DNA from: an uncultured Acidobacteriota bacterium | GTDB taxonomy: Bacteria; Acidobacteriota; Blastocatellia; RBC074 | Direction: 5' to 3' | DNA length: 64,000 nucleotides | Assembly (NCBI GenBank): GCA_963796275.1 | Contig: CAWCKY010000006.1 | Coordinates: 2,784,001 to 2,848,000, forward strand | In this document: positions 1 to 64,000 of the stretch, in pieces | Layout: each line of letters starts with the position of its first letter | Numbering within the stretch: position 1 is the first letter of the stretch | Translations under genes and position numbers: made by a program | The notes under the pieces: model-generated | What the model was told of the DNA's origin: nothing | The model's input: the letters and a program-made list of their open reading frames with translations, nothing else | Databases searched by the model: none

Positions 1-46
1 CTTGAGCTAAGCCGCGAGCGGCGTCGGCTTGAGCGAATTGTTAGCG
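1..46 (-). other. Integron attC-like recombination site, cut by the window edge
   Basis: Minus strand reads CGCTAAC-AATTCGCTCAAGCCGACGCC-GCTC-GCGGCTTAGCTCAAG. This is an RYYYAAC-like box followed by the imperfect palindrome typical of short attC sites. Confidence 0.75.
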
Positions 47-253
47 TTCATGCGCGCGCAAAGCCGATCATAGGGGATGGCGACGACCACGCTGGCGGCG
101 AACCAAACAGCCCAAGTGATACCGTCTCGCACGATAACGATGACGGAGAGTTGTGCGTACGCATGACGGGCTCTCTAATAGCTGTAGTTTCTTGGGGCTA
201 AACGAATTAAATGCCGCAGAATCATCTCCATCGTTTTTCCTTTTGCGAACTCA

Positions 254-640
254 TCACTGTCCCGGAGGTGGCTGCCAAAGTTCGACCTTGTTCCCCTCAG
301 TATCCATGACCCAGCCGAACTTTCCGTATTCGGAGTCCTCCGTCTTCTCCAGGACATTGCATCCTTCGTCACGAAGCGACTGAAGCACAGCGTCCAAGTC
401 TTCGACGCGATAGTTGACCATGAAGGTCGACTTGCTTGGTGCGAAGTGCTCACCATCGGCGGCACCGATGCACCACACGGTCGTACCCGTTGTCGGATTG
501 CCCGCTGCATCGGTCCAGGTGAACGCGGTGCCTCCCCACTCCTGGACGTCAATGCCCAGATGCTGCTTGTACCAAGCTCGCAGTGCGACCGGGTCCTTCG
601 CGTTGAAGAAGATTCCTCCGATACCTATGACTCTCTTCAT
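254..640 (-). CDS. VOC/glyoxalase-family protein
   Basis: MKRVIGIGGIFF...WYKQHLG...FMVNYRVEDLD...YGKFGWVMDTEGNKVELWQP. GGAGG RBS upstream. Confidence 0.9.
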   Translation of the reverse strand: MKRVIGIGGIFFNAKDPVALRAWYKQHLGIDVQEWGGTAFTWTDAAGNPTTGTTVWCIGAADGEHFAPSKSTFMVNYRVEDLDAVLQSLRDEGCNVLEKTEDSEYGKFGWVMDTEGNKVELWQPPPGQ

Positions 641-843
641 TTGGGCCTCCTAAGTGCGGTTAAGTTAGAGCGTACTGCGTTTGTGAACGCCTAACGTATA
701 AAAAAACTCGTGCGGAACGAATCCTGTTCGGCAAAATATTATAGGCGCTGCTTCCACTATCGTGAGACCATCTCACACATATATTTACACAATGGATCCC
801 GGCATTTGGCGCCAACACTGAGAACTTCGAAATTGTCGGGAGG

Positions 844-2610
844 TTATTTTAACCAGCGGTCGAACCAGTCGAGCGTAGCCGCGCGCATCTGCGGCGTGTA
901 AGTATGCCCGGTTTCGGGGTAGAGAACGCTTTTGAATTTTTCCGGAGCTCCGAGCGCTGAATAAACCTGACCGGCTTTCGTTTCAATCATCCTGACGCCG
1001 TCTGCGGGGGAGCCTGCGTCAAGCGCCCCGGTGAGCGCCAGGTAAGGTCGCGGCGCGATGAGCGCGACCACTCCCTCGCTGTCGAAATGACGGAGAAGCC
1101 CATTCACGAAGTAATAAACGCCATGCTGCCGAAGTTCGCCGTGACGGATCAGGTTTTCGTAGCGCGTCAGACACGCGACGCCGACGACTGCAGCGACGCG
1201 TTCATCCAGCGCGGCCAGCCACCACGCGCGTGTGCTGCCCATACTCATTCCGGTCGCGCCGATACGTCGCCGATCCACTTCCGGCCGGCTCGAAAGGTAA
1301 TCGAGCGCGATCTGGTCGTCGCGCACAAACATCCCCCACAGGGTGCGGCCCATCCACAAGTGGAACTTGAAGAGACTCTCGTGCTCGGCTCTGGTGGATT
1401 CAGCCGCGCCTGACGGCCCCGCGCCCGCGCGGTCGCCGTGCCAGTAAGCGTCGGGCGACAGCACTATATAACCTTTCCGCACGAGCGTTTCGCCAAACGC
1501 CTCGGCGCCGCCATTGGTGTTCGGCGTGATGATTTGCGTTTTGTCAGGAGTCGAGGAGTGCAGCCAGAGGACGGCCGGGGCCGGCCCCTGCAACCGCTCG
1601 GGGATGAGTGCCAGGGCCGATATTTCGCCGTCTATGCCGTTGTCAATCGCTATCTTTTCGAGCAAGTAGCCGTCACGAATCTCTCGCGTGATCCGCCGCA
1701 CACGCTGCGGCGAAGGGCGCGAAGGGAGATCGCCGAGCGATTCGCGAACGATCCGTATCACCTCAGGCCGGCGGCTCCGCCATTCCCCCTCGCTGGATGG
1801 CGCGCGAAATTCCGGGACATTGATTCGATAATTTGGCGGAACCAGCGCGTCACGTTCAACTTCAGTTTTGCGATAAGCTTCCGCGGCTTCGGCCCCCGAT
1901 TTGGGCGTAGGCAACGGTTTATACCGAAGCACGCTCAACTGCCGCAGGATGCAATCGGCGACGGCTTCGGCCAGACGTTCATAACCGGCTGGCGTGTAAT
2001 GCGTGCCGTCTTTGTCGAGCAGTTGTTCAGCGCCACCCTGCTCGACAACCCAGTGCAGATCGTGCGCGACAACACCGGCACGTTTCATCACGGCGACAGC
2101 GGCGGCGTTGTAACGCTTCACGTCGGCTTCAAAGCGATCAAATTCCGCCCCGCGTTTGGCGTGCCGGTCATCGAGGATCGGTGTCGTGCTGGCGAATACA
2201 ATGCTCGCCGATGTCTCCCGCCTGAGCCGCTCAACAATACGTCTCAGATTGACCTCGTACTGGTCCAGTGGCACCTGATGCTGTCCCGAAGATTTCCCCA
2301 GCTTCAGATCATGTAGCCCGCAGTTGAAATGGACGAGAACCGGCTTTTCGCCGATCACCCATTCGTCCAGGTTGCGGAGCACGTTAGAGCTGTCGCCGCC
2401 ATTGGCCGCCGGGCTGATGACGCGCGCCCGCCCGGCCAGCCGTTTCGCCACCAGCGGCGCGTAACCCAGGCGGATCGAATCGCCGATCAGCGCGACTTTC
2501 GGCAATTCAGCTTCGGCATCGGGGGTCTGAGCCTGCGCCGGATAGGCCGACGACAGGGCGATGAGCAGCGTAAGCGCAACCAATTCAGCAATGAGACGTC
2601 GTTTCTTCAT
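844..2610 (-). CDS. Secreted SGNH/GDSL hydrolase fused to an alpha/beta-hydrolase (dienelactone hydrolase/esterase-like)
   Basis: Signal peptide. N-terminal domain has GDSI, FNCGLHD and DGTH blocks. C-terminal domain has the GMSMG nucleophile elbow and a late GH. Confidence 0.85.
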   Translation of the reverse strand: MKKRRLIAELVALTLLIALSSAYPAQAQTPDAEAELPKVALIGDSIRLGYAPLVAKRLAGRARVISPAANGGDSSNVLRNLDEWVIGEKPVLVHFNCGLHDLKLGKSSGQHQVPLDQYEVNLRRIVERLRRETSASIVFASTTPILDDRHAKRGAEFDRFEADVKRYNAAAVAVMKRAGVVAHDLHWVVEQGGAEQLLDKDGTHYTPAGYERLAEAVADCILRQLSVLRYKPLPTPKSGAEAAEAYRKTEVERDALVPPNYRINVPEFRAPSSEGEWRSRRPEVIRIVRESLGDLPSRPSPQRVRRITREIRDGYLLEKIAIDNGIDGEISALALIPERLQGPAPAVLWLHSSTPDKTQIITPNTNGGAEAFGETLVRKGYIVLSPDAYWHGDRAGAGPSGAAESTRAEHESLFKFHLWMGRTLWGMFVRDDQIALDYLSSRPEVDRRRIGATGMSMGSTRAWWLAALDERVAAVVGVACLTRYENLIRHGELRQHGVYYFVNGLLRHFDSEGVVALIAPRPYLALTGALDAGSPADGVRMIETKAGQVYSALGAPEKFKSVLYPETGHTYTPQMRAATLDWFDRWLK

Positions 2611-2866
2611 GGCTTGTAGATAAGCTCCTCCGAAAAAAGCCTCGTAGTAACGAATTATGGTTTTTGGAAAATAAATGCAACAACAGCCTTACCTGTCGCT
2701 GAGCGACATTTGAGCCTAGCACGGCTTTGATGGTATTTGGAAATAAATGTAACCATCATTGTAGAACGTAAACTAAATCCTCGGGCTTTTTCAGGAAATT
2801 GAGGTTCAACATTTCTCTTCCGAAGTGTTCGGTGTATAGTGACTCCTGTCTCAACAAACAGTTTGG

Positions 2867-3065
2867 CTTCAGGTGCCCGTCGCCGTTTTCTTGACGACGG
2901 GAGAATAGGGAAGCGGGTGAAATTCCCGCACGGTCCCGCCACTGTGAAGGCCTTTTTATTCTCTCTCACCAATTGCGCCACTGCGTGAAAGCGCGGGAAG
3001 GCTTGGAGGGAAAGACACGCCGGTTATATTCGGCGTAAGGCTCAAGTCAGGAGACCTGCCTGAAG
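2867..3065 (+). promoter_or_regulatory. Cobalamin (B12) riboswitch 1
   Basis: CTTCAGGTG...AATAGGGAAGCGGGTGAAATTCCCGCACGGTCCCGCCACTGT...GCCACTG...GGGAAGG...AAGTCAGGAGACCTGCCTGAAG, with B12 box and P1 pairing, upstream of cobN. Confidence 0.95.
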
Positions 3066-3283
3066 TTGGATCATGTGAACTCTTCGTGGAATGGGAGAAC
3101 AACATCTTGCTGAATCTATTCTCTACCTACAATTCTAGACATCATTTCACCATAGCAGCGTCAGGCTCATCTGCCTTTGGCCGCTAAAGCTGAAAGGGCG
3201 CGTTCGTGTTGATAATCGCCCTTGTGTGTCCGGGCTTTCGCCGGACTTCATCAGGGCTATTTCTCAGCTTGGGAGGTAATGGA

Positions 3284-6200
3284 ATGATCGTCTTTATTTC
3301 CGCGGCCGCGACCGAGCGACAGATGGTCGCCGCCGCGGCAAAGGGCCTGCCGGTCGAATTCCCCACAGTGTGGGCGCTCGATAGCGGTAAACTGCAATCG
3401 GATGCCGAGATCGATAACCTGCTGGCCAACATGGGCGCGGAGCCATTTGTCTTCGTAGTCCGGGTACTAGGCGGGAAAAGTTATTTTGAGCGTGGATTTG
3501 CACGGCTGCAGTCGTTCTGCCGTGAACGAAACCGCCATTTGATCGCAATCCCCGGAGATCAGAATCCTGACGCCGAATTGGATGCTATCTCCAACGTCCC
3601 GCTAGCGGCGGCGGCGAAGGCTTTTCAATATGCTCTGTCAAGCGGCCTCGAGAATTATGGAAACCTGCTGCGATATCTGGCCGACGTCTTTCTTTCCACG
3701 GCGTTCGGCTTCGAAGGGCCCACGCCCATCCCCGGCGCGGGGCTCTACCATCCGGGCGCGAGCGACCGTGCGGTTTGCGCAAATCTGAGCCTGGCGGAAT
3801 TCAAGCGTCTTTATTGGCGCGACCAACGGCCCGCCATCGGCATTCTCTTTTACCGGGCGTACTGGCAGAGCGGGGACATGGCGGTCGTGGACGGGCTGAC
3901 GCGCGAGATCGAGGCGCGCAACTACAACGTCCTTCCCGTGTTCTGTTACAGCCTGCGCGAAGAGTCGGCAAAGGCCGTCTCCGCCAACATCTTTTCCAAA
4001 TATTTCGTGGATGACGCCGGGCCGACGGTCGATTGCGTGATCAGCCTGTTCAGTTACGCAGTGGCCGAACTCCTGCGAGAAGAGAGAACCACCACGGCCG
4101 GCGGCCAGATGGCGGACTACTTGCGGACGCTCGCCATCCCTTTCGTCCAGGGGATCACCACTTCGTTGACTGTTTCTGAATGGAAAGAAAGCGCCGCGGG
4201 GCTGCCGCCATGGGACGCGGCGACGAAAGTTGTCATGCCGGAATTCGACGGCCGCATCATCGGTCCGGTTGTCGGGTTTCGTCAGCAGGGCGAATACGGC
4301 GCCGCGAGTTCGGAAACGGAGTCTTACACGGTGATCCACACCGAGCGAGCGCGGGCATGCGTCGATTTGGCGACTCGCTACTCCACGCTTCGCCGTAAGC
4401 CGAATGCGGAAAAAAGACTCGCGCTCGTCCTGACCAATTTCGCGAATCGGCACGGGCGCATCGGGAGCGCCGTCGGATTAGATACGCCGGCCTCCGTCGT
4501 CCACTTGATGCAAGGATTGCGCGAGCGCGGGTACCACGTGGCTGATATCCCCGAAAGCGGGGACGCATTGATGGAGGAACTGATCGCCCTCGGCGGGTAC
4601 GACCGGGAGTATTTGACCGAAGAGCAGATGCGACTCTCGAAGGCGGGTTACACCGACGCGGAGTACGCAGATTGGTTCGCGCAATTTCCGGCGGAGACGC
4701 AGGCCGCACTGAAAGAAGAATGGGGCGCTCCGCCGGGCCGTGTGTTCCGGGGCGCCGATCGGATTTATATCGCGGGGAAGTTGTACGGCAACCTCTTCGT
4801 GATGATTCAGCCGCCGCGCGGGTTCGGGGAAAACCCCCTCGCCGTCTATCACAGCGGCGACCTCATCCCGACGCACCATTATCTCGGCGCCTATCACTGG
4901 CTGCGCCATGTGTTTCGGGCGGACGCACTGGTCCAATGCGGGAAACATGGGACGCTGGAATGGTTGCCGGGCAAGGGCATCGGCCTGACCGAAGGATGCT
5001 ATCCCGAACTCGCCATCGGCGACCTGCCCGTCTTCTACCCCTTCATCATCAATGATCCCGGCGAGGGGACGCAGGCGAAGCGGCGAATGCATGCCTGCAT
5101 TATCGACCACCTGATCCCACCTATGACGCAGTCGGAGACGTATGACGAGCTCGCGCGACTGCAACAACTGCTGGGAGCCTACGCCAACGCCGAGCGTATC
5201 GATCCCGACAAATTACCCCTGATTCAGCAGGAAATCTGGAACGCCGTGGTGGCCGCCAATCTCCACCAGGATTTAGGCGTCGACGCGCAGCCGGACGACG
5301 ACGCGTATGGCGAATTTATCCAGCACATTGATGGCTATCTGTGCGAGATCGGCGATCTGCAGATCCGCGATGGCCTGCACGTCCTGGGACAGATGCCCAA
5401 GGGTGAACAACTCATCAACCTGGCGCTGGCCTTAATCCGGCTCGATTCACCGGGCTTTACCGGAATCCGCCGCGCCATCGCCGAAGACTACTGTCTGGAT
5501 TACGACGCGCTGAGCGAAGTGGCCAGCCTCGGCGCCGTGTATCGTGGCGAATTCCCTCCATTTCCGTCACAAGTGGCGGACGGCGACCCGGTCCGCACGA
5601 ATGGCGATTTGCTTCTACGTCTGGAGAAGGCCGCGCGGTTACTCGTTACGCGTTTGTCGGAAACAGCATTTGCGTGGGAAGACATCGGCGCGGTTTTGGC
5701 CTACTGCAATCTGCCTTCCGAAGGTAAAACAAGCGAGACGCTCCGATGGCTGACCGAGAGAATCATTCCCGATTTGCGCCGCACGAATGAAGAGTTGCTT
5801 AACCTGTTCGACGGTTTAAGCGGCGTCGCCGTGCCCGCCGGGCCGAGCGGCGCGCCGACCCGCGGCATGACCAATATTCTTCCGACCGGGCGCAACTTTT
5901 ATTCGGTCGACGTCCGGGCGATTCCGTCGCCCTTCGCCTGGCAGGTCGGGCAGCGGCTCGGGGGCGATTTGCTGAAACAGTATCTGGAGCGCGAGGGGCG
6001 CTATCCAGAAGCCATCGGCCTCACCGTCTGGGGCACGTCCAATATGCGAACGCAAGGCGATGATATCGCGGAGATCCTATGGCTATTGGGCGTCCGCCCG
6101 ATCTGGCAGCCGGAGAACCGGCGGATCGTCGATCTGGAAGTCATCCCGCTATCTGAATTGAACCGGCCGCGAGTGGACGTCACGGTCAGGATGTCGGGCT

Positions 6201-7099
6201 TTTTCCGCGACACGTTTCCGGGGGTGGTGCGGTTGCTCGACCGGGCGATCAACATGGTCGCCGATCTGGAAGAGTCGGAAGACGAAAATTTCGTGCGCAG
6301 GCACGTCCGCCAGGACGAGGCGAAATTTACGAGAGATGGCGCGGAGCGGGCAAAAGCCAAAGCACGTTACCGGTTGTTTTCCAACAAACCGGGTTCGTAC
6401 GGCACGGGGATTTTAACGGCCATCACCGAGTCGAATTGGGAGACAAGCGACGACCTTGCGCGCATATACCTCGAGTGGGGGGGATTCGCCTACACCCGTG
6501 ACCTGTATGGCGAGCCCGCGCACGACGAATTTCAATACAGGCTCGCGGGAACGGAGATCGCGGCGCAGAACAAAGACAATTATGAGCACGACATTTTTGA
6601 CAGCGACGATTACATGCAGTTTCACGGCGGAATGATTGCAGCCATAAGATCGCTCGCCGGGTGCGATCCGATGGCTGTATTGGGCGATTCGGCGAATCCT
6701 GAAACGGCGAGGAATCGCGATGTCAGGGAAGAAGCGCGCCGTGTCTTTCGCGCCCGTGTGGCAAATCCGAAATGGCTGCGCGCGATCAGGCGACATGGCT
6801 ATAAGGGCGCGCTCGAGATGGCGGCGACGGTGGACTACCTGTTCGGCTATGACGCGACGGCGCAGGTCATTGACGACTGGATGTATCAACAGGTGGCGGA
6901 AAAGTACGTGCTCGACGAAACGAGCCGTGAGTTTTGCGAGCGTAGCAACCCGTGGGCGTTGCGGGAGATGACGGGGCGCTTGCTCGAGGCGGCTGAGCGC
7001 GGGATGTGGTCGGACCCGGACCCGGAGACGCTGGAGCACTTGAAAACGGCCTACCTCTCGAACGAAGGGCTTCTCGAAGCGAAAGGTGAGCGGCAATGA
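3284..7099 (+). CDS. cobN: Cobaltochelatase large subunit CobN
   Basis: GKHGTLEWLPGK, PGEGTQAKRR, GLHVLG, GPSGAPTRG, LPTGRNFYS and DIFDSDDY motifs. Start chosen at ATG 3284 after GGAGG. Confidence 0.95.
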   Translation: MIVFISAAATERQMVAAAAKGLPVEFPTVWALDSGKLQSDAEIDNLLANMGAEPFVFVVRVLGGKSYFERGFARLQSFCRERNRHLIAIPGDQNPDAELDAISNVPLAAAAKAFQYALSSGLENYGNLLRYLADVFLSTAFGFEGPTPIPGAGLYHPGASDRAVCANLSLAEFKRLYWRDQRPAIGILFYRAYWQSGDMAVVDGLTREIEARNYNVLPVFCYSLREESAKAVSANIFSKYFVDDAGPTVDCVISLFSYAVAELLREERTTTAGGQMADYLRTLAIPFVQGITTSLTVSEWKESAAGLPPWDAATKVVMPEFDGRIIGPVVGFRQQGEYGAASSETESYTVIHTERARACVDLATRYSTLRRKPNAEKRLALVLTNFANRHGRIGSAVGLDTPASVVHLMQGLRERGYHVADIPESGDALMEELIALGGYDREYLTEEQMRLSKAGYTDAEYADWFAQFPAETQAALKEEWGAPPGRVFRGADRIYIAGKLYGNLFVMIQPPRGFGENPLAVYHSGDLIPTHHYLGAYHWLRHVFRADALVQCGKHGTLEWLPGKGIGLTEGCYPELAIGDLPVFYPFIINDPGEGTQAKRRMHACIIDHLIPPMTQSETYDELARLQQLLGAYANAERIDPDKLPLIQQEIWNAVVAANLHQDLGVDAQPDDDAYGEFIQHIDGYLCEIGDLQIRDGLHVLGQMPKGEQLINLALALIRLDSPGFTGIRRAIAEDYCLDYDALSEVASLGAVYRGEFPPFPSQVADGDPVRTNGDLLLRLEKAARLLVTRLSETAFAWEDIGAVLAYCNLPSEGKTSETLRWLTERIIPDLRRTNEELLNLFDGLSGVAVPAGPSGAPTRGMTNILPTGRNFYSVDVRAIPSPFAWQVGQRLGGDLLKQYLEREGRYPEAIGLTVWGTSNMRTQGDDIAEILWLLGVRPIWQPENRRIVDLEVIPLSELNRPRVDVTVRMSGFFRDTFPGVVRLLDRAINMVADLEESEDENFVRRHVRQDEAKFTRDGAERAKAKARYRLFSNKPGSYGTGILTAITESNWETSDDLARIYLEWGGFAYTRDLYGEPAHDEFQYRLAGTEIAAQNKDNYEHDIFDSDDYMQFHGGMIAAIRSLAGCDPMAVLGDSANPETARNRDVREEARRVFRARVANPKWLRAIRRHGYKGALEMAATVDYLFGYDATAQVIDDWMYQQVAEKYVLDETSREFCERSNPWALREMTGRLLEAAERGMWSDPDPETLEHLKTAYLSNEGLLEAKGERQ

Positions 7100-9153
7100 G
7101 CTCAGAAACCAGGATAGATGCTTTGACGGCGGCGGGCGCGGCGCATTTTCCGTTCTCCGCCATTGTCGGGCAGGACGTAATGAAACGGGCCCTGATCTTC
7201 AACGCGATCGACCCTTCCATCGGGGGAGTCCTGATCGCCGGGACGCGCGGCACGGCTAAGTCGACGGCGGCGCGCGCCATTGCGGCACTGCTTCCCAAGA
7301 TCGAGGTCGTTGACGGAGATGCGTTCAACTCCGCGCCTTCTCGCGGGGCGACGGAGAAAGTAGTTCGCGTCCCCGCGCCCTTCGTCAATTTGCCGGTCGG
7401 CGCGACGGAAGACCGTGTGCTGGGCGCGCTGGACGTCGAACGGGTCTTGCAATCGGGTGAACGGCGTTTTGAGCCCGGCCTGCTCGCCCGAGCGAATCGC
7501 GGCGTGCTCTATGTGGACGAGGTCAATCTGTTGCCGGATCATCTGGTCGACGTGCTTCTCGACACCGTCGCGATGGGCGTGAATCGAGTTGAGCGGGAGG
7601 GCGTTTCGTTTACCCATGAAGCGCGCGTCATCCTGATCGGCACGATGAACCCCGAGGAGGGAGAGCTTCGTCCCCAGCTGCTCGACCGATTCGGCCTGTC
7701 AGTCGCGATCGCCGGATATTTCGAGCCGGGGCTGCGCAAAGAAGTCGTGCGCCGTCGGATCGCGTACGAGGCCGGCCCTGACTCGTATCTTGAACACTGG
7801 AGGGCTTCGGAAAACGAGCTCTCTGCGCGCATCGATGGGGCCCGTGAGCGCCTCGACTCTGTGACGGTTCCGGATGGAGCGCTCGACGCGATTGTTGAAG
7901 CCTGCGCCGAGGCGAGGGCCGACGGCTTGCGCGCAGACATCGTAGCGTACAAAACCGCGCGCGCAGCCGCCGCGTTCGAAGGGCGCACGGAGGTAAACGC
8001 CTCTGACCTGGAAGAATCCCTGGCGCTGGCGCTCGCCCATCGCCGCCGCGCGCCGCGCGCCGCTCCCGAGTCGGGAGGCGGTTCCGAACCGCCGCCTGAC
8101 GACTCGACAGGTGAAAGGCAACGCGGCCGCAGTTCCAATCCGCAGACGTCGTCGTCGCGAAATCCTGGTTCACCTTCGGAGTCGGAAAAGACGCCCCGGC
8201 GCTTTGACCAATCACAGCAGAGTAAGGACGCGAACCAGACTCCTGGCGACGGGGCTCTGGCGGTCGGGGAGCGAGTCTTCTCCATCGGCGGCGGCTTCGA
8301 TCTGGGGCGAGTGATCTCGCGCCGCCAACCGCGCATGACCGCCACGGTCGTCGTCGGTAAAGGATCGTATGCCCCCTCGCGCAGGTCGGGACAGGTCGTG
8401 CGGTCCGTGACGCCGCGACCTTCCGAAAAGCTGGACCTGGCCATCGACGCCACGATTCGCGCCGCGGCGCTCGACGCGGTTTCCGGCGACGCGCGCAAGC
8501 CGGCGCGGTTATCGATAGGCCCCGCGCATTGGCGGCATAAACAGCGGCGGACTCGCACGCGCAATTTCGTTCTATTGCTTGTTGACGCTTCGGGGTCGAT
8601 GGCCGCGCTCGAGCGCATGCAGGCCGCAAAGGGCGCGATCTGCTCGCTGCTCGAAGACTCTTATCAACGGCGCGATGTGGTCGCGCTAATCGCCTTTCGC
8701 GGCGAGGTGGCGGAAGAACTCCTGCCGCCCACCCGCAGCCCGGTCTTCGCTTACCGTAGGCTCGCGCAACTCCCGACCGGAGGCAGAACGCCCCTGGCCG
8801 AAGGGTTGAAGCGGGCGCGCGCTGTGATTGGGCGGCAGGAGCGCAAAGGCGAACGAGTACGGCCATTTTTGGTTGTGGTTACGGACGGGCGGGCGACCTC
8901 GCCGGCAGCGGGCGCGTTCGAGGCCGCGCTGGCGGAAGCGGCGCGCCTTAGCCGGATGCAAATACGAGGCTTGTGCATCGATATGGAAGTCGGTCGGATA
9001 CGGTTCGGCATGGCGCGGGCGCTGGCGCGAGAGCTGAATGCCGCCTACGCGCATATTCATGACCTTCCGCCGAAAGATTGGGGTCAGGTGATACACGAAT
9101 GGGTCGCCGCCGAGAATCACGCTGGAGCCGCGAAAGGCACCAATAATTTCTGA
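7096..9153 (+). CDS. ChlI/ChlD-type chelatase subunit (AAA+ ATPase plus vWA), likely partner of CobN
   Basis: FPFSAIVGQ, GTRGTAKST, LYVDEVNLL, MNPEEGELRPQLLDRFG, Pro/Ser linker and vWA DASGSM...GGRTPL. ATGA overlap with cobN. Confidence 0.9.
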   Translation: MSSETRIDALTAAGAAHFPFSAIVGQDVMKRALIFNAIDPSIGGVLIAGTRGTAKSTAARAIAALLPKIEVVDGDAFNSAPSRGATEKVVRVPAPFVNLPVGATEDRVLGALDVERVLQSGERRFEPGLLARANRGVLYVDEVNLLPDHLVDVLLDTVAMGVNRVEREGVSFTHEARVILIGTMNPEEGELRPQLLDRFGLSVAIAGYFEPGLRKEVVRRRIAYEAGPDSYLEHWRASENELSARIDGARERLDSVTVPDGALDAIVEACAEARADGLRADIVAYKTARAAAAFEGRTEVNASDLEESLALALAHRRRAPRAAPESGGGSEPPPDDSTGERQRGRSSNPQTSSSRNPGSPSESEKTPRRFDQSQQSKDANQTPGDGALAVGERVFSIGGGFDLGRVISRRQPRMTATVVVGKGSYAPSRRSGQVVRSVTPRPSEKLDLAIDATIRAAALDAVSGDARKPARLSIGPAHWRHKQRRTRTRNFVLLLVDASGSMAALERMQAAKGAICSLLEDSYQRRDVVALIAFRGEVAEELLPPTRSPVFAYRRLAQLPTGGRTPLAEGLKRARAVIGRQERKGERVRPFLVVVTDGRATSPAAGAFEAALAEAARLSRMQIRGLCIDMEVGRIRFGMARALARELNAAYAHIHDLPPKDWGQVIHEWVAAENHAGAAKGTNNF

Positions 9154-9156
9154 CCG

Positions 9157-10161
9157 ATGTCACTTTTGATGGCCAAAATGAAAGTCGATCTGCGCGCCGG
9201 CAGGAGGGCGAGTCGACGGAGCCACGCCTGGGCTTTTCTTCTCTTTGCGATGTTGCTGATCGCGGCGTGTGGGACCCCCTCACGGCAAAACCAAACGACC
9301 GCGAGCAATGGGGCCTTCCCACGAACAGTGAAAGTGGGGGATATGGAAATCAGCATCCCGCGTAAGCCCGAGCGGATTGTTTCATTGACCCCCAGCAATG
9401 ACGAGATTCTATGCGCGCTGGTGGACGAGAAGCGTATCGCAGGCCTCTCGAAATTTTCTCAGGATCCGGCGACGAGCTATGTCGCGGAGGCGGCCCGCCG
9501 AATTAACGTCTTCGTCGACCGCAACGCCGAACAAGTCGTTTCGCTGCGGCCGGAACTGGTGCTGGCGGCGCGCTATACCAAAATCGATTTGAAGGCCTTG
9601 CTGGCGGAGACTAAGACGCCGCTCGTCGTCACGATCGAATTTCGAAACTTCGCGGACGTCGAATCCAACCTGCGCTTGATCGGCCAGGCGGTTGGAGAAG
9701 AAGGCCGCGCCGAGTCCGTGATCGGCGAGATGCGGCGTAAGTTGGCCGAAGCACGCTCCCGCCTGCGACCGGGAAGGGCAGGGCTGCGCATGCTATACCT
9801 CGCGTCGGGAAACTTCAGCGCCGGTTCCAGGACCTCGATCCACGAAATATTGGCCGCCGCCGGATTCAAAAACGCCGCGGCGGAAGCCGGGGTAAAAGGA
9901 CACGTCAAACTTGCGCCAGAACAAATCACCGAGATCGACCCGGATGTAATTTTGATCGCCTCCGGGTACGAACGCGACCGAGGCTTTCGGCAGGCGCTCG
10001 AAAACGACGCGCAGCTTTCTGCCATCAAGGCAATCAAAGACAAAAGAATTGTCGAGGTTCAGGCGCGCGGCGTGTTGACCGTCTCGCACCACGTAGCCGA
10101 CGCCGTCGCCGAGCTCATCGAAGCCCTCAATCAACTGCAAATGATTAAAGAAGGAGAATAG
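9157..10161 (+). CDS. Corrinoid/iron-chelate ABC substrate-binding lipoprotein (BtuF-like) 1
   Basis: Lipobox IAAC, PERIVSLTPSNDEIL, EQVVSLRPELVL, DPDVIL. Confidence 0.85.
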   Translation: MSLLMAKMKVDLRAGRRASRRSHAWAFLLFAMLLIAACGTPSRQNQTTASNGAFPRTVKVGDMEISIPRKPERIVSLTPSNDEILCALVDEKRIAGLSKFSQDPATSYVAEAARRINVFVDRNAEQVVSLRPELVLAARYTKIDLKALLAETKTPLVVTIEFRNFADVESNLRLIGQAVGEEGRAESVIGEMRRKLAEARSRLRPGRAGLRMLYLASGNFSAGSRTSIHEILAAAGFKNAAAEAGVKGHVKLAPEQITEIDPDVILIASGYERDRGFRQALENDAQLSAIKAIKDKRIVEVQARGVLTVSHHVADAVAELIEALNQLQMIKEGE

Positions 10162-10163
10162 CC

Positions 10164-10736
10164 ATGGCGGAATTGAAGCCGATCACGGGCGCGCGCGAAA
10201 GCCTCGAGGACTTGAGTGGGACCGTGACGGAATACAGCTACGTGACGCCGGGGGAAGAGACGATGCGCGAATTGACCAGGATTTTATTTGAAGAGCATTG
10301 GCGCGAGATCATCGTCGGCCCATGTATCGAAGGCGCGGTTTTTGAGATCCGCTTTGAGCAGGCTCCGAAGAAAGTCTCCTACCTCGACGGCTACCTGACG
10401 GTCGATCTCGGGCACTGGCATTTTCATCTCTGCGTTGGCGCGCATAAAGGCGCGCGCTCGGCCGAACTGGCCGCCAAACGGCGCGTGGCGAAGCTAGCTT
10501 TCTTTGAAACGAAGGACAATCGCTGTATTGGTGGCAACAGCTACGGCATTCGGATGTGGAACGGGTTCGGCGAGCAGATGACGACCGTTTTTCTGCCGAA
10601 CCCCCGTTTGTCCGATGAGATGAAGGTTTTGAAGGAGCCGCAATGGGATCGATTGCAGCTGTGGTTTGAGCTGCGAAACCGGTTTTTGGGAGAGCCGATC
10701 CCGGAATCATTTATGTCGGGAAGCGCTCCTGGCTGA
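10164..10736 (+). CDS. Uncharacterised protein, possibly ChuX/HutX/HemS-like tetrapyrrole-binding fold
   Basis: AGGAG RBS, 2 nt after btuF. The pattern GAVFEI...GYLTV...HFHL...SYGIRMWNGFGEQMTTVFL resembles ChuX/HutX by eye only. Confidence 0.6.
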   Translation: MAELKPITGARESLEDLSGTVTEYSYVTPGEETMRELTRILFEEHWREIIVGPCIEGAVFEIRFEQAPKKVSYLDGYLTVDLGHWHFHLCVGAHKGARSAELAAKRRVAKLAFFETKDNRCIGGNSYGIRMWNGFGEQMTTVFLPNPRLSDEMKVLKEPQWDRLQLWFELRNRFLGEPIPESFMSGSAPG

Positions 10737-10800
10737 CGGGCGGCGTCAAGTGGCGTCGCTTTCACGCTCCGCGCTGGTGACCTGCCAAGATGGTTTCTGA

Positions 10801-11628
10801 ATGAGAGGCAAAAATAGACATCGCCACTCCGCTCTGAGGGTGGCCACACTGATTATCACAAGCTTGGCCGTTTGCGCCGGTTATCTGTTGTTGCGGCGTC
10901 ATGGAATTGGTGTTCGCGAATTGCTGGTGACGGACGGTAATCCACATTCGATCACGGTGGTCTCGATTCTGGCTTACAGCCTGGTATTCGGATTGAAGCA
11001 CGCACTGGAGCCGGATCATTTAGCGGCGGTCTCAACTATCGCCGTCGAACATAAGTCATTGTTCGGCTCCTCGCTGGTAGGCGCGGTGTGGGGGCTCGGG
11101 CACACGCTGTCGTTGTTGCTGGCCGGACTGGTCGTGATTCTCCTAGGGTTCGACCTGCGCGAAGAATATCTTGAGCCCGTTGAGGTCATCGTGGCCCTCA
11201 TGTTGATCGGGCTCGGGGCCAGGGCCTTGTGGAAATTAGGGCGGGAGAGAAGCGCGTCGGTAAACGCCGGATCAAAGGAAGCGCATAACCACTCTCATGC
11301 ACACCACCAGCATTCGCACGGCGTCTGGGGGCGCATTGGCCTCCGACCGCTATTGATCGGGATGGTCCATGGGCTCGCCGGGAGCGCCGCCCTCTTGCTG
11401 CTGCTGATACCGGTCATTCCCTCAACGGTCTTAAAGATAGTTTACATCCTGGTCTTCGGCGCCGGCTCGATCGCGGGGATGGTCATTATGAGTTGCATGG
11501 TGGGCCTTCCCGCACACCTGATGGCGGAGCGATTTCTGAAAGTGAGCCTGGCCATCCGCGCGCTGGCCGGGCTGTTCAGCCTCGGTTTTGGAATTTGGCT
11601 GCTGCAAGGACTCATTCATGCAAGCTGA
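10801..11628 (+). CDS. Ni/Co transporter (NiCoT/UreH/HupN-like)
   Basis: GLKHALEPDH, WGLGH, His-rich loop HNHSHAHHQHSH, GMVHGLAGS and multiple TM helices. Confidence 0.85.
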   Translation: MRGKNRHRHSALRVATLIITSLAVCAGYLLLRRHGIGVRELLVTDGNPHSITVVSILAYSLVFGLKHALEPDHLAAVSTIAVEHKSLFGSSLVGAVWGLGHTLSLLLAGLVVILLGFDLREEYLEPVEVIVALMLIGLGARALWKLGRERSASVNAGSKEAHNHSHAHHQHSHGVWGRIGLRPLLIGMVHGLAGSAALLLLLIPVIPSTVLKIVYILVFGAGSIAGMVIMSCMVGLPAHLMAERFLKVSLAIRALAGLFSLGFGIWLLQGLIHAS

Positions 11629-11744
11629 GCGAATTGAAGAATTTGAAAGATCCGAAATGAGTGGATGTGATTGTAGTTTGAATCTGGCTATTGATTGCAG
11701 GAGACGCCCCCGAATTTATTCAAGCCGGAGGGGGCTCGGAGCGA

Positions 11745-11965
11745 AGAGCTACAAGTCCCGGTTCCGGTCTGCCATTAACCTAGGAGGCGCTGAAAGTGAA
11801 CGGGAAGCGCGGTGTGAATCCGCCACTGCCCACGCAACTGTAACGGCGACTGACTCCGCAAAAAGCCACTGCTCGAGATGAGTGGGAAGGCGCGGAGGAG
11901 GGCTGTCAGCGACAAGGATATGGGCCTTTTCGCTGAGGAAAGCCGCAAGTCAGGAGACCGGCTCT
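11745..11965 (+). promoter_or_regulatory. Cobalamin (B12) riboswitch 2
   Basis: GAACGGGAAGCGCGGTGTGAATCCGCCACTGCCCACGCAACTGT...GCCACTG...GGGAAGG...AAGTCAGGAGACCGGCTCT upstream of the TonB receptor. The 5' boundary is approximate. Confidence 0.9.
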
Positions 11966-12004
11966 CAGCGCATCGCCACCGACTTTCGATGGGAAAGAAA
12001 GGAC

Positions 12005-14485
12005 ATGTTTTCTATGAAAAACAGTTATAGAGCAGGGAGGACAGCAATCGCTTTCGCAGTCGTCTGTCTCATATGTTTCGGCGCAGGAATGACACGGGTG
12101 TGGGCGCAATCGTCTGGAAGCTTGAGTGGCAGGGTCACGGATTCGCAAGGGGCGGCTGTGTCGAGCGCGACCATAACGCTCTATTCGCGCACCACGGACC
12201 TGCGCGCGATGACCGTGACCGATGAACGCGGGGCGTATCGTTTTGAGCGACTGCTTGAGGGGGATTATGTGGTTGAGGTGAACTCCGATGGTTTCGGTCG
12301 GATTTCGCGAATCTACCGAGTCGAAAGAGGTGCGGCCGGAACTCTGGATTTCGCCCTGGAGGTCGCGGGAGTCAGCGAGACGATATTGGTCACCGCCGCT
12401 GGGACACCGCAAACGGTTGACGAAGTATCGAAAGCGGTTTCAGTCGTCACGGCGGAGGAGATTGAACAACGTAATGAGTATGCAATCGGCGAGACGCTGC
12501 GTACCGTGCCTGGATTGCGAGTACAACAACTCGGCGGACCAGGAACATTCGCGCGGATACAGACACGGGGGTTGCGTGATTCGGACACCGCGATCCTGGT
12601 TGACGGGTTGCGCCTGCGCGACGCCGCGTCAACACAGGGCGACGCGACATCATTCATCGAGGAGATGTTCACGGTCAATTCAGACCGGCTCGAAGTGCTG
12701 CGCGGATCCGGCTCCTCACTCTACGGGACGAACGCCATCGGTGGGGTCGTGAACGTCATCTCCGACCAGGGCGGGGGACCGACCCACGGGCAATTGCAAT
12801 TCGCGGGCGGGCAATTGGGACTTTATCGCGGGCGCGCCCAACTTGCCGGAGGCTTTGACTCGAACCGGTTCATATACAGCGGCGGCTTCGCGCTGCTCAA
12901 CGTCACCGACGGGGTCAATCACACGCCGACGCGAAATTTCAGCGGGCAGGGGGTCGCGAAGTACAATTTCACCCCAAACATATCACTCATCGCGCGGTTG
13001 TTTGGGAACACCGCTTACCTGGCTTCGACGGATAGTCCTTTCACCGCTGCGAGCGCGGCCGATTTCGCAAGTTTTCTGCCCGGGTTTGTTCCGCCGCCGG
13101 CGGGCAGCGTGATTGACGCGGTCGCCCTCCCTCTGGATCAACAGCAAAGAATCGAGAATGGATTGGCCGTGACCGATCGAGGCGGCGCAAACTACATTCC
13201 GAATCTGCGCGATCCCGACAACCGCCGCGACTCGAATTACCTGACTGTTGCCGTGATCTTCAACCAGCGGCTCAATGACGCGTTCGGGTACCGCGCCAGC
13301 TACCAAAGGGTCAACACCAACCGGCAATTTGGCGATGGCCCCGGGGGAGGGCGCTTCGAGCCATTATTCAATAGCTTCAGTATTTTTGACGGGCGCATCG
13401 ACACATTCAATCTTCAGGCTGACGGGAGGCTCGGTTCACACAACCTGCTTGCGGTCGGGTACGAATTCGAACAGGAGCGATTTATAGGGGCGAACCGCGA
13501 CGAAGACCCGAACGCCGGGTTGCGAGCCAATTCAGGCACGGACGTCAGTCAGCGTAGCAACACATTTTTCATTCAGGATCAGTTCCGCGCGTTGGATAAT
13601 CGCTTACAGATTTCGGCGGCGTTTCGCGCCCAATCATTCTATTTGACGCAGCCCGAATTCTTTGGAGGGACCTCCGTTTATTCCGGACTGCCATACGAAT
13701 CACCCAGGACAGCTTATACCGGAGACGGTTCAGTCTCGTATTTCTTCAGCTCGACCGGCACAAAATTGCGCGCGCACGTCGGCAGCGGCTATCGCGCGCC
13801 TGCGATCTTCGAGCGGTTCGGTTCCTCTTTTTTCGACGGCGTTTTCTCTCCATTCGGTGACCCCCGCCTCAACCCCGAACGTTCGATCGCGGTCGATGGT
13901 GGGATCGATCAGAAATTAGCGGGAGATCGCGTGCAACTGAGCGCGACCTATTTCTACACCCGATTGCAGGATGTGATCGTCTTTGATTCGACCGGATTCA
14001 TTATTCCCGCTACCGACCCATTCGGTCGATTCGGCGGGTACCGCAACACAGGCGGAGGGCTGGCGCGTGGGGTGGAGTTAGCGGCAAGTACAAAGCCGTA
14101 TCGCACGCTCGACCTGAGCGCGTCATACACCTTCACCAACGCCGTTAACCGCGTTCCGTCTTCCGTGCCGAATTTCTTGCGAACCATCGTGCAGCCGCGT
14201 CATATGTTCACGATGCTGGCCGCGCAGCAGATCACGCGGCGACTGGACGTGGTCTTCGATTTGTTCGCTTACGGCAGCTACTTCTTTCCCTTCTCGAGTC
14301 GGGCCTTCAAATTCGACGGCCCGGTCAAAGCCGATCTGGGCGCGAGCTATACCGTGCCGATGAGCGACCGGGTCAGCATGAGGTTTTACGCGAAGGTTGA
14401 GAACATTTTCGACCGGGAATACTTCGAAAGCGGGTTCCGCACACCGGGGGCGGTCTTTACCGGCGGAATGGGTCTGCGGTTCTGA
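12005..14485 (+). CDS. btuB: TonB-dependent corrinoid receptor (BtuB-like) with an N-terminal carboxypeptidase-regulatory-like domain
   Basis: Signal peptide, plug LRTVPG...ILVDG...LEVLRGSGSSLYG, C-terminal F, riboswitch-controlled. The start may be 12014. Confidence 0.85.
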   Translation: MFSMKNSYRAGRTAIAFAVVCLICFGAGMTRVWAQSSGSLSGRVTDSQGAAVSSATITLYSRTTDLRAMTVTDERGAYRFERLLEGDYVVEVNSDGFGRISRIYRVERGAAGTLDFALEVAGVSETILVTAAGTPQTVDEVSKAVSVVTAEEIEQRNEYAIGETLRTVPGLRVQQLGGPGTFARIQTRGLRDSDTAILVDGLRLRDAASTQGDATSFIEEMFTVNSDRLEVLRGSGSSLYGTNAIGGVVNVISDQGGGPTHGQLQFAGGQLGLYRGRAQLAGGFDSNRFIYSGGFALLNVTDGVNHTPTRNFSGQGVAKYNFTPNISLIARLFGNTAYLASTDSPFTAASAADFASFLPGFVPPPAGSVIDAVALPLDQQQRIENGLAVTDRGGANYIPNLRDPDNRRDSNYLTVAVIFNQRLNDAFGYRASYQRVNTNRQFGDGPGGGRFEPLFNSFSIFDGRIDTFNLQADGRLGSHNLLAVGYEFEQERFIGANRDEDPNAGLRANSGTDVSQRSNTFFIQDQFRALDNRLQISAAFRAQSFYLTQPEFFGGTSVYSGLPYESPRTAYTGDGSVSYFFSSTGTKLRAHVGSGYRAPAIFERFGSSFFDGVFSPFGDPRLNPERSIAVDGGIDQKLAGDRVQLSATYFYTRLQDVIVFDSTGFIIPATDPFGRFGGYRNTGGGLARGVELAASTKPYRTLDLSASYTFTNAVNRVPSSVPNFLRTIVQPRHMFTMLAAQQITRRLDVVFDLFAYGSYFFPFSSRAFKFDGPVKADLGASYTVPMSDRVSMRFYAKVENIFDREYFESGFRTPGAVFTGGMGLRF

Positions 14486-14503
14486 GGTTCGCTGAGGAAT
14501 GCG

Positions 14504-15298
14504 ATGAGTATATTACTAACGGCTCAAGATATTTCGTTCGCTTACGACAGCCGGCAGGTTCTGAAAGGAATCTCGTTGGTTGTTGAGGCGGGCGAATTCG
14601 TCGGTCTGATTGGCGCGAACGGCAGCGGCAAAACGACATTGTTACGCGCGCTGCTCGGATTGCTCAAGGCTTCGGGCGAGGCGCGACTGTGCGGCGACTT
14701 GCTCTGGACTCTTGATCGGCAAGAGATCGCCAGGCGCGCCACAATGGTCCATCAGGATACGCGCGTCGATTTCGCCTTCACTTCGCGCGATATCGTGGCG
14801 ATAGGCCGCACGCCTTATTTGGGGCGCTTCAAACCTGAAGGCGCCGCTGATAAGAAAGCCATCGCCCGAGCGATGCGCGAAACGGGCGTAACAGAATTGG
14901 CTGAACGGCCGGTAACGGAGCTTTCGGGTGGCGAGAGGCAGCGTGTCCATCTCGCCCGCGCGCTGGCGCAAGAGACGCGCGTCATTTTGCTGGACGAGCC
15001 GACCGCAAATCTCGATTTGGCGCATCAATTCGAGGCGCTCGAACTCGTTCGCGGATTCACGCGCGCCGGCGGGGCGGCGCTGGCGGCGATTCACGATCTA
15101 ACCCTTGCGTCGCATTTCTGTGACCGGCTGTTGCTATTGTCGAGAGGCGAGATTGTGGCCGCCGGCGCGCCCGTCGAAGTTATAACTGAAAGCAACCTTG
15201 AAAAGCATTTCGCGCTCCGGGCGCGCGTCAAGTGTGACGACGAGACGGGAGCGATGATCGTCCACCCGCTTGCCGCGAAGTCGTCGTCCGTAAGCTGA
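14504..15298 (+). CDS. ABC transporter ATP-binding protein (BtuD/FecE-like)
   Basis: GANGSGKT, LSGGERQR, LLDEPT. Confidence 0.9.
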   Translation: MSILLTAQDISFAYDSRQVLKGISLVVEAGEFVGLIGANGSGKTTLLRALLGLLKASGEARLCGDLLWTLDRQEIARRATMVHQDTRVDFAFTSRDIVAIGRTPYLGRFKPEGAADKKAIARAMRETGVTELAERPVTELSGGERQRVHLARALAQETRVILLDEPTANLDLAHQFEALELVRGFTRAGGAALAAIHDLTLASHFCDRLLLLSRGEIVAAGAPVEVITESNLEKHFALRARVKCDDETGAMIVHPLAAKSSSVS

Positions 15299-15326
15299 AT
15301 CGAGGCGTGGAGCGTGGTTTAAATCA

Positions 15327-16346
15327 ATGTCGAAAGGCTCTCTAATGGCAACTCCTGTTTCACAACCGCCGAATAAAAGCTTAAAAGGCTCGCCGATTTA
15401 CATAGCCGCGATCGTCACGACGCTGGCGCTGGTGGTCGCCGGAATCGAAATTACGCGGCGGCTGAAAGCCCCTGCGGATACCATCACCGAACTTCCCGCG
15501 ACCGCGAGGCCGTTTCCGCGTGAGTTGCGCGATGCCAAAGGCGAGACGCTCAACCTCCCACGCGAACCGCAACGCATTGTATCGCAGACGCTCGGCACGG
15601 ACGAGATACTGCTTGCCATCTGCCCGGCGGAGCGAGTCGTTGCATTGAGTCACCTGGCTGAAGATGCGAACTACAGCAATGTTGTCGAAGAGGCGCGACA
15701 GATTCCAAACAGGACAACCCAGGGGCCGGAGCAGATTTTGCAGTTCAAGCCAGACCTGATTTTCGTTGCAAGTTACAGCCGCGCCGAGACGATCGAATTG
15801 CTCCATGCTTCCAAGGCGCCGGTCTTCCGATTCGCGAATTTCGATTCTATCGCGGACATCAAATCGAACATCCGCACGATCGGTTACGCGACGGGGACGG
15901 ACGCCGCGGCGGAGAACCTTATCGTGCAGATGGATGAGGCGCTAATCGCCGTCCGCGCGCGCATTCCAAAAAGCGAATCGCCCGTGCGAGTGATGTCCTA
16001 TGACAAGCTGGGTTATACCGCGGGCTCGAACACGATCTTCGACGACGTCGTGCGAGCCGCAGGCGCCGTCAACGTATGCGCGGAGCGAGGGATCAAGGGC
16101 TTCGCCAAGATCAATTCGGAAAAGATACTCGAATGGCAGCCTGACTTTCTGATCACTGGGGCAAACCGGGGCACGGAAAAATCCGTGCGCGACCGATTGC
16201 TCGAAGACCCGGCGGTCGCAAGCAGTAAGGCTGCGCGCGCGGGGCGCGTCATTGTGATCGATAGCCATCATTATCTGACGGTCTCGCAACATGTCGTGGG
16301 CTTCGTTGAGGATTTGGCGAACGGACTCTATGGAAACCGGAAGTAA
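15327..16346 (+). CDS. ABC substrate-binding protein (BtuF-like) 2, with an N-terminal membrane anchor
   Basis: PQRIVSQTLGTDEIL, EQILQFKPDLI, EKILEWQPDFL. Confidence 0.85.
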   Translation: MSKGSLMATPVSQPPNKSLKGSPIYIAAIVTTLALVVAGIEITRRLKAPADTITELPATARPFPRELRDAKGETLNLPREPQRIVSQTLGTDEILLAICPAERVVALSHLAEDANYSNVVEEARQIPNRTTQGPEQILQFKPDLIFVASYSRAETIELLHASKAPVFRFANFDSIADIKSNIRTIGYATGTDAAAENLIVQMDEALIAVRARIPKSESPVRVMSYDKLGYTAGSNTIFDDVVRAAGAVNVCAERGIKGFAKINSEKILEWQPDFLITGANRGTEKSVRDRLLEDPAVASSKAARAGRVIVIDSHHYLTVSQHVVGFVEDLANGLYGNRK

Positions 16347-17439
16347 GATAATCGAAGCGCCTAGGGCCAGTACCGAGCGAGCCTCGCGCGGCCTCTTCAC
16401 ACAACGGGTCGCCGGGTACTTTGCCGTGGTCGCGATCGTGTTGCTCATCGCGTTCATGGCCGGGATCGCCATCGGGAGCGCGTCCGTGCCGGCTGCGATA
16501 GTCGTGCGCGTATTAGCTTCCCATGCTTTGCCGCACGGATGGGTTGACCTTAGTGATATTCCGGAGCCGCAACAGGTCATTGTCTGGTTGATTCGGACGC
16601 CGCGCGTCATCGTAGCGGCGCTCGTCGGCGCGGGACTGGCGGTCGCAGGCGTGCAGATGCAAGGTCTGTTCCGCAACGCGCTGGCTTCACCCGACATCGT
16701 CGGGACGAGTTCCGGAGGCGTGCTCGGCGCCGTCCTGGCTCTCGCGACGGGGTTGGCGATGCGATCGATTTTTTATCTGCCGGTGATGTCTTTCGCAGGG
16801 GCCTTGCTCGCGCTCTCTCTGGTCTACGCCATCGCCACGCGTCGCGGGCGCACGCCCGTCTCCACGCTGCTCTTGACCGGCGTCGCGTTCAACGCATTGA
16901 TCGGCGCGATCACGTCGTTCGTGATCAGCCTGCAATGGGTTCGGTGGGAGGTGGCGCAGGAGATTCTTTTCTGGATGATGGGCGGCCTGGACAGCCGCAC
17001 CTGGAAGCACGTCTGGCTGGCGCTGCCCTGTGTCGTGATCGGCTTGATCGTCGCGCTCGTCTATTCGCGCGATCTTGACGTCCTGCTGCTCGGCGAAGAG
17101 ACGGCGCTCGCGGTAGGCGCAGATATAGAGAAGGTGAAGCGGATCATCCTGACGAGCGCGGCCTTACTCACCGGAGCCGCTGTCGCCGTCAGCGGCCTGA
17201 TCGGTTTTGTCGGTTTGGTCGTGCCGCACATCGTGCGCCTGATCATCGGGCCAAAACACAGATATTTATTGCCAGCCAGCGCGTTGACGGGGGCGGCTTT
17301 TTTGATTCTGACAGATATTCTGGCTAGAACGATAAACCGTCCGGAAGAGATCAGACTGGGAATTGTGACGGCCATACTGGGCGCGCCGTTTTTTCTGTAC
17401 CTGCTGCTACGCCACTATCGCACCATCGGCATAGGATAA
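16330..17439 (+). CDS. ABC permease (BtuC/FecCD family)
   Basis: IRTPRV, QGLFRNALASP, GLIGFVGLVVPH, GAPFFLYLL. Confidence 0.9.
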   Translation: METGSKIIEAPRASTERASRGLFTQRVAGYFAVVAIVLLIAFMAGIAIGSASVPAAIVVRVLASHALPHGWVDLSDIPEPQQVIVWLIRTPRVIVAALVGAGLAVAGVQMQGLFRNALASPDIVGTSSGGVLGAVLALATGLAMRSIFYLPVMSFAGALLALSLVYAIATRRGRTPVSTLLLTGVAFNALIGAITSFVISLQWVRWEVAQEILFWMMGGLDSRTWKHVWLALPCVVIGLIVALVYSRDLDVLLLGEETALAVGADIEKVKRIILTSAALLTGAAVAVSGLIGFVGLVVPHIVRLIIGPKHRYLLPASALTGAAFLILTDILARTINRPEEIRLGIVTAILGAPFFLYLLLRHYRTIGIG

Positions 17440-17462
17440 ACGCGAGACTGGGGGAGGGAATT

Positions 17463-18104
17463 ATGGAATCTGAAAATCATACAAATGTCGATCAATCCAC
17501 GAGAGAGGAGACAGACGAGCGCCACGCCGAACAAATGCGGCGCCGCAAAGCCTCCTATGACGCGCGCAAGGCGGCGGCGACGCAAGAAAAAGGTTTGATC
17601 ATCGTCAACACAGGCACGGGCAAAGGGAAAACCAGCGCTGCCTTGGGGATGGTCTTTCGCGCGCTCGGACACGGCATGCGCGTCGGCGTGGTGCAATTCA
17701 CGAAAGGCGCAATTGAAACCGGCGAGGCCGCTTTCGCCCAACAACTGGGAGGGCAGATTGATTTCTACACTCTCGGCGAAGGCTACACCTGGGAGACGCA
17801 GGACCGCGAGCGTGACAGCGCAGTAGCTAGTAAGGCCTGGGAGCAGGCCCGCGCGTTGATCGAAGACCCGCGCTATCAGATCGTCGTGCTCGACGAACTC
17901 AACATCGTCCTCAAATACGGGTACGTGCCACTGGACGAAGTACTAGAAACCCTGCGCCGCAAGCGCGAGGACTTGCACGTCATCATTACGGGGCGCAACG
18001 CGAAAGACGAACTGATCGCGCTGGCCGACCTGGTGACCGAGATGAAGCTGATCAAACACCCCTATAAGAGCGGGATCAAAGCCCAAAAGGGGATCGAGTA
18101 TTAA
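17463..18104 (+). CDS. cobO: ATP:corrinoid adenosyltransferase CobO/BtuR
   Basis: NTGTGKGKTSAA, VVLDEL, ITGR, KAQKGIEY. Confidence 0.95.
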   Translation: MESENHTNVDQSTREETDERHAEQMRRRKASYDARKAAATQEKGLIIVNTGTGKGKTSAALGMVFRALGHGMRVGVVQFTKGAIETGEAAFAQQLGGQIDFYTLGEGYTWETQDRERDSAVASKAWEQARALIEDPRYQIVVLDELNIVLKYGYVPLDEVLETLRRKREDLHVIITGRNAKDELIALADLVTEMKLIKHPYKSGIKAQKGIEY

Positions 18105-18604
18105 TGGCGAATACCGACAGAAAGAGCGCTGAGAAACCTTTGCCCGAAGGTATACCGAATCGATTTGTGTTCGTGAAGCGCGCGGACGAGGAGGTGAAGA
18201 AGACTCGCGTCGTGGAAGGACAGCTGCTCGTCTGTCAGGGGTGCTGCTGCGGCAAGACAGAGCGCGGAATGCCGCCGCTACCGCTGGACGATTTTAAACA
18301 ACAATGGAAAGAGCGTGGAGTGCGTTTGCGCGTTCACCTGACCGTCACTGGCTGTTTAGGCCCATGTCCACTGGCGAATGTCGTGCTGATCCTGTTTGCG
18401 GGGGAGTCCGTCTGGCTTCATTCGATCAACACTCCCGAACACGTAACGGCGATCTACGACTATCTGGAAGCGATGCTGTCGGCTGAAAAATATCTTCCGC
18501 CGGGAGGGATTCTCGCCGATTGTCATTTCAACCGCTTCATTTTTGATACGGCCGCAGGCGACGCATGGCTGAACGATGACGATTGGAAGCAGGTAAAAGC
18601 CTGA
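18104..18604 (+). CDS. Thioredoxin-like (2Fe-2S) ferredoxin, CbiW-like
   Basis: CQGCCCG...GCLGPC cysteine pattern inside the cob operon. Confidence 0.75.
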   Translation: MANTDRKSAEKPLPEGIPNRFVFVKRADEEVKKTRVVEGQLLVCQGCCCGKTERGMPPLPLDDFKQQWKERGVRLRVHLTVTGCLGPCPLANVVLILFAGESVWLHSINTPEHVTAIYDYLEAMLSAEKYLPPGGILADCHFNRFIFDTAAGDAWLNDDDWKQVKA

Positions 18605-18641
18605 ACGATGTTCATCAATAGCGATACTTGGTACTGAACGT

Positions 18642-20177
18642 ATGACGGCGAAAGCCTTAATGGTATTGGGTACAGCTTCCCACGCGGGCAAATCGCTCAC
18701 GGCGGCGGCGCTGTGCCGTATTTTGAAGCAGGACGGCTTCAACGTTGCGCCCTTCAAGGCTCAAAACATGGCGCTCAACTCCTTTGCCACGCGCGAAGGC
18801 CACGAGATCGGGCGGGCGCAGGCGATGCAGGCGCAGGCCGCCGGCATCGAGCCGCACGTCGACATGAACCCGATTCTGCTCAAGCCGACTTCGGAGGTGG
18901 GCTCACAGGTCGTTATCAACGGCAAAGTTTTTGGCAACTATCGCGGCGCGGAATATTACCGTCTCAAACCGATGTTGCTCGACGCGGTGGCCGCGGCGTA
19001 CCAACGTCTGGCGTCGCGACACGAAATCATCGTGCTGGAAGGCGCGGGCTCGCCCGTCGAGATGAACCTCAAGGACCGAGACGTGGTGAATATGAAAATG
19101 GCCGAGATCGCGGACGCGGCCTGCCTGCTGGTAACGGACATCGACCGCGGCGGCGTCTTCGCCTCGCTGGTCGGCACTTACGCCCTGCTCGAACCGCACG
19201 AACGGGCGCGTTTCGGGGGCTTCCTGATCAACAAGTTTCGCGGCGACGTGAGCCTTTTCACGCCCGGCGTTGAATATCTGGAAAACCGTCTGTCGCAACC
19301 TTGCCTGGGCGTAATCCCGTACCTGCGCGATCACGGCATCGATGATGAAGACAGCGTGTCGCTCGAACGCCGCGCGGCGAGGCCTTTGCTTGATAACGAA
19401 GACCAGTTGCGCATCTGCGTGGTCGGGTTGCCATACCTTTCCAATTTCACAGACTTTACTGCGCTTGAGAACATTTCCGGCGTAGTCGTTTATTACACGC
19501 GTAAGCCGGAAGAGTCGCGATCTGCCGACGTGCTCGTCCTGCCCGGGAGCAAAAACACCATTCCCGATTTGCTCTGGCTCAGAGAGAATGGGTGGGGGGA
19601 AAGGGTCCATTCCCATGTCGCAGCCGGCAAGCCGCTGGTGGGAATCTGCGGTGGATTCCAAATGCTGGGGCGTGAAATCCGAGACCCGCACCACGCGGAG
19701 AGCGACATCGAATCGGTTCCGGGGTTGGGGCTGCTGGATGCGACAACAACACTCGCCAATGAAAAGATCACTCGTCAGGCGACAGCGAGGTTACTCGCGC
19801 CGTCGCGCTTTTCTCAAAATGACGCGGGACCTATGTTCAGCGGCTATGAAATTCACCTTGGGGAAACGAGCCTGGGAGCCGGGATCCGGCCGCTCTTTCA
19901 ACTCACGCGGCTTGGCGACATCGAAATCCACAACGATGGCGCGGTCAATGATGACGGCCGTGTCATGGGCACATACCTGCACGGGCTCTTTGATTCGGCG
20001 GAAGGGCTGGCTTTATTGCTGACCCACTGGCGGAAACTCTGCGGGAAGAAAATTTCGGCGGCGCCGGTCGTCGACCCGCTCGCCGAACGGGAAAGGCGGT
20101 ATGACATCCTGGCGGAGCATTATCGGCGCAATCTGAGGATGGACGTTATTCACCGGATGATAGATGGAAAAAAATAA
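18642..20177 (+). CDS. cobQ: Cobyric acid synthase CobQ/CbiP
   Basis: GTASHAGKS, PFKAQNM, EGAGSP, DIDRGG, SNFTDF, GICGG, GYEIH, GTYLHG. Confidence 0.95.
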   Translation: MTAKALMVLGTASHAGKSLTAAALCRILKQDGFNVAPFKAQNMALNSFATREGHEIGRAQAMQAQAAGIEPHVDMNPILLKPTSEVGSQVVINGKVFGNYRGAEYYRLKPMLLDAVAAAYQRLASRHEIIVLEGAGSPVEMNLKDRDVVNMKMAEIADAACLLVTDIDRGGVFASLVGTYALLEPHERARFGGFLINKFRGDVSLFTPGVEYLENRLSQPCLGVIPYLRDHGIDDEDSVSLERRAARPLLDNEDQLRICVVGLPYLSNFTDFTALENISGVVVYYTRKPEESRSADVLVLPGSKNTIPDLLWLRENGWGERVHSHVAAGKPLVGICGGFQMLGREIRDPHHAESDIESVPGLGLLDATTTLANEKITRQATARLLAPSRFSQNDAGPMFSGYEIHLGETSLGAGIRPLFQLTRLGDIEIHNDGAVNDDGRVMGTYLHGLFDSAEGLALLLTHWRKLCGKKISAAPVVDPLAERERRYDILAEHYRRNLRMDVIHRMIDGKK

Positions 20178-21132
20178 CGCCCTTCTGATATTCACGCTGG
20201 CGTACGCGCTGGATCGGCTGATCGGTGATCCGGAATGGGCGCCGCATCCCGTGCGTTGGATGGGGCGGCTGATCCAGAGCGGTGAAAGCGTCCTTCGTCG
20301 ATTCATTCGTACACCCCGGGCCGAATTCATCGGCGGCGTGTCGTTGAGTTTGCTCGTGGTCGGGTCTTTCGGACTAGGGAGCTGGCTTTTGTTGGGATGG
20401 CTGAGCGGCCGTAATCAAACTCTGACATTTGTAGTGTCGCTCTATTTCGCCGTGACGACGCTCGCTACCCGGTCGTTGTTGGATGAGGCGCGCGCCGTAA
20501 GGCGGTTACTATTGAATTCCGATCTGCTCGGGGCGCGACGGCAGGTCGCACGAATCGTCGGGCGGGATACACAGGCGCTGGACGAGCCGGAAGTGACGCG
20601 GGCCGTGATCGAAACGCTCGCCGAAAGCGCTTCGGACGGCATCGTCGCTCCGTTGTTCTACCTGGCGATCGGCGGCGTCCCTGCCGCGCTGGCGTACAAA
20701 GCGGTCAACACGCTCGACTCAATGATCGGGCATCGGGATACGCGATACGAATTCTTCGGTAAGTTCGCGGCGCGACTGGATGACGTGGTGAATTTCATCC
20801 CGGCCAGGCTAACCGCTCTGCTGTTTGTACTGTCCGCATGGGCGCTGCGTCTCGACTGGCGCGGCGCATGGCGCGTCCTGGGGCGTGACAGTTCGAAACA
20901 CAAAAGCCCGAACGCCGGACGCCCAGAAGCGGCGATGGCGGGCGCGCTCGCTGTGAGGCTCGGCGGGAAGAACTATTACGACGGAGAGCCACATTACGGC
21001 CCATATCTGGGGGATGCCAAGCGTCCGCTCGATGATCGGGCGTTGGGATGCGCGCTGCGGATGACCGCATGCGCGTCTTTGTTGATGTTCGTGATCTGTC
21101 TGACTGCGCAGCTTTTCCTCTTCGGTTGGTAG
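20164..21132 (+). CDS. cbiB: Adenosylcobinamide-phosphate synthase CbiB
   Basis: GDP...HPV, IVGRDT, NTLDSMIG, SPNAG.PEAA. Confidence 0.95.
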   Translation: MEKNNALLIFTLAYALDRLIGDPEWAPHPVRWMGRLIQSGESVLRRFIRTPRAEFIGGVSLSLLVVGSFGLGSWLLLGWLSGRNQTLTFVVSLYFAVTTLATRSLLDEARAVRRLLLNSDLLGARRQVARIVGRDTQALDEPEVTRAVIETLAESASDGIVAPLFYLAIGGVPAALAYKAVNTLDSMIGHRDTRYEFFGKFAARLDDVVNFIPARLTALLFVLSAWALRLDWRGAWRVLGRDSSKHKSPNAGRPEAAMAGALAVRLGGKNYYDGEPHYGPYLGDAKRPLDDRALGCALRMTACASLLMFVICLTAQLFLFGW

Positions 21133-21184
21133 CGCGCATCAGGGTTGAGTTGAATCCCATGAGAAAGAAACCGAGCGAGCCAAT

Positions 21185-22300
21185 ATGGCAGTGAAAAAGG
21201 TGTCGAATAAGTTGGAGCCTGCCGAAGCCACCCATGGCGGGCGGGTGTATGAGGCTGCGCGGCTTTGGGGGATTGCGCCCGAAGAAGTGATCGACTTCAG
21301 CGCGAACATCAATCCGCTCGGGCCGCCGCCGGGAGCGCTCGCAGCGATCGAGAACTGTCTCGGGCCAGCCAGGCTTCGAGCTTACCCCGACTCATACGCC
21401 TTCATTTCGGCGCTGGGGGAGAAACACGGCGTCGCGCCCGATGAAATCGTTGTCGGGGCCGGCTCGGCGGCCCTGATGTTCGCCGCGTTGCGCGCGCTGC
21501 TGCCGGCGACAGCGCTCGTGCTGGAGCCGGGCTTCGATGAATATTTTCGCGCTTGCGCGGCTGTCAAAGCTCAAGTAACGCGTATAAGGCTTACGGAAAA
21601 GAACAATTTCGCGACGGACTTCGGCGCCTTGGTACGCCTCATCGAAACGCGTCAATGTGATCTTGTCATTTTGAACTCACCTCACAATCCGACCGGGCGT
21701 TCGTATGCGAGAGAGGACGTGCTGGCGCTCCTAGATGTGGCGGAGGCGAACGACGTCGCAGTGCTGCTGGATGAGGCGTTTATTGATTACGCCCCGCAGG
21801 CCAGCCAGCTCAGAAATGCGGTATCAAAAAAGCGGGTTGTCGTGTTGCGCTCACTTACCAAGTTTTACGCCATCCCCGGGTTGCGTGTCGGATATGCCGT
21901 TTGTGCGGCCGAAATGGCGGCGACGATAAGAAAGCAGATCGACGCGTGGCCTGTTTCTACCATCGCGCTGGAAGCAGGGCGCGCGGCCCTGGCAGCGGGG
22001 GAGTATGAGGCGGAGACCCGCCGTCTCAACACGCAGGCTCGGGAAGAATTCGCGGCGGCGTTGCGGGAAATCGGGCTATTCGTTTTCCCCTCCGAAGCCA
22101 ACTTTTTGCTGGTCAAGCTATCACAGGGTTCAGGCGCGGAACTGGCTCGATGGCTCGAATCCGCTCGAATTTTGATTCGGCGGTGTAACTCATTTTCGGG
22201 GCTGGGCGACGCTTACATCCGGCTCGCCATCAGATCGAGAGAAGACAATTTGCGTTTGGTTTCCCTGATAGAAGCCTGGCTGATGCGGAGCGAACCATGA
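21185..22300 (+). CDS. cobD: L-threonine-O-3-phosphate decarboxylase
   Basis: HGG, DFSANINPLG, NPTG, DEAF, RSLTKFYAIPGLRVGY (PLP class I). Confidence 0.9.
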   Translation: MAVKKVSNKLEPAEATHGGRVYEAARLWGIAPEEVIDFSANINPLGPPPGALAAIENCLGPARLRAYPDSYAFISALGEKHGVAPDEIVVGAGSAALMFAALRALLPATALVLEPGFDEYFRACAAVKAQVTRIRLTEKNNFATDFGALVRLIETRQCDLVILNSPHNPTGRSYAREDVLALLDVAEANDVAVLLDEAFIDYAPQASQLRNAVSKKRVVVLRSLTKFYAIPGLRVGYAVCAAEMAATIRKQIDAWPVSTIALEAGRAALAAGEYEAETRRLNTQAREEFAAALREIGLFVFPSEANFLLVKLSQGSGAELARWLESARILIRRCNSFSGLGDAYIRLAIRSREDNLRLVSLIEAWLMRSEP

Positions 22301-22869
22301 TGACTCTAGTGCTGGGCGGGGCGCGCAGCGGCAAGAGCCGTTACGCGCAATCGCTGTGCGCTTCATCATCGAGTGTGACCTACGTCGCCACGGCGCGCGC
22401 TGAGGACGGCGAGGGCGATCAGGAAATGCGAGAGCGCATCGCGCGCCACCGCGCGGATCGCCCGGCCGAATGGCAGACCGTCGAAGAGCCTCTTTACCTT
22501 TCGCGAGCGATCCGCGAAGCGCCGATCGAAGCGACTTTGTTGATCGACTGCGCCACAATCTGGATCTCCAACCTGATGTGGGAATTCAGGGAGGAGTCGG
22601 CAGCGCAACAAAACAGGCTGATTTTTGTGGCTATTGATCAGCTGATCGATGATGTGCGGTGGCGCGCCGAAAACTCCGAAATCGCGGGTGAGGTGATCAT
22701 TGTCAGCAATGAGGTCGGCGGCGGTCTTGTGCCGGAACATCCCGTTGCGCGCGCATTTCGTGATCTACAGGGCTTCGCCAATCAACGCCTGGCGCAGGCC
22801 GCCGACAATGTAGTCTTTGTCATCGCGGGATTGCCTCTACGGTTGAAACCGGAGGCTCCCGTGACATGA
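22297..22869 (+). CDS. cobU: Adenosylcobinamide kinase/guanylyltransferase CobU/CobP
   Basis: LGGARSGKS, RIARH...W.TVE, SNEVG.G, FRD..G..NQ. Confidence 0.95.
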   Translation: MMTLVLGGARSGKSRYAQSLCASSSSVTYVATARAEDGEGDQEMRERIARHRADRPAEWQTVEEPLYLSRAIREAPIEATLLIDCATIWISNLMWEFREESAAQQNRLIFVAIDQLIDDVRWRAENSEIAGEVIIVSNEVGGGLVPEHPVARAFRDLQGFANQRLAQAADNVVFVIAGLPLRLKPEAPVT

Positions 22870-22900
22870 CCCTTCAAAGCAAGTTTTAGGAGGCGACAGA

Positions 22901-23479
22901 ATGAATAGCATTGCCACAAAACATGGCGACGGTGGGCAAACGCGGCTGATCGGAGGGGCTCAGGTTTCGAAATCCGATCTTCGTGTCGAAGCTTACGGTG
23001 CGATAGACGAACTCGGAGCGGCCATGGGGTTTGCGCGCTCCATCTGCGGCGACGAAGAGGTCAACCAGCTGACGAAAGCGATTCAGCGGGAGCTTTTCCT
23101 GGTCGCCGGCTCGACCGCCAATCCCCAGGCGCTTCAAAAACAACCGCCCGACGTGACGCCCGAAATGGCAGATCGTTTAACCAAAGAAGTTCATCGTCTT
23201 GAAAACCTCGAAGGCATTCTCGCAGACTGGGCGCTGCCCGGCGACCATGCGCCGGCGGCCGCCTACGACCTGGCGCGGTCCGTTTGCCGGCGCGCTGAGC
23301 GAGGCGTAGTTCGCCTGCGGGAAGCGGGCGAGGAGGTCAGTGACGAAGTCATTCGCTATCTCAATCGCCTTTCAGATCTACTGTGGTTGCTTGGGCGAAC
23401 GCTGGAGTTGCGCGCGGGAGTTGATTCCAGATTGCGCGACGAGGCCCGCGGCGGGAATCAATTTTCGAGGGCATGGTGA
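22901..23479 (+). CDS. PduO-type cob(I)alamin adenosyltransferase
   Basis: TKHGDGGQT, AYGAIDEL, RSVCRRAER, YLNRLSD. Confidence 0.9.
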   Translation: MNSIATKHGDGGQTRLIGGAQVSKSDLRVEAYGAIDELGAAMGFARSICGDEEVNQLTKAIQRELFLVAGSTANPQALQKQPPDVTPEMADRLTKEVHRLENLEGILADWALPGDHAPAAAYDLARSVCRRAERGVVRLREAGEEVSDEVIRYLNRLSDLLWLLGRTLELRAGVDSRLRDEARGGNQFSRAW

Positions 23480-23727
23480 TGTTGCGCAAATTGATGAGGC
23501 TTATTTTTCCAGACAAACGGGCGCGGCGCGCCTGTGAGGCCTGCGGAAATTCATTCCGCTGCGGCGCCTCTCTCAAAGGTTGCTGGTGCTTTCAAGTGAA
23601 ACTCAGACCGGGCGCGAGAGAAGAGTTGCGCGGGAAATATAAATACTGCCTGTGCGCCGACTGCCTGGCGCCCTTCATAATAAATCACGCGCCCGAATCC
23701 GACCAATCTGGGGCGACTTCTCAATGA
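23473..23727 (+). CDS. Cysteine-rich CWC-family small protein
   Basis: CEACGNSFRCG...CWC...CLCADC. Confidence 0.75.
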   Translation: MVMLRKLMRLIFPDKRARRACEACGNSFRCGASLKGCWCFQVKLRPGAREELRGKYKYCLCADCLAPFIINHAPESDQSGATSQ

Positions 23728-23798
23728 TTGACGAGACGATAAATCGCATTACCCCACCCGCTCAAGATTGGCTTGATCAGGGGCGACAAACCAGTTGA
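23724..23798 (+). pseudogene. Probable N-terminal stub of cobT
   Basis: ATGA-coupled to the CWC gene. Encodes MIDETINRITPPAQDWLDQGRQTS*, which resembles CobT N-termini but stops before the LTKP motif. Confidence 0.5.
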
Positions 23799-23850
23799 CG
23801 GAAGTGGCGTTGTATATGACGGCCGTCATTCTGGCGCGCTTAAACTTGCT

Positions 23851-24486
23851 ATGAGCGAAACAAATTCTTCAAACCGGTTGCGCCTGTATTTGATTCGGCA
23901 TGGCGAGATCGAGTCATTGGCCGCCGGTAAGCTGATCGGGCATACGGATGTCTCGTTGTCAGACCTTGGCGTGGAACAGGCGCGGCTCATCGCGAAAAAA
24001 ATGGACCACATGCAATTGGACGCCATTTATTCCAGCGACCTCCGGCGCGCCTTTCATACGGCCGAAATACTAGCTGGAAGTAAGCGGATGACGGTGCGGT
24101 CGTCGCATATCTGGCGCGAGATCAGCATGGGGTCATGGGAAGGTCGCGCCCTCTCCGATCTAATCGAAGAAGCGCCAGAGCACGTCTCCTTGCTTTTCAG
24201 TGACCCGGGTTCATTTGTGTATCCGGGTGGGGAATCATTCGCAGGCTTCGCAACGCGAATCCAGGAAGCACTGGAACGATTGTTACAAACCCATTTGAAT
24301 GGCGAAATCGCGCTGGTCGCCCACGGCGGCGTTTGCCGTGCAATCATAGGCGGCGTTTTGGGAATATCCATGCAGAATTGGCTTCGTGTGGCGCAGCGTT
24401 ATGGCTGTTTAAACGTGATCTCCTGGTTTGACTCTCATCCCGTGGTGGAACTATTGAATTATAGTTCGGAGGAGTTTCCTGCGTAG
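23851..24486 (+). CDS. cobC: Alpha-ribazole phosphatase-like histidine phosphatase
   Basis: LIRHGE, SSDLRRA..TA, GGES, VAHGG. Last gene of the cob operon. Confidence 0.85.
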   Translation: MSETNSSNRLRLYLIRHGEIESLAAGKLIGHTDVSLSDLGVEQARLIAKKMDHMQLDAIYSSDLRRAFHTAEILAGSKRMTVRSSHIWREISMGSWEGRALSDLIEEAPEHVSLLFSDPGSFVYPGGESFAGFATRIQEALERLLQTHLNGEIALVAHGGVCRAIIGGVLGISMQNWLRVAQRYGCLNVISWFDSHPVVELLNYSSEEFPA

Positions 24487-24750
24487 GCTCATCGGTAGTG
24501 CTACCAATGTAATGTTGGATCGCCAAGCCCAATAACATCCCGGTTACAATGACAGTCGAAGTATTTGATTGCTCCCATATGATTCCTCAGGGTCTTCGAA
24601 AAGCTCAATGAACATCGGACCAGGATGCGAGACTCGTTGCCTTAAAGTGCAATTGAATCGTTCGATAATATTGGTATTTCCTGTCTTACTGGAGCGGTAT
24701 CTCATACCTTTATGAGGTGACCACTACCTTAAAGGCAATGGCTGATTATC

Positions 24751-25050
24751 TCACCTTGGCGTGTCCCAGACGCCGTTAGGCAAGTAGTGGAACCGAATCA
24801 AGTACACCTTGTCGCCGCTGCCGTGTCTTGCGATTCGCAGCAAATCAGCGACGGAGGTGAACCCCGATTCACGGGCCAGCTCGTTCGTGATGTCGGCGAC
24901 GGTAATCTGCGTAATTGAATCCACAACAATCTGGCCCTCGTCCATCTGGTAATGACCGCCTACCTTTACACGAGGACTCTTCCAGATGCGAATGCTGCAT
25001 GTGATTCTCCCGAGCCGGATTCCCATGCGAAGGCGTTTGGTGAACATCAT
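24751..25050 (-). CDS. ASCH/PUA-like domain protein
   Basis: F..R...GI..G.ITCSIR.W...ARESGF...L...VYLIRF. GAGG RBS. Confidence 0.65.
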   Translation of the reverse strand: MMFTKRLRMGIRLGRITCSIRIWKSPRVKVGGHYQMDEGQIVVDSITQITVADITNELARESGFTSVADLLRIARHGSGDKVYLIRFHYLPNGVWDTPR

Positions 25051-25307
25051 ATTGAACCTCACCCAAGGGCCCAGAGGCATTGATCAGTGGCTCGCCCGCC
25101 ACGCCGTTGCCTCAACCGGTTCCTGCCGCTAAAATTCCCAGACATTATTCTGATCTTGTCAGCTCCCTCTGAACCGTTCGACCGCGCGGAGACGGCGCCT
25201 TTGGAAGCTGGTACAGTATATGGTCATTGAGTCAACCTTTCTTCATGGCAGAAGCACGCGCCTTCTATGCGCGCTATGGCATCGTAGATCAGATCGCGAA
25301 CTGTTTT

Positions 25308-25443
25308 AAGTCCCGCAAGGGGCGTGATAAATCATAGATTATTTCGTCCCTTACGGGGCTTCTCGCTAATCTCACAGCGACCAGGGGGGACTCGCTGCCG
25401 CGCTTGCCGCTGGTTATATCATTGTCGGCCCCTTCGGGACTCA
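25308..25443. repeat. REP-like cluster of imperfect GC palindromes
   Basis: GTCCCGCAAGGGGC, GTCCCTTACGGGGC, CCAGGGG..CGCTTGCCGCTGG, GCCCCTTCGGGAC. Confidence 0.55.
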
Positions 25444-25806
25444 GGTCCGAGTTTTCTATGCGCTGATTGGAGCGAAGTACGGCGCCCAATCAGCTATTCA
25501 CTCTCCAGAACTGAAAATGGTTTATGCTAACATTCGCGTAGTCGGCGTTGAACGAACCAGACAGGCGTCAGATTTAGGACCAAAGACCAATCCGCCTGTG
25601 GCCGAGGTTGTGTGGCGTTTCCCAGCGGCAGCTTGACGCCGGTTTCACTACTGTGGCAATTAGTCGGATGCGGCTACAATTCCACATAGGTTGATCTCGT
25701 AGCGAACACACAAAGAAAAACGATTGGCGAAGACTCGCCGAAGGAAAGGAATGGGACGCGACCCGTCGCGTCGCGCTCCACAACACCAACCCGGAGTGAA
25801 CAGGTC

Positions 25807-26874
25807 ATGAAAAGAAGCGTTAAGCGCTTTATTGCGCTGATCGGAATCATGTTCGCGTTGAGCTTGTCGGGGATTGCGATCTTGCAACCTACGGTTGCGA
25901 TGCAATCTTCGCAAACGGACGCGCGCGCAGTAGTACAAAAAATTTGTGGCACCGCCTGCCACACGCTGGAGCGCGCCACCGTGTCGCCGCGCAGTCGAGC
26001 CCAATGGGAAGATGTCATCAGCAAAATGATTTCGATGGGTGCGAAAGGGACGGATGAGGAATTTGCTACGGCGCTCAATTATCTGGCGACCAACTATGGA
26101 CGTGACGCCACCGCCGCTCAAGCGAACCGTCCCGCGGGCAAACCCGTCGGCGTATTGGGCGCGGGCGCCAACGATAAACATATCGTAGACAACGCAGCGG
26201 CCGACCGCGGGCGCGCAGTCTGGGCGGCGCAATGTATTAACTGCCACGGCACGACAGCCCGCGGCACTGACAAAGGGGCCAATCTGGTGCGCTCGGACAT
26301 GATGTGGAGCGACCGATACGGCAGCGACCTTGGGCCGTTTCTGCAAAAAGGACATCCGACGCAAAGCGGCGCACCGAGCGCCGACCTGAGCAAAACGCAG
26401 GTCGAAGAGCTTTCGCATTTCATTCATCAACGTCTTTACGATACGTTGCGTGGTTCGCCGATTTTCAATCCGCAGAATGTGCTGACCGGCAATGTCAAAG
26501 AGGGCGAGGCGTATTTCAACGGCGAAGGTAAATGCAATACGTGCCATTCCGTCACTGGAGATTTGGCGGGTTATGGCAAAACCGCAAATCCCGTCAACAT
26601 ACAGCAGCGCTTTATGTTTCCGCGCGCTCGTAGACAAAAATTAACCATCACAGTAACACTCGCGAATGGCCCGGTCGTCACTGGAACTCCGATTCACATT
26701 GATGATTTTGATGTGTCGTTGCGCGATGACAAAGGCGAATATCATTCGTGGAAGCGCTCGGCTGCGCTCAAAGTCGTTAAGAATGATCCGTTGAAAGCGC
26801 ACATCGAATTGCTCGACAAAATCACCGACAAAAACATGCACGACATCGTCGCTTATCTGGAGTCACTCAAATGA
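25807..26874 (+). CDS. Secreted multi-heme cytochrome c, partner of the downstream quinoprotein
   Basis: Signal peptide. Heme motifs CGTACH (CX3CH), CINCH and CNTCH. Confidence 0.85.
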   Translation: MKRSVKRFIALIGIMFALSLSGIAILQPTVAMQSSQTDARAVVQKICGTACHTLERATVSPRSRAQWEDVISKMISMGAKGTDEEFATALNYLATNYGRDATAAQANRPAGKPVGVLGAGANDKHIVDNAAADRGRAVWAAQCINCHGTTARGTDKGANLVRSDMMWSDRYGSDLGPFLQKGHPTQSGAPSADLSKTQVEELSHFIHQRLYDTLRGSPIFNPQNVLTGNVKEGEAYFNGEGKCNTCHSVTGDLAGYGKTANPVNIQQRFMFPRARRQKLTITVTLANGPVVTGTPIHIDDFDVSLRDDKGEYHSWKRSAALKVVKNDPLKAHIELLDKITDKNMHDIVAYLESLK

Positions 26875-28479
26875 AATTCATCAGAACGATTCTTTTCATT
26901 TCTCTTTGCGCCGCGCCGTTGTTCGCGCAAGGCAGTCTCGACCCCGCGAAAGTAGGACAACCGCCCACCGATTCGTGGACGTCGTATCACGGCGATTATT
27001 CGGGACGCCGTTACAGCTCGCTGAATAAGATCAATGCGAATAACATCAACTCACTCGGGCCTCGCTTGGGTCTTTCGCGCCAATGTCAATCAAGGCGCGA
27101 TTAAAGCTTCTCCGCTGGTAGTCAATGGAGTGATGTATTTCACGGTGCCCGATCACGTCTGGGCGATTGACGCGCGCACGGGACGCGAAATCTGGCATCA
27201 CGTCTGGAAATCTGAGGGAGGCATTCACATCGGCAATCGCGGCGTAGGCATTATGGGCGATGCGCTTTATGTCGAAACGGCGGATTGCAATTTAGTCGCG
27301 TTGAATTTGAAAGACGGCAAGGAGCGCTGGCGCAAAACGATTTGCGATCTGGATCAATTCTTTTTCGGTTCCACCGCGCCGATAATCGTCAAAAATCATG
27401 TGATCACGGGCATCAGCGGCGACGATTTGGACAGAGCCGGGTACATCCAATCGCACGATCCGGTCACGGGCAAATTGCAATGGCGCTGGTACGTCGTGCC
27501 GCAAAAGATGGGCGACCCCGGTTCCGAAACTTGGCCGAACGAAGAAGCGATGAAACACGGCGGAGGCATGACGTGGCAACCGATCACGTATGATCCCGAA
27601 TTGAACTTGATTTACGTCGCAACGGGCAATCCGCAACCCGTGATCGCGCACAAGAACAGGGCAGGCGCGAATCTCTATACCGAATCCATCGTCGCGCTTA
27701 ATCCCGACACGGGAAAGATGGTTTGGTATTTTCAGGCTTCGCCGCACGACACGCATGACTGGGATGCCACGCAGGTTCCCGTGCTCTTTGATGGCGAAGT
27801 CAACGGGCAGAAACGCAAACTGCTCGCGCAAGCCAGCCGCAACGGATTTTTCTTTGTGCTTGACCGGGCCACCGGCAAAAACATTCTCACCACTGAATTC
27901 GTCAAAACGAATTGGTCGAATGGACTTGACGCAAAAGGGCAACCGATTCCGAATCCGGCGAAAGAGCCGCAATTGGACGGAGCTCTCGTCACGCCTAATC
28001 AATACGGCGCAACGAATTGGCCTCCGCCCAGCTTCAGCCCTGAAACCGGCCTGTTTTACGTGAATGCATTTCGCGCGTTCAGCATCTATTACATTTACGA
28101 CCCTGACGACAATCCGCAAGGGTGGGGCGGCACAGATCGAGGCGGATGGCAGGAAGCGATGATGCAGGCCATTGATTACAAGACGGGCAAAATTCGTTGG
28201 AGCCACAAATGGGAGGGGGGCGGTTCGCGTTCAGGGGTATTAAGCACCGCAGGCAATCTTGTGTTCACAGGAGATGGCTCAAATAACTTGGTTGCGCTTG
28301 ACGCCCGCACAGGCAATGCCCTGTGGCACGCTAATTTGGGCGGCGGCGTCGGGAATGGCCCGATAACATATGAATTAGATGGGAATCAATATGTGGTCGT
28401 AGGAGCAGGTGACATGCTGTTTGGCTTTGTAATGCTGGCAAAAGAGCCCTCCCGCCAGCTCTCGCAACGACCTAACTGA
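26871..28479 (+). CDS. PQQ-dehydrogenase-like beta-propeller (acido-empty-quinoprotein-like) with one frameshift near 27058
   Basis: Signal peptide plus LDPAK..PPTDSW..YHGDYSGRRYS in ORF 26871. LAW...TG..IW...PHDTHDWD...GA.NW in ORF 27034. One extra base in gggcc joins them. Confidence 0.8.
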
Positions 28480-28486
28480 ACCCAAC

Positions 28487-28672
28487 TAAATATTGTGCGG
28501 TTCATACGGAAGGGACGGAACCGAGACAAATGCGGGCGTCTTTATAAAGTAAGATTTCGGTAAGCCTGCAACCTATCAGATTAAAAGAGACGAAGGATAC
28601 GTGCGGGCGAATGTGACCGGTTCGTACGGCAAGGTCGGCTGGACGCAACCCGTCATGATCGGTAAAGCATGA
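28487..28672 (+). pseudogene. 3' remnant of a PHP/CehA-like metallohydrolase
   Basis: PATYQIKRDEGYVRANVTGSYGKVGWTQPVMIGKA* with no start. The YVRA..WTQP C-terminus is typical of that family, by recall. Confidence 0.4.
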
Positions 28673-28683
28673 GGACTAATTAA

Positions 28684-29610
28684 ATGACAAAGAACCTTTA
28701 CAACACCCATTCCAGACGCTTTTTTTTGAAACAAGCCGGATATTTCTCGACGATGGCCATCATGGCGCCCTCCGCTTTAACGGCTGGTGCGCAGGGGAAG
28801 TTCAAGCTAGGGCTTCAGCTTTACTCCATCAGGGATGCGATGGCAAAAGACCTTCGCGGCGCCTTTAAACGCATAGTCGAGTTTGGGTATCAGGAAGTCG
28901 AGACCTATGGATTCAACTATGGCAATAACAAATATTACTGGGGCTTTGAGCCGAAACAAGCCGAACGGTTGCTCGCCGAATGCGGCCTTACGACGTCCTC
29001 AGGTCATTACGATCTGGATAGGTTTTTCGGAAAAGATCAGCAGGATGAGCTAAAACGCTATACCGATGAGTGCATCAATGGAGCTACGGCGCTCAAACAG
29101 CGTTATATTGTTTGGCCGACCCTGGCGCCTCAATACAGAACGATCGATGAATTTAAGCGGCTAGCCGCCACGCTGAACTCAATCGGCGAGCGGATCAAGC
29201 GGGGAGGATTACAGCTTGCCTATCACAATTTTGGTTATGACTTTATCGATCAAGGGGGCGTCATTCCCTATGACATTATTTTGAATGAAACGGATCCGGA
29301 GCTCGTAAAAATGCAACTGGATCTCTATTGGTTCAACTACGGTACCCGCTCAAAACCGCTGGATTGGTTCAAAAAACAACCCGGCCGTTATGTTATGTGG
29401 CATATCAAAGATATGGATAAGCGAAATAGGGAATTGCATACCACGGTCGGCGACGGGCAGATCGATTTCAAACCGATTTTCAATGATTACCAAATCGCCG
29501 GCGTCAAACACATGTTCGTCGAGCAGGGAAATAATTATGTTCCGGATTCTATGAGTTGCGTGCAACGCAGCGCGGCCTACGTAAAAAAATCGTTGTTTAC
29601 TGGCATATAA
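28684..29610 (+). CDS. Sugar-phosphate isomerase/epimerase TIM barrel with Tat signal
   Basis: SRRFFLK, GLQLYSIR, YHN, QLDLYW, WHIKD, VEQ. Confidence 0.9.
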   Translation: MTKNLYNTHSRRFFLKQAGYFSTMAIMAPSALTAGAQGKFKLGLQLYSIRDAMAKDLRGAFKRIVEFGYQEVETYGFNYGNNKYYWGFEPKQAERLLAECGLTTSSGHYDLDRFFGKDQQDELKRYTDECINGATALKQRYIVWPTLAPQYRTIDEFKRLAATLNSIGERIKRGGLQLAYHNFGYDFIDQGGVIPYDIILNETDPELVKMQLDLYWFNYGTRSKPLDWFKKQPGRYVMWHIKDMDKRNRELHTTVGDGQIDFKPIFNDYQIAGVKHMFVEQGNNYVPDSMSCVQRSAAYVKKSLFTGI

Positions 29611-29719
29611 TCGAGTTTTCAATCAGGCGTTGCGGCGCTTTCTACGTCATGAAGCCACGATGGAATATGGGTGAGTGCTCAAAGCTTCATATCGATCCTC
29701 AAAAGCTTAGTGATCCTCG

Positions 29720-29860
29720 CAGGTAATCGCAAGATGCACCAAGATCGGGCGCGCCTGATCAAGGTCTGCTGCGCGCCGGTCCCCCCGGTGCAGTTGGAAG
29801 GTGCGCCTCTCCACGCAAGTTTAGGTCCGAGCAGACATTTATTTCGGCATGAAAACCGAC
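29720..29860 (+). pseudogene. 3' remnant of an arsR gene, paralogous to 54000-54140
   Basis: GNRKMHQDRARLIKVCCAP..PVQLEGAP matches GNREMQQDRARLINICCAP..PVQLQGAP, and the similarity extends into the 3' flank. Confidence 0.8.
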
Positions 29861-30314
29861 TGCCTTTGCTCTAGCGCGCTTGCTACCAACGTTTACAAAC
29901 AAGGTAGCCGCCCGACCCGGATTGAGGTATAATTTAAACAACTGGCAGCGGTAACTAATGGCTGAGGACGCTGCTGAATCGGCGGGAGCGAAAGCGCCCG
30001 CCATTACTATTTCTATGCTGAAGAGCGTTGCGTGCGAAGATAACTTTGTCGAAGACGCTCAAAAATTCTCGTGAAACGGGCCAATATTGAGTTGAAGGAT
30101 CGAAACCTTAAGGCGTAAACCCTCCATAGTTCAAATGGTAAGGGACACAGCAACGATGCGGGCGTTTGGTGATTTAGGTCTTCACGCGGTTTGGTAGTAT
30201 TTGGGTGATTCTGGGCTCCGCTGTCGTTTGCCTGATGGCGAATGCCATTTCTTGTAATCCTTAGCTATGATTTTTCAGTGACACTTCTTCAGCTTGGACA
30301 GAAGGGTAAGGGGC

Positions 30315-30791
30315 ATGTCTAATACGAATATGTCAAAGATGATTCGTTCGCTTCCGCTACGCATTTCGCTGATTAAGCCTCCACCTGGCGTGCTGCTTTG
30401 TTTGCAGCAAGGCAAAGACGATCTTGTTCCGCCAACTTCGGATTCGGGAGAAAAGGTCTCTTTTGACTTTACGGTGAACATTGCCAATAACCAGGCTGAT
30501 GGGCCACCGAATTTTCGCGGCCCATTTGTACAGGGACCTACAGGCAGCAGATTCATCTATATCAACTCTGGAACCTATGCGGGACATTCGGATTCCTGTT
30601 GGTCGAGACGCGCCAAGGTCCCGCTTTCGAGTATCACATGGGAGCTGATCGATGGGGCGCTGTCAAAATCAAGCGTTTTATTGGAGGCGCGCATCGCAGG
30701 AACTGCCAAGGATGGCGGTCCGGCGTGTGCGACTGTCAGGTTCCTGGATGACGGTTGGATTGTTCGAAAGATACAACAGAAACCAGACTGA
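30315..30791 (+). CDS. Conserved hypothetical protein (DUF5990-like)
   Basis: PPPGV...GPFVQGP..RFIYI.SG...WSRRAKVPL...GGPACAT. Family name is from recall. Confidence 0.65.
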   Translation: MSNTNMSKMIRSLPLRISLIKPPPGVLLCLQQGKDDLVPPTSDSGEKVSFDFTVNIANNQADGPPNFRGPFVQGPTGSRFIYINSGTYAGHSDSCWSRRAKVPLSSITWELIDGALSKSSVLLEARIAGTAKDGGPACATVRFLDDGWIVRKIQQKPD

Positions 30792-31021
30792 ATCGGTTTC
30801 GGTGTTAGGGATAGATGCGGTCTTCGATCTCTGTGATATTGGATATCAACTCATTCGATTTTACTCTGAGCTAACGGAAGTGAGAGTTTCGGTCGCGACA
30901 TCTTCGGTGTTCCTTCATAGATCAGTAATCCAGAACAAATTAACCAAAGGATCATCTGGCGGCACTAATCCGGCGAGACTGTAATTTTAGGGCCGTGCCG
31001 GCGCTGGTGGTATCCTGCGAC

Positions 31022-31098
31022 GCATAACGGCTGTGTTCACCGGGCCTCCGTGTACCCTTGGTTTTCAAGAAACCCTGGAACCGCCGGCTCCGGTGCAA
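31022..31098 (-). other. Partial attC-like site
   Basis: Minus strand TTGCACCGGAGCC...GGCCCGGTGAACACAGCC-GTTATGC. The 3' GTT box is present and the 5' AAC box is lost. Confidence 0.55.
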
Positions 31099-31179
31099 TG
31101 GAATCCCCGCCGCCTTACGCTACCGCCATAGACACAATAGCCTTTCAACGGCCTGCATTTTAGGCAGCCTGAATGCCAA

Positions 31180-31560
31180 CTATGCTGACGCCCGGAACAG
31201 CAGCTTGTAGCTATCTCGATGAAAATATGCAATGAAAATGTTAGCCAGCACCAAAAAGGCAGCCACTGGGAGTCCCGTCATATCCAAGAAAGTATGAACC
31301 AAGAAAATATTCACAATGATTGGGGCAATCAATATACTCGCGAGAGGAACGAAACGTCCAGACACGAATGCCAAACCGCAAATGAGTTCGATCACTTTTA
31401 CTGTCGGCATGATATAGACAGAAGCTTCAAGACCATCCCCAAAAATCTTCATAGCGCCTTCGGGCGGAGGCGGTGTGATAAGCTTGAAAAAATATGTGAT
31501 GGATGCAAAAAGGAAAAGCAGCCCCATCAGAGTACGCACGATAATTGCGGCAATTTTCAT
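31180..31560 (-). CDS. DoxX-family membrane protein
   Basis: R.LMGLLF...Y..P.VK.IE..G...PI.VNI..H. AGGAGG RBS. Confidence 0.85.
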   Translation of the reverse strand: MKIAAIIVRTLMGLLFLFASITYFFKLITPPPPEGAMKIFGDGLEASVYIMPTVKVIELICGLAFVSGRFVPLASILIAPIIVNIFLVHTFLDMTGLPVAAFLVLANIFIAYFHRDSYKLLFRASA

Positions 31561-31942
31561 TAACTTGTTCCTCCTGTGTTAGCATCCCCAGATCGGAGAT
31601 GCGTGCTCAGTCCAATCTACTGAAAAGTAAAGAAGTCTTTCATCGCTCTCCCGCGAGCTTGGCTGGCGAGGTTCCGAGTGAATAGCGCAAGGCTTGCTTA
31701 ACCCAAACTCTTATTATATCTGATAGGAGCCGAAATGGTTTACTAAATTTTCTGCAGCGAGTGTTCGCCTATTGCATAAAGCACGCGACGCATAGGGATT
31801 GAGTGCTTGCACCGTCACAGACATAAGATATTAACCACAGAGAGAGTCTAGGATCAGGGATGATGACAGACTCATCTGATCAGATGACTTACTATAGAAA
31901 TATACGCTTGATGATTATGGACAAATTCCGGAGGAGGAACCG

Positions 31943-32290
31943 ATGAGTGAAATTCTGGTTATTGCCAGGCTCAAGATCCACGATGGCAAACTTGAGGAAT
32001 TCAAACGCATCGCCGAAAAGTGCATGCAATCCGTTCGCACTAAGGATTCTGGGACGTTGCAGTACGACTGGTTCTTTAGCGAAGACCATTCCGAGTGTGT
32101 CGTACACGAGAGATATCGTGACTCTAACGCTGCTCTTGAGCACAATGCGAATCTGGGAGAAACGCTACGCGAACTTTTTGAGACATGCACTGGTTCGGGC
32201 GAGATATTCGGGACGCCGAGCCCGGAACTGGTAGGGGAGGGGCTCAGGCGTATCAACGCGAAGATCTACTCACCCTACCAGTCCATCTAG
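31943..32290 (+). CDS. Putative quinol monooxygenase (ABM domain)
   Basis: A..KI..GKLEEFK...GTLQYDWF...E.Y.D..A..H. GGAGG RBS. Confidence 0.8.
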   Translation: MSEILVIARLKIHDGKLEEFKRIAEKCMQSVRTKDSGTLQYDWFFSEDHSECVVHERYRDSNAALEHNANLGETLRELFETCTGSGEIFGTPSPELVGEGLRRINAKIYSPYQSI

Positions 32291-32517
32291 TCCGCCTCTT
32301 TCTAGACAACAGCAGGATGATAATGCCCGGCCGTTCTTCAAACCTGAAACATCCTCTGAGATGATCCTATGGGCAATCGGGTGATCGGGAGCGCCGCGTT
32401 TCACAAAGCAGACGGAGGATACAATTTATCTTGGCCTAATGTCGATTTGGACACCCGCCGTTCGATTCACCTGTGAAGAAAACAATTTTTATGCAAGCAA
32501 AGTTGAAAGGAAATACA

Positions 32518-33018
32518 ATGCGAATCGCAGACTCAATCCTGATGGAAATAGAAGAAGAAGCAGCGATCACTCGGCGGCTGCTGGAGCGGGTTCCTGAAGA
32601 TAGGCTCACATGGCAACCTCATCCGAAATCAATGACCTTGGGTGAACTTGCTTTGCATGTGGCGCAAACCCAACGTGGAGTTGTTGATTTTGTATCTGCG
32701 GATACGAGAGAAGCGCCCGATTTCGGCTCCCGGCCATCTGCTGAATCGAAAACACATCTGTTATCGGAATTTGATGCATCCCTGGCGCACGCCAAAGAGG
32801 TGATCAATCGCTGGGATGACGCCACGGCTACCGCCAATTGGACATTGACGAAAGACGGCAATGTCTTGATGTCACTCCCTCGCATCGGATTTATGCGAGC
32901 GATCGGAATGAACCACCTGTATCATCATCGCGGGCAATTATCTGTTTATCTGCGACTGCTCGACGTGCCGCTGCCTTCGATCTACGGGCCAAGCGCGGAT
33001 GAAAGCCCATTCGGATGA
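32518..33018 (+). CDS. DinB-family protein
   Basis: TRRLLERVP, W.PHPKSMTLG.LA.H, H.YHHRGQLSVYLR...PSIYGPSAD. Confidence 0.9.
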   Translation: MRIADSILMEIEEEAAITRRLLERVPEDRLTWQPHPKSMTLGELALHVAQTQRGVVDFVSADTREAPDFGSRPSAESKTHLLSEFDASLAHAKEVINRWDDATATANWTLTKDGNVLMSLPRIGFMRAIGMNHLYHHRGQLSVYLRLLDVPLPSIYGPSADESPFG

Positions 33019-33120
33019 CTGACGCTGATGATTCATGGAGATCAATCTCTCGTAAGTACTGCCGGACCGGACGCGAAACTGTGATCGCCGAGCTGATGGT
33101 TGCGCTCAAAGCCGGTGTCG

Positions 33121-33236
33121 GACCTGGTGTCGATCTTCGGGTCACGTGGTCGTGTTTCGAAAGTAGTCAATGGCAAGCGCGCGATCAGCAAGGCTCGGGC
33201 GAAGGCGCTGGGAGAATTCTTCAAAGTCTCACCGAG
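33121..33236 (+). pseudogene. 3' remnant of a HigA-like HTH antitoxin, paralogous to 63666-63782
   Basis: DLVSIFGSRGRVSKVVNGKRAISKARAKALGEFFKVSP. Confidence 0.8.
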
Positions 33237-33412
33237 CTCGTCGAGAAGGGAAATTGGCGCAACGCCGGCGTTGTTGACGAGTACATCGAGCTTGCCATAT
33301 CGCTCAATTGCCAACCCGACGAGATTGGATAAGTCTTCGCGCCGTTTAACGTCTGTTCGTGCGTAGGCTGCCTTGCCGTCCGATGCCTCGATGCGGTCAG
33401 CGAGACGATCCG
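33235..33412 (-). pseudogene. Internal fragment of an SDR oxidoreductase
   Basis: TDV..REDL..LV..A..YGKLDVLVNNAG, lacking both ends. Confidence 0.75.
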
Positions 33413-33456
33413 AACCTTGATCCACCAGACTGTCTGGGGCAGCGCTTCAACCAGGG

Positions 33457-34005
33457 CTACCTTCTCGGTTCATACCGCATCGCCACCACCCCCGAGCCGA
33501 ACTCCAGTCGGCTCACGAGCTTCAAGTCGATACACTTCGGTAGCCCCGCGAACAAAGTCGGCCCATGGCCCGCCAGCCTGGGCTGCACCACGAACTCGTA
33601 CTCATCGATCAATCCCAGCTCCGCCAACGCCAGCGGGAGCTTCACGCCTCCCGTGAACAGTCCCTTACCCGACTCCTGCTTGAGCTGCTGAACGGCTTTC
33701 CCAATATCCCCGCGCACGAGCTCCGCGTTCCAGTCGACCCGCTCCAGGGTGCTCGACACGACATACTTCTTCTTCGCGTTGATCGTCCGGGCGAAGGGTT
33801 CCATCCAATCAGGCCTCGCTCCCGTCCGCGCCGGCGACCGGAACGCTGCCTCCATCATTTCATAAGTCACCCGGCCAAAAAGGAGGGCATCGGCCCGGTC
33901 GAGGTTCTCGACCGCGTGACGATGCAAGTCTTCGTCCGGGAGCATGACACGATGATCGCAGCACCCGTCCAGGGTTATGTTGATGGAATACCGAAGGGGT
34001 CGCAT
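33457..34005 (-). CDS. Dihydrofolate reductase/RibD C-terminal family protein
   Basis: NITLDG, LLFGRVTYE, KYVVS, GG..L...L...GLIDEY...P...G.GP.LF. Confidence 0.9.
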   Translation of the reverse strand: MRPLRYSINITLDGCCDHRVMLPDEDLHRHAVENLDRADALLFGRVTYEMMEAAFRSPARTGARPDWMEPFARTINAKKKYVVSSTLERVDWNAELVRGDIGKAVQQLKQESGKGLFTGGVKLPLALAELGLIDEYEFVVQPRLAGHGPTLFAGLPKCIDLKLVSRLEFGSGVVAMRYEPRR

Positions 34006-34034
34006 AACGTAAGTGTACCGATCGCCATATGGCG

Positions 34035-34112
34035 GCCTAACTACTTGCGCTGAGCCGCAGCGCATTCCAGCTCTCTTCCAAATGCGCTGTCGGCTCCAGC
34101 GCGGGGTTAGGC
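34035..34112 (-). other. Complete integron attC-like site
   Basis: Minus strand GCCTAAC-CCCGCGCTGGAGCCGACAGCGCATT...AATGCGCTGCGGCTCAGCGCAAGTA-GTTAGGC. Confidence 0.85.
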
Positions 34113-34211
34113 TTCGTGCCCGGTCGCTACTCATCTGGTTACAGACGGGCACGGCACCGATGCGGGCTCGTAGGGACGCACCACCACCACCGTCCGGTGA
34201 TTAATGCGTCG

Positions 34212-35492
34212 TCACTTCGCCTTGTTCTCCTCCAGAAAGAGGCCCGATTTGCCGGCGCTGACGACGTCCATGTCGCCATCGCCATCCATGTCGCGTACTA
34301 CGATCTGCAAACCGCCGCCAGCCTTGCCGCCATAGGCGATGGTGTGGCGGGTCCATTCGACGACGCCGCCACGTGCTATGCGTTTGAATTCGTACCAATA
34401 GAGACCCAGCGGGTCCTCGTCGCCAGGAGCGGGGGCATTGCGGGCCATGTAACGCTTGCCAGTGACGATATCCGGGTGTCCGTCGCCATTCATGTCGGCG
34501 AGTACCGACGCGTGGGCGTGCGACCAGGAATTGTCGATGACATACTGGAGCCAGGAGCCGTCGGCGCGCTGCTCGAACCAGCAGAGTCCGTAACTGTGCG
34601 CGCTCGTGGTGAGGACGTCGTTCCGGCCGTCGCCGTTGATGTCGAGGACGTGAAGAAACCCCCATTCGGCGATGCGGCCGCCCTGCGCAGCGGCGCCAGG
34701 TGGCCGATTGAGGTCGATCATCACGGACATGGGCGGCGGGATGGTCGTTGAGGGCTTGGTTGAAGCAGGCGGAAGGCCGATCGGATGCTGCTGCCAATTG
34801 GTCGGATGGAAGGTCCAGTTGCCTGGAGTGCGCGGGTCGGCAGGAGCCTCCAGCCAGCCCTGTGGCGTCAGGATGTCATTCCGCTTGTCGCCGTTGACAT
34901 CTCCGACGCCGATGCCGTGGCCATAGCTTCGTGTACTGACCTCATGCTTTTTCCATTTGCCGTCGCGGAATTCATACCAGGTGAGCGGAGCACCCGCCGC
35001 CCCCGTAAATTGGGGCAGTAGCTCGCGCGCCTTGCCGTCATTGTCGAGGTCGACCACAAACGCGAATTCGGTCGGCCCGACCGCGTCGATCAGGTTCTCC
35101 GTCCAGGCGCTTCCGCTCTTGCCCGGGTTCTTCGCCCACACGATGCGGCGCGCGAAATAGCCGATCTGGATGACGTCCATAAACCCATCGCCATCCACGT
35201 CGAGCGGCAGGTCGCTGAAGCTGTCGACGTACCCGTTGGTCACCGGAATGGTCCGGATCGGGTGCGTGATCCAAGTTGGAGCCTCATACCAATTCTCGGC
35301 GGAGACGATGTCGAGCTTGCCGTCGTTGTTAAAGTCAGCGATGGCCGCACTCTCGGCGGCTCCGCCATCGATCTGGATCGTCTTGAAGGGCAGTGCGCCC
35401 GAAACACGCGCCAAGCTTGCAGAGGTTCCAGACTGGGAATGGACCGCCGCACTCATGCCGGCGATGGCAAACATGAACAGGATTCGTTTCAT
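34212..35492 (-). CDS. Secreted FG-GAP/VCBS-repeat protein
   Basis: Signal peptide and repeated DxNxDGxxD motifs. Confidence 0.85.
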   Translation of the reverse strand: MKRILFMFAIAGMSAAVHSQSGTSASLARVSGALPFKTIQIDGGAAESAAIADFNNDGKLDIVSAENWYEAPTWITHPIRTIPVTNGYVDSFSDLPLDVDGDGFMDVIQIGYFARRIVWAKNPGKSGSAWTENLIDAVGPTEFAFVVDLDNDGKARELLPQFTGAAGAPLTWYEFRDGKWKKHEVSTRSYGHGIGVGDVNGDKRNDILTPQGWLEAPADPRTPGNWTFHPTNWQQHPIGLPPASTKPSTTIPPPMSVMIDLNRPPGAAAQGGRIAEWGFLHVLDINGDGRNDVLTTSAHSYGLCWFEQRADGSWLQYVIDNSWSHAHASVLADMNGDGHPDIVTGKRYMARNAPAPGDEDPLGLYWYEFKRIARGGVVEWTRHTIAYGGKAGGGLQIVVRDMDGDGDMDVVSAGKSGLFLEENKAK

Positions 35493-35809
35493 GGCTGATT
35501 CCATGGGTTATTTCGTCAGCTCACGCTCATCACCAGCTTCGCTTAGAAGTCTAACTAGAATTCTGCGGACTAAGAAGGTTTCTACTGTCAGAAACATGTT
35601 TCCATTATCAGAGATTACTTTCCGCAGATGGGAAAGTTTCAGCTTTCAACTATCGGAAACATTTGCTTGATGGCTCATTCACAAGAATGCTGGTAAAGGT
35701 GAAAGGTAATTTTAGAGCAGAATGAAAACAGGCTTCAAGAGAACTGCATCGAAAATGATGATTCAGCCAAATTACCTCTGAAAGTGCGCTACGCGTAAAG
35801 CGTCCGGTG

Positions 35810-36015
35810 ACGCGTGGTTGAGCGCCGAAGTGGCGGGCTTCCTGTTCGAAACGGCGCAGACGATCAGAATCCGGGCGATTTCGGTGAGCAGCAATTTGAT
35901 GGCGACCCGCGCCGAGCCGCTGGTCTTCAGCCAAATAGACCGCGCCGACTCCACCCGCGCCAAGTAGAGAAACAACCTCATAATGGTTGATGCGTGTGCC
36001 GGGAGTAATAATCAT
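35810..36015 (-). pseudogene. N-terminal fragment of a Ser/Thr protein kinase, frameshifted and truncated
   Basis: YEVVSLLGAGG.G.VYLAED, RVAIKLL, RLRRFEQEAR and SALNH are spread over three frames. Confidence 0.8.
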
Positions 36016-36036
36016 GTTGACTTGATATGGCGGCCT

Positions 36037-37368
36037 TTAATCGGCGATCGCTTGATAAGCCAGGACACGAAACTCCGAGCCGTATTCCAGGCCGTTGTGC
36101 GGCAAAATCTGGATCATGAAGATGCCGATCAATTCTTCCTGCGGATCAATCCAGAATCGCGTTCCGGCCGCGCCGCCCCAGTTGTATTCGCCTGGCGATC
36201 CCATCATTCCCGCTTCACCCGGAGCTTTACTGACAGCGAAACCGAGGCCGAATCCGACGCCCGGCCCCATTCCAGGAATGGCTCCCAGATTGTCGCTTCT
36301 CATCAGCTGGACGGTCTTGCGGCTGAGCAGTCGCTTGCCGCCATATTGCCCCTGGTTGAGCAACATCTGGCAAAAGCGCAGATAATCATAGGTTGTCGAA
36401 ACCAGCCCGCCGCCGCCTGAAGGCATCGTGGGCGGCTCTAGAAAGGAAGGCACGGCGTTGGGGAATTTCTCCAGGCATTCCTGCCTTGTCGCGCAAATCA
36501 CCGCCGGCTTGATTTTGCCGTCTTTGGTCGGACTGTAGAGTTTTGCAAAGCGATCCTTTTTATCGGCTGAGACATAAAATCCGGTGTCGCGCATTTCCAG
36601 CGGAGTGAAGATGCGCTCCTGCAAAAATTGTTCGAAGGATTTGCCCGACAGGACTTCAACCAGACGCCCGAGAACGTCAACCGAAACGCTGTAATGCCAG
36701 CGCGCGCCGGGCTCGTAGAGCAATGGGATATTGCTGAGGTTTGTGATGAATTCCGCCAGATTCAGATCGCTCAGTATCCCGGCCTTCCGATATTCCCGAT
36801 CAACCAGCGTGTCGCCAAAAACGCCGTATGTCAGCCCCGCCGTATGTCGCAACAGATCGCGGACCGTGATCGGGCGTTTCGCGGGCACGTTTTTGAGCGT
36901 GGGCATACCTGTCTGCGGGTCTTTTTCTTCGGTCCCCACCTGCATCTTGGCGAATTCCGGGAGATATTTGGCGACCGGATCGTTGAGCTGAAACTTGCCT
37001 TCTTCGTATAGCATCATCACCGCGACGCTGGTGATAGGTTTGCTCATCGAATAAATACGGTGAATCGTATCGAGCCGCATCGGCTTCCCCGCTTCTACAT
37101 CGGCCATGCCGAAGGTTTCCTGATAAGCGATCTTGCCGCGCCGGGCGATTAAACCGATGGCGCCTGGAATCTGTTTTTCCGCCACGTGCCGATTCATCAC
37201 TGAGCGGATGTTGGCGAGGCGAGCGCTGGTCAGGCCGACCTCTTCAGGCGCGACAGCCGGCAATTCATTGTTGCTTTTGCCGGGGGACGCGCTGGAGATT
37301 GGGCCAGACGCAGGATTGATGGACAGAGTGAGCAGAACTAACAGTAGAGAAATCAATACCCGTCTCAT
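36037..37368 (-). CDS. Secreted serine hydrolase, beta-lactamase class C family
   Basis: SMSK, LLRHTAG, YS, GGGG, WGG motifs. GAGGAGG RBS. Confidence 0.9.
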
Positions 37369-37454
37369 AATTCCTCCTCGGAAGCCTCACCCTTCGGGTC
37401 CTGTAAGGGCAATGGCATTGAATTGAGGTACCTATCAGGTAAGCACTTTATCTT

Positions 37455-38716
37455 GTCAATTACCCGCCACTAAGCTCGAAGACTCACAATAGTGGGGGCT
37501 TGCGATTCGACTCTTAGAGTCGTCCGCGATTGGCTGATTGACGGCAGCCCTGCTCCGAATGTTGAGAGCAGCGTTGATGTCGGCGTTACGGCAGTGACCG
37601 CATTGCCGACATTTGAAAACTTTTTGAGATTGCCGGTTAACTTTAGAGATATGGCCACAACTGGAACATTCACGAGAAGTGCTACGCGGGTTCACGGTAA
37701 GCACTGGCACGCGCGCGAGCTTGGCCTTGTACTCAATAAAGCAGCGCAATTGACCGAACGACCAGGAATGCAATTCAGAACGTTTAGCCTTGCGAGCCCG
37801 AACCCTCGAACGAATGCCTTTCAAGTCTTCCAATGCAATCGCTCGATTCGTGCGTTTGGCTTTGTCTACGATCTGTTTGCTGATTTGGTGATTGATGTCT
37901 TTGGCAAAGAGCGACTCTTTTCTGCGTCTCTCACGCAATCGTCTCTTTGCGCTTTTGGTTTTCTTCGCTTGCAGCCGTCGCCGAAGCTTCAAATGTCGCT
38001 TTCTCAGATTTTTAGTGTGGCTACCGGAAAACGATTTACCATCCGAATCGGCGGCGATCCGGGCAATCCCGAGATCAATGCCGAGATAGTCATCCGGGTT
38101 ATACGGCGACTCTTCGACTACATTGACCGTCGCAAACAAGTACCATCGGCCTTTACGGTAGACCAGATCAGATTCACCTTGGCGGGATGCGAGCAGAATC
38201 TTTTCTCGCTCTCCACCAACAAACGGAATCTTCTGTCTGCCTGTGACAGTCCAGATAGAAACGTAGTTTTCGCCGTAACGAAGAATTCGATCATCGAAAG
38301 CAATCGAACCGTGCTGGTGGAAGGTTCGTTGGCGTTCGTGGTCGGGCTTATACGCATCAGCCACTTTAGCGATTACTCGAACGGCAACCTGAGCGGAAAT
38401 ATCGAATTGTTCACGCAGAGCAGAGTAAGCGAGTTTATGGAGGTGAAATTGGCCGAAGGTCTTATGCTCCCACGCTATGCGCGAGCACTCACAAGCAGCT
38501 GCATTGGCTCGCTCAAGCGTCTCTTTCAATGCGGCAGCTTGCTCTTTGGTCGGATTCAGTTTCAATCCTATCGTCAATTTCATGGAACGAATAATACCAC
38601 ACTGCATTCTATACTTGAAGAGATTTTCCGTGCTAAGTCGCGCGGTCTCAAAATTCCTCTCCATCCAAGCTCGCCCAGATGCTCGTCTATGGATGGAGTA
38701 TCCTTTTGAGGTTTAG
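37455..38716 (-). mobile_element. Non-autonomous IS200/IS605-family (IS1341-like) element carrying tnpB only
   Basis: Left-end hairpin CTCCATCC...GGATGGAG after TTCAT. Right-end CAAGCCCCCAC...GTGGCGGGTAATTGAC. No tnpA. Ends are inferred. Confidence 0.75.
37456..38583 (-). CDS. tnpB: TnpB RNA-guided endonuclease
   Basis: RuvC motifs GIDLG, ALEDL and NADINAA. Zinc finger CSSC/CRQC. Confidence 0.92.
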   Translation of the reverse strand: MKLTIGLKLNPTKEQAAALKETLERANAAACECSRIAWEHKTFGQFHLHKLAYSALREQFDISAQVAVRVIAKVADAYKPDHERQRTFHQHGSIAFDDRILRYGENYVSIWTVTGRQKIPFVGGEREKILLASRQGESDLVYRKGRWYLFATVNVVEESPYNPDDYLGIDLGIARIAADSDGKSFSGSHTKNLRKRHLKLRRRLQAKKTKSAKRRLRERRRKESLFAKDINHQISKQIVDKAKRTNRAIALEDLKGIRSRVRARKAKRSELHSWSFGQLRCFIEYKAKLARVPVLTVNPRSTSRECSSCGHISKVNRQSQKVFKCRQCGHCRNADINAALNIRSRAAVNQPIADDSKSRIASPHYCESSSLVAGN

Positions 38717-38869
38717 ATGAATAATCGCCTGTCACCGGTCTCCACTCCGTAAGATGAGATATCGCCTGAATCTTGAATCCATCCGTCGAATACCGCAAGA
38801 CCAGACCGGTAGATCTGAAAAAGTCGCCCGGTATTGAGCGATCATTTGAGTCTAATTAGAGGTGCCGGA

Positions 38870-39100
38870 TCAGTATCCCTTCTCACAAAAGTGAGCCAGA
38901 ACGCTTATCGAAAGAGTCGCCGAAACGAGCCGCGAACGATTTCCCTCTTTCGGTGAAGAGCTGGCATTGATTAACTTTTTGCGATAAGCCCGGGCCGCGC
39001 GGAAATGCCCATCTGCGAGCCGTGCTGATCGTAGCAGCAGACACTGGGTTACGCGAGAACGAGATGTTCACTCTGGAAAAGAGTGATATCGATTTCAGGT
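38870..39100 (+). pseudogene. Decayed tyrosine integrase fragment related to 61025-62344
   Basis: PFSQK*ARTLIERVAETSRERFPSFGEELAL and AHLRAVLIVAADTGLRENEMFTL..DIDF. Confidence 0.8.
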
Positions 39101-39247
39101 CGGGGGGCACATTACGTGCGAATGTCGCTAACTGGCGGAGAAAGACGGTCTGTCTTTATTGCGGCTGACAAAATATTACTCGTCACCATTTATATGGCTA
39201 AGGGGGTACACCAGTCTCAATCTGAAGTGAGATTTCTTCCGCCATTC

Positions 39248-39277
39248 TGGACTTACAAAAGGCGAGGCGTTTACAAT
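39248..39277 (+). promoter_or_regulatory. Possible sigma70 promoter, leaderless to ATG 39285
   Basis: TGGACT-N18-TACAAT, ending 7 nt before the ATG. Confidence 0.35.
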
Positions 39278-39284
39278 CACGGCG

Positions 39285-39725
39285 ATGCGGATTAATTGGC
39301 CGGCGACAAAAAGAATGGTTCGACTTCATTTCGCCGTCTTCATCTTGTTGTGGTGGGGCGGACTGAATTGTCTTTCCGGCTGCCTGATTCCGAAGATAGG
39401 CGCTGACGGCGAAAGCCATTGTTCGATGGGCGGCGAGGGCGGAGATTGTTGTCATATCCAGGCCGGCGGCGAAGAATCGCTTTCATCAAAATCAATCAGA
39501 GCGCCTTCCACTTCAATACAATCTTTATCATGCTGTTCTCTCCTATCGCTTTCAGGGGATGTAAGTCGTGACGTGCGAGCCGTTGACGGCGCGCCTACTT
39601 CGGCGATATTGAGTCGAGCAGGATTCATTCCTGAAAGCGGGCCTCGCGTCCAATTTCCTGACCGTTGGGTGCGCCTCCCTGATCGCGGAGGAACTCACCT
39701 CCTTCACTGTGTCTTCCTGATTTAG
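39285..39725 (+). CDS. Cys/His-rich membrane-anchored hypothetical protein (metal-operon leader type)
   Basis: Hydrophobic N-terminus, CLSGC, HC...DCCH, SCC, C-terminal THLLHCVFLI. Confidence 0.65.
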   Translation: MRINWPATKRMVRLHFAVFILLWWGGLNCLSGCLIPKIGADGESHCSMGGEGGDCCHIQAGGEESLSSKSIRAPSTSIQSLSCCSLLSLSGDVSRDVRAVDGAPTSAILSRAGFIPESGPRVQFPDRWVRLPDRGGTHLLHCVFLI

Positions 39726-39812
39726 AAAAAAAGTTTGCACGCGGAATTCTTATCAGCGCCAGTATGCTCACTGGTCTATGGGCAAACTTTATCTAAAATA
39801 GGAGATACAACA

Positions 39813-39992
39813 ATGAAATCCGTTAAAACATTCGTCATCGCTTTAGTCCTCGGGTTGGGCGTCGTTGTGTACGCGGCCGATGGTTCACAGGCCTCAACGC
39901 GGTCTTGCTGTCTGACTGGGGCTGACTGCTGTGTCGCCGGCGCAAGTTGCTGCACGTGCAGATTGTGCTGCGCGACTCACGAAGCCAAGTGA
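39813..39992 (+). CDS. Small secreted Cys-rich (metallothionein-like) protein
   Basis: AGGAG RBS, signal peptide, SCCLTGADCCVAGASCCTCRLCC. Confidence 0.75.
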   Translation: MKSVKTFVIALVLGLGVVVYAADGSQASTRSCCLTGADCCVAGASCCTCRLCCATHEAK

Positions 39993-40010
39993 GCTAATCG
40001 TTAATCAAGA

Positions 40011-40043
40011 GGGGCGGGGGCGGACATCGTCCGCGCCCGCTCC
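40011..40043 (+). other. Strong intergenic GC hairpin
   Basis: GGGGCGGGGGCGGAC-ATC-GTCCGCGCCCGCTCC, with no U-tract. Confidence 0.5.
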
Positions 40044-40079
40044 GCGTTCAACGCACAATCAATCCAAGGAGAATTCGCA

Positions 40080-41507
40080 ATGAAACTACTCGCCACCGCG
40101 ACGCTTGGCGCCGTCTTCTTATCGCTCGTAAACTTGGGCATCGGTCTTGCCCAGGTAAAGCGTGTGGAGATGAAGATCGACGGTTACCTCTGCGGCAACT
40201 GAGTGTTCAACATCCAGAAGGCCGTGAGCCGTCTAAACTTCGCACCGAAACTCAATGAGATCGAAATCACTGACATCAAAAACGGTATCGGCGTGTTCAC
40301 GCCGAAGGCCGAGAAATCCGTCTCCTATGTGGCGCTCAAGAAGACATTGAAAAAGGCCGGTTATACGCTCGCTTCCGCGAAAATTACCGTGAACGGAAAA
40401 CTCGCGCGTGACGCCTCAGGATGGGCGCTACTGTCTGACACATCTGGTCAGCGCTTTGCTTTGGATGGAGAGGGCGTTGAACTGGCTCTACCGGACGCCG
40501 CCCCGAACGCGCAAGTAGAAGTCACTGGCGATTGGAAGTCGGCAGGGGAAGGGAAGGAAGTCATCTCTCGTTTGCCCGCAAAGAAGGCCGGGCGATCTCA
40601 CAATGAAAATGGAGATAATCCTGTCCAAACAGAATACGTCGATGTAACCTGCGGCGGTCCCATGGAAGCGGGACCGTTGCCGGTTGCTCCCATAAGGACG
40701 ACGAGCCCGGGGCTGACGGTTTATCGCGGCGGCGCGTTCACGCCGCGTTACATTTTTGTGCGGCAACAACTAGGAGGGCTGAAAGTTGATCGTAATATTA
40801 TGCTCTTGGACTTCTCCTACACTCCGACGCCGAAGCTTCTGGTAGAGGCTGAAATCCCGTTCACGTGGATTTCATTCAAAGAAGGGGCGACATCCGGTAG
40901 TGACGAGGGTATAGGTAACATCATCATTTCGGGCAAGTATCGCTTCTTTCGGCAGGTCGAGGCGTGGGGGGACCGCCAGGCAGCGCTGCGCTTCGGCTTG
41001 GAGCTTCCGACCGGGAAGGATGACGCTCCGAGCGAACAACAACTCCATGCGCCGGCATTTATACGCCAGCAGCTTTCGCCGATCAGCGGCGGCCTCTCTG
41101 CACACATTGACCTGACTTACTCGCAAGCAAAAGGCCGGTTCATTTTCGGGGGCAACGTCGAAGGCGTTCTACGCTCCGAGCGAGATGGGTTCCGGATGGG
41201 GAACGAACTTCGCATCAATACTGACCTTGAATACGTGCTCTTCCCGCGGAAGTATGACCGTCCGGGTGGGGAAGTGTTCGCCATCCTGGAATCAAACTTC
41301 ATCCGCCGCGGAACCGGGCGCGTCGCCGGCGCGCCCGTGCCCGGGAGTCGCTCTACCGAGTATTACCTTGCGCCGGGAGTCCAATACGCGATGCGTCCGA
41401 GGTTCGTCATCGAAGCTAGCTATCAAATTCCGGTGGCGCGTAACGCCGGGTCTCAAGCTCTCCGCGTCGAGCGGGGCTTACTTGTTGGCGTCAGAATACT
41501 GTACTGA
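40080..41507 (+). CDS. Candidate selenoprotein: signal peptide, HMA domain with CxxU, and outer-membrane transporter-like beta-barrel
   Basis: AAGGAG RBS, then ATG 40080 MKLLATATLGAVFLSLVNLGIGLA-QVKRVEMKIDGYLCGN-TGA(40200)-VFNIQKAVSRL, in frame with ORF 40203. SECIS-like hairpin follows. The C-terminal part has GIGNIIISGKYRF, GLELPTG and ends in Y. Confidence 0.8.
40203..40245 (+). promoter_or_regulatory. Putative bacterial SECIS element
   Basis: AGAAGGC-CGTGA-GCCGTCT hairpin. The loop starts 20 nt after TGA with G at loop position 2, and the outer GTG/CAC can pair. Confidence 0.55.
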
Positions 41508-41516
41508 GGTGGACCG

Positions 41517-41996
41517 ATGACAGGAACGGCAATTACCGCAATGCTCCTGGTTGTGTTCTCTGCGCTCGTCCTGGGACAGGGCGAAAAGCCTGCTCCTAAA
41601 TTGAAGCTCAGGGATGTTGAGGGGCGCGCTCTGCGTCTGAGTGATTACAAGGGCAGAGTCGTGCTCCTCAACTTCTGGGCGACGTGGTGTGCGCCGTGCC
41701 GGGTCGAGATGCCTGACCTGGTGAAGTGGCAGCGGGAGTACAAAGGCAAGGGCCTTCAGGTTATCGGCGTCACGTACCCGCCGGAAGAATTAGCCGAGGT
41801 GCGTGAATTCATCAAAAGTATCAGAGTCAACTATCCCGTTGCTCTGGGCGAGGAACAGACGAAGGCAATGTTTGATGAAGGGGACATTCTTCCTGTCACC
41901 GTGGTGATTGATAAAAAGGGGATGATTCGTGAAGTCATCCACGGAATCATTTTCCCGGAAGAGTTTGAACATAAGGTGAAGCCGTTGCTTCGTTAG
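41517..41996 (+). CDS. TlpA/ResA-family thiol:disulfide oxidoreductase, exported
   Basis: LLNFWATWCAPCRVEMP, LP.T.VID. Confidence 0.92.
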   Translation: MTGTAITAMLLVVFSALVLGQGEKPAPKLKLRDVEGRALRLSDYKGRVVLLNFWATWCAPCRVEMPDLVKWQREYKGKGLQVIGVTYPPEELAEVREFIKSIRVNYPVALGEEQTKAMFDEGDILPVTVVIDKKGMIREVIHGIIFPEEFEHKVKPLLR

Positions 41997-42417
41997 ACGT
42001 CTTGCTGTTCGCCATGTTCGCAATCTCATGAGAGGGTGAGGAAGAGGGCGCGATATACCGCGAGCAAGCGCGGCATATCGCAATATTAGTCCAGATTTCG
42101 CCACCAAATATTTTTAACCAGAGATTCATCAACGGTATAAAAACGATTTTCTTGATTAGCCTGAATAGTTTATCTCAGAAATCGACGACAGAGATCACGT
42201 TTGGTCAGAGAATTGCCTCATACAACGGGGGTAATTTCTCGTCTTTTATCCATTCTCAAAACAGTGCGGCAATAGGATTCTGGCGGTGATGGTTTGATCG
42301 GATGCGCCTCTCAGTTCAGAAACTGCTTTGTAGACCTGATTGTCGCTTCCAACATTAGCATCTACGAGGCCTGGGCGCCCTAACCAGATTGTATGATTTG
42401 AAACCGGGGGTTTGACA

Positions 42418-45400
42418 ATGAAGATGGCCTGTTTCCTTTTACTCATTGCGTTTTCAACAATAAGTTTTGCGCAAAGCAACTATGTAACGATTGTCGGAAC
42501 CGTCTACGACCCGCAGAGCCGGTCTCTCCCGGGCGCGAATGTACAGATCACCTCGGCCGGCACACAGGCAATCCGTAAAGTTGTCAGTAATGAATTGGGA
42601 ATATACCGGATCACTGGTCTTCTGCCGGGTGAATATGAACTCGAGGTTACAGTCACGGGCTTTGCTTCCGTAAAGCAATCCTTGCGTCTTGAGGTCGGCC
42701 AACAGTTGACGCTCGACATTAATCTTAAGTTGGCCTCCGTTACTACCACTATTGAAGTCGGTGCGGCCGACGTTTTACGCACTACAGATTCCAGCGTCGG
42801 CGAGGTCATTGAGCCGGCCGCCATTCGTAATTTACCGCTCAACGGGCGCATGCTGATCGATCTCGTACTAACTGTGCCGGGGGCGCATCTCAGTCACGGC
42901 GCGCAGGCCGGTGATATGAATCCCTTGTATTGGCGGCCCGGACAACGTTCGTCGGTCAGTATCGGTGGAAATCGACCGAACGCGAACTACTTCCTCCTAG
43001 ACGGGGCGACCAATACCGATCCGACATTCAATACTCTGAACCTGAGCCCCTCGCCGGACGCCGTACTGGAGTTCAAGGTCCAGACCGGCAGTTATTCCGC
43101 TGAGATGGGCGGCGCCGGCGGCGGACAGATAAATATCGTTACCCGCTCGGGCTCGAACCAATTTCACGGTACTGTCTACGAATTCCTCCGCAACAGCGCG
43201 TTCGACGCCCGATCCTTCAACGAGATGGAATCAGGTAATCATCTCGTCCAAAACAATTTCGGAGCCTCGCTAGGCGGCCCCATCGTGTCCAATAAGGCTT
43301 TCTTCTTTCTTAACTATGAGGGACTGCGGCGGACGAATGCGATGACGATGGCGCAGACCGTGCCGACGGAGATGGAGGTGATGGGCGATTTCAGCATGAG
43401 CGGAACGATGATCTACAACCCGTTCAGCTCTCGGCCGAACCCGAACTTCGATTCTTCCAGGCCGATCGGTCCCACGAATTCACAGATCATCCGCGATCCG
43501 TTCCCGGATAATATGATCCCGGAAAATCTGCTCAATCCCGTAGCCGCGAAATTTCTGCAAAAGTATATGGTGCGCCCGAATATGGGGATGGACATGGGGA
43601 TGATGATGATGGGCGGGTGTGGGATGACGATGATGGGAGCTCCGACGGTTGTTGGAGGCGGCGTAGATTGCAACAACTATCTCGATGTGCGCAATGCGCG
43701 GCATGTCACGGACCAGGGTACGGCCCGCTTCGATTACAACTTAACCGGCGGAGACAGCCTGGCAGCGCGTTATTCATTGAGTAAAGAACGTGGATCTATT
43801 CCGCAAAACCTGCCAGGGTTCGGCGCATTCCACGATAACTTTTCGCAGCACGGGAGCGTCTCCTGGAACCATATCTTCAGCCCTACCGTGGTGAATACGG
43901 CATCGATCACGGTTTCCCGCCTTGCCATGCACCGGTCTTCCGAAAACAGTGAGTCGAACGACATCATCTCTGATTTGGGGATACAGGGTGTTGGCTTCGG
44001 TGGTAAGGGGGCTTTCGGCGCTCCCTGGTTCAATGTGCAGGGCTATTCGGGCATGGGCGACACATTCGCGGCCACGCCGATGCGCGCCTGGGATACGATT
44101 CTTGAACTCCGCGACCACCTGAGCTGGCAGCGCGGGCGGCACAGTCTTAAATTCGGTGGAAGCTATCGGCACTTCATATGGCCGATGTGGGGCTTCTTCC
44201 AGAACCGCGGCTATTATCAATTTACAAACGGATTCACGACTCAAACGGCGACCAACGACGGAACGGGCTCTGCTCTGGCCAGTTTTCTGTTAGGGCTGCC
44301 TGCAGTGAAGCAACGCCAGGCCGGGATCCCCCAGATGCAGCTCCGTCAATGGTATGCAGACGGTTTCGCCCAGGATACTGTTCAACTCACCCGCACGACG
44401 ACGGTCGTGGTCGGACTCCGCTATGAATACATGAACCCTTTGCGGGATCTGAAATACACGAACACCAATCTCACCTTTGAAAACGGAACGCCGTCGGTTT
44501 TCATCGGCGGCCAGCAAGGATTTCCCGAGGGGTTGATGTATGCGAAGCGGAGCAACTTCGCCCCTCGGATCGGGATCTCACAAAACATCCCTCGCTATGG
44601 CATCGTGATCCACACTGCCTACGGCATTTTCTATACGCCGGTGGATATGAACACATGGTGCAACCAGCGCCATAACGTGCCATTTGTGTTTCCGGAGACT
44701 CAGCAGAGCGACAATTTTATCCCGGCGATAAACGGGTTTGATTTCGCGCCGGCCGCGCTCGGCAGGACCACGGTCAGCTTCGCGGCTTTCGATCCGCATG
44801 CACCTTCGCAGTACATCCAGCAATGGAGCCTTTCGGTGTCCAAGAGTCTGGGGCGTGAAACCACGCTCGAGGTCGGATACCTGGGAGCGCGTGGATTGCA
44901 TCTGCAACGATCGCACTTGATTAACAATGCGCCGCCTGGCCCTGGAGCGCTTGGGCCACGCCGTCCGTTCAGGACGCTCAGTTTCCTGCCGGGAATGGAG
45001 CTGCCGTCGGACATCACGGTCATCAGTACTACATTTCCCGTGAGCGGGATAAATTTGCTTGAGAATACTGCGAGAAGCTGGTACGACGCGGGTTATGCGA
45101 ATATCAGGCGACGGTTCTCTAAAGGGATGAGCCTTCTGGCTAATTACACCTGGTCGAAGAGTCTGACGGATGCGCCCGACTTCCGCTCGCCGATGTTCGA
45201 ATCTGCCATTCCGCAGGACAACAACAACCTGTACGCTGAGAAGGGACTCGGCTGTGACATCCGCCACCGCTTTTCGCTGAGCGCTGTCTTCGATCTTCCA
45301 GGGGTAGGGAAATCGGGCAGCTTGTCGGCAATCACAAAGGGCTGGCTTCTCTCCACCATCTATCAGGTTCAGAGTGGATTCCCGTTCACCGTCTCCGTCT

Positions 45401-45792
45401 TTGGCGACACGGCGAACGCCGGAACGCTGCTCGGCGAAAATCCCATTCGGGCCAATTATACGGGACAACCGATCTTCGACGAGGGCTCGCGCACCGCGGA
45501 CCGCTGGCTCAATCCGGCTGCCTTTGCCGTCCCTCCGGCTTTTGCGTTCGGAAATGTTGGACGGAATACGGTCGTCGGACCCGGAATGCAGACGCTCGAT
45601 CTGGCCATGACGCGAGAGTTCAACATCACGGAAAAAACAAAGTTCCAGTTCCGGGCGGAGTTTTTCAACGCACTCAATCATACTAACCTGGGGACGCCTG
45701 GCCGGTTCGTGAACACGCCGCAATTCGGTGTCATCACTGAAGCCGCGACTCCCGGCCGCCAGATTCAATTCGGCGCCCGTATATCGTTTTAG
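42418..45792 (+). CDS. Acidobacterial Oar-like TonB-dependent receptor with a Met-rich insert
   Basis: Carboxypeptidase-regulatory domain, LPLNGR, EFKVQT..YSAE.G, NFAPRIG, RQIQFGARISF. Confidence 0.9.
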   Translation: MKMACFLLLIAFSTISFAQSNYVTIVGTVYDPQSRSLPGANVQITSAGTQAIRKVVSNELGIYRITGLLPGEYELEVTVTGFASVKQSLRLEVGQQLTLDINLKLASVTTTIEVGAADVLRTTDSSVGEVIEPAAIRNLPLNGRMLIDLVLTVPGAHLSHGAQAGDMNPLYWRPGQRSSVSIGGNRPNANYFLLDGATNTDPTFNTLNLSPSPDAVLEFKVQTGSYSAEMGGAGGGQINIVTRSGSNQFHGTVYEFLRNSAFDARSFNEMESGNHLVQNNFGASLGGPIVSNKAFFFLNYEGLRRTNAMTMAQTVPTEMEVMGDFSMSGTMIYNPFSSRPNPNFDSSRPIGPTNSQIIRDPFPDNMIPENLLNPVAAKFLQKYMVRPNMGMDMGMMMMGGCGMTMMGAPTVVGGGVDCNNYLDVRNARHVTDQGTARFDYNLTGGDSLAARYSLSKERGSIPQNLPGFGAFHDNFSQHGSVSWNHIFSPTVVNTASITVSRLAMHRSSENSESNDIISDLGIQGVGFGGKGAFGAPWFNVQGYSGMGDTFAATPMRAWDTILELRDHLSWQRGRHSLKFGGSYRHFIWPMWGFFQNRGYYQFTNGFTTQTATNDGTGSALASFLLGLPAVKQRQAGIPQMQLRQWYADGFAQDTVQLTRTTTVVVGLRYEYMNPLRDLKYTNTNLTFENGTPSVFIGGQQGFPEGLMYAKRSNFAPRIGISQNIPRYGIVIHTAYGIFYTPVDMNTWCNQRHNVPFVFPETQQSDNFIPAINGFDFAPAALGRTTVSFAAFDPHAPSQYIQQWSLSVSKSLGRETTLEVGYLGARGLHLQRSHLINNAPPGPGALGPRRPFRTLSFLPGMELPSDITVISTTFPVSGINLLENTARSWYDAGYANIRRRFSKGMSLLANYTWSKSLTDAPDFRSPMFESAIPQDNNNLYAEKGLGCDIRHRFSLSAVFDLPGVGKSGSLSAITKGWLLSTIYQVQSGFPFTVSVFGDTANAGTLLGENPIRANYTGQPIFDEGSRTADRWLNPAAFAVPPAFAFGNVGRNTVVGPGMQTLDLAMTREFNITEKTKFQFRAEFFNALNHTNLGTPGRFVNTPQFGVITEAATPGRQIQFGARISF

Positions 45793-45813
45793 TTTTGCTG
45801 GGATGTGTCGGGT

Positions 45814-45838
45814 AAGCGGCGCGGGCTGTGCGCCGCTT
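45814..45838 (+). terminator. Possible terminator hairpin after the TonB receptor
   Basis: AAGCGGCGC-GGGCTGT-GCGCCGCTT. Confidence 0.4.
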
Positions 45839-45945
45839 CGTTAAGAAGTGAAACCCTAAAGAATCCTCCCAATCAATCGCAAGCTATGGTAATGGTTGTT
45901 GGTCGAAGTATTTGTCATACCAGATGAAGAGGTGAGCGCTCAACA

Positions 45946-46209
45946 ATGTCCAATGGAGAAGAGACTCTTCTAAATGAACATAACAATACGCTTCATGGCG
46001 AACAGGTTGTGCTTCGTCCAATGACCGAAAATGATTGGGATATACTGGCCAAATGGAATAGTGATTCCGAGGTCCTCTACTTTTCGGAAGGTGGTGACGT
46101 GGAATCCTATGATCTCGAAGAGGTACAAGGGATATATCGAGGGGTTTCCCAAAACGCGTTCTGCTTCATCATCGAGTTCAATGGCCAGCAAATTGGCAAA
46201 TGTTGGCTG
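45946..46209 (+). pseudogene. 5' half of a RimJ/RimL-type GNAT acetyltransferase
   Basis: VVLRPMTENDW..L.KWNSD.EV...FIIE..G..IG.CWL, after which the frame runs into an attC half-site. Confidence 0.75.
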
Positions 46210-46238
46210 CCGCGGTCAGGTGCAACGGCTGGTTCGGC
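46205..46238 (-). other. attC-like half-site downstream of the hydrolase
   Basis: Minus strand GCCGAAC-CAGCCGTTGCACCTGACCGCGGC. Confidence 0.6.
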
Positions 46239-46286
46239 CTGTCTGCCAAGCGCCGTAGCGGCTACGCCTTGGCTTTCTGTTTTGCT

Positions 46287-47135
<849 letters not shown>

Positions 47136-47157
47136 GTTTGGTGTAAACTCCCATTCC

Positions 47158-47256
47158 GCCGAACGCCCAGGGTAACCCGCGTTGTGCGGCGCGAGTTGCG
47201 TGCATTACAGACCAGACCCGGACGCCGCACACGTCGGGTCGAACCGCTTGTTAGGC
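47158..47256 (-). other. Complete integron attC-like site
   Basis: Minus strand GCCTAAC-AAGCGGTTCGACCCGACGTGTGCGGCG...CGCCGCACAACGCGGGTTACCCTGGGC-GTTCGGC. Confidence 0.8.
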
Positions 47257-47506
47257 CCAGCACTGTGACTACGCGTCCTTGCGAGCAATAACGAGTTGCA
47301 TTACCGATAATGCAGTGTGCCAACCCGCGGTCAATGATGCAATACCGGACTTCCGTTGCAGAGTTACCTACAGTTGTCAGTGCCAGTCGTAGCCACACCA
47401 CAAGCATTGCTTGGCCTGAGGCGTGGCGACAACACGCGTGCATTCGGGACACCGAGCGATGACTATTAGGGTGGAGTGCGATGCTAAAGAGCGTGTCTTC
47501 TAATTG

Positions 47507-47603
47507 GGGTGGCCGGGGCTGGACCGCAGGGAAGCCCCGGTGACGTTTGACGTTTCTGTAGGAAAACCGGGGCTTCGCGAGTACGCTCCAGCCCCGGCCA
47601 CCC
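47507..47603. repeat. REPIN-like long inverted repeat
   Basis: GGGTGGCCGGGGCTGGA..GAAGCCCCGG / CCGGGGCTTC..TCCAGCCCCGGCCACCC. Confidence 0.7.
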
Positions 47604-47710
47604 ACTGTTCTCGAATTGGAAGACATGCACGAAGAGCTGAATTCTTGCGAATCCAGCTACAAGAGGAACAACGGCGAAGAGCTCCACTCACGACTTTCAC
47701 TCGTCACCCT

Positions 47711-48196
47711 TCAGCCAGCACATCCATCGAGCAGCTTGTAGCTCATCTCCATACCATCAGTCATGCCAGTAGAGAACGCCTCGTCGCGGTCGGCCTTCGA
47801 AGCATACTTGATCGAGGTCGCCACGTTCGTGATCCCGTCGGCTTCGTGGAAGGTGACGGTCACGATCGATGGTTCACCCCCCATGGAAACGCCCAGATCA
47901 CCCGGATCGAAGATTTGGGTATGCACGATTCTCGCGTGCGGAACGACTTCCAGGACCTCGCCAGTGAATCCAAACTCCTGGCCGTTCTCGTCACTGCGCC
48001 AGCGCCAGCGATACTTGCCGCCGACGCGCATATCCATCTCGCAGACAGGCATCGACCAACCGGGGTGGCCCGAGCACCAACGACGCATCAGGTCCGGTTC
48101 CATATACGCCCGCCACACCAGTTTGACGGGAGCATCGAAGCTCCGTTTGACCAGTACTTCGGTATCTGACGGCAGGCTTGCTTCGGCGGGTTTCAT
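47711..48196 (-). CDS. SRPBCC/AHSA1 domain protein, in frame with the upstream ArsR in this assembly
   Basis: RSFDAP..LVW.A...W...CEMD.RVGGKYR. Has its own AGGAG RBS before MKPAE. Confidence 0.85.
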   Translation of the reverse strand: MKPAEASLPSDTEVLVKRSFDAPVKLVWRAYMEPDLMRRWCSGHPGWSMPVCEMDMRVGGKYRWRWRSDENGQEFGFTGEVLEVVPHARIVHTQIFDPGDLGVSMGGEPSIVTVTFHEADGITNVATSIKYASKADRDEAFSTGMTDGMEMSYKLLDGCAG

Positions 48197-48535
48197 TTCT
48201 TTCGCTCCTGTTTCTCGTGCTTGTTTTAACTCGGCAAGTAACGCATCGAGACGCTTGTAGTTGCCTTCCCAAATCTCCTGCACCTGCTCCAGCCAGTCGG
48301 TGACCGCCTTCAGTCGCTCCGGCACCAGTTTGCACGGCCGCAACTGGGCCTCTTTGCGACGCGAAATCAGCCCCGCAGATTCCAGCACCTTCAAGTGCGA
48401 CGAAATCGTGGGCTGCGTCAACGAGAAGCGGCCAACCAGCTCTGACACAGAGGCCTCACCGCGGGCAAGATGCACCACGATTCCTCGTCGGGTGGGATCC
48501 GCAAGAGCGGCAAAGGCTTGGTCCAGTTGTTTCAT
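48197..48535 (-). CDS. ArsR/SmtB-family regulator
   Basis: FAALADPTRR, QPTISSHLKVLE.AGLI, RPC.L. Confidence 0.85.
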
Positions 48536-48541
48536 GTGCAT

Positions 48542-48570
48542 AGATTACAGTCTATATAGAGAGTTGTCAA
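48542..48570 (-). promoter_or_regulatory. sigma70 promoter of the arsR-SRPBCC pair
   Basis: TTGACA-N17-TAATCT on the minus strand, 6 nt before ATG 48535. Confidence 0.65.
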
Positions 48571-48781
48571 TATACAACTTGAATCTCGTTCGTTCGTCGC
48601 GAGTATCTTCGGTGGCATTGAATCCCCCATTTGCCCCCTTCCCCCGTCCTGATTTGCACTTGGCAACGGTGAAGGGTCGCTGCACACTGAATTATCAAAC
48701 GTGGTCGACTGAACAGATCTGAAATCCATCCTAAGACACGGTCAGCGGCCTGGACACGAAATTCAGCGATGCCGTCTGCAA

Positions 48782-49777
48782 TTGGAATATTATTTCAGCG
48801 AGATGAAGCTTCCTTCGATCACGGTCGGCGAGATCAAGAAGTTCGCGATCTGGCTGTCTAAGATTCCCGCTCGCAGCATTATTGTTGAAGATGATAATGC
48901 AAAATTGGTTCTGAATATCAAGGAGAACGGCGGCCAGAGGAGTATTGAGTCCATCAATCGAGCGGTTGAACTATTGAGAACAGTGCTCAATTATGCGGTC
49001 GAGGAGAAGATACTCCGAGAGGAACAGAATCCTTTCTCGAAGAAGAAGGCGAGATCATTAATCGACAGACGTGCCGAGTCAAAGCGCGAGCAATTGCCGA
49101 CCTTCGGCGAAGAGATGGCGTTGCTCAAGGTTTGTACTGGAGATCGCGCTCATCTACGAGCAGTCCTCATTATCGCTGCTGATTCCGGTTTGAGAAGGAA
49201 TGAACTCTTTACTCTTTCATGGAAAGAGAAGGACATCGACTTTGAAAATCGGCTGATCAGACTCAGAGCTATCAACGCGAAATGGAATAAAGCAAGAACG
49301 ATCCCGATGACGCAGCGTGCTTACGAAGAACTGTTGAAACTCAAAGAGCAGTATGGCGATCATCCATCGGGCCTTGTGTTTGGGGGGATTAAAGAAGTGA
49401 AAAGATCATTCAATACAGCCTGTCGCTTGACGGGGATTGAAGACCTCCACAAACACGACCTCCGGCACGCATTCGTCACGCGCTCAATCCTGGCAGGCAT
49501 ACCACCGGCTATGGCTTTGAAGGCCAGCGGCCATAGTTCGGATGAATGGAAGCGATATCTCAATGTGACACCGGATATGCTTCATGATTTGTTTACGCCT
49601 CTGGAAGGCCAGGAAAGCGAGGTTGTCAAAGCTTATGGATTTGAAGTGATGCGCCAGTTGACAGAGGCGCTAATGGGATATTGGAAGACAGGGGGAAACG
49701 GCGCATTTTTCCAAGAACTGCGTGCCAGAGTTGAAATGCCAACTGGATCAGGTCAACGCCAGGCGCAAATGCCATAA
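48782..49777 (+). pseudogene. 5'-truncated tyrosine integrase
   Basis: SGLRRNE, HDLRH, GH, RY. Lacks the N-terminal ~108 aa of the 61025 copy. Confidence 0.85.
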
Positions 49778-49945
49778 TTATGGGTGGAATAATTTGCTCC
49801 ATTGAATCGTGTAAGGCTGCTACGCGAAACGTGCAGTCCGATTTTTGTCGCTGGGAGGCGTGTTCCTCGATCATTGGAGCGCCGACTCATCCGGGCGTAT
49901 ACTTTATTTGATTATGACATTTGATCGCTGATGTCGGAGGTATTT

Positions 49946-50311
49946 ATGCCAGAGATCGAAAACCCATACGCGCAAGCGACGGTCGAAAATTTTCGCCGGA
50001 CTCCGGCCAGTTTAAGGCCGCAGTTGTTAAAAATGCTCGAACGGGAACTGAACGGCGCTGAAGCCGATCAGACTGTTCCCACTTTCCGGCGAATCCCGTT
50101 CGATGATCGCTCAGAGGAGTTTCAGTGGCTGGCGCAGAACTCTGGCCGGTTTCATGGAGAATGGGTTGCCCTGTCCGGGAAGCGTCTTCTGGCTCACAAT
50201 GTCGATTACAATAAAGTCTCGCAGGAAGTGAAAAGCCTCGGCATAGATGGAGCTATGTTTATGTTCATCGAAGGCAACGGGAATGAGGATTTTGTTCGGT
50301 TCCTGCCATGA
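49946..50311 (+). CDS. Small hypothetical protein (DUF5678-like), copy 1
   Basis: WL..N...F.GEWVAL.G..LLAH. GGAGG RBS before ATG 49946. Confidence 0.65.
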   Translation: MPEIENPYAQATVENFRRTPASLRPQLLKMLERELNGAEADQTVPTFRRIPFDDRSEEFQWLAQNSGRFHGEWVALSGKRLLAHNVDYNKVSQEVKSLGIDGAMFMFIEGNGNEDFVRFLP

Positions 50312-50726
50312 CTTATCCACTCGAATTCAAACAAAAATTCGTCTATCAGGAGATAGAGCGGGGGATTTTCATTCCGCTTACGCTTGTCTATGGAGCGATA
50401 TTACCGCCTGCGGTGCAAAACTCGATACTGGAGCGGACTTTTGTTATTTCAGCCGTGAACACGCCGAAGAGATCGGACTGCAGGTCGAAGAGGGAACTAT
50501 GCTTCGCGTAGAAACAAACAGGCCTGAGCAGTCGATGATTTTTTACGGGCACGAGATCAAAATTCAAGCCCTTGGATATGAAATCGAGACGACAGTCTAT
50601 TTCTGGGAACACCATCGCTTACCGCTCAATTTGTTGGGGCGCGCTGGGTGGATCAATAAATTCAGACTCGCCCTGATTGAACACGATCTGGAATTGTATC
50701 TGTCACATCACGATGAACAATCCTGA
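50308..50726 (+). pseudogene. Retropepsin-like aspartyl protease, copy 1, frameshifted near 50400
   Basis: LDTGA and LLGR motifs. One base shorter than copy 2. Confidence 0.75.
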
Positions 50727-50891
50727 ACAATGAGGGGAGGAGCGCGTATCACGTCTGATATGCCGAACGCTGACGCGCGCCGAGTATGACAGAGGGAAAA
50801 TTGGAAGGATGACTGCAACTGTTAGAGAAAAATTCGACCTGCGCAAGTATTCTCGGCTGGTGTCCAAAGTCGCGCCCCTCGTGATCGAGAA

Positions 50892-51428
50892 GCGCGCGCG
50901 CGCGTCACCGCGGGATTCGCGAACGATGTTGATGCCGTGAACCAATAAGCGGCGGTGATGTAAGCGCCAACGGCATAAGGAGCTGCATCGGAACGCCGCC
51001 GCGTCACTCCCCAAATGACCGATAGAAGCCCAAAGGTGGCAACAAACTCACTGAACATTTGTGCTGCGCCGCCCCGCGCATGGAGTGCAACTGAAAAGAG
51101 GCGCTCATCGAACATCAGGTGGGCGGGGTAGCCACCCCTACGAACGCGCCACATACTTGATCTGCAATATACGACGGAACCTCGCGCCATCGAATGCCGC
51201 CCTGTGAGGCGTCAGCGAGAGTTACTGCCGGGTTGAAGTGAGCTCCGGAGATAGGCCCGAAGGTCAGGATGAGAGCAACCAGCGCTGCGCCAGTCGCCAG
51301 GGTTGGCGAGTAACGCGATGGCGACATTACCGCCGGCCAGTCGTTCCCATGATTCCGGAACCGATCACAGTCGCCAGCAGCAGCGCCGATCCCATAGCCT
51401 CCGCGACACTTCGCCGAATAAGACTCAT
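50892..51428 (-). pseudogene. MIP/aquaporin of the arsenic-operon type, frameshifted and 3'-truncated
   Basis: VIGSGIM, SGAHFNPAVT, AYWFTASTSFANPAVT over several frames. ATGA-coupled to arsN2. Confidence 0.8.
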
Positions 51429-51901
51429 CGCTCGATCCTGTGCTCCTCAGGCTGAATGTCGACCTTCATTAAAGCCGCCGAGGAGCAACGCGGCAGCCGC
51501 CATTCCGGCGATTGTGCGAGGCGTTCGTCGTAGTCCTCACGAACTGTTACTGAGAATCCGAATTTCTTCTCGAAGAAATCCCTAGCGGTGGTCGTCAACA
51601 GTAGAGCTTCGCTGATGCCTTGCCGTGCAGCATCCTGAAGAATCGCCTCTGTCAGTCGAGTTCCGAGACCAGACCGCTGAAGCTCCGGTGTGACGGCTGC
51701 CGACCGCAGCAAGCCAAGTCTACCGTGCCGCTCGATCCCGGCGCAGCCGATCAGACGACCCTTATTGTCTCTGGCGATGAGGAAGCCACCGAGATGTTCG
51801 GCTACTCCGTCAGGAGGCAGATCGACGGTATTAAGCAGCGAAAGAATTTCCTCAAGGTCTGAAACTTCCGCCTTTGAGATCATGACTTGTGGTGATTCCA
51901 T
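51425..51901 (-). CDS. ArsN2-like GNAT N-acetyltransferase
   Basis: LP.DG, GLLRS.AV, G.G..L, LLTTTA..FF, C.SA..M. Confidence 0.8.
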   Translation of the reverse strand: MESPQVMISKAEVSDLEEILSLLNTVDLPPDGVAEHLGGFLIARDNKGRLIGCAGIERHGRLGLLRSAAVTPELQRSGLGTRLTEAILQDAARQGISEALLLTTTARDFFEKKFGFSVTVREDYDERLAQSPEWRLPRCSSAALMKVDIQPEEHRIER

Positions 51902-51979
51902 TACTGTACGCAGTTATCAAGCGATCTGTAAGCGCGCCAAGCCGCAGCATGCGGTTTCCCTCTCGAATGCGAAAGACGT

Positions 51980-53017
51980 TTACTTTAGTTTGTTGTCCAA
52001 CTCCAGACGTCGATGAGCCTGCATCAAGACACAGAGCATGAGGCGTCCGATGTCATCGCGTCGCTCAGCGTATTTCGCAGCCTCAAACTCAGCGCCGTCA
52101 TACTCCTTCGGGTCGGCGTATGGCGCCGAGATTCTTTTGACAGCTCCCTTAACAATCGGACATTCGGCGTCCGCTTGATTGCAAACCATAATGGCAGCAA
52201 AACCGCTCTGGGGATTATTAACGTCGGAGTAAATCTTCGAGAACTCCAAAGTCTCCAGTCCCGTTCCCCACCGGATTCGGTAGATCGGATTTGCTTCACC
52301 GGAACTCCCACGGGAAGCTTCCTTCCCTGATGGCTCCACCTCGACGCCGATCTCCTTGAGAGTCGCTACTGTCCTCGGGTTGAACGCGCTTGGCGTTGTG
52401 CCGCCGCTGTAGAAGTAAATGTCCGGCAGCCCGTAATAGGCTGCGGCGATGTTGCCCATCGTCGAGCCCAGGATGCTACGCCGAGAATTGCCAGTGCAGA
52501 CGACGATGACAGCCAGGGGCTTGCCGGGCTGGTAGTTCGTGCTGATCCAAGCTACCAACTCGTCCGCCGCCGCGCGGTGGCGCTCTTCGATCAGATCGAA
52601 CTGAGTGGTAAGCAGATCGGCCTGACGCCGGACCTTCAAGAACATATCTTCGCGGGAGCGTGGTGTTTTTTCATTTAACATGCGTTCCATCTCCGGCAGA
52701 GTGATGTAGTCATTGGCGCTTGCGAAGCTCTGGAAAACACGTTTCTCAAACACCTCGCTCACCAGATTCCAGGATAGTCCCGCCTTCTTGGCTCGTAGAG
52801 TTTCGCCCAAAGTGGTTTTGAGCTGGCGGTCTTTGCTCGGTGTCAGCGCATGTGGCTCCGCGTACAGGTGCGAAAACCATAAAGCCGTGACCAGCGGGTT
52901 GCCAGGCTTACCCGCTGGTTGAATTTTAACCGCCCGAGCCGGCATTTGTGTGGCGAGAATACAGAGCGTGACAGCGCCAGCTAAGATAATCCCTCGTCGA
53001 ATCATGCCGTTGGTCAC
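51980..53017 (-). CDS. LMW-PTP/arsenate-reductase-like protein with a long N-terminal extension and putative signal peptide
   Basis: VCTGNSRRS P-loop, SGGT..AFN, C..AD..CP...GA..R, DPK..D. Confidence 0.75.
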   Translation of the reverse strand: MTNGMIRRGIILAGAVTLCILATQMPARAVKIQPAGKPGNPLVTALWFSHLYAEPHALTPSKDRQLKTTLGETLRAKKAGLSWNLVSEVFEKRVFQSFASANDYITLPEMERMLNEKTPRSREDMFLKVRRQADLLTTQFDLIEERHRAAADELVAWISTNYQPGKPLAVIVVCTGNSRRSILGSTMGNIAAAYYGLPDIYFYSGGTTPSAFNPRTVATLKEIGVEVEPSGKEASRGSSGEANPIYRIRWGTGLETLEFSKIYSDVNNPQSGFAAIMVCNQADAECPIVKGAVKRISAPYADPKEYDGAEFEAAKYAERRDDIGRLMLCVLMQAHRRLELDNKLK

Positions 53018-53130
53018 TCAAAATAAACAGGATCGATTGCCGCCTAACTTCAGATAGGCCGCCACCACCTGGATTCCCGGAATGATTTCGACTCCGCGTC
53101 TCCGAAGCTTAAATCATTCCGGAATATTGT

Positions 53131-53607
53131 TTAACTCTTCGTGATACCGACGAAGCCTGGTATCGATGCGCCACAGCACTCGCCGATTGCCGCCCCGCTT
53201 TCCTCGGGCAGGTTGTCTTCCAGGACGACGAACACCTCCCACTCATTGCCATCAGGATCGGTGACCCAAGTCTTGTCCTGAATCGCGTAACAGCAGTTGG
53301 TTTGCATCTCGTCGCGGGTATCGAGTCCCGCTATCGCCCATTGCTCCCGCATTGCAAGGACGTCATCGGTCGAAGCAACCTGAATCCCCATGTGGGAGAG
53401 TGCGCCGCGTTCGTTGAAAGATATTTCATTCAGGGCGAGGTTGAGTGGCGGGTTTTGCACATCAAACTTGGCGTAACCCGTCCTGACCTTGCTCGGCTCA
53501 ATCCCCAGCATCTTTTTGTAAAACTCCACGCTTTGCTCGACGTTACGGACGTTGAGAGCGACATGAGCCTTGATCGTCTGCACAGTTCTGGTATTTTTAG
53601 CGTTCAC
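53131..53607 (-). CDS. ArsI/CadI-family VOC metalloenzyme
   Basis: HVALNV, GYAKF...PPLN, SHMGIQV, CCYA.QDK.W..DPDGNEWE. Confidence 0.88.
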   Translation of the reverse strand: MNAKNTRTVQTIKAHVALNVRNVEQSVEFYKKMLGIEPSKVRTGYAKFDVQNPPLNLALNEISFNERGALSHMGIQVASTDDVLAMREQWAIAGLDTRDEMQTNCCYAIQDKTWVTDPDGNEWEVFVVLEDNLPEESGAAIGECCGASIPGFVGITKS

Positions 53608-53665
53608 CTTTGTCTCCTTCTACGCTCTGATTATCGAGCGTGTCTTCAGACTAGCAGTGAAAAAT

Positions 53666-53685
53666 ATATGCGTCAAGGCGAATAT
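53666..53685. promoter_or_regulatory. Probable ArsR operator
   Basis: ATATGCG-TCAAGG-CGAATAT inverted repeat between divergent arsI and arsR. Confidence 0.6.
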
Positions 53686-53710
53686 GTTTTAGTGATATCA
53701 TGATTGTGTT

Positions 53711-54110
53711 ATGAGCCGAGCAAATAAGAGTTTCGACCTCGAAAAATTCTTCGTCGCGCTTTCCGACCGCAATCGCCTACGCTTGATTAACCTGATGGGG
53801 GACGATGAGGTCTGTGTGTGCTTCTTCAGCGAAATTCTGAAGATGCCGCAGCCGAGGGTCTCGCGGCATCTCGCCTACCTGCGCCATGCCGGGAATAGTG
53901 GTGGCCCGTCGGGAAGGGAAATGGATGCACTACCGCCTCATTCCTCCGACCGACGAACATGCTTCGCATATCCTTCAAAACGTGCGCGAATATCTTTCGG
54001 GTAATCGAGAGATGCAGCAGGATCGGGCGCGCCTGATCAATATCTGCTGCGCGCCGTCGCTTCCGGTGCAGTTGCAAGGCGCGCCACTCCCCGCAAGTTT
54101 ACAGGTCTGA
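53711..54110 (+). CDS. arsR: Arsenic-responsive ArsR, frameshifted near 53890
   Basis: EVCVC, QPRVSRHLAYLR, then GIVVARREGKWMHY and a C-terminal CC in the next frame. Confidence 0.8.
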
Positions 54111-54194
54111 GCGGACATTAGTTTCGGCGTGAAAAACCGGCCGCCGGGTGGTCAGAGAAATCGAGGTTGAAGAAATTGTTGGATCAAATCTGAC

Positions 54195-54718
54195 ATGAAA
54201 TATCACACCAGTTTACTGAGCTTTATCCGGCGCCGCGTCGATGTCGCTGATCTTGCCGAGGACATCCTTCAAGACGTTTTCATCAAGGCCCATTCAAGGT
54301 TGGACACGCTGGCGCATGCGGATCGGGTGCAGAGCTGGATTTACCAGATCGCGCGCAACACGATCATTGATTATTACCGCACCCGTAAAAGCACCGAGCC
54401 GCTTCCCGATGAAATTCCGGAGCGGCTGGAACAAGGAGATCAGGGATGGCGGGAGTTGGAAAATGCGTGGCGCCAATGATCGAGATGCTTCCCACAGGCT
54501 ACCGAGATGCGCTAATGCTCTCCGAGGTCGATGGCCTGCCCCTCAAGGAGGTGGCAGAGCGGCTGAACCTCTCACTGCCCGGCGCGAAATCGCGTGTTCA
54601 GCGGGGTCGAGAGAAGCTTAAAAAAGTATTTCTGGATTGCTGTCATTTCGAGTTCGATTGTCGCGGGAAGCCGATCGACTGGTCTCCAAAAAATGGTTGC
54701 AAAAGCATCTCCTGCTAA
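54195..54718 (+). CDS. SigZ-like ECF sigma factor, frameshifted near 54460
   Basis: AEDILQDVFIK, WIYQIARN..ID.YR, then LP..YR.AL, GAKSRVQRGR, CC. Confidence 0.8.
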
Positions 54719-54811
54719 ATTTGTTTCTTCAGCCTTGCATCTTTTCACTATCTCTTTCGTCTCTCCGGTTGGCGGGCGATTAATCCCGTTAATATCGAGG
54801 TACGAAGGGAA

Positions 54812-55577
54812 ATGAATATGAATGTTTTGTTTCGCTCGGCAATGTTTCTTTGTCTATTGACGCCTCTCTTCCTGGCGCAGGATCCGCTGAGGCTTACAAG
54901 CTCGAATTCGAGAACGAGTGGGTGAGAGTAATGCGTGACTACTACGGCCCGCGCGAGAAAACCCCGGCACACGACCACACTCAGCTTGCGGCCGCCTACA
55001 TCTATCTGAACGACGGCGGCCCGTCATTTTCAAGCACATCGGTCTGGACTATGGCCCCGTAACCAGACCAGCGACGAAAGCCGGGAGCTTTCGTATTTAC
55101 AAGGCCATTAAAGAAGTTCATGAGGTCGAAAATACATCAGACCTGCCGAGTGATTTTCTGAGGGTTGAATTCAAGACCAGGATCGTTGACGAGAAGACCT
55201 TATGCGGCCGTTTCCATCGTGAGACCTGGCCTGCCGACGAAAATTTCGAGAAGACACAGTTTGAGGATGAGCAGATTCGTGTCAGACGATTGGTCTGCAA
55301 CCCAGGTAAAAAGCTCGAAGTTCCTGCGGGCGCGTCGTGGCCTGCGCTGCTGGTTGCGTTATCCACGGCGCGTCTTAATATGGCCGGCCAAGGAGGCAAT
55401 ATCTCAAGATTGAGCCTTGAACTTGGACAGACAGGTTGGCAGCCAGCTAGCCAGCGGATGCAACTGGACACTCTGGGTAGCGCGCCAGCCGAGTTGCTCC
55501 AGTTTGAGTTCAAGACTGAGCCCGTCGGTCGTCAGGGTGGAAAGTCAAAAGCGCACGATCTCCGCACAATTAGGTAA
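54812..55577 (+). pseudogene. Secreted cupin-like hypothetical protein with frameshifts
   Basis: Signal-like N-terminus, AQDP, FENEWVRV..Y.P.EK.P.HDH, HEVEN...FLRVEFK, in different frames. Confidence 0.5.
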
Positions 55578-55675
55578 GGACAGCCGTGCTTACCAGTTCA
55601 CCCCATAACATCAACGAGGAAACACGCATACTTCATCATCAATCTAGTTATGGAGACAATAGAAAGAAGGTGATT

Positions 55676-55830
55676 ATGTCAGAATTGATTATCGATGCAG
55701 TACGTTCAAGGTATGGGGCTATCGCGAAGAGCGGCCTCTCGAGGGATCACGACAAGGTGCGAGCCGTGGCTGAAGCGTTTGGTTATGCACCAGAAGAACT
55801 GGCCTCTATTCCGACTGAAGCGAACATGGC
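55676..55830 (+). pseudogene. 5' stub of an ArsM-like arsenite methyltransferase
   Basis: [10 protein letters not shown]...FGY..EEL.SIP.EANM, broken just before the expected GLSCGNP. Confidence 0.7.
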
Positions 55831-55975
55831 ACTACCTTTCGCCGGATCACAAGCGGAGCGCCACCGAACTGCCGCTGCAATAGCCCATAGCTGATGATGA
55901 CAATGCCGTTCTTTTCCGAAGCGTTTTCTGTCGTGAAATCGCGACCCAACAGCGGTTTGATACCGAGCGTCCGAT
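55831..55975 (-). pseudogene. Fragment of an ADOP/MacB-type ABC permease
   Basis: LGIKPLLGRDF...VIISYGL.QRQFGG. Confidence 0.65.
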
Positions 55976-56021
55976 TGCCCCACTCATGTGACTGCAAACC
56001 GCTGTAGGAGCGCGATGCCCT

Positions 56022-59015
56022 TTATGGCGCCGGTGTCACAAAGCGAATAGTGTAGCGCACGGAGTTAGTTTCATTTCTATCCCACAGGATGAGCGTGGCC
56101 TTGCCGTTCACGGAAGCCGCGTCGAGAACCCGGGAGCGGAAACGGTGATCATGAGGCCGGACATCGGGGACTTCGGTCGTTCCCGCCGGCAATGTGACGG
56201 TGTATTCAAATACGTTGGGCAAGAAGGTCTCGAGCAAACGGTTATTGATCATGATCCCTTTCACCACCGGCAGGTCCGTTTCGAGGCGAGCCTCGTCGAG
56301 CGCGCCGCCGCCGACCGGCGTGCGCTCGATACGCTGCACGGCGATCGGTCCGAGGCGATCGGTGAGCTGTTGCAGATAGAGGCTGCGCGGTTCAAGGTGT
56401 TGGCCGAGCGATTCAATCCAGCCGTCGGGCCGCGGCCGCGGATCCGTGGCGTTCGGCACAAAACCGGGGACTTTGCTGCCTACGTGGCCGAACGAGTAGT
56501 TTTGCGCGGTTGGGGGTTGTTGCACGGTAATGATCCCGTTTGAATTCCATGTTACATAGTTCGCGCCCGACCAGCCGTGGCCGGTGCCGAACCATGCGCG
56601 ATCCTGGATGGCGATGCCCGCCGTTATGTTGTCGTACAGCCCGCCAACCGACCAACGATGATGTGGCTCGCTGGTGGCGAATTCATTGATCGAGTCGCTG
56701 TCGAGGAAGACGTTCACGCCCGGGACGCGGGAATCAACCACATAGGCGTGACGCGCCGTTTCCGCATGATTGCGCTGAACGAGCGTCAATTGCCCCGCGA
56801 GTTTGAAGTTATAACGACGTTCGCCAGTGATCAGGCTGACCATATCGATGGCCGCGCTGTCCTGGATCGTCACCCATTTGGCCTGGCTGCTTACATTGAC
56901 CAGCGCATGCTCCAGATGCAAGGTCGTGACCTCGCGGACCCAGGCGTTTTTGACATTGTTGATCGCGGCGAAGATTCGGGCGTGGTCTTCGTCGGCGAAA
57001 TAGGTAACGCCGGCGTTGACCGCAGTCACGGCCGGATTGAATTGGACATCGACGCGCAACTGCTCGACGCCGACCTGCTCGATGCGGTCCGGATCGTCAT
57101 AGCGAATGATTTCGCCGCCTCCCCAGCGCTGCTCGATGGCGTTCGGAATCGGGGCGTCAAGCGTGATCAGATTTCCGTCGATGGAGGTGATGACGCGATC
57201 GAAATCGAGATTGAAGGGCTCGAACTGGACAATATCCGGCGTCACCCGCACGATCTGATCCATCAGGATCGCATGGATCCAGCGATCATTGCCGACGCGA
57301 CGGACCACGACCGAATCGCCCACCGAGAAACCATTCGCGCCGCTCACGTGTAATTGGTGCGTTCCGGATGGCGCGTACAGATCGGTGATCGGCTTGCGCA
57401 GCGGTAGTAAGGTCCTGCCGCCCGAACCGCGAATTTCCAGAACATTCCGCTTGGCCGTGCCCGTAGCGAACAGGACCGTTCCATCCTCGCCTTGTCCTTC
57501 GCCGCGCAGGACCACGCCGCTTGCGCGAATCACGAGCGTCGTCCCCACTTCATAGCGGCCTTGTTTGAGCAGAACGGCGCCGCGAATGCCTTCGGCGTTC
57601 TGTGGCATCGCGGAAACCTGGTCGATGGCCGCCTGGATGCGGGCGCTGTTGTCTCCATCGGCCGGCTCGAGCACGACGCGCGCCTGCACGTTTGGCAGCG
57701 CAACCCCGCCGCCGCCATAGCCGGCGTTCGAGAAATCGAGCGGCCGATTGCCCTTGTAATCCGGCGCATACCCCAGCTTCCCGCTCGAGCCCATAAACAC
57801 TACACTGCTTTGCCCGGCCGGCGGCTGGCCGCTGGCCGTGACGCTAAATGTGAACATGTCATAGGCGATCGGTTGTCCCGGCCGAATCAGCGCCAGGTTA
57901 AGCCTGTACAGGCCCGGCTGACGCGCCATCCCACGCAGCGGAATCGTCGCCGGAACGCCGGGCAGCAGGATCGATGCGGTCAGATCGACTACGCCTTGCC
58001 AGACGGGATTCTCAAAGTCCGAAGGGGCAGACCGCGTGAGTGTGCCGATCAGCACGCAGACGGAATAAGAGGTCGCCTTCAAGGAAGGATAGGCCGCGCC
58101 GACCGGAATCACGGCCGGCCGGCCGATCGCCGTTTCCATCGTTGGGTGCGACAGCGTGAGCTCCGCAACGATCTGGGCCGGATCATAACTGTCGATCCAG
58201 ACCGTGGTATCACGGCCGACGCCGTCCAGGGTCGCAGCGACCGTGATCAGGGCGACGCCCTGTTGCAGGGCCGCGATCGATACGTTGTTCCCCGTAGTCG
58301 TCGGCGAGATGATTGTCGGTTTGGGGCTCGTCGCCGTAACCGTCGCGTTTTCCAGCGTCACGTCCTGGCCGTTTGTGAGCCGACCGCGCAATGTCAGCGG
58401 GACCGAAGCCCCTTTGGCGACCGTAAAGGTCTCGGCCGGCGCGAGCGTGCGCCCGTCGCCCGCAACTAGAAACACGCGCGAAAGCGAGGGCGTCGAGGAA
58501 TAAAGCTCAAATTCGTTTAATTGGAAATTGGCCGTTGGAACGCTGAGTACAAATTCCAACCGTACATAACGCGCGATGACGTCCGCGAAAGAGGTTCGGT
58601 CGATTTGATCGAACGTCTGGTCCGGTCTGAATTTCGAGAATACTGGCTGCCAGGTTGCATTGTCGTCCGAGCGAAGAACGCGGAAGCCGTTGACGCTTCC
58701 CAGATTGGTGCGGAAATTCAAAACGATTTCATTGAAGGGGGTTGCGCCCCCTAGATCGACGCCGATCCAAACCATGGCGTCGTCCGAGCGATCCGCCGCC
58801 AGCGGCTGCCAGAACGTGGCGACATTGCCGTCCACGGCGCTGGTCGCGCGGCCGGCCGTGATGTCCGAACTTCTCAGGACGGCTCGTCCCAGCGCGAGAT
58901 TGCCGGACTGCGCAAGCGCCTGCAGCGCGGCCAAATGGACGACCAAGAGCGCGGCGATGATGGGGATTGGAGACCAGGCTCCGTTAAGGGCGCGTTGAGT
59001 TATGTGTTTAGTCAT
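56022..59015 (-). CDS. Large secreted carbohydrate-active protein: F5/8 (CBM32-like) domain, Ig-like region, pectin-lyase-like beta-helix
   Basis: NLALG...AVDG...W...W..VDLG...ARYVRL, DFS.AGY.GG, IQAAID, SGVVLRGEG, PHHRW..G.LYDN, GHGW.GAN. AGGAGG RBS. Confidence 0.8.
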   Translation of the reverse strand: MTKHITQRALNGAWSPIPIIAALLVVHLAALQALAQSGNLALGRAVLRSSDITAGRATSAVDGNVATFWQPLAADRSDDAMVWIGVDLGGATPFNEIVLNFRTNLGSVNGFRVLRSDDNATWQPVFSKFRPDQTFDQIDRTSFADVIARYVRLEFVLSVPTANFQLNEFELYSSTPSLSRVFLVAGDGRTLAPAETFTVAKGASVPLTLRGRLTNGQDVTLENATVTATSPKPTIISPTTTGNNVSIAALQQGVALITVAATLDGVGRDTTVWIDSYDPAQIVAELTLSHPTMETAIGRPAVIPVGAAYPSLKATSYSVCVLIGTLTRSAPSDFENPVWQGVVDLTASILLPGVPATIPLRGMARQPGLYRLNLALIRPGQPIAYDMFTFSVTASGQPPAGQSSVVFMGSSGKLGYAPDYKGNRPLDFSNAGYGGGGVALPNVQARVVLEPADGDNSARIQAAIDQVSAMPQNAEGIRGAVLLKQGRYEVGTTLVIRASGVVLRGEGQGEDGTVLFATGTAKRNVLEIRGSGGRTLLPLRKPITDLYAPSGTHQLHVSGANGFSVGDSVVVRRVGNDRWIHAILMDQIVRVTPDIVQFEPFNLDFDRVITSIDGNLITLDAPIPNAIEQRWGGGEIIRYDDPDRIEQVGVEQLRVDVQFNPAVTAVNAGVTYFADEDHARIFAAINNVKNAWVREVTTLHLEHALVNVSSQAKWVTIQDSAAIDMVSLITGERRYNFKLAGQLTLVQRNHAETARHAYVVDSRVPGVNVFLDSDSINEFATSEPHHRWSVGGLYDNITAGIAIQDRAWFGTGHGWSGANYVTWNSNGIITVQQPPTAQNYSFGHVGSKVPGFVPNATDPRPRPDGWIESLGQHLEPRSLYLQQLTDRLGPIAVQRIERTPVGGGALDEARLETDLPVVKGIMINNRLLETFLPNVFEYTVTLPAGTTEVPDVRPHDHRFRSRVLDAASVNGKATLILWDRNETNSVRYTIRFVTPAP

Positions 59016-59439
59016 GTGGAACCTCCTGAATGGCCTGTTTTGCAGACGCATGCGCCGTTCGTCTCACGGCTCTCGTAATGGCCTCCCAATTATTTACACT
59101 GAGGCAGGCAAGATTGATCCAATAAGACAAAGAACCGAAACCAGGCGCCACGTAAGCAAGAGAGCCTTAATATCTATCTTGGATTCGAATTTATATCTGC
59201 TGTCCGCAAGCAAAGAAACCCATACTTATGACGTATGCAGACCGAAGAGCGCCAGTTCGGGCTTCGCGCGCTCGATCAATTCAACCGCTTCCGCTTGTCA
59301 CAAGGACACCGATGAGAAGCGAATAGTGGACGCCGTGTGATTGGCCATATATTAACGACGTTACTCTGTCGGGCCTGGATCAGACCCAGGACACTTCACC
59401 GCGGCAAGATCGCCTGCTCTATATTGAAGATGCTTCAAT

Positions 59440-59600
59440 TGCCGCGTTTTGTTTGACGGGTGAAGAATTTTTTCGGGGGATCTTCGACGGTGTGACGCCT
59501 GGATCGTTGCTGGCGCACTGCGGCATGGGAATCTGCCTGACGCTGGCGCGCCACCTGGTCGAGATGCAGGCGGCAAAATTGAGGCCCACAGCGCAAAGGA
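59440..59600 (+). pseudogene. Possible histidine-kinase ATPase-domain remnant
   Basis: GMGICLTLARHLVEMQ-GGKIEAHS resembles a G2 box. Confidence 0.4.
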
Positions 59601-59771
59601 TTCCTTCAATCTCGGAATGCAATCCACGATGTGGCTTCGGGAAGCCGCTTGCCAGGCATTTCAATTATCAAACCCGCTTCTTGAAGGAATACTGTTTTTC
59701 TTAGCCTGTTCCCTTGCCCGTCGTGAGCTTCGGTGGGCCAGGACGACAATGGGCGCCAGCCCACCGAAAGC

Positions 59772-60644
59772 TCACAGCCAATCCGCCGAAGACTCACAGA
59801 TGATATATCTGCAGGCGACCGGCCACGTCGCATGGAACGCTTTCATCGAAGTAAACCGTTCTTTACGCTCAGGTTGGCAGGCTCTGATCATGACTTCGTA
59901 GAGAGACCTACCGCCACGAAAGGGAGTGGGTTCCAAAGTCCCGTCCGACAAAAATACGGATATGACACGACCCATCGTAAAGACAGTCGTGACCTCCTCG
60001 ATTATCGCGCCAAGTTCGAACTCCTCAGGCGCCATGAATCGAGTCGATCCGAACATCCGCCCCATCTCGTTAGTGAAAGGCCGGTCGCGATAATTATCCA
60101 GGTCAATCAAGCGCATGGACTGCGTTGCAAAGTCATAGATCATCGCGCCGTCGTAGAAGTCCACCGCCACCCAGCCCAACTCCGCAGCAGATCGATGAAA
60201 GTCGAAGACGACATTCAGACCAGTGAGCAAGTCGGAAAAGGGAAGAGCCCGAAATCGCTGAAATGGTGATGCCGGATCGGCTCGCCGCGAGCGTTCTACA
60301 CCGAAGAGTTCTCCCGGGACCCACTCATAGACCAACATCGGACCATGCGGTGACTCGATGACATTAATCAACTTCGGGAGGCTGTGGTGGTCGACACGCC
60401 GGCGAAATGAGACGGCATTTCTGAGCAGCGCCACTCGCTGTTCGTGTGAGAGATGAGCTTTAGAATTCTCCGGCATTCCGGCCGTCTTCACGAAGAATCG
60501 TTTGTCATCGGCCAGCACCCCGTAAGAGATATTGCCTGAATCTTGGGTCCGTTCGTCAAATACTGCAAATACCTGTCCGGTAGATTGGAGAAAGTCGTCC
60601 GGGGACTGAGCGATCATTTGAGCCTCTATCAGAAAGTGATCCAT
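59772..60644 (-). CDS. Small Ser/Thr protein kinase-like protein
   Basis: FVK, LVYEWV.GE, VAVDFYDG, LIDLD.Y, GSTRFMAPEE, C.P...R. Confidence 0.8.
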   Translation of the reverse strand: MDHFLIEAQMIAQSPDDFLQSTGQVFAVFDERTQDSGNISYGVLADDKRFFVKTAGMPENSKAHLSHEQRVALLRNAVSFRRRVDHHSLPKLINVIESPHGPMLVYEWVPGELFGVERSRRADPASPFQRFRALPFSDLLTGLNVVFDFHRSAAELGWVAVDFYDGAMIYDFATQSMRLIDLDNYRDRPFTNEMGRMFGSTRFMAPEEFELGAIIEEVTTVFTMGRVISVFLSDGTLEPTPFRGGRSLYEVMIRACQPERKERFTSMKAFHATWPVACRYIICESSADWL

Positions 60645-60752
60645 TGGGACGACTGCTGACTGAGCCGGATTACTGTGGAAAAGACCAATGCGGTATAGCT
60701 AATTCGAAAATATTTTTTCGGGGCGAATGTGGAACTCAATGTGGAACACAAT

Positions 60753-60781
60753 GAAAACGGGCACCTTGTTGGTGCCCGTAA
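60753..60781 (-). terminator. Intrinsic terminator-like hairpin downstream of the tRNA fragment
   Basis: Minus strand ACGGGCACC-AACAA-GGTGCCCGT-TTTCA. Confidence 0.6.
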
Positions 60782-60797
60782 ACTATTGATTCTAAAA

Positions 60798-60855
60798 GTC
60801 GGGACGGCGGGATTCGAACCCACAGCCTCTTGCACCCCAAAAAAGTGCGCTACCA
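60798..60855 (-). other. 3' fragment of tRNA-Pro (att core), not a functional tRNA
   Basis: TGGTAGCGCAC...TGGGGTGCAAG...GGTTCGAATCCCGCCGTCCCGAC. The 5' acceptor strand is missing and the anticodon stem is mismatched. Confidence 0.8.
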
Positions 60856-61024
60856 TTTCCGGCCTTTTCCTGAATTGTCTCAGCTAGTCAAACCCCTATC
60901 AATACTTGTATTTAACATTTTCGGTGTTATCATCGGTTGCCCCACATGTTCGATCCAATGTGTAACACCAATGTGTAACACCTAGCTGAGGCAATAAACA
61001 AGGGTATTTCAGGAGCGGAAAGCA

Positions 61025-62344
61025 ATGAAAGCAAGAGAAGGCTATGTCGGGTACAACGAGCGACGCAAGCGATACTACGCCAGGGTGACCGCGACAGATC
61101 CTGTGACGGGCAAGCGAACTCAATTGATGAGGTTTGCCACGACAAAAACGGAGGCCTTAAAGAAGAAGCGCGAACTCCTCAACCAACTCGACAAAGACGG
61201 CCATGAATCTTTCGTAGGGGATCGCACGAGATTCGCTTATCTGGCGCGGAAGTTCAGGGAAGAGAAGTTGATACCGGCGGTTTACGTGGGCGAAAGGAAA
61301 ATCGCCGGACGTCGTGAACTCAGCGCGCCCCGCTCCTGGCTTTTGCAGCTGGAATATTACTTCGGTGAGATGAAGCTTCCTTCGATCACGGTCGGCGAGA
61401 TCAAGAAGTTCGCGATCTGGCTGTCTAAGATTCCTGCTCGCAGCACTATTGTTGAAGATGATAATGGAAAATTGGTTCTGAATATCAAGGAGAACGGCGG
61501 CCAGAGGAGTATTGAGTCCATCAATCGAGCGGTTGAACTATTGAGAACAGTGCTCAATTACGCGGTCGAGGAGAAGATGCTCCGAGAGGAACAGAATCCT
61601 TTCTCGAGGAAGAAGGCGAGATCATTAATCGACAGACGTGCCGAGTCAAAGCGCGAGCAATTGCCGACCTTCGGCGAAGAGATGGCGTTGCTCGAGGTTT
61701 GTACGGGAGATCGCGCTCATCTACGAGCAGTCCTTATTATCGCTGCTGATTCCGGTTTGAGAAGGAATGAACTCTTTACTCTTTCATGGAAAGAGAAGGA
61801 CATCGACTTTGAAAATCGGCTGATCAGACTCAGAGCTATCAACGCGAAATGGAATAAAGCAAGAACGATCCCGATGACGCAGCGTGCTTACGAAGAACTG
61901 TTGAAACTCAAAGAGCAGTATGGCGATCACCCATCGGGCCTTGTGTTTGGGGGCATCAAAGAGGTGAAAAGATCATTCAATACAGCATGTCGCCTGACGG
62001 GGATTGAAGACCTTCACAAACACGACCTCCGGCACGCATTCGTCACGCGCTCAATCCTGGCAGGCATACCACCGGCTGTGGTTTTGAAGGCCAGCGGCCA
62101 CAGTTCGGACGAATGGAAGCGATATCTCAATGTGACGCCGGATATGCTTCATGATTTGTTCACGCCCCTGAATGGTCAGGAAGCTGAGTCTGTCAAAGCT
62201 TACGGGTTTGAAGTGATGCGCCAGTTGACAGATGCGCTAATGGGATCTTGGAAGACAGGGGGAAACGGCGCATTTTTCCAAGAACTGCGTGCCAAAGTTG
62301 CAATGCCAACTGGATCAGGTCAACGCCAGGCGCAAATGCCATAA
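61025..62344 (+). CDS. Tyrosine recombinase/integrase, full length
   Basis: N-terminal arm-binding-like region (DPVTGKR..TK.EA), R in SGLRRNE, K in NAK, HDLRH, GH, Y. Confidence 0.92.
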   Translation: MKAREGYVGYNERRKRYYARVTATDPVTGKRTQLMRFATTKTEALKKKRELLNQLDKDGHESFVGDRTRFAYLARKFREEKLIPAVYVGERKIAGRRELSAPRSWLLQLEYYFGEMKLPSITVGEIKKFAIWLSKIPARSTIVEDDNGKLVLNIKENGGQRSIESINRAVELLRTVLNYAVEEKMLREEQNPFSRKKARSLIDRRAESKREQLPTFGEEMALLEVCTGDRAHLRAVLIIAADSGLRRNELFTLSWKEKDIDFENRLIRLRAINAKWNKARTIPMTQRAYEELLKLKEQYGDHPSGLVFGGIKEVKRSFNTACRLTGIEDLHKHDLRHAFVTRSILAGIPPAVVLKASGHSSDEWKRYLNVTPDMLHDLFTPLNGQEAESVKAYGFEVMRQLTDALMGSWKTGGNGAFFQELRAKVAMPTGSGQRQAQMP

Positions 62345-62511
62345 TTATGGGTGGAATAATTTGCTCCATTGAGTCGTGTAAGGCTGCTACGCGAAACGTG
62401 CAGTCAGATTTTTGTCGCTGCGAGGCGCGTTCCCGATCATTGGAGAGCCGGCTCATCCGGGCGTATACTTTATTCGATTATGACATTTGATCGCTGATGT
62501 CGGAGGTATTT

Positions 62512-62883
62512 ATGCCAGAGATCGAAAACCCATACGCGCAAGCGACGGTCGAAAATTTTCGCCGGACTCCGGCCAGTTTAAGACCGCAGTTGTTAAAAAT
62601 GCTCGAACGGGAACTGAACGGCGTTGAAGCCGATCAGACTGTTCCCACATCCTCTTTCAGACGAATCCCGTTCGATGATCGCTCAGAGGAGTTTCAGTGG
62701 CTGGCGCAGAACTCTGGCCGGTTTCATGGAGAATGGATTGCCCTGTCCGGGAAGCGCCTTCTGGCTCACAATGTCGATTACAATAAAGTCTCGCAGGAAG
62801 TGAAAAGCCTTGGCATAGATGGAGCTATGTTTATGTTCATCGAAGGTGAAGGGAATGAGGATTTCGTTCGGTTCCTGCCATGA
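62512..62883 (+). CDS. Small hypothetical protein (DUF5678-like), copy 2
   Basis: GEWIAL.G..LLAH. GGAGG RBS. Confidence 0.65.
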   Translation: MPEIENPYAQATVENFRRTPASLRPQLLKMLERELNGVEADQTVPTSSFRRIPFDDRSEEFQWLAQNSGRFHGEWIALSGKRLLAHNVDYNKVSQEVKSLGIDGAMFMFIEGEGNEDFVRFLP

Positions 62884-63299
62884 CTTATCCACTCGAATTC
62901 AAACAAAAATTCATCTATCAGGAGAATGAGCGGGGCATTTTCATTCCGCTCACGCTTGTCTATGGGGCGAAAACTACCGCCTGCGGCGCAAAACTCGATA
63001 CGGGAGCGGACTTTTGTTATTTCAGCCGTGAACACGCTGAAGAGATCGGACTGCAGGTCGAAGCTGGAACTGTGCTTCGCGTAGAAACAAACAGGCCTGA
63101 GCAGCCGATGATTTTTTACGGGCACGAGATCAAAATTCAGGCCCTCGGATATGAAATCGAGACGATGGTCTATTTCTGGGAACACCATCGCTTACCGCGC
63201 AATTTGTTGGGGCGTGCCGGGTGGATCAATAAGTTCAGACTCGCCCTGATTGAACACGATCTGGAATTGTATCTGTCACATCACGATGAACAATCCTGA
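62880..63299 (+). CDS. Retropepsin-like aspartyl protease
   Basis: AKLDTGAD...NLLGR. ATGA-coupled to the upstream gene. Confidence 0.8.
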   Translation: MTYPLEFKQKFIYQENERGIFIPLTLVYGAKTTACGAKLDTGADFCYFSREHAEEIGLQVEAGTVLRVETNRPEQPMIFYGHEIKIQALGYEIETMVYFWEHHRLPRNLLGRAGWINKFRLALIEHDLELYLSHHDEQS

Positions 63300-63370
63300 A
63301 CAATGAGGGGAGGAGCGCGTATCACGTCTGATATGCCGAACGCTGACGCGCGCCGAATATGACAGAGGCA

Positions 63371-63794
63371 ATGGGAAGAATGATTGTATCTGTTAAACAA
63401 AAATTTGACCTGCGCAAGTATTCGCGACTGGTGTCGAAGGTCGCGCCCCTCGTGATCGAGAATAAGGAGGAGTTCGAGCGGGCGGATGCTGAGATCGGTC
63501 GCCTGCTTAAGAAGGGTACGATAACCTCTCCGTCGAGGAAAGAAGACTGTTTGCGCTGCTCAGTAGGCTGATTGAAGATTACGAAGACCAAACCTTCCCC
63601 GTACCAGATAGCCTTCCGCACCAGACGCTTCAGTTTCTGATGGAACAAATGATTTGCGCCAGGCAGACCTGGTGTTGATCTTTGGGTCACGGGGGCGAGT
63701 TTCGGAAGTTGTCAATGGCAAGCGTGCGATCAGCAAGACCCAGGCCAAGGCGCTGGGAGAATTCTTCAAAGTGTCGCCGGAATTGTTCATTTGA
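63371..63794 (+). pseudogene. HigA-like HTH antitoxin with two frameshifts
   Basis: P.VIEN.EE, LL..LIEDYE, L.FLMEQ, LRQADL..IFGSRGRVSEVVNGKRAISK. Confidence 0.8.
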
Positions 63795-64000
63795 GCGATT
63801 GGAGTCATATGTTCGTGTCAACGGCATTCAGGCAGTTCCTCACGGCTGAAAACGGGGCGGATTGCCGGTTAAAGCGCTCACCCTTCATACTCACCGCGAT
63901 GGCCTGCAACTCGCTGGCGCGGTCCTCCTTTTCAACAGGTTGTCTCGGTTTTACCGTTCGCTGCCATAAAAACTCATCGAAATCCTCCACCCCGACAATC

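Follow-up and report, generated by a model that had tools for sequence, protein, structure and literature searches.

A stretch of DNA from an uncultured Acidobacteriota bacterium holds five co-oriented genes, the third of which joins a metal-binding-type domain with an in-frame TGA to an outer-membrane barrel. This raises the question of whether the TGA is read as selenocysteine (Sec), which of the neighboring genes belong with it, and what the resulting protein would do in the cell envelope. The window (the whole stretch of 64,000 nucleotides that was analyzed) contains the following features:

39285-39725, + strand: gene 1, probable leader ORF, 146 aa, with a hydrophobic N-terminal segment, Cys clusters and a conserved C-terminal tail
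39708-39809, + strand: mRNA hairpin, leader's last codons with the next gene's Shine-Dalgarno (SD) region, from folding against shuffles
39813-39992, + strand: gene 2, exported Cys-Cys (CC) peptide, 59 aa, an optional part, with four CC pairs and one further Cys
40080-41507, + strand: gene 3, predicted selenoprotein, 475 aa
40080-40151, + strand: signal peptide of gene 3
~40152-40367, + strand: HMA domain with CGNU, from structure matches
40200-40202, + strand: predicted Sec (TGA) codon 41 in C-G-N-U, from the TGA/Cys alignment and the sel genes
40214-40236, + strand: SECIS-like hairpin, from synonymous constraint and a kept stem core
~40368-40571, + strand: OB-like domain, from weak OB-fold matches
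~40590-40679, + strand: disordered linker of gene 3
~40683-41504, + strand: plug and 12-strand COG4313/FapF-type barrel, from structure matches
41517-41996, + strand: gene 4, TlpA/ResA-like periplasmic thioredoxin (WCAPC), the constant partner in the class
42418-45792, + strand: gene 5, TonB-dependent receptor of the carboxypeptidase-regulatory/OMP_b-brl_4 type, with a Met/Cys insert at ~43579-43672

Re-reading the ORFs and their translations bore out the layout of the original prediction, including the TlpA gene 9 nt 3' of the CxxU gene and the receptor some 420 nt away (421 nt). Its statement that all five products are apparently exported stands as far as hydrophobic N-termini are concerned, export having been judged by eye and not by a signal-peptide predictor, and its statement that all of them carry soft-metal ligands fails for TlpA, whose CAPC is a redox motif. 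Purifying selection acts on genes 1 and 2, whose dN/dS averages 0.36 and 0.21, respectively, over 55 pairs each from 11 close homologs. A promoter scan remained at chance level, with 4 found and 4.6 expected.

Predicted selenocysteine in gene 3

That gene 3 encodes a selenoprotein, with Sec incorporation predicted at codon 41, is well supported by a complete selABCD set, a conserved TGA with Cys exceptions and an invariant SECIS-like hairpin. The genome has selA, selB, selD and tRNA-Sec (selC), so that the Sec machinery is complete, and selA is present in 49 of the 50 other carrier genomes. The Sec position is occupied by TGA in 37/40 regions of this Acidobacteria class and by TGC (Cys) in 3/40; Cys stands at this site in the fused homolog P0129, and P0257 and P0167 are likewise Cys homologs. 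A separate count finds the TGA kept in 69/70 loci. The sole TAA belongs to an IS-truncated copy. Synonymous identity reaches 100% over codons 46-51, compared with 57% on average for the gene, which is the top of 467 windows, and the stem core of the SECIS-like hairpin is kept in 37/37 TGA forms and in 1/3 Cys forms, at a spacing from the TGA that equals that of the hairpin following the selD TGA.

The reading of the TGA as a true stop, which would make gene 3 either a pseudogene or a barrel protein of 434 aa, is the one implied by the databases, whose copies of gene 3 are cut at the TGA and annotated as 434 aa, and it could also draw on the ordinary folding energy of the hairpin (z about 0.1-0.6) and on a covariation that does not rise above shuffles. 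It is nonetheless extremely improbable and was rejected, since the signal peptide and the first Cys both lie 5' of the TGA, the TGA is conserved and replaced by Cys in homologs, and the synonymous constraint peaks just after it; the co-occurrence of selA and the confinement of TAA to an IS-truncated copy also speak against it.

A tethered HMA head on an outer-membrane barrel

In the AF2 model of the gene 3 product (pLDDT 90.5), the head matches the HMA domains of Cu/Zn ATPases and chaperones with Z 9-10, and it is assigned to HMA by its ferredoxin-like fold with a CxxC-type motif in the first loop, the PF00403 score of 22.7 bits lying just below the cut-off of 24.8. The OB-like domain that follows gives a weak DUF5818 match (E 0.011) and weak OB-fold matches, the domain not having been folded on its own. 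The C-terminal part belongs with the COG4313/PF13557 channels by its 12-strand barrel, its inserted N-terminal segment and a PF13557 score above cut-off; it resembles FapF (5o65; Z 26.0, rmsd 2.5, 248 aligned) and the COG4313/SphA/Phenol_MetA_deg channel Pput2725 (4rl8; Z 25.5, rmsd 2.2, 243 aligned), with the N-terminal segment aligned to their plug. As modeled, gene 3 thus encodes an HMA(CxxU)-OB head, with a flexible linker tethering it to the plug of an outer-membrane barrel of COG4313 type. Elsewhere in the phylum the HMA(-OB) protein and the barrel are separate genes lying no more than two genes apart in 17/20 hand-picked regions, which supports the fusion; in these 20 regions the split forms carry UxxU in 12 cases, CxxC in 7 and CxxU in 1. 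By eye, a TlpA-like gene adjoins the split form in only 1/20, and some split relatives adjoin MerR/MerT-type genes.

Two listed families, NF041115 (UxxU metal-binding selenoprotein) and NF045683 (MerT/CopZ fusion selenoprotein), likewise have an HMA fold in which Sec takes the place of a metal-binding Cys. Gene 3 differs from them in being exported and fused to an OB domain and an outer-membrane barrel, and membership in NF041115 was rejected on its score (17.6 bits against a cut-off of 95) and on its CxxU motif; the split UxxU relatives score only 35-48 bits on that model. From the COG4313 channels and FapF it is set apart by the tethered HMA-Sec head and by its metal contexts. Described COG4313-type members are linked to hydrophobic molecules (PMC4493636), and FapF to amyloid secretion by the title of entry 5o65. 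A 2026 table that lists 119 selenoprotein families does not include the gene 3 family, and within the literature that was searched no account of the HMA-barrel fusion or the operon came up.

Partners of the selenoprotein

The fused selenoprotein occurs in 51/301 genomes of this class of soil Acidobacteria. TlpA lies directly 3' of it in 35/37 class regions with sequence there, and directly downstream in 44/44 close loci. This protein has a thioredoxin fold, is exported, carries WCxPC and exceeds the cut-offs of PF00578 and PF08534, which places it in TlpA/ResA; it falls below the cut-offs of the named equivalogs, scoring 87 of 230 bits on that of TlpA. TlpA is co-inherited with the selenoprotein. 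In a tree, the 33 TlpAs from downstream positions group together, needing 2 changes where shuffled data need 12.9, but long-branch paralogs nest among them, which falls short of demonstrating monophyly. Together with the metal genes found near 13/40 loci (see below), the adjacency of TlpA supports the predicted envelope module, linked to metal and centered on the CxxU protein with TlpA.

Neither the CC peptide nor the receptor shared this synteny. The 59-aa protein with its four CC pairs is present as predicted, the first and fourth pairs varying among homologs; as a module part it is optional, being directly upstream in 8/40 class regions. This peptide belongs to no Pfam family, has a weak sub-cutoff NCBIfam match to its signal region and Atlas hits under 0.9, and is a putative periplasmic metal buffer.

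The Met-rich insert ascribed to the receptor was confirmed as Met/Cys-rich and is found in all 19 receptor ortholog rows caught by the pattern. The receptor is adjacent at this locus and in 3 further genomes of 18 (together G000, G627, G592 and G649), and this, with the conserved insert, is what would favor the full original model, in which all five genes form one system. Such a unit is not supported, because a receptor ortholog is adjacent in only 2/40 class regions and 3/35 close loci. Moreover, 12/18 genomes with the receptor have no selenoprotein match, the two lie on different contigs in 2/6 genomes holding both, the receptor is divergently oriented in G592/G649, and the 421-nt gap holds hairpins and terminator-like sites, which makes the five-gene model improbable. 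The receptor was rejected as a core part, being usually not adjacent and mostly found in genomes without a selenoprotein match; it is a loosely linked neighbor, probably a separate unit, and may represent a separate metal-related gene in the same kind of island. As a Met-rich TonB receptor it recalls the OprC-type copper transporters (PMC8610252), differing from them in class (OMP_b-brl_4).

A probable regulatory leader

Gene 1 had been taken for a part of the metal-handling machinery, a role that a regulatory leader fits better in view of its SD-pairing hairpin and fixed Cys spacing. It is probably an upstream sensor ORF, CutF/CruR-like by anatomy: it is the first gene, with an export signal (by eye), a Cys motif at fixed spacing and an SD-shielding stem. 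In 17/19 members of the leader family, 60-63 residues separate the last core Cys from the C-terminus. The leader hairpin has a z of -3.8, with 1/200 shuffles as stable, and at 44/55 leader junctions the same pairing joins the last leader codons to the ribosome-binding site that follows, which they are thereby predicted to be able to occlude. The leader heads 20/40 class loci, and none was detected within 4.5 kb in 16/40. In its own genome the leader HMM matched only the two module copies; a looser leader pattern brought up two other leader-type ORFs. Met-rich OM-protein genes and RND genes are also preceded by related leaders.

The precedent for a leader-gated metal response is CutF of R. capsulatus (PMC9973294 and 10.1101/2025.02.05.636593), which is a DUF2946 leader, as is CruR of B. 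pertussis. Gene 1 shares with them its first place, an export-like N-terminus, Cys motifs at a fixed C-terminal distance and a short intergenic region with an SD-shielding stem. It differs in lacking a PF11162 (DUF2946) match and RAPP/PPP, and in having the anti-SD within the ORF itself, as part of its last codons. No Pfam family, PF11162 included, matched gene 1 at E up to 0.1 or four related leaders at E up to 1. The RAPP/poly-Pro arrest motif is absent from gene 1, whose C-terminus reads PDRGG...CVFLI; RAPP was found only in another leader type, L171.

Metal context and models of function

Metal-handling genes (P1B-ATPase, MerT/HMA, CDF, Met-rich OM protein, MntP or similar) lie near 13/40 loci, compared with 39/4675 16-kb windows of the own genome, this control representing one genome with families chosen post hoc and the loci being non-independent kin. 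None of ten metal-gene clusters appears in 25/40 class regions. Both module copies of the own genome lie near ars-type genes. The pairing of a periplasmic HMA domain with a membrane transporter recalls MerP/MerT, and a weak MerP match is present; the module differs in that its transporter is an outer-membrane barrel. Since no MerA exceeds the cut-off in the genome (best 373.7 of 454.45 bits; genome 94.7% complete), mer-type Hg routing is disfavored, and mer-type uptake was rejected, the locus also not qualifying as a mer operon.

The preferred model, to which we give slightly less than an even chance, is that of a Cys/Sec trap for soft metals at an outer-membrane channel, gated by the leader, recharged by TlpA and serving detoxification, with both the metal and the direction being predictions. 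The HMA-OB head would, by analogy, lie at the mouth of the channel on its periplasmic side, where TlpA, fed by DsbD (which the genome encodes), would keep the Cys/Sec pair reduced and so able to bind the species that pass the outer membrane, proposed to be Cu(I)/Ag(I) or Hg(II)/As(III). The metal may then stay bound, leave via the barrel, or be handed on to buffers in the periplasm, of which the CC peptide would be one. The nascent leader would sense periplasmic metal through its Cys clusters, altering ribosome behavior at the leader's 3' end so that the hairpin opens and the operon is switched on under metal stress, as by CutF. The role of TlpA has a counterpart in B. diazoefficiens, whose TlpA keeps the ScoI/CoxB cysteines reduced before Cu binding (PMC6669012); both are periplasmic thioredoxins for metal-binding cysteines, the one here differing by its sub-equivalog score and by its proposed target, a Cys/Sec HMA on an outer-membrane protein. 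Several observations run against the trap: the barrel has no invariant Met/His/Cys (the best His is kept in 59/101), unlike a dedicated ion path; characterized COG4313 channels are tied to hydrophobic molecules; split forms rarely have an adjacent TlpA-like gene; many loci have no nearby leader or metal cluster; and gene 1 is without RAPP/PPP or a DUF2946 match.

The same barrel features, together with the near-constant TlpA and the ars-type neighbors, would suit a redox relay, in which CxxU is a catalytic center and electrons flow from DsbD via TlpA to Sec, reducing or cleaving an organometal, metalloid or oxidant that enters through a hydrophobic-molecule channel. Most CxxU selenoproteins are indeed thought to be redox proteins (PMC13188914). 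This relay is nevertheless unlikely, as the solved HMA relatives are metal binders and most split relatives stand without an adjacent TlpA, some of them beside MerR/MerT-type genes.

The sign of the regulation is not readable from the sequence, CruR working in the opposite way to CutF and heading a Cu-repressed TonB transporter operon (PMC9426467). A CruR-like leader, on at low metal, would make the module an importer of a needed metal (Cu) under scarcity, and the adjacent Met/Cys-insert receptor here and in the 3 further genomes, as well as the lack of a MerA above cut-off, would agree with such scavenging. The SD-occluding hairpin is CutF-like, though, the neighbors are mostly of efflux or detox types and the receptor is usually located elsewhere, so that scavenging appears rather doubtful.

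Beyond the soft-metal trap itself, a bolder proposal, for which we hold out only a small chance, is that the outer-membrane channel carries a selenium catalyst of its own. The COG4313 pore would admit neutral metal or metalloid species, the tethered Cys/Sec HMA head would capture or reduce them in the periplasm, the dedicated TlpA would recycle the head, and proline-free sensor leaders, whose last codons form the anti-Shine-Dalgarno, would switch the system on. Candidate neutral species are organomercury, methylarsenite and Cu/Ag complexes. If true, a widespread soil lineage would thereby possess a new way of detoxifying metals at the envelope, and the proline-free sensor leaders would be a new class.

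Significance

The analysis adds an unlisted selenoprotein family, whose entries in public databases are truncated at the UGA, and connects a metal-binding domain with a COG4313 channel, of a kind tied until now to hydrophobic molecules, by which the outer-membrane passage of soft metals becomes testable. With the leader family, marked by fixed Cys spacing, the lack of a proline motif and an anti-SD within its last codons, the range of CutF/CruR-type sensing would come to include Acidobacteria.

Organization and conservation of the module

All five open reading frames of the original prediction are present as described, in a genome of 9.46 Mb in 7 contigs:

39285-39725, + strand, gene 1, leader-type protein
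39813-39992, + strand, gene 2, CC peptide
40080-41507, + strand, gene 3, selenoprotein (Sec codon TGA, 40200-40202)
41517-41996, + strand, TlpA
42418-45792, + strand, TonB receptor

Gene 3 and TlpA are separated by 9 nt and TlpA and the receptor by 421 nt; purifying selection acts on genes 1 and 2 (dN/dS 0.36 and 0.21), and the closest named homolog records come from Blastocatellia and other Acidobacteriota. The selenoprotein head was matched in 51 of 301 genomes of the same class (E 1e-10), and synteny was sampled in 39 of the other 50 carriers (40 regions), with longer flanks preferred. Linkage of TlpA to the selenoprotein is demonstrated by its position directly downstream in 35 of these class regions (3 have no downstream sequence, and the remaining 2 lack a TlpA there and carry another ≤2 kb upstream) and in 44/44 closer loci, the two sets overlapping so that the counts are not additive. 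Of the 40 class regions, 20 have a leader-type ORF ≤900 nt upstream of the selenoprotein and 24 have one ≤4.5 kb upstream; a CC peptide immediately precedes the selenoprotein in 8, and gene 2 is cleanly lost in some close loci.

Synteny of the five genes does not extend to the receptor, whose ortholog adjoins the selenoprotein in only 2/40 class regions (divergently) and 3/35 close loci, with its first 32 residues at the contig end of one more close locus (L055). Among the 301 class genomes, 18 have the receptor ortholog; 6 of these also have the selenoprotein, and in 4 the two are adjacent. What stands of the proposed Cu/Ag/Hg uptake or detoxification module is the Sec-HMA-barrel with its linked TlpA, whereas the receptor, seldom adjacent, is not a fixed part, and a full five-gene unit including it is improbable. 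The real unit is the leader, an optional CC peptide, the Sec-HMA-barrel and TlpA. The receptor is a metal-suggestive gene by itself: the Met/Cys insert of its subfamily is conserved (window 43579-43672; loci L196-L211), and P1B-ATPase or RND genes are nearby in 4/13 fetched loci.

An IS605/TnpB-type gene, an integrase-like remnant (recognized by eye, with no Pfam match) and a phage integrase on both sides of the module (window 37456-39110 and 48782-49777) suggest that it lies within a mobile island. Between genes 2 and 3 there is a GC-strong hairpin (window 40011-40043; region z -3.7), possibly a processing or stability element. A second pair recurs near the module, consisting of a TlpA of ~300 aa whose N-terminal domain contains Cys and a ~175-aa protein without a Pfam or NCBIfam match (L014:5802-7256, L161, L163, L165, L181, L191, and contig C6 of the window's own genome, G000, near 2.33 Mb), headed in some cases by a leader ending in LRI.

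Selenocysteine in gene 3

Reading the TGA at 40200 as Sec gives a 475-aa protein, and tRNA-Sec, selA, selB and selD are all present in the genome, over their cut-offs. In motif-bearing loci from homolog searches, the Sec position is TGA in 69/70 and TAA in 1/70, a set that takes in near-duplicates and the window itself; in the 40 class regions it is TGA in 37 and TGC in 3, and Cys homologs, fused or N-terminal, were found in the representative library. At codons 46-51, synonymous sites are identical in every pair of 22 homologs (gene mean 57%), the highest of 467 windows. The three-pair stem core of a SECIS-like hairpin is kept in 37/37 TGA forms and 1/3 Cys forms; as counter-evidence, the folding energy of this hairpin is ordinary and its covariation not above shuffles. 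selA was found in 49/50 other genomes carrying the selenoprotein, a count given without a background rate. The best database matches to gene 3 lack its first 41 residues. These comparative criteria establish Sec coding at the sequence level, and a true stop at this TGA is extremely improbable.

Genes 1-3 are present a second time in this genome (G000:C1:90806-92520; L001:6804-8557); this copy has TAA as its Sec codon, is interrupted by a Mutator-family transposase and adjoins ars-type genes (MIP, LMWPc, methyltransferase). Elsewhere in this genome there are a further candidate in-frame TGA with a hairpin 3' of it (G000:C6 near 795057, - strand) and a Sec-containing SelD (G000:C7:302329).

Architecture of the selenoprotein and its split relatives

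The AlphaFold2 model of the gene 3 protein (143 alignment rows, pLDDT 90.5, pTM 0.74) has an architecture of HMA domain, OB-like domain, linker and barrel.

Domains of the gene 3 protein in the AlphaFold2 model
Mature residues 1-72, HMA domain
Mature residues 73-140, beta domain
Mature residues 147-176, disordered linker
C-terminal of the linker, 12-strand barrel

Structurally, the head resembles Cu/Zn ATPase domains, CopZ and MerP, and the beta domain has weak matches only, to OB-fold and DUF5818. The barrel aligns with FapF (Z 26.0, rmsd 2.5, 248 aligned) and with the COG4313 protein Pput2725 (Z 25.5, rmsd 2.2, 243 aligned); in Pput2725 the alignment begins at the plug. No Met, His or Cys position of the barrel is invariant. 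Since the Pput2725 N-terminus inserts into the lumen from the periplasm, according to the accessible text of PMC4493636, the head is, by analogy, probably periplasmic.

In 20 hand-picked regions with an HMA relative, from 37 other matched genomes elsewhere in the phylum (L228-L247), the barrel has its own gene, no more than two genes away from that of an exported HMA(-OB) protein, in 17, the HMA motif being UxxU in 12, CxxC in 7 and CxxU in 1. Fusion here and adjacency there argue that head and barrel act together. By eye, an NHL-repeat protein accompanies ~14/20 of these split relatives, a MerR-type gene 5/20 and TlpA only 1/20. Some adjoin MerR/MerT-type genes, and the two-Sec forms have two successive hairpins.

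Seven metal-gene clusters (P1B-ATPase, Met-rich OM protein, MerT/HMA, CDF, Csac_0668-type, MntP-like and PCYCGC-like, the Met-rich OM, MntP and PCYCGC labels assigned by eye) occur in 13/40 class regions, or 15/40 with RND, MerR and ArsC added, as against 39/4675 windows of the window's own genome, a weak control given the single genome, post hoc families and related genomes; 25/40 class regions have none of them. An exported Met/His-rich protein whose C-terminus is barrel-like, without a match in Pfam or NCBIfam, is often in the selenoprotein operon (L159, L160, L162-L164, L171, L176). The window also holds a decayed ars-like cluster (50700-54720) with MIP fragments, GNAT, LMWPc-like and glyoxalase genes, and frameshifted ArsR-like and ECF sigma ORFs.

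Gene 1 as a putative leader

Gene 1 has no match in Pfam or NCBIfam, and its Atlas neighbours are unnamed clusters. The distance from the last core Cys to the C-terminus is 60-63 residues in 17/19 family members, although the sequence between is divergent, a spacing that recalls the fixed CxxC-RAPP spacing reported for CruR in the accessible part of PMC9426467. The final codons of gene 1 base-pair with the gene 2 SD (z -3.8), and such pairing is found at 44/55 leader junctions, whichever gene comes next (mean pairing probability > 0.5; median duplex z -2.1), some of the start codons probably being mis-picked. Hairpin potential at the junction is evident, in a layout shared with CutF, in which stalling induced by metal opens a stem that shields the SD (accessible portions of PMC9973294 and bioRxiv 2025.02.05.636593). 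Unlike CutF and CruR, gene 1 has neither the proline motif nor a DUF2946 match, and so it would work like DUF2946 leaders while being classed outside DUF2946. We infer that gene 1 is a sensing leader, whichever way its metal switch runs.

Proposed function

Table 1 of PMC13188914, with 119 selenoprotein families including HMA-type and two outer-membrane selenoproteins, has no HMA-COG4313 fusion. NCBIfam (June 2026) gave sub-cutoff matches only, the accessible parts of the SAO preprint, deep-Sep, BSepDB and the ExtI paper held nothing matching an HMA-barrel selenoprotein, and the literature searched yielded no matching description of fusion or operon. The module is a novel combination of parts of known kinds.

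Its topology, ligand, direction and TlpA substrate are all putative. TlpA was originally proposed to keep the CxxU site reduced, and reduction of metal-binding cysteines by a TlpA has precedent (accessible text of PMC6669012); DsbD is present in the genome, and no MerA was found over cut-off. A redox relay acting on a substrate of the channel is unlikely, and uptake under metal scarcity somewhat more so. The most likely reading, held tentatively, is a trap for soft metals that serves detoxification: the leader would gate expression of the module, the Cys/Sec pair of the head would capture the metal at the periplasmic mouth of the outer-membrane channel, and TlpA would recharge that pair.

What the first reader, a model, noticed from the sequence alone, without database searches (positions are those of the whole stretch)
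40080..41507. Candidate selenoprotein: HMA domain with CxxU fused to an outer-membrane barrel
Seen: the ORF track starts at 40203, but an ATG at 40080 with an AAGGAG RBS gives a clean signal peptide. It continues KRVEMKIDGYLC-G-N-TGA and then runs on in the same frame for 434 aa. The TGA sits exactly where the second Cys of the HMA/MerP/CopZ GxxCxxC motif belongs, and is followed by the expected helix (VFNIQKAVSRL...LKKAGY). A hairpin follows whose loop begins 20 nt after the TGA and has G at position 2. Known: this geometry fits the bacterial SECIS consensus, and CxxU replaces CxxC in selenoproteins. Inference: an exported Sec-containing metal-binding domain tethered to a transporter-like barrel. 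I do not recognise this architecture as characterised, and standard annotation would truncate it.
Basis: partly seen in the sequence, partly recalled or inferred. Interest (0 to 1): 0.93.

Follow-up and report, generated by a model that had tools for sequence, protein, structure and literature searches.

The report
Selenocysteine metal-binding domain on outer-membrane channel
This is very probably a real selenoprotein gene: an exported metal-binding domain with selenocysteine in its Cys-x-x-Cys motif, fused to an outer-membrane channel, common in soil Acidobacteria and cut short by standard annotation.

Summary
ATG 40080 (AAGGAG at 40066-40071) opens a frame that passes one TGA (40200-40202) and runs to 41507, giving 475 aa. 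The parts are a signal peptide, an HMA domain with C-G-N-U, a small beta domain, a disordered linker and a 12-strand FapF/COG4313-type barrel.

Evidence for selenocysteine:
- 118 of 119 matching stretches in species-representative genomes carry TGA at this column. The one TGT lies in a decayed fragment.
- More distant unfused relatives have CxxC, UxxC or UxxU there.
- A 19-nt hairpin (40216-40234, loop 20 nt after the TGA) is fixed even at synonymous sites.
- The genome has selA, selB, a Sec-containing selD and tRNA-Sec.

None of the 120 best database homologues covers more than 91% of the read-through protein; most are 424-467 aa and start just after the TGA. They are named "transporter" or "hypothetical".

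Neighbours kept across genomes are a Cys-motif membrane protein upstream and a TlpA-like redoxin downstream.

Sec in HMA motifs is already known (NF041115 UxxU, a MerT/CopZ fusion, a P-type ATPase). I did not find the CxxU form fused to an outer-membrane channel in NCBIfam or in the reviews I searched. The proposed role, handling soft metals at the outer membrane, is inferred, not shown.

The parts
39285..39725 (+). orf146: small protein with one hydrophobic N-terminal helix and conserved Cys motifs (LWWGGLNCLxGC, DCC, SCC, C-terminal CVFLI). Conserved upstream partner, no known family.
   Evidence: tblastn finds it upstream of the HMA gene in L010, L011, L012, L013, L014 and L018. Alignment. 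No Pfam or NCBIfam hit. Atlas neighbours are unnamed Acidobacteriota clusters.
39813..39992 (+). 59-aa secreted-looking peptide with paired cysteines (three CC pairs kept across copies). An accessory gene, not part of the conserved core.
   Evidence: Translation. Found only in G000, its truncated paralogue and G012. Not found in the intergenic regions of L010-L013.
40011..40043 (+). Stable GC-rich hairpin between the peptide gene and the selenoprotein gene. It has no T-run; its role is unknown.
   Evidence: Fold of 39990-40079: -35.2 kcal/mol, z -3.34, 0 of 200 shuffles fold as well.
40066..40071 (+). AAGGAG ribosome-binding site, 8 nt before the ATG.
   Evidence: Read directly.
40080..41507 (+). 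Complete selenoprotein gene: 475 codons including one Sec codon, plus the terminal TGA stop.
   Evidence: Orthologues at 50-70% identity are read through the same TGA.
40080..40151 (+). Signal peptide (residues 1-24), with a likely cleavage site after GLA.
   Evidence: Hydrophobic helix at residues 2-17 in the AF2 model. The n-h-c pattern was read. No signal-peptide predictor was run.
40152..40367 (+). HMA (ferredoxin-like beta-alpha-beta-beta-alpha-beta) domain, residues 25-96.
   Evidence: PF00403 at 22.7 bits, residues 32-96. AF2 pLDDT 93.9. Foldseek finds MerP, CopZ and ZiaA with target-normalised TM 0.73-0.85. VIA Z is 10.1 to Ccc2a, and 28 chains reach Z>=8.
40191..40202 (+). C38-G-N-U41 metal-binding motif. 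The Sec codon TGA is at 40200-40202, at the first turn of helix 1.
   Evidence: Only G, C and C/U columns are invariant across 22 fused and unfused homologues. Helix 1 starts one residue after C38 in the model.
40216..40234 (+). Candidate SECIS: a 3+3 bp hairpin with loop CGUGA (40223-40227), starting 13 nt after the TGA.
   Evidence: It is the RNAalifold consensus of 10 orthologues. Codons 47-51 are invariant at synonymous sites. The 12 nt not fixed by my search pattern are identical in 103 of 119 genomes, and loop G-U is kept in 119 of 119. The core motif occurs only twice in the 9.46-Mb genome, here and in the paralogue.
40368..40568 (+). Small beta domain (residues 97-163), shared with the unfused ~170-190 aa HMA proteins. 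The fold was not identified.
   Evidence: Strands. Aligns with the C-terminal half of the stand-alone proteins. The fold lists covered only model residues 1-81.
40572..40715 (+). Low-confidence, length-variable linker (residues 165-212). It ends in the invariant P-I-R-T-x-S-P-G-L-T-V-Y stretch just before the barrel.
   Evidence: pLDDT <50 at residues 165-212. Invariant columns P204, I205 and P210-Y215. Length varies between orthologues.
40728..41504 (+). 12-strand outer-membrane beta-barrel of the Phenol_MetA_deg / COG4313 / FapF type (residues 217-475).
   Evidence: PF13557 at 40.5 bits against cut-off 22. Strand pattern. Foldseek: 5o65 FapF E 4.4e-11 (target-normalised TM 0.78) and 4rl8 COG4313 channel E 2.5e-10 (target-normalised TM 0.77).
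41517..41996 (+). TlpA/ResA-like exported thiol:disulfide oxidoreductase (WCAPC motif). Conserved downstream partner, 10 nt after the stop.
   Evidence: AhpC-TSA 3e-24 and Redoxin 2.9e-22. ResA and TlpA NCBIfam hits are below their cut-offs. Directly downstream in L010, L011, L012, L013, L015/L020, L019, L021, L025 and L026.

Best explanation
Bases 40080-41507 are one gene for an exported selenoprotein. UGA 40200-40202 is decoded as selenocysteine by SelB and tRNA-Sec, guided by the small hairpin at 40216-40234.

The product has a signal peptide and then a periplasmic HMA domain whose metal-binding pair is Cys38 and Sec41 (C-G-N-U). A small beta domain follows. A flexible linker of about 50 residues tethers these to a 12-strand FapF/COG4313-type outer-membrane channel.

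Shown or strongly supported here: the gene structure, Sec decoding and the domain architecture. I put this at about 0.9. The confidence figure given for this explanation refers to that part.

Inferred, at about 0.5: the tethered Cys/Sec domain binds a soft, thiophilic metal ion in the periplasm. Cu(I) is most likely; Hg(II), Ag(I) or Cd(II) are alternatives. The domain passes the metal to, or takes it from, its own channel, so the metal crosses the outer membrane. The TlpA-like redoxin encoded next door keeps the Cys-Sec pair reduced in the oxidising periplasm. The upstream Cys-motif membrane protein is a further partner. The direction of transport is not known.
For: TGA conservation:
- The TGA is at the same column in orthologues of 50-70% identity in G018, G024, G016, G037, G012, G014, G250 and G430, with amino-acid conservation and synonymous change on both sides.
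- A protein-level degenerate pattern with TGN at that column found 119 stretches in species-representative genomes: TGA 118, TGT 1, TGC 0, TGG 0.
- The TGT copy has no signal peptide and no barrel.
- Of the 119, 88 stay open for 413-590 codons after the TGA, 21 run off the locus and 10 stop early. 109 have an ATG 30-60 codons upstream in an open frame.

Cys/Sec alternation: unfused exported HMA proteins beside barrel genes in the same phylum carry CxxC (9 genomes), UxxC (1) or UxxU (10) at the aligned columns.

RNA-level constraint:
- Of 127 conserved-residue, degenerate-codon columns in 8 orthologues, 9 are codon-invariant. Seven of these lie at residues 39-51 and five are consecutive over the hairpin.
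- RNAalifold returns that hairpin.
- The UxxU/UxxC relatives have stronger hairpins after their TGAs, with compensatory changes in 4 of 11 pairs.

Sec machinery:
- selA 457 bits, SelB wing 75 bits in a 657-aa frame, selD 359 bits with its own in-frame TGA and tRNA-Sec.
- SelA was found in 8 of 8 other genomes that carry the fused gene.
- TGA is an ordinary stop here: 6 of 12 checked genes end in it.

Without read-through the 434-aa product would start inside helix 1 of the HMA domain and would lack a signal peptide.

Architecture.

Metal context:
- The TlpA-like gene is directly downstream in all fused loci with enough flank.
- In G014 a MerR regulator lies directly upstream, with a second MerR, a MerT-HMA fusion and a zf_CopZ protein nearby. 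In G430 a P-type ATPase with HMBD and YHS domains lies nearby.
Against: - There is no direct evidence of selenium incorporation or of expression.
- The hairpin is thermodynamically weak (-4.8 kcal/mol alone; consensus -4.95). It shows no covariation because it does not vary, and single-sequence folds are no better than shuffles. The same genome's selD has a much stronger hairpin after its TGA.
- In 5 of 119 genomes one lower-stem pair is broken.
- No intact Cys orthologue of the fused form was found, so the Sec/Cys pairing rests on distant unfused relatives of 17-28% identity.
- HMA scores just under Pfam's cut-off.
- The metal role is inferred from fold and neighbours only. In G016, G037 and this window the wider neighbours are unrelated to metals.
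- SelA was also found in 5 of 5 same-family genomes that lack the gene, so its presence is necessary but does not discriminate.
- G136, which has a UxxU relative, gave no SelA hit, although it has SelB.
Confidence: 0.88

Rival explanations
1. The Cys-Sec pair is a redox centre, not a metal site. The HMA-fold domain would act as a periplasmic selenol/thiol oxidoreductase, recycled by the TlpA-like partner, on a substrate that passes the channel.
For: CxxU at the N-terminus of a helix is the usual geometry of redox selenoproteins. The 2026 review says most UxxC/CxxU families are thought to be redox-active (passage). A TlpA-like redoxin is the most constant neighbour. The G-Y-L-C-G-N-U motif differs from the G-M-T-type motif seen in the unfused relatives.
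Against: All top structural matches are metal-binding HMA domains. The relatives score best against CopZ, MerP and UxxU metal-binding models. Metal genes are neighbours in G014 and G430. No HMA-fold oxidoreductase turned up among the matches.
Confidence: 0.2
2. The barrel is a FapF-like polypeptide secretion pore. It exports the small paired-Cys peptide encoded at 39813-39992, or another unfolded peptide, and the Sec domain handles that cargo or its metal.
For: FapF, a polypeptide transporter, is the top structural match. A secreted-looking peptide with paired cysteines lies just upstream on the same strand. G430 has a different CC-rich small protein upstream.
Against: The peptide gene was found only in G000, its paralogue and G012, and not in the intergenic regions of L010-L013, so it is not part of the conserved core. 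The COG4313 small-molecule channel matches about as well as FapF.
Confidence: 0.07
3. The TGA is a true stop. A 40-codon upstream ORF is followed by a separate 434-aa gene starting at GTG 40203, as databases annotate it.
For: This is what gene callers produce: all 120 best hits lack the N-terminal part. The hairpin is weak.
Against: The 434-aa product would be an outer-membrane barrel without a signal peptide and would begin in the middle of an HMA helix. The 40 upstream codons are conserved as protein with synonymous changes. Together with the downstream part they form a complete HMA fold at pLDDT 93.9. Unfused relatives have Cys at this column. TGA, never TAA or TAG, is kept in 118 of 119.
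Confidence: 0.03
4. The UGA is read through as cysteine or another standard residue, for example by a tRNA-Sec-like Cys tRNA, rather than as selenocysteine.
For: From my own recall, not from any call: such recoding tRNAs have been reported in some bacteria. Nothing here measures which residue is inserted.
Against: The genome has selA and a Sec-type selD, so Sec-tRNA can be made. ARAGORN reports one tRNA with a UCA anticodon, typed SeC. I did not look for a second such tRNA by any other means.
Confidence: 0.03

Closest known systems
[quoted passage not shown]
   Same: An HMA-type domain in which Sec replaces Cys of the metal-binding CxxC motif. It is the only NCBIfam model that the window's protein touches at all.
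   Different: - The score is 17.6 bits against a cut-off of 95.
- There is one Sec, in the second position (CxxU), not UxxU.
- The protein is exported and fused to a beta domain and an outer-membrane barrel; the model covers only 74 positions.
- Even the UxxU relatives found here reach only 32-48 bits.
MerP and CopZ/Atx1-type HMA metallochaperones (PF00403; PDB 1osd, 6ff2, 1fvq)
   Same: The same beta-alpha-beta-beta-alpha-beta fold, with the ligand pair in the beta1-alpha1 loop and first helix turn. Like MerP it is exported to the periplasm.
   Different: It has Sec in place of the second Cys and G-Y-L-C-G-N-U instead of the usual G-M-x-C-x-x-C. It is covalently tethered to an outer-membrane channel. 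The Pfam score is just below the cut-off, and there is no MerP or CopZ NCBIfam hit at E<=0.01.
FapF amyloid-secretion pore and the COG4313 channel of Pseudomonas putida F1 (PF13557; PDB 5o65, 4rl8)
   Same: A 12-strand barrel that passes Pfam's cut-off. Foldseek E is 4e-11 and 2.5e-10, with target-normalised TM 0.77-0.78. A periplasmic N-terminal extension is joined to the barrel by a linker.
   Different: Sequence identity is 12-14%. The periplasmic extension here is an HMA(Sec) domain plus a beta domain. From recall, not from a call: FapF's extension is a coiled coil. No plug helix is confidently modelled (pLDDT <50 at residues 165-212).
Other Sec-containing metal-transport proteins: MerT/CopZ fusion-like selenoprotein NF045683, the cation-transporting P-type ATPase with UxxC, the SO_0444 Cu/Zn efflux transporter, and the GSU2204-family outer-membrane barrel selenoprotein NF041027 (review passages; NCBIfam names)
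   Same: Sec sits at a presumed metal ligand position in a transport-associated protein. One family, GSU2204, is also an outer-membrane barrel.
   Different: These are inner-membrane or cytoplasmic contexts, apart from GSU2204. None of these models matched the window's protein at E<=0.01. The architecture here is different.

Membership tests
Bacterial selenoprotein gene (SelB/SECIS-dependent UGA decoding) | In-frame UGA conserved in orthologues, with coding conservation on both sides | tested here: met
   118 of 119 genome stretches have TGA. Eight orthologues of 50-70% identity were read through it. Synonymous variation occurs both upstream and downstream.
Bacterial selenoprotein gene (SelB/SECIS-dependent UGA decoding) | Homologues with Cys at the aligned column | tested here: met
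   CxxC in 9 genomes, among unfused relatives of 17-28% identity. No intact Cys form exists within the fused clade: the single TGT is in a decayed fragment.
Bacterial selenoprotein gene (SelB/SECIS-dependent UGA decoding) | SECIS hairpin shortly downstream of the UGA with G (and U) in the apical loop. The consensus geometry is recalled, not taken from a call. | tested here: inconclusive
   A hairpin with the right spacing and loop is present and fixed at synonymous sites. However, it folds at only about -5 kcal/mol, shows no covariation and is no better than shuffles. bSECISearch was not available, and Rfam gave no match.
Bacterial selenoprotein gene (SelB/SECIS-dependent UGA decoding) | selA, selB, selD and tRNA-Sec in the genome | tested here: met
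   SelA is also present in 8 of 8 other carriers.
Bacterial selenoprotein gene (SelB/SECIS-dependent UGA decoding) | Selenium actually incorporated at the position | not testable with these tools
   This needs 75Se labelling or mass spectrometry.
HMA domain (PF00403) | Pfam score at or above the gathering cut-off | tested here: not met
   22.7 bits against 24.8, E 1.3e-4, residues 32-96 covering profile positions 3-62 of 62.
HMA domain (PF00403) | Beta-alpha-beta-beta-alpha-beta fold with the ligand pair at the beta1-alpha1 junction | tested here: met
   AF2 pLDDT 93.9. VIA Z is 10.1 at rmsd 1.8 over 72 residues to 1fvq, and 28 chains reach Z>=8. Foldseek target-normalised TM is 0.73-0.85 to MerP, CopZ and ZiaA. 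The C and U columns are invariant.
NF041115 UxxU metal-binding (seleno)protein | Score at or above the curated cut-off (95 bits) and a UxxU motif | tested here: not met
   17.6 bits. The motif is CxxU.
MerP (TIGR02052) | Match to the equivalog model | tested here: not met
   No hit at E<=0.01 for the window's protein. Unfused relatives reach 19-38 bits against a cut-off of 92.55.
Phenol_MetA_deg / COG4313 / FapF outer-membrane barrels (PF13557) | Pfam score above the cut-off and a 12-strand barrel like the solved members | tested here: met
   40.5 bits against 22. Foldseek finds 5o65 and 4rl8 with probability 1.00 and target-normalised TM 0.77-0.78.
Phenol_MetA_deg / COG4313 / FapF outer-membrane barrels (PF13557) | N-terminal plug segment inside the barrel (a feature recalled for the solved structures) | tested here: inconclusive
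   Residues 165-212 have pLDDT <50. The invariant stretch 204-215 just before strand 1 could be the plug but is not placed with confidence.

The most novel reading that the evidence does not exclude
The fused gene may be the most derived member of an unrecognised outer-membrane pathway for soft metals in Acidobacteriota. The pathway would pair an exported HMA protein (with CxxC, UxxC, CxxU or UxxU) with a COG4313/FapF-type channel.

In the Blastocatellia/Pyrinomonadaceae lineage the two genes have fused, and the form appears to have become dependent on Sec, since no intact Cys form was found. A selenolate on a flexible tether would then act as the selectivity or hand-over site of an outer-membrane channel. 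Selenium supply would condition metal handling in these abundant soil bacteria.
Probability: 0.35. Interest if true: 0.8.

Novelty: new variant of a known kind. Interest (0 to 1): 0.64.

Why it matters
Nearly all are Pyrinomonadaceae, Blastocatellia or other Acidobacteriota from soils and sediments. Public protein sets record it as a signal-less "transporter" or "hypothetical protein" that lacks its first 41 residues.

Three things follow from recognising it:
- It corrects those annotations.
- It adds a selenoprotein family in a phylum and habitat that the reviews I searched do not mention.
- It gives a concrete, testable case of Sec used as a metal ligand on an outer-membrane channel.

The relatives with all four motif variants (CxxC, UxxC, CxxU, UxxU) are a natural series for asking what Sec adds to a metal site.

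Tried and rejected
**Folding energy.** Single-sequence folds of 40195-40270 and 40200-40245 are no better than shuffles. I dropped thermodynamics as evidence and used conservation instead.

**Rfam.** A scan at E<=1 over 38700-42500 gave nothing.

**Sequencing runs.**
- None of the 24 listed runs holds more than 0.13 of the sampled words, and no RNA holder is listed.
- I laid Logan contigs of 4 soil and sediment runs at 80% likeness. No listed difference falls at 40200-40202 or in 40216-40234. However, 755 rows are not shown and the contigs come from relatives, so this counts for little.

**Promoter and terminator scan.** Three promoter-like sites were found against 2.5 expected, which is not informative. 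One lies at 39248-39277, just before orf146.

**Cys-form fused orthologues.** The word-based search with residues 1-41 found none. The genome pattern scan found one TGT, in a decayed fragment. The pattern requires conserved flanks, so divergent Cys forms could be missed.

**SelA co-occurrence.** SelA is also present in 5 of 5 same-family genomes without the gene, so it is not a discriminating test.

**TonB-dependent-like receptor at 42412-45792.** I considered it as a partner and rejected it, because it is not conserved next to the gene in other genomes.

**Wider neighbours.** Those in this window and in G016 and G037 show no metal theme.

**Second beta domain (residues 97-163).** The fold lists covered only model residues 1-81, so I make no statement about its fold.

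**Not used.** Complex prediction and the search of protein representatives; neither would have changed the verdict.

**Literature.**
- Searches found no paper describing an HMA CxxU / outer-membrane barrel selenoprotein.
- In one search no listed paper combined COG4313, FapF or MetA-pathway with the selenoprotein terms.
- I saw only passages of PMC13188914, PMC9312934 and the preprint 10.1101/2022.07.06.499078.
- Supplementary tables of the primary selenoproteome papers were closed and may list families that I could not see.

Full report
**1. The observation**

The two table-11 ORFs 40080-40202 (ATG, 40 aa) and 40203-41507 (GTG, 434 aa) lie in one frame and are separated only by TGA 40200-40202. 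AAGGAG sits at 40066-40071, 8 nt before the ATG. Read with TGA=U, the frame gives 475 residues. They begin with a hydrophobic signal-like N-terminus and then read ...VEMKIDGYLCGN-U-VFNIQKAVSRL...LKKAGY.

Its pairs are 40216-18/40232-34 and 40220-22/40228-30, and the loop is CGUGA at 40223-40227. Twenty nucleotides lie between the TGA and the loop, and G is at loop position 2.

**2. Is the TGA a sequencing error, a pseudogene or a stop?**

A search of 61 related genomes found 9 with a match, counting the window's own. In G018, G024, G016, G037, G012 and G014 the match is full-length or cut by a contig end, at 50-70% identity, with exactly one TGA inside. That TGA is at the same column in all of them. 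An even sample of 401 genomes of the phylum gave 38 with a match. The fused form appears again in G250 and G430, also with the TGA.

Nearly all are titled Pyrinomonadaceae, Blastocatellia or Acidobacteriota.
- The free codon is TGA in 118 and TGT in 1.
- The TGT copy has no signal peptide and no barrel, so it is a remnant.
- 88 of the 119 stay open for 413-590 codons after the TGA, 21 run off the stored locus and 10 stop early.
- 109 have an ATG 30-60 codons upstream in an open frame.

TGA is an ordinary stop in this genome: 6 of 12 checked genes, including this one, end in it. Reads of the source sample were not available. With this degree of conservation in independent assemblies, an error is excluded.

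**3. Selenocysteine**

The genome has the full machinery:
- selA at 457 bits;
- a SelB-specific wing domain in a 657-aa frame;
- selD at 359 bits, with an in-frame TGA inside its N-terminal motif, so SelD is itself a selenoprotein;
- a tRNA-Sec with anticodon UCA.

SelA was found in all 8 other genomes that carry the fused gene. It was also found in 5 of 5 same-family genomes without the gene, so it is a necessary condition only.

At the aligned column, unfused relatives elsewhere in the phylum carry Cys (CxxC, 9 genomes), UxxC (1) or UxxU (10). In a 22-sequence alignment the only invariant columns are the Gly and the two Cys/Sec positions.

**4. The SECIS candidate**

The hairpin is weak. Alone it folds at -4.8 kcal/mol. 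The consensus of 10 orthologues is -4.95 kcal/mol with no covariation. Single-sequence folds do not beat shuffles.

Its conservation is nevertheless exceptional.
- In 8 orthologues there are 127 columns with a conserved residue and a degenerate codon. Only 9 are codon-invariant. Seven of them lie at residues 39-51, and five are consecutive (AAG GCC GTG AGC CGT), exactly over the hairpin.
- In the 119 genomes, the 12 nt not fixed by my search pattern (loop and 3' arm) are identical in 103. Eight carry a double synonymous change in the loop (CGUGA to AGUUA). The loop G-U is kept in all 119, and five have one lower-stem pair broken.
- The core motif occurs only twice in the 9.46-Mb genome, here and in the paralogue.

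The UxxU/UxxC relatives have stronger hairpins after their TGAs: consensus -13.9 kcal/mol, with compensatory changes in 4 of 11 pairs.

I read the 19-nt block as this family's SECIS. The structural proof is incomplete.

**5. Architecture**

Pfam gives Phenol_MetA_deg (PF13557, 40.5 bits, residues 232-453) and HMA (PF00403, 22.7 bits, just under the 24.8 cut-off, residues 32-96).

An AF2 model of the whole protein (39-row alignment, mean pLDDT 77) shows these parts:
- a signal helix;
- an HMA domain at residues 26-96;
- a beta domain at residues 97-163;
- a low-confidence linker at residues 165-212;
- a barrel at residues 217-474.

Foldseek puts FapF (5o65, E 4.4e-11, target-normalised TM 0.78) and the COG4313 channel (4rl8, E 2.5e-10) on top.

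Residues 25-165 modelled alone reach pLDDT 93.9. They match HMA domains such as Ccc2a, ATP7B, ZntA, CopZ, MerP and GolB at Z up to 10.1, with rmsd about 2 A over about 70 residues. Cys38 sits at the end of the beta1-alpha1 loop and Sec41 in the first turn of helix 1.

A 434-aa product starting at 40203 would begin inside that helix. It would be an outer-membrane barrel without a signal peptide.

**6. Annotation status**

Of the 120 best hits among 5.8 billion clustered proteins, none covers more than 91% of the query. Most are 424-467 aa and begin right after the TGA. The names given are "hypothetical protein", "transporter", "Putative MetA-pathway of phenol degradation" or "outer membrane putative beta-barrel porin". 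A search with residues 1-41 alone found no protein of 261-833 aa.

**7. Context**

Two neighbours are conserved.
- **Upstream:** a 146-aa protein with one hydrophobic helix and fixed Cys motifs. It is found in L010-L014 and L018 and has no known family.
- **Downstream:** a TlpA/ResA-like exported redoxin, 10 nt after the stop. It is present in every fused locus with enough flank.

The 59-aa paired-Cys peptide at 39813-39992 occurs only in G000, its paralogue and G012. The large receptor-like gene at 42412-45792 is not conserved with the system.

Metal genes appear nearby in two other genomes.
- In G014 a MerR regulator lies directly upstream, and a second MerR, a MerT-HMA fusion and a zf_CopZ protein lie nearby.
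- In G430 a P-type ATPase with HMBD and YHS domains and a CC-rich small protein lie nearby.

In G016, G037 and this window the wider neighbours have no metal theme.

**8. Mechanism**

Shown or strongly supported: one gene, Sec at position 41, and an exported HMA(Cys/Sec) domain tethered to a 12-strand outer-membrane channel.

Inferred, at about even odds:
- The Cys/Sec pair binds a soft metal ion in the periplasm and exchanges it with the channel.
- The TlpA-like protein keeps the selenylsulfide reduced.
- The upstream Cys-motif protein takes part.

Direction and metal are open. I favour Cu(I), because the relatives score best against CopZ-type models and a copper-type ATPase is a neighbour in G430.

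The main functional rival is a redox role for the CxxU pair. A FapF-like peptide-export role is less likely, because the peptide gene is not conserved.

**9. Comparison with what is known**

Sec within HMA-type metal motifs is known. NCBIfam holds NF041115 (UxxU metal-binding (seleno)protein) and NF045683 (MerT/CopZ fusion-like selenoprotein). The 2022 and 2026 reviews list a UxxU "putative mercuric reductase", a UxxC cation ATPase, MerT and an outer-membrane barrel family, GSU2204 (passages only).

The window's protein reaches 17.6 bits on NF041115 against a cut-off of 95, and touches no other NCBIfam model at E<=0.01. The UxxU relatives found here also stay below every cut-off. In the passages and term searches I could run, no CxxU HMA family and no PF13557 or FapF-type selenoprotein is listed. 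Supplements were closed.

I therefore call it a new variant of a known kind. The principle is the same (Sec as a ligand in an HMA motif). The motif position and the architecture are new, and the form appears to depend on Sec.

**10. Verdict**

It is a good addition to the list of selenoprotein families and a clear annotation error across public data. It is not categorically new. Interest 0.64.

Noticed in passing
G000 contig C1:90761-92511 (locus L018 / L058:6762-8512): A second, partial copy of orf146, the Cys peptide and the HMA gene matches window 39241-40988 at 87.7% nucleotide identity. It has TAA instead of TGA at the Sec codon, breaks off in mid-barrel and runs into unrelated unique sequence. 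It looks like a truncated pseudogene that still keeps the 19-nt hairpin block.
   Followed up: yes
G000 contig C7:302299-303228 (locus L004): The genome's selD has an in-frame TGA in its N-terminal motif, so SelD is itself a selenoprotein. A strong hairpin follows it (fold of the 70 nt from the TGA: -21.2 kcal/mol).
   Followed up: partly
Loci L023, L027, L030, L033, L036, L037, L047, L048, L052, L053 (UxxU) and L022 (UxxC): Exported proteins of about 170-190 aa, made of an HMA domain and a beta domain, carry two TGA codons (UxxU) or one (UxxC) in the metal motif. They usually sit beside a Phenol_MetA_deg barrel gene, in at least 11 genomes of other families of the phylum. Two conserved hairpins follow the TGAs, with compensatory changes in 4 of 11 pairs. 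They stay below the cut-off of NF041115 (32-48 bits against 95).
   Followed up: partly
window 39813-39992 (+): A 59-aa secreted-looking peptide with paired cysteines. Three CC pairs are kept in its three copies (G000 twice, G012). No family was found.
   Followed up: partly
window 39285-39725 (+): A conserved 146-aa protein with one hydrophobic helix and the motifs LWWGGLNCLxGC, DCC, SCC and C-terminal CVFLI. It lies upstream of the selenoprotein gene wherever flank was available. No Pfam or NCBIfam hit. The nearest Atlas clusters are unnamed and from Acidobacteriota.
   Followed up: partly
window 40011-40043 (+): A 14-bp GC-rich hairpin lies between the peptide gene and the selenoprotein gene (-35.2 kcal/mol for 39990-40079, z -3.34). 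It has no T-run. It may be an attenuator or a stabiliser.
   Followed up: no
window 37456-38664 (-) and 48782-49777 (+): A TnpB/IS605 OrfB-like gene (Cas12f1-like TNB domain) lies 0.6 kb upstream of the cluster, and a phage-type integrase lies 7 kb downstream. Together with the truncated paralogue, these hint that the region has been mobile.
   Followed up: no
genome G136: This genome (99% complete) has a UxxU HMA gene and a SelB wing domain, but gave no SelA (PF03841) match.
   Followed up: partly
L057 (G430), minus strand, about 12.47-12.74 kb: A small protein with repeated CC-rich units lies upstream of the fused gene on the same strand. It looks metallothionein-like.
   Followed up: no
loci L133 and L158 (genome contigs): Two family members look degraded. 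L133 has an extra in-frame stop 29 codons after the Sec codon. L158 has no signal peptide and a disrupted 3' arm of the hairpin block.
   Followed up: no
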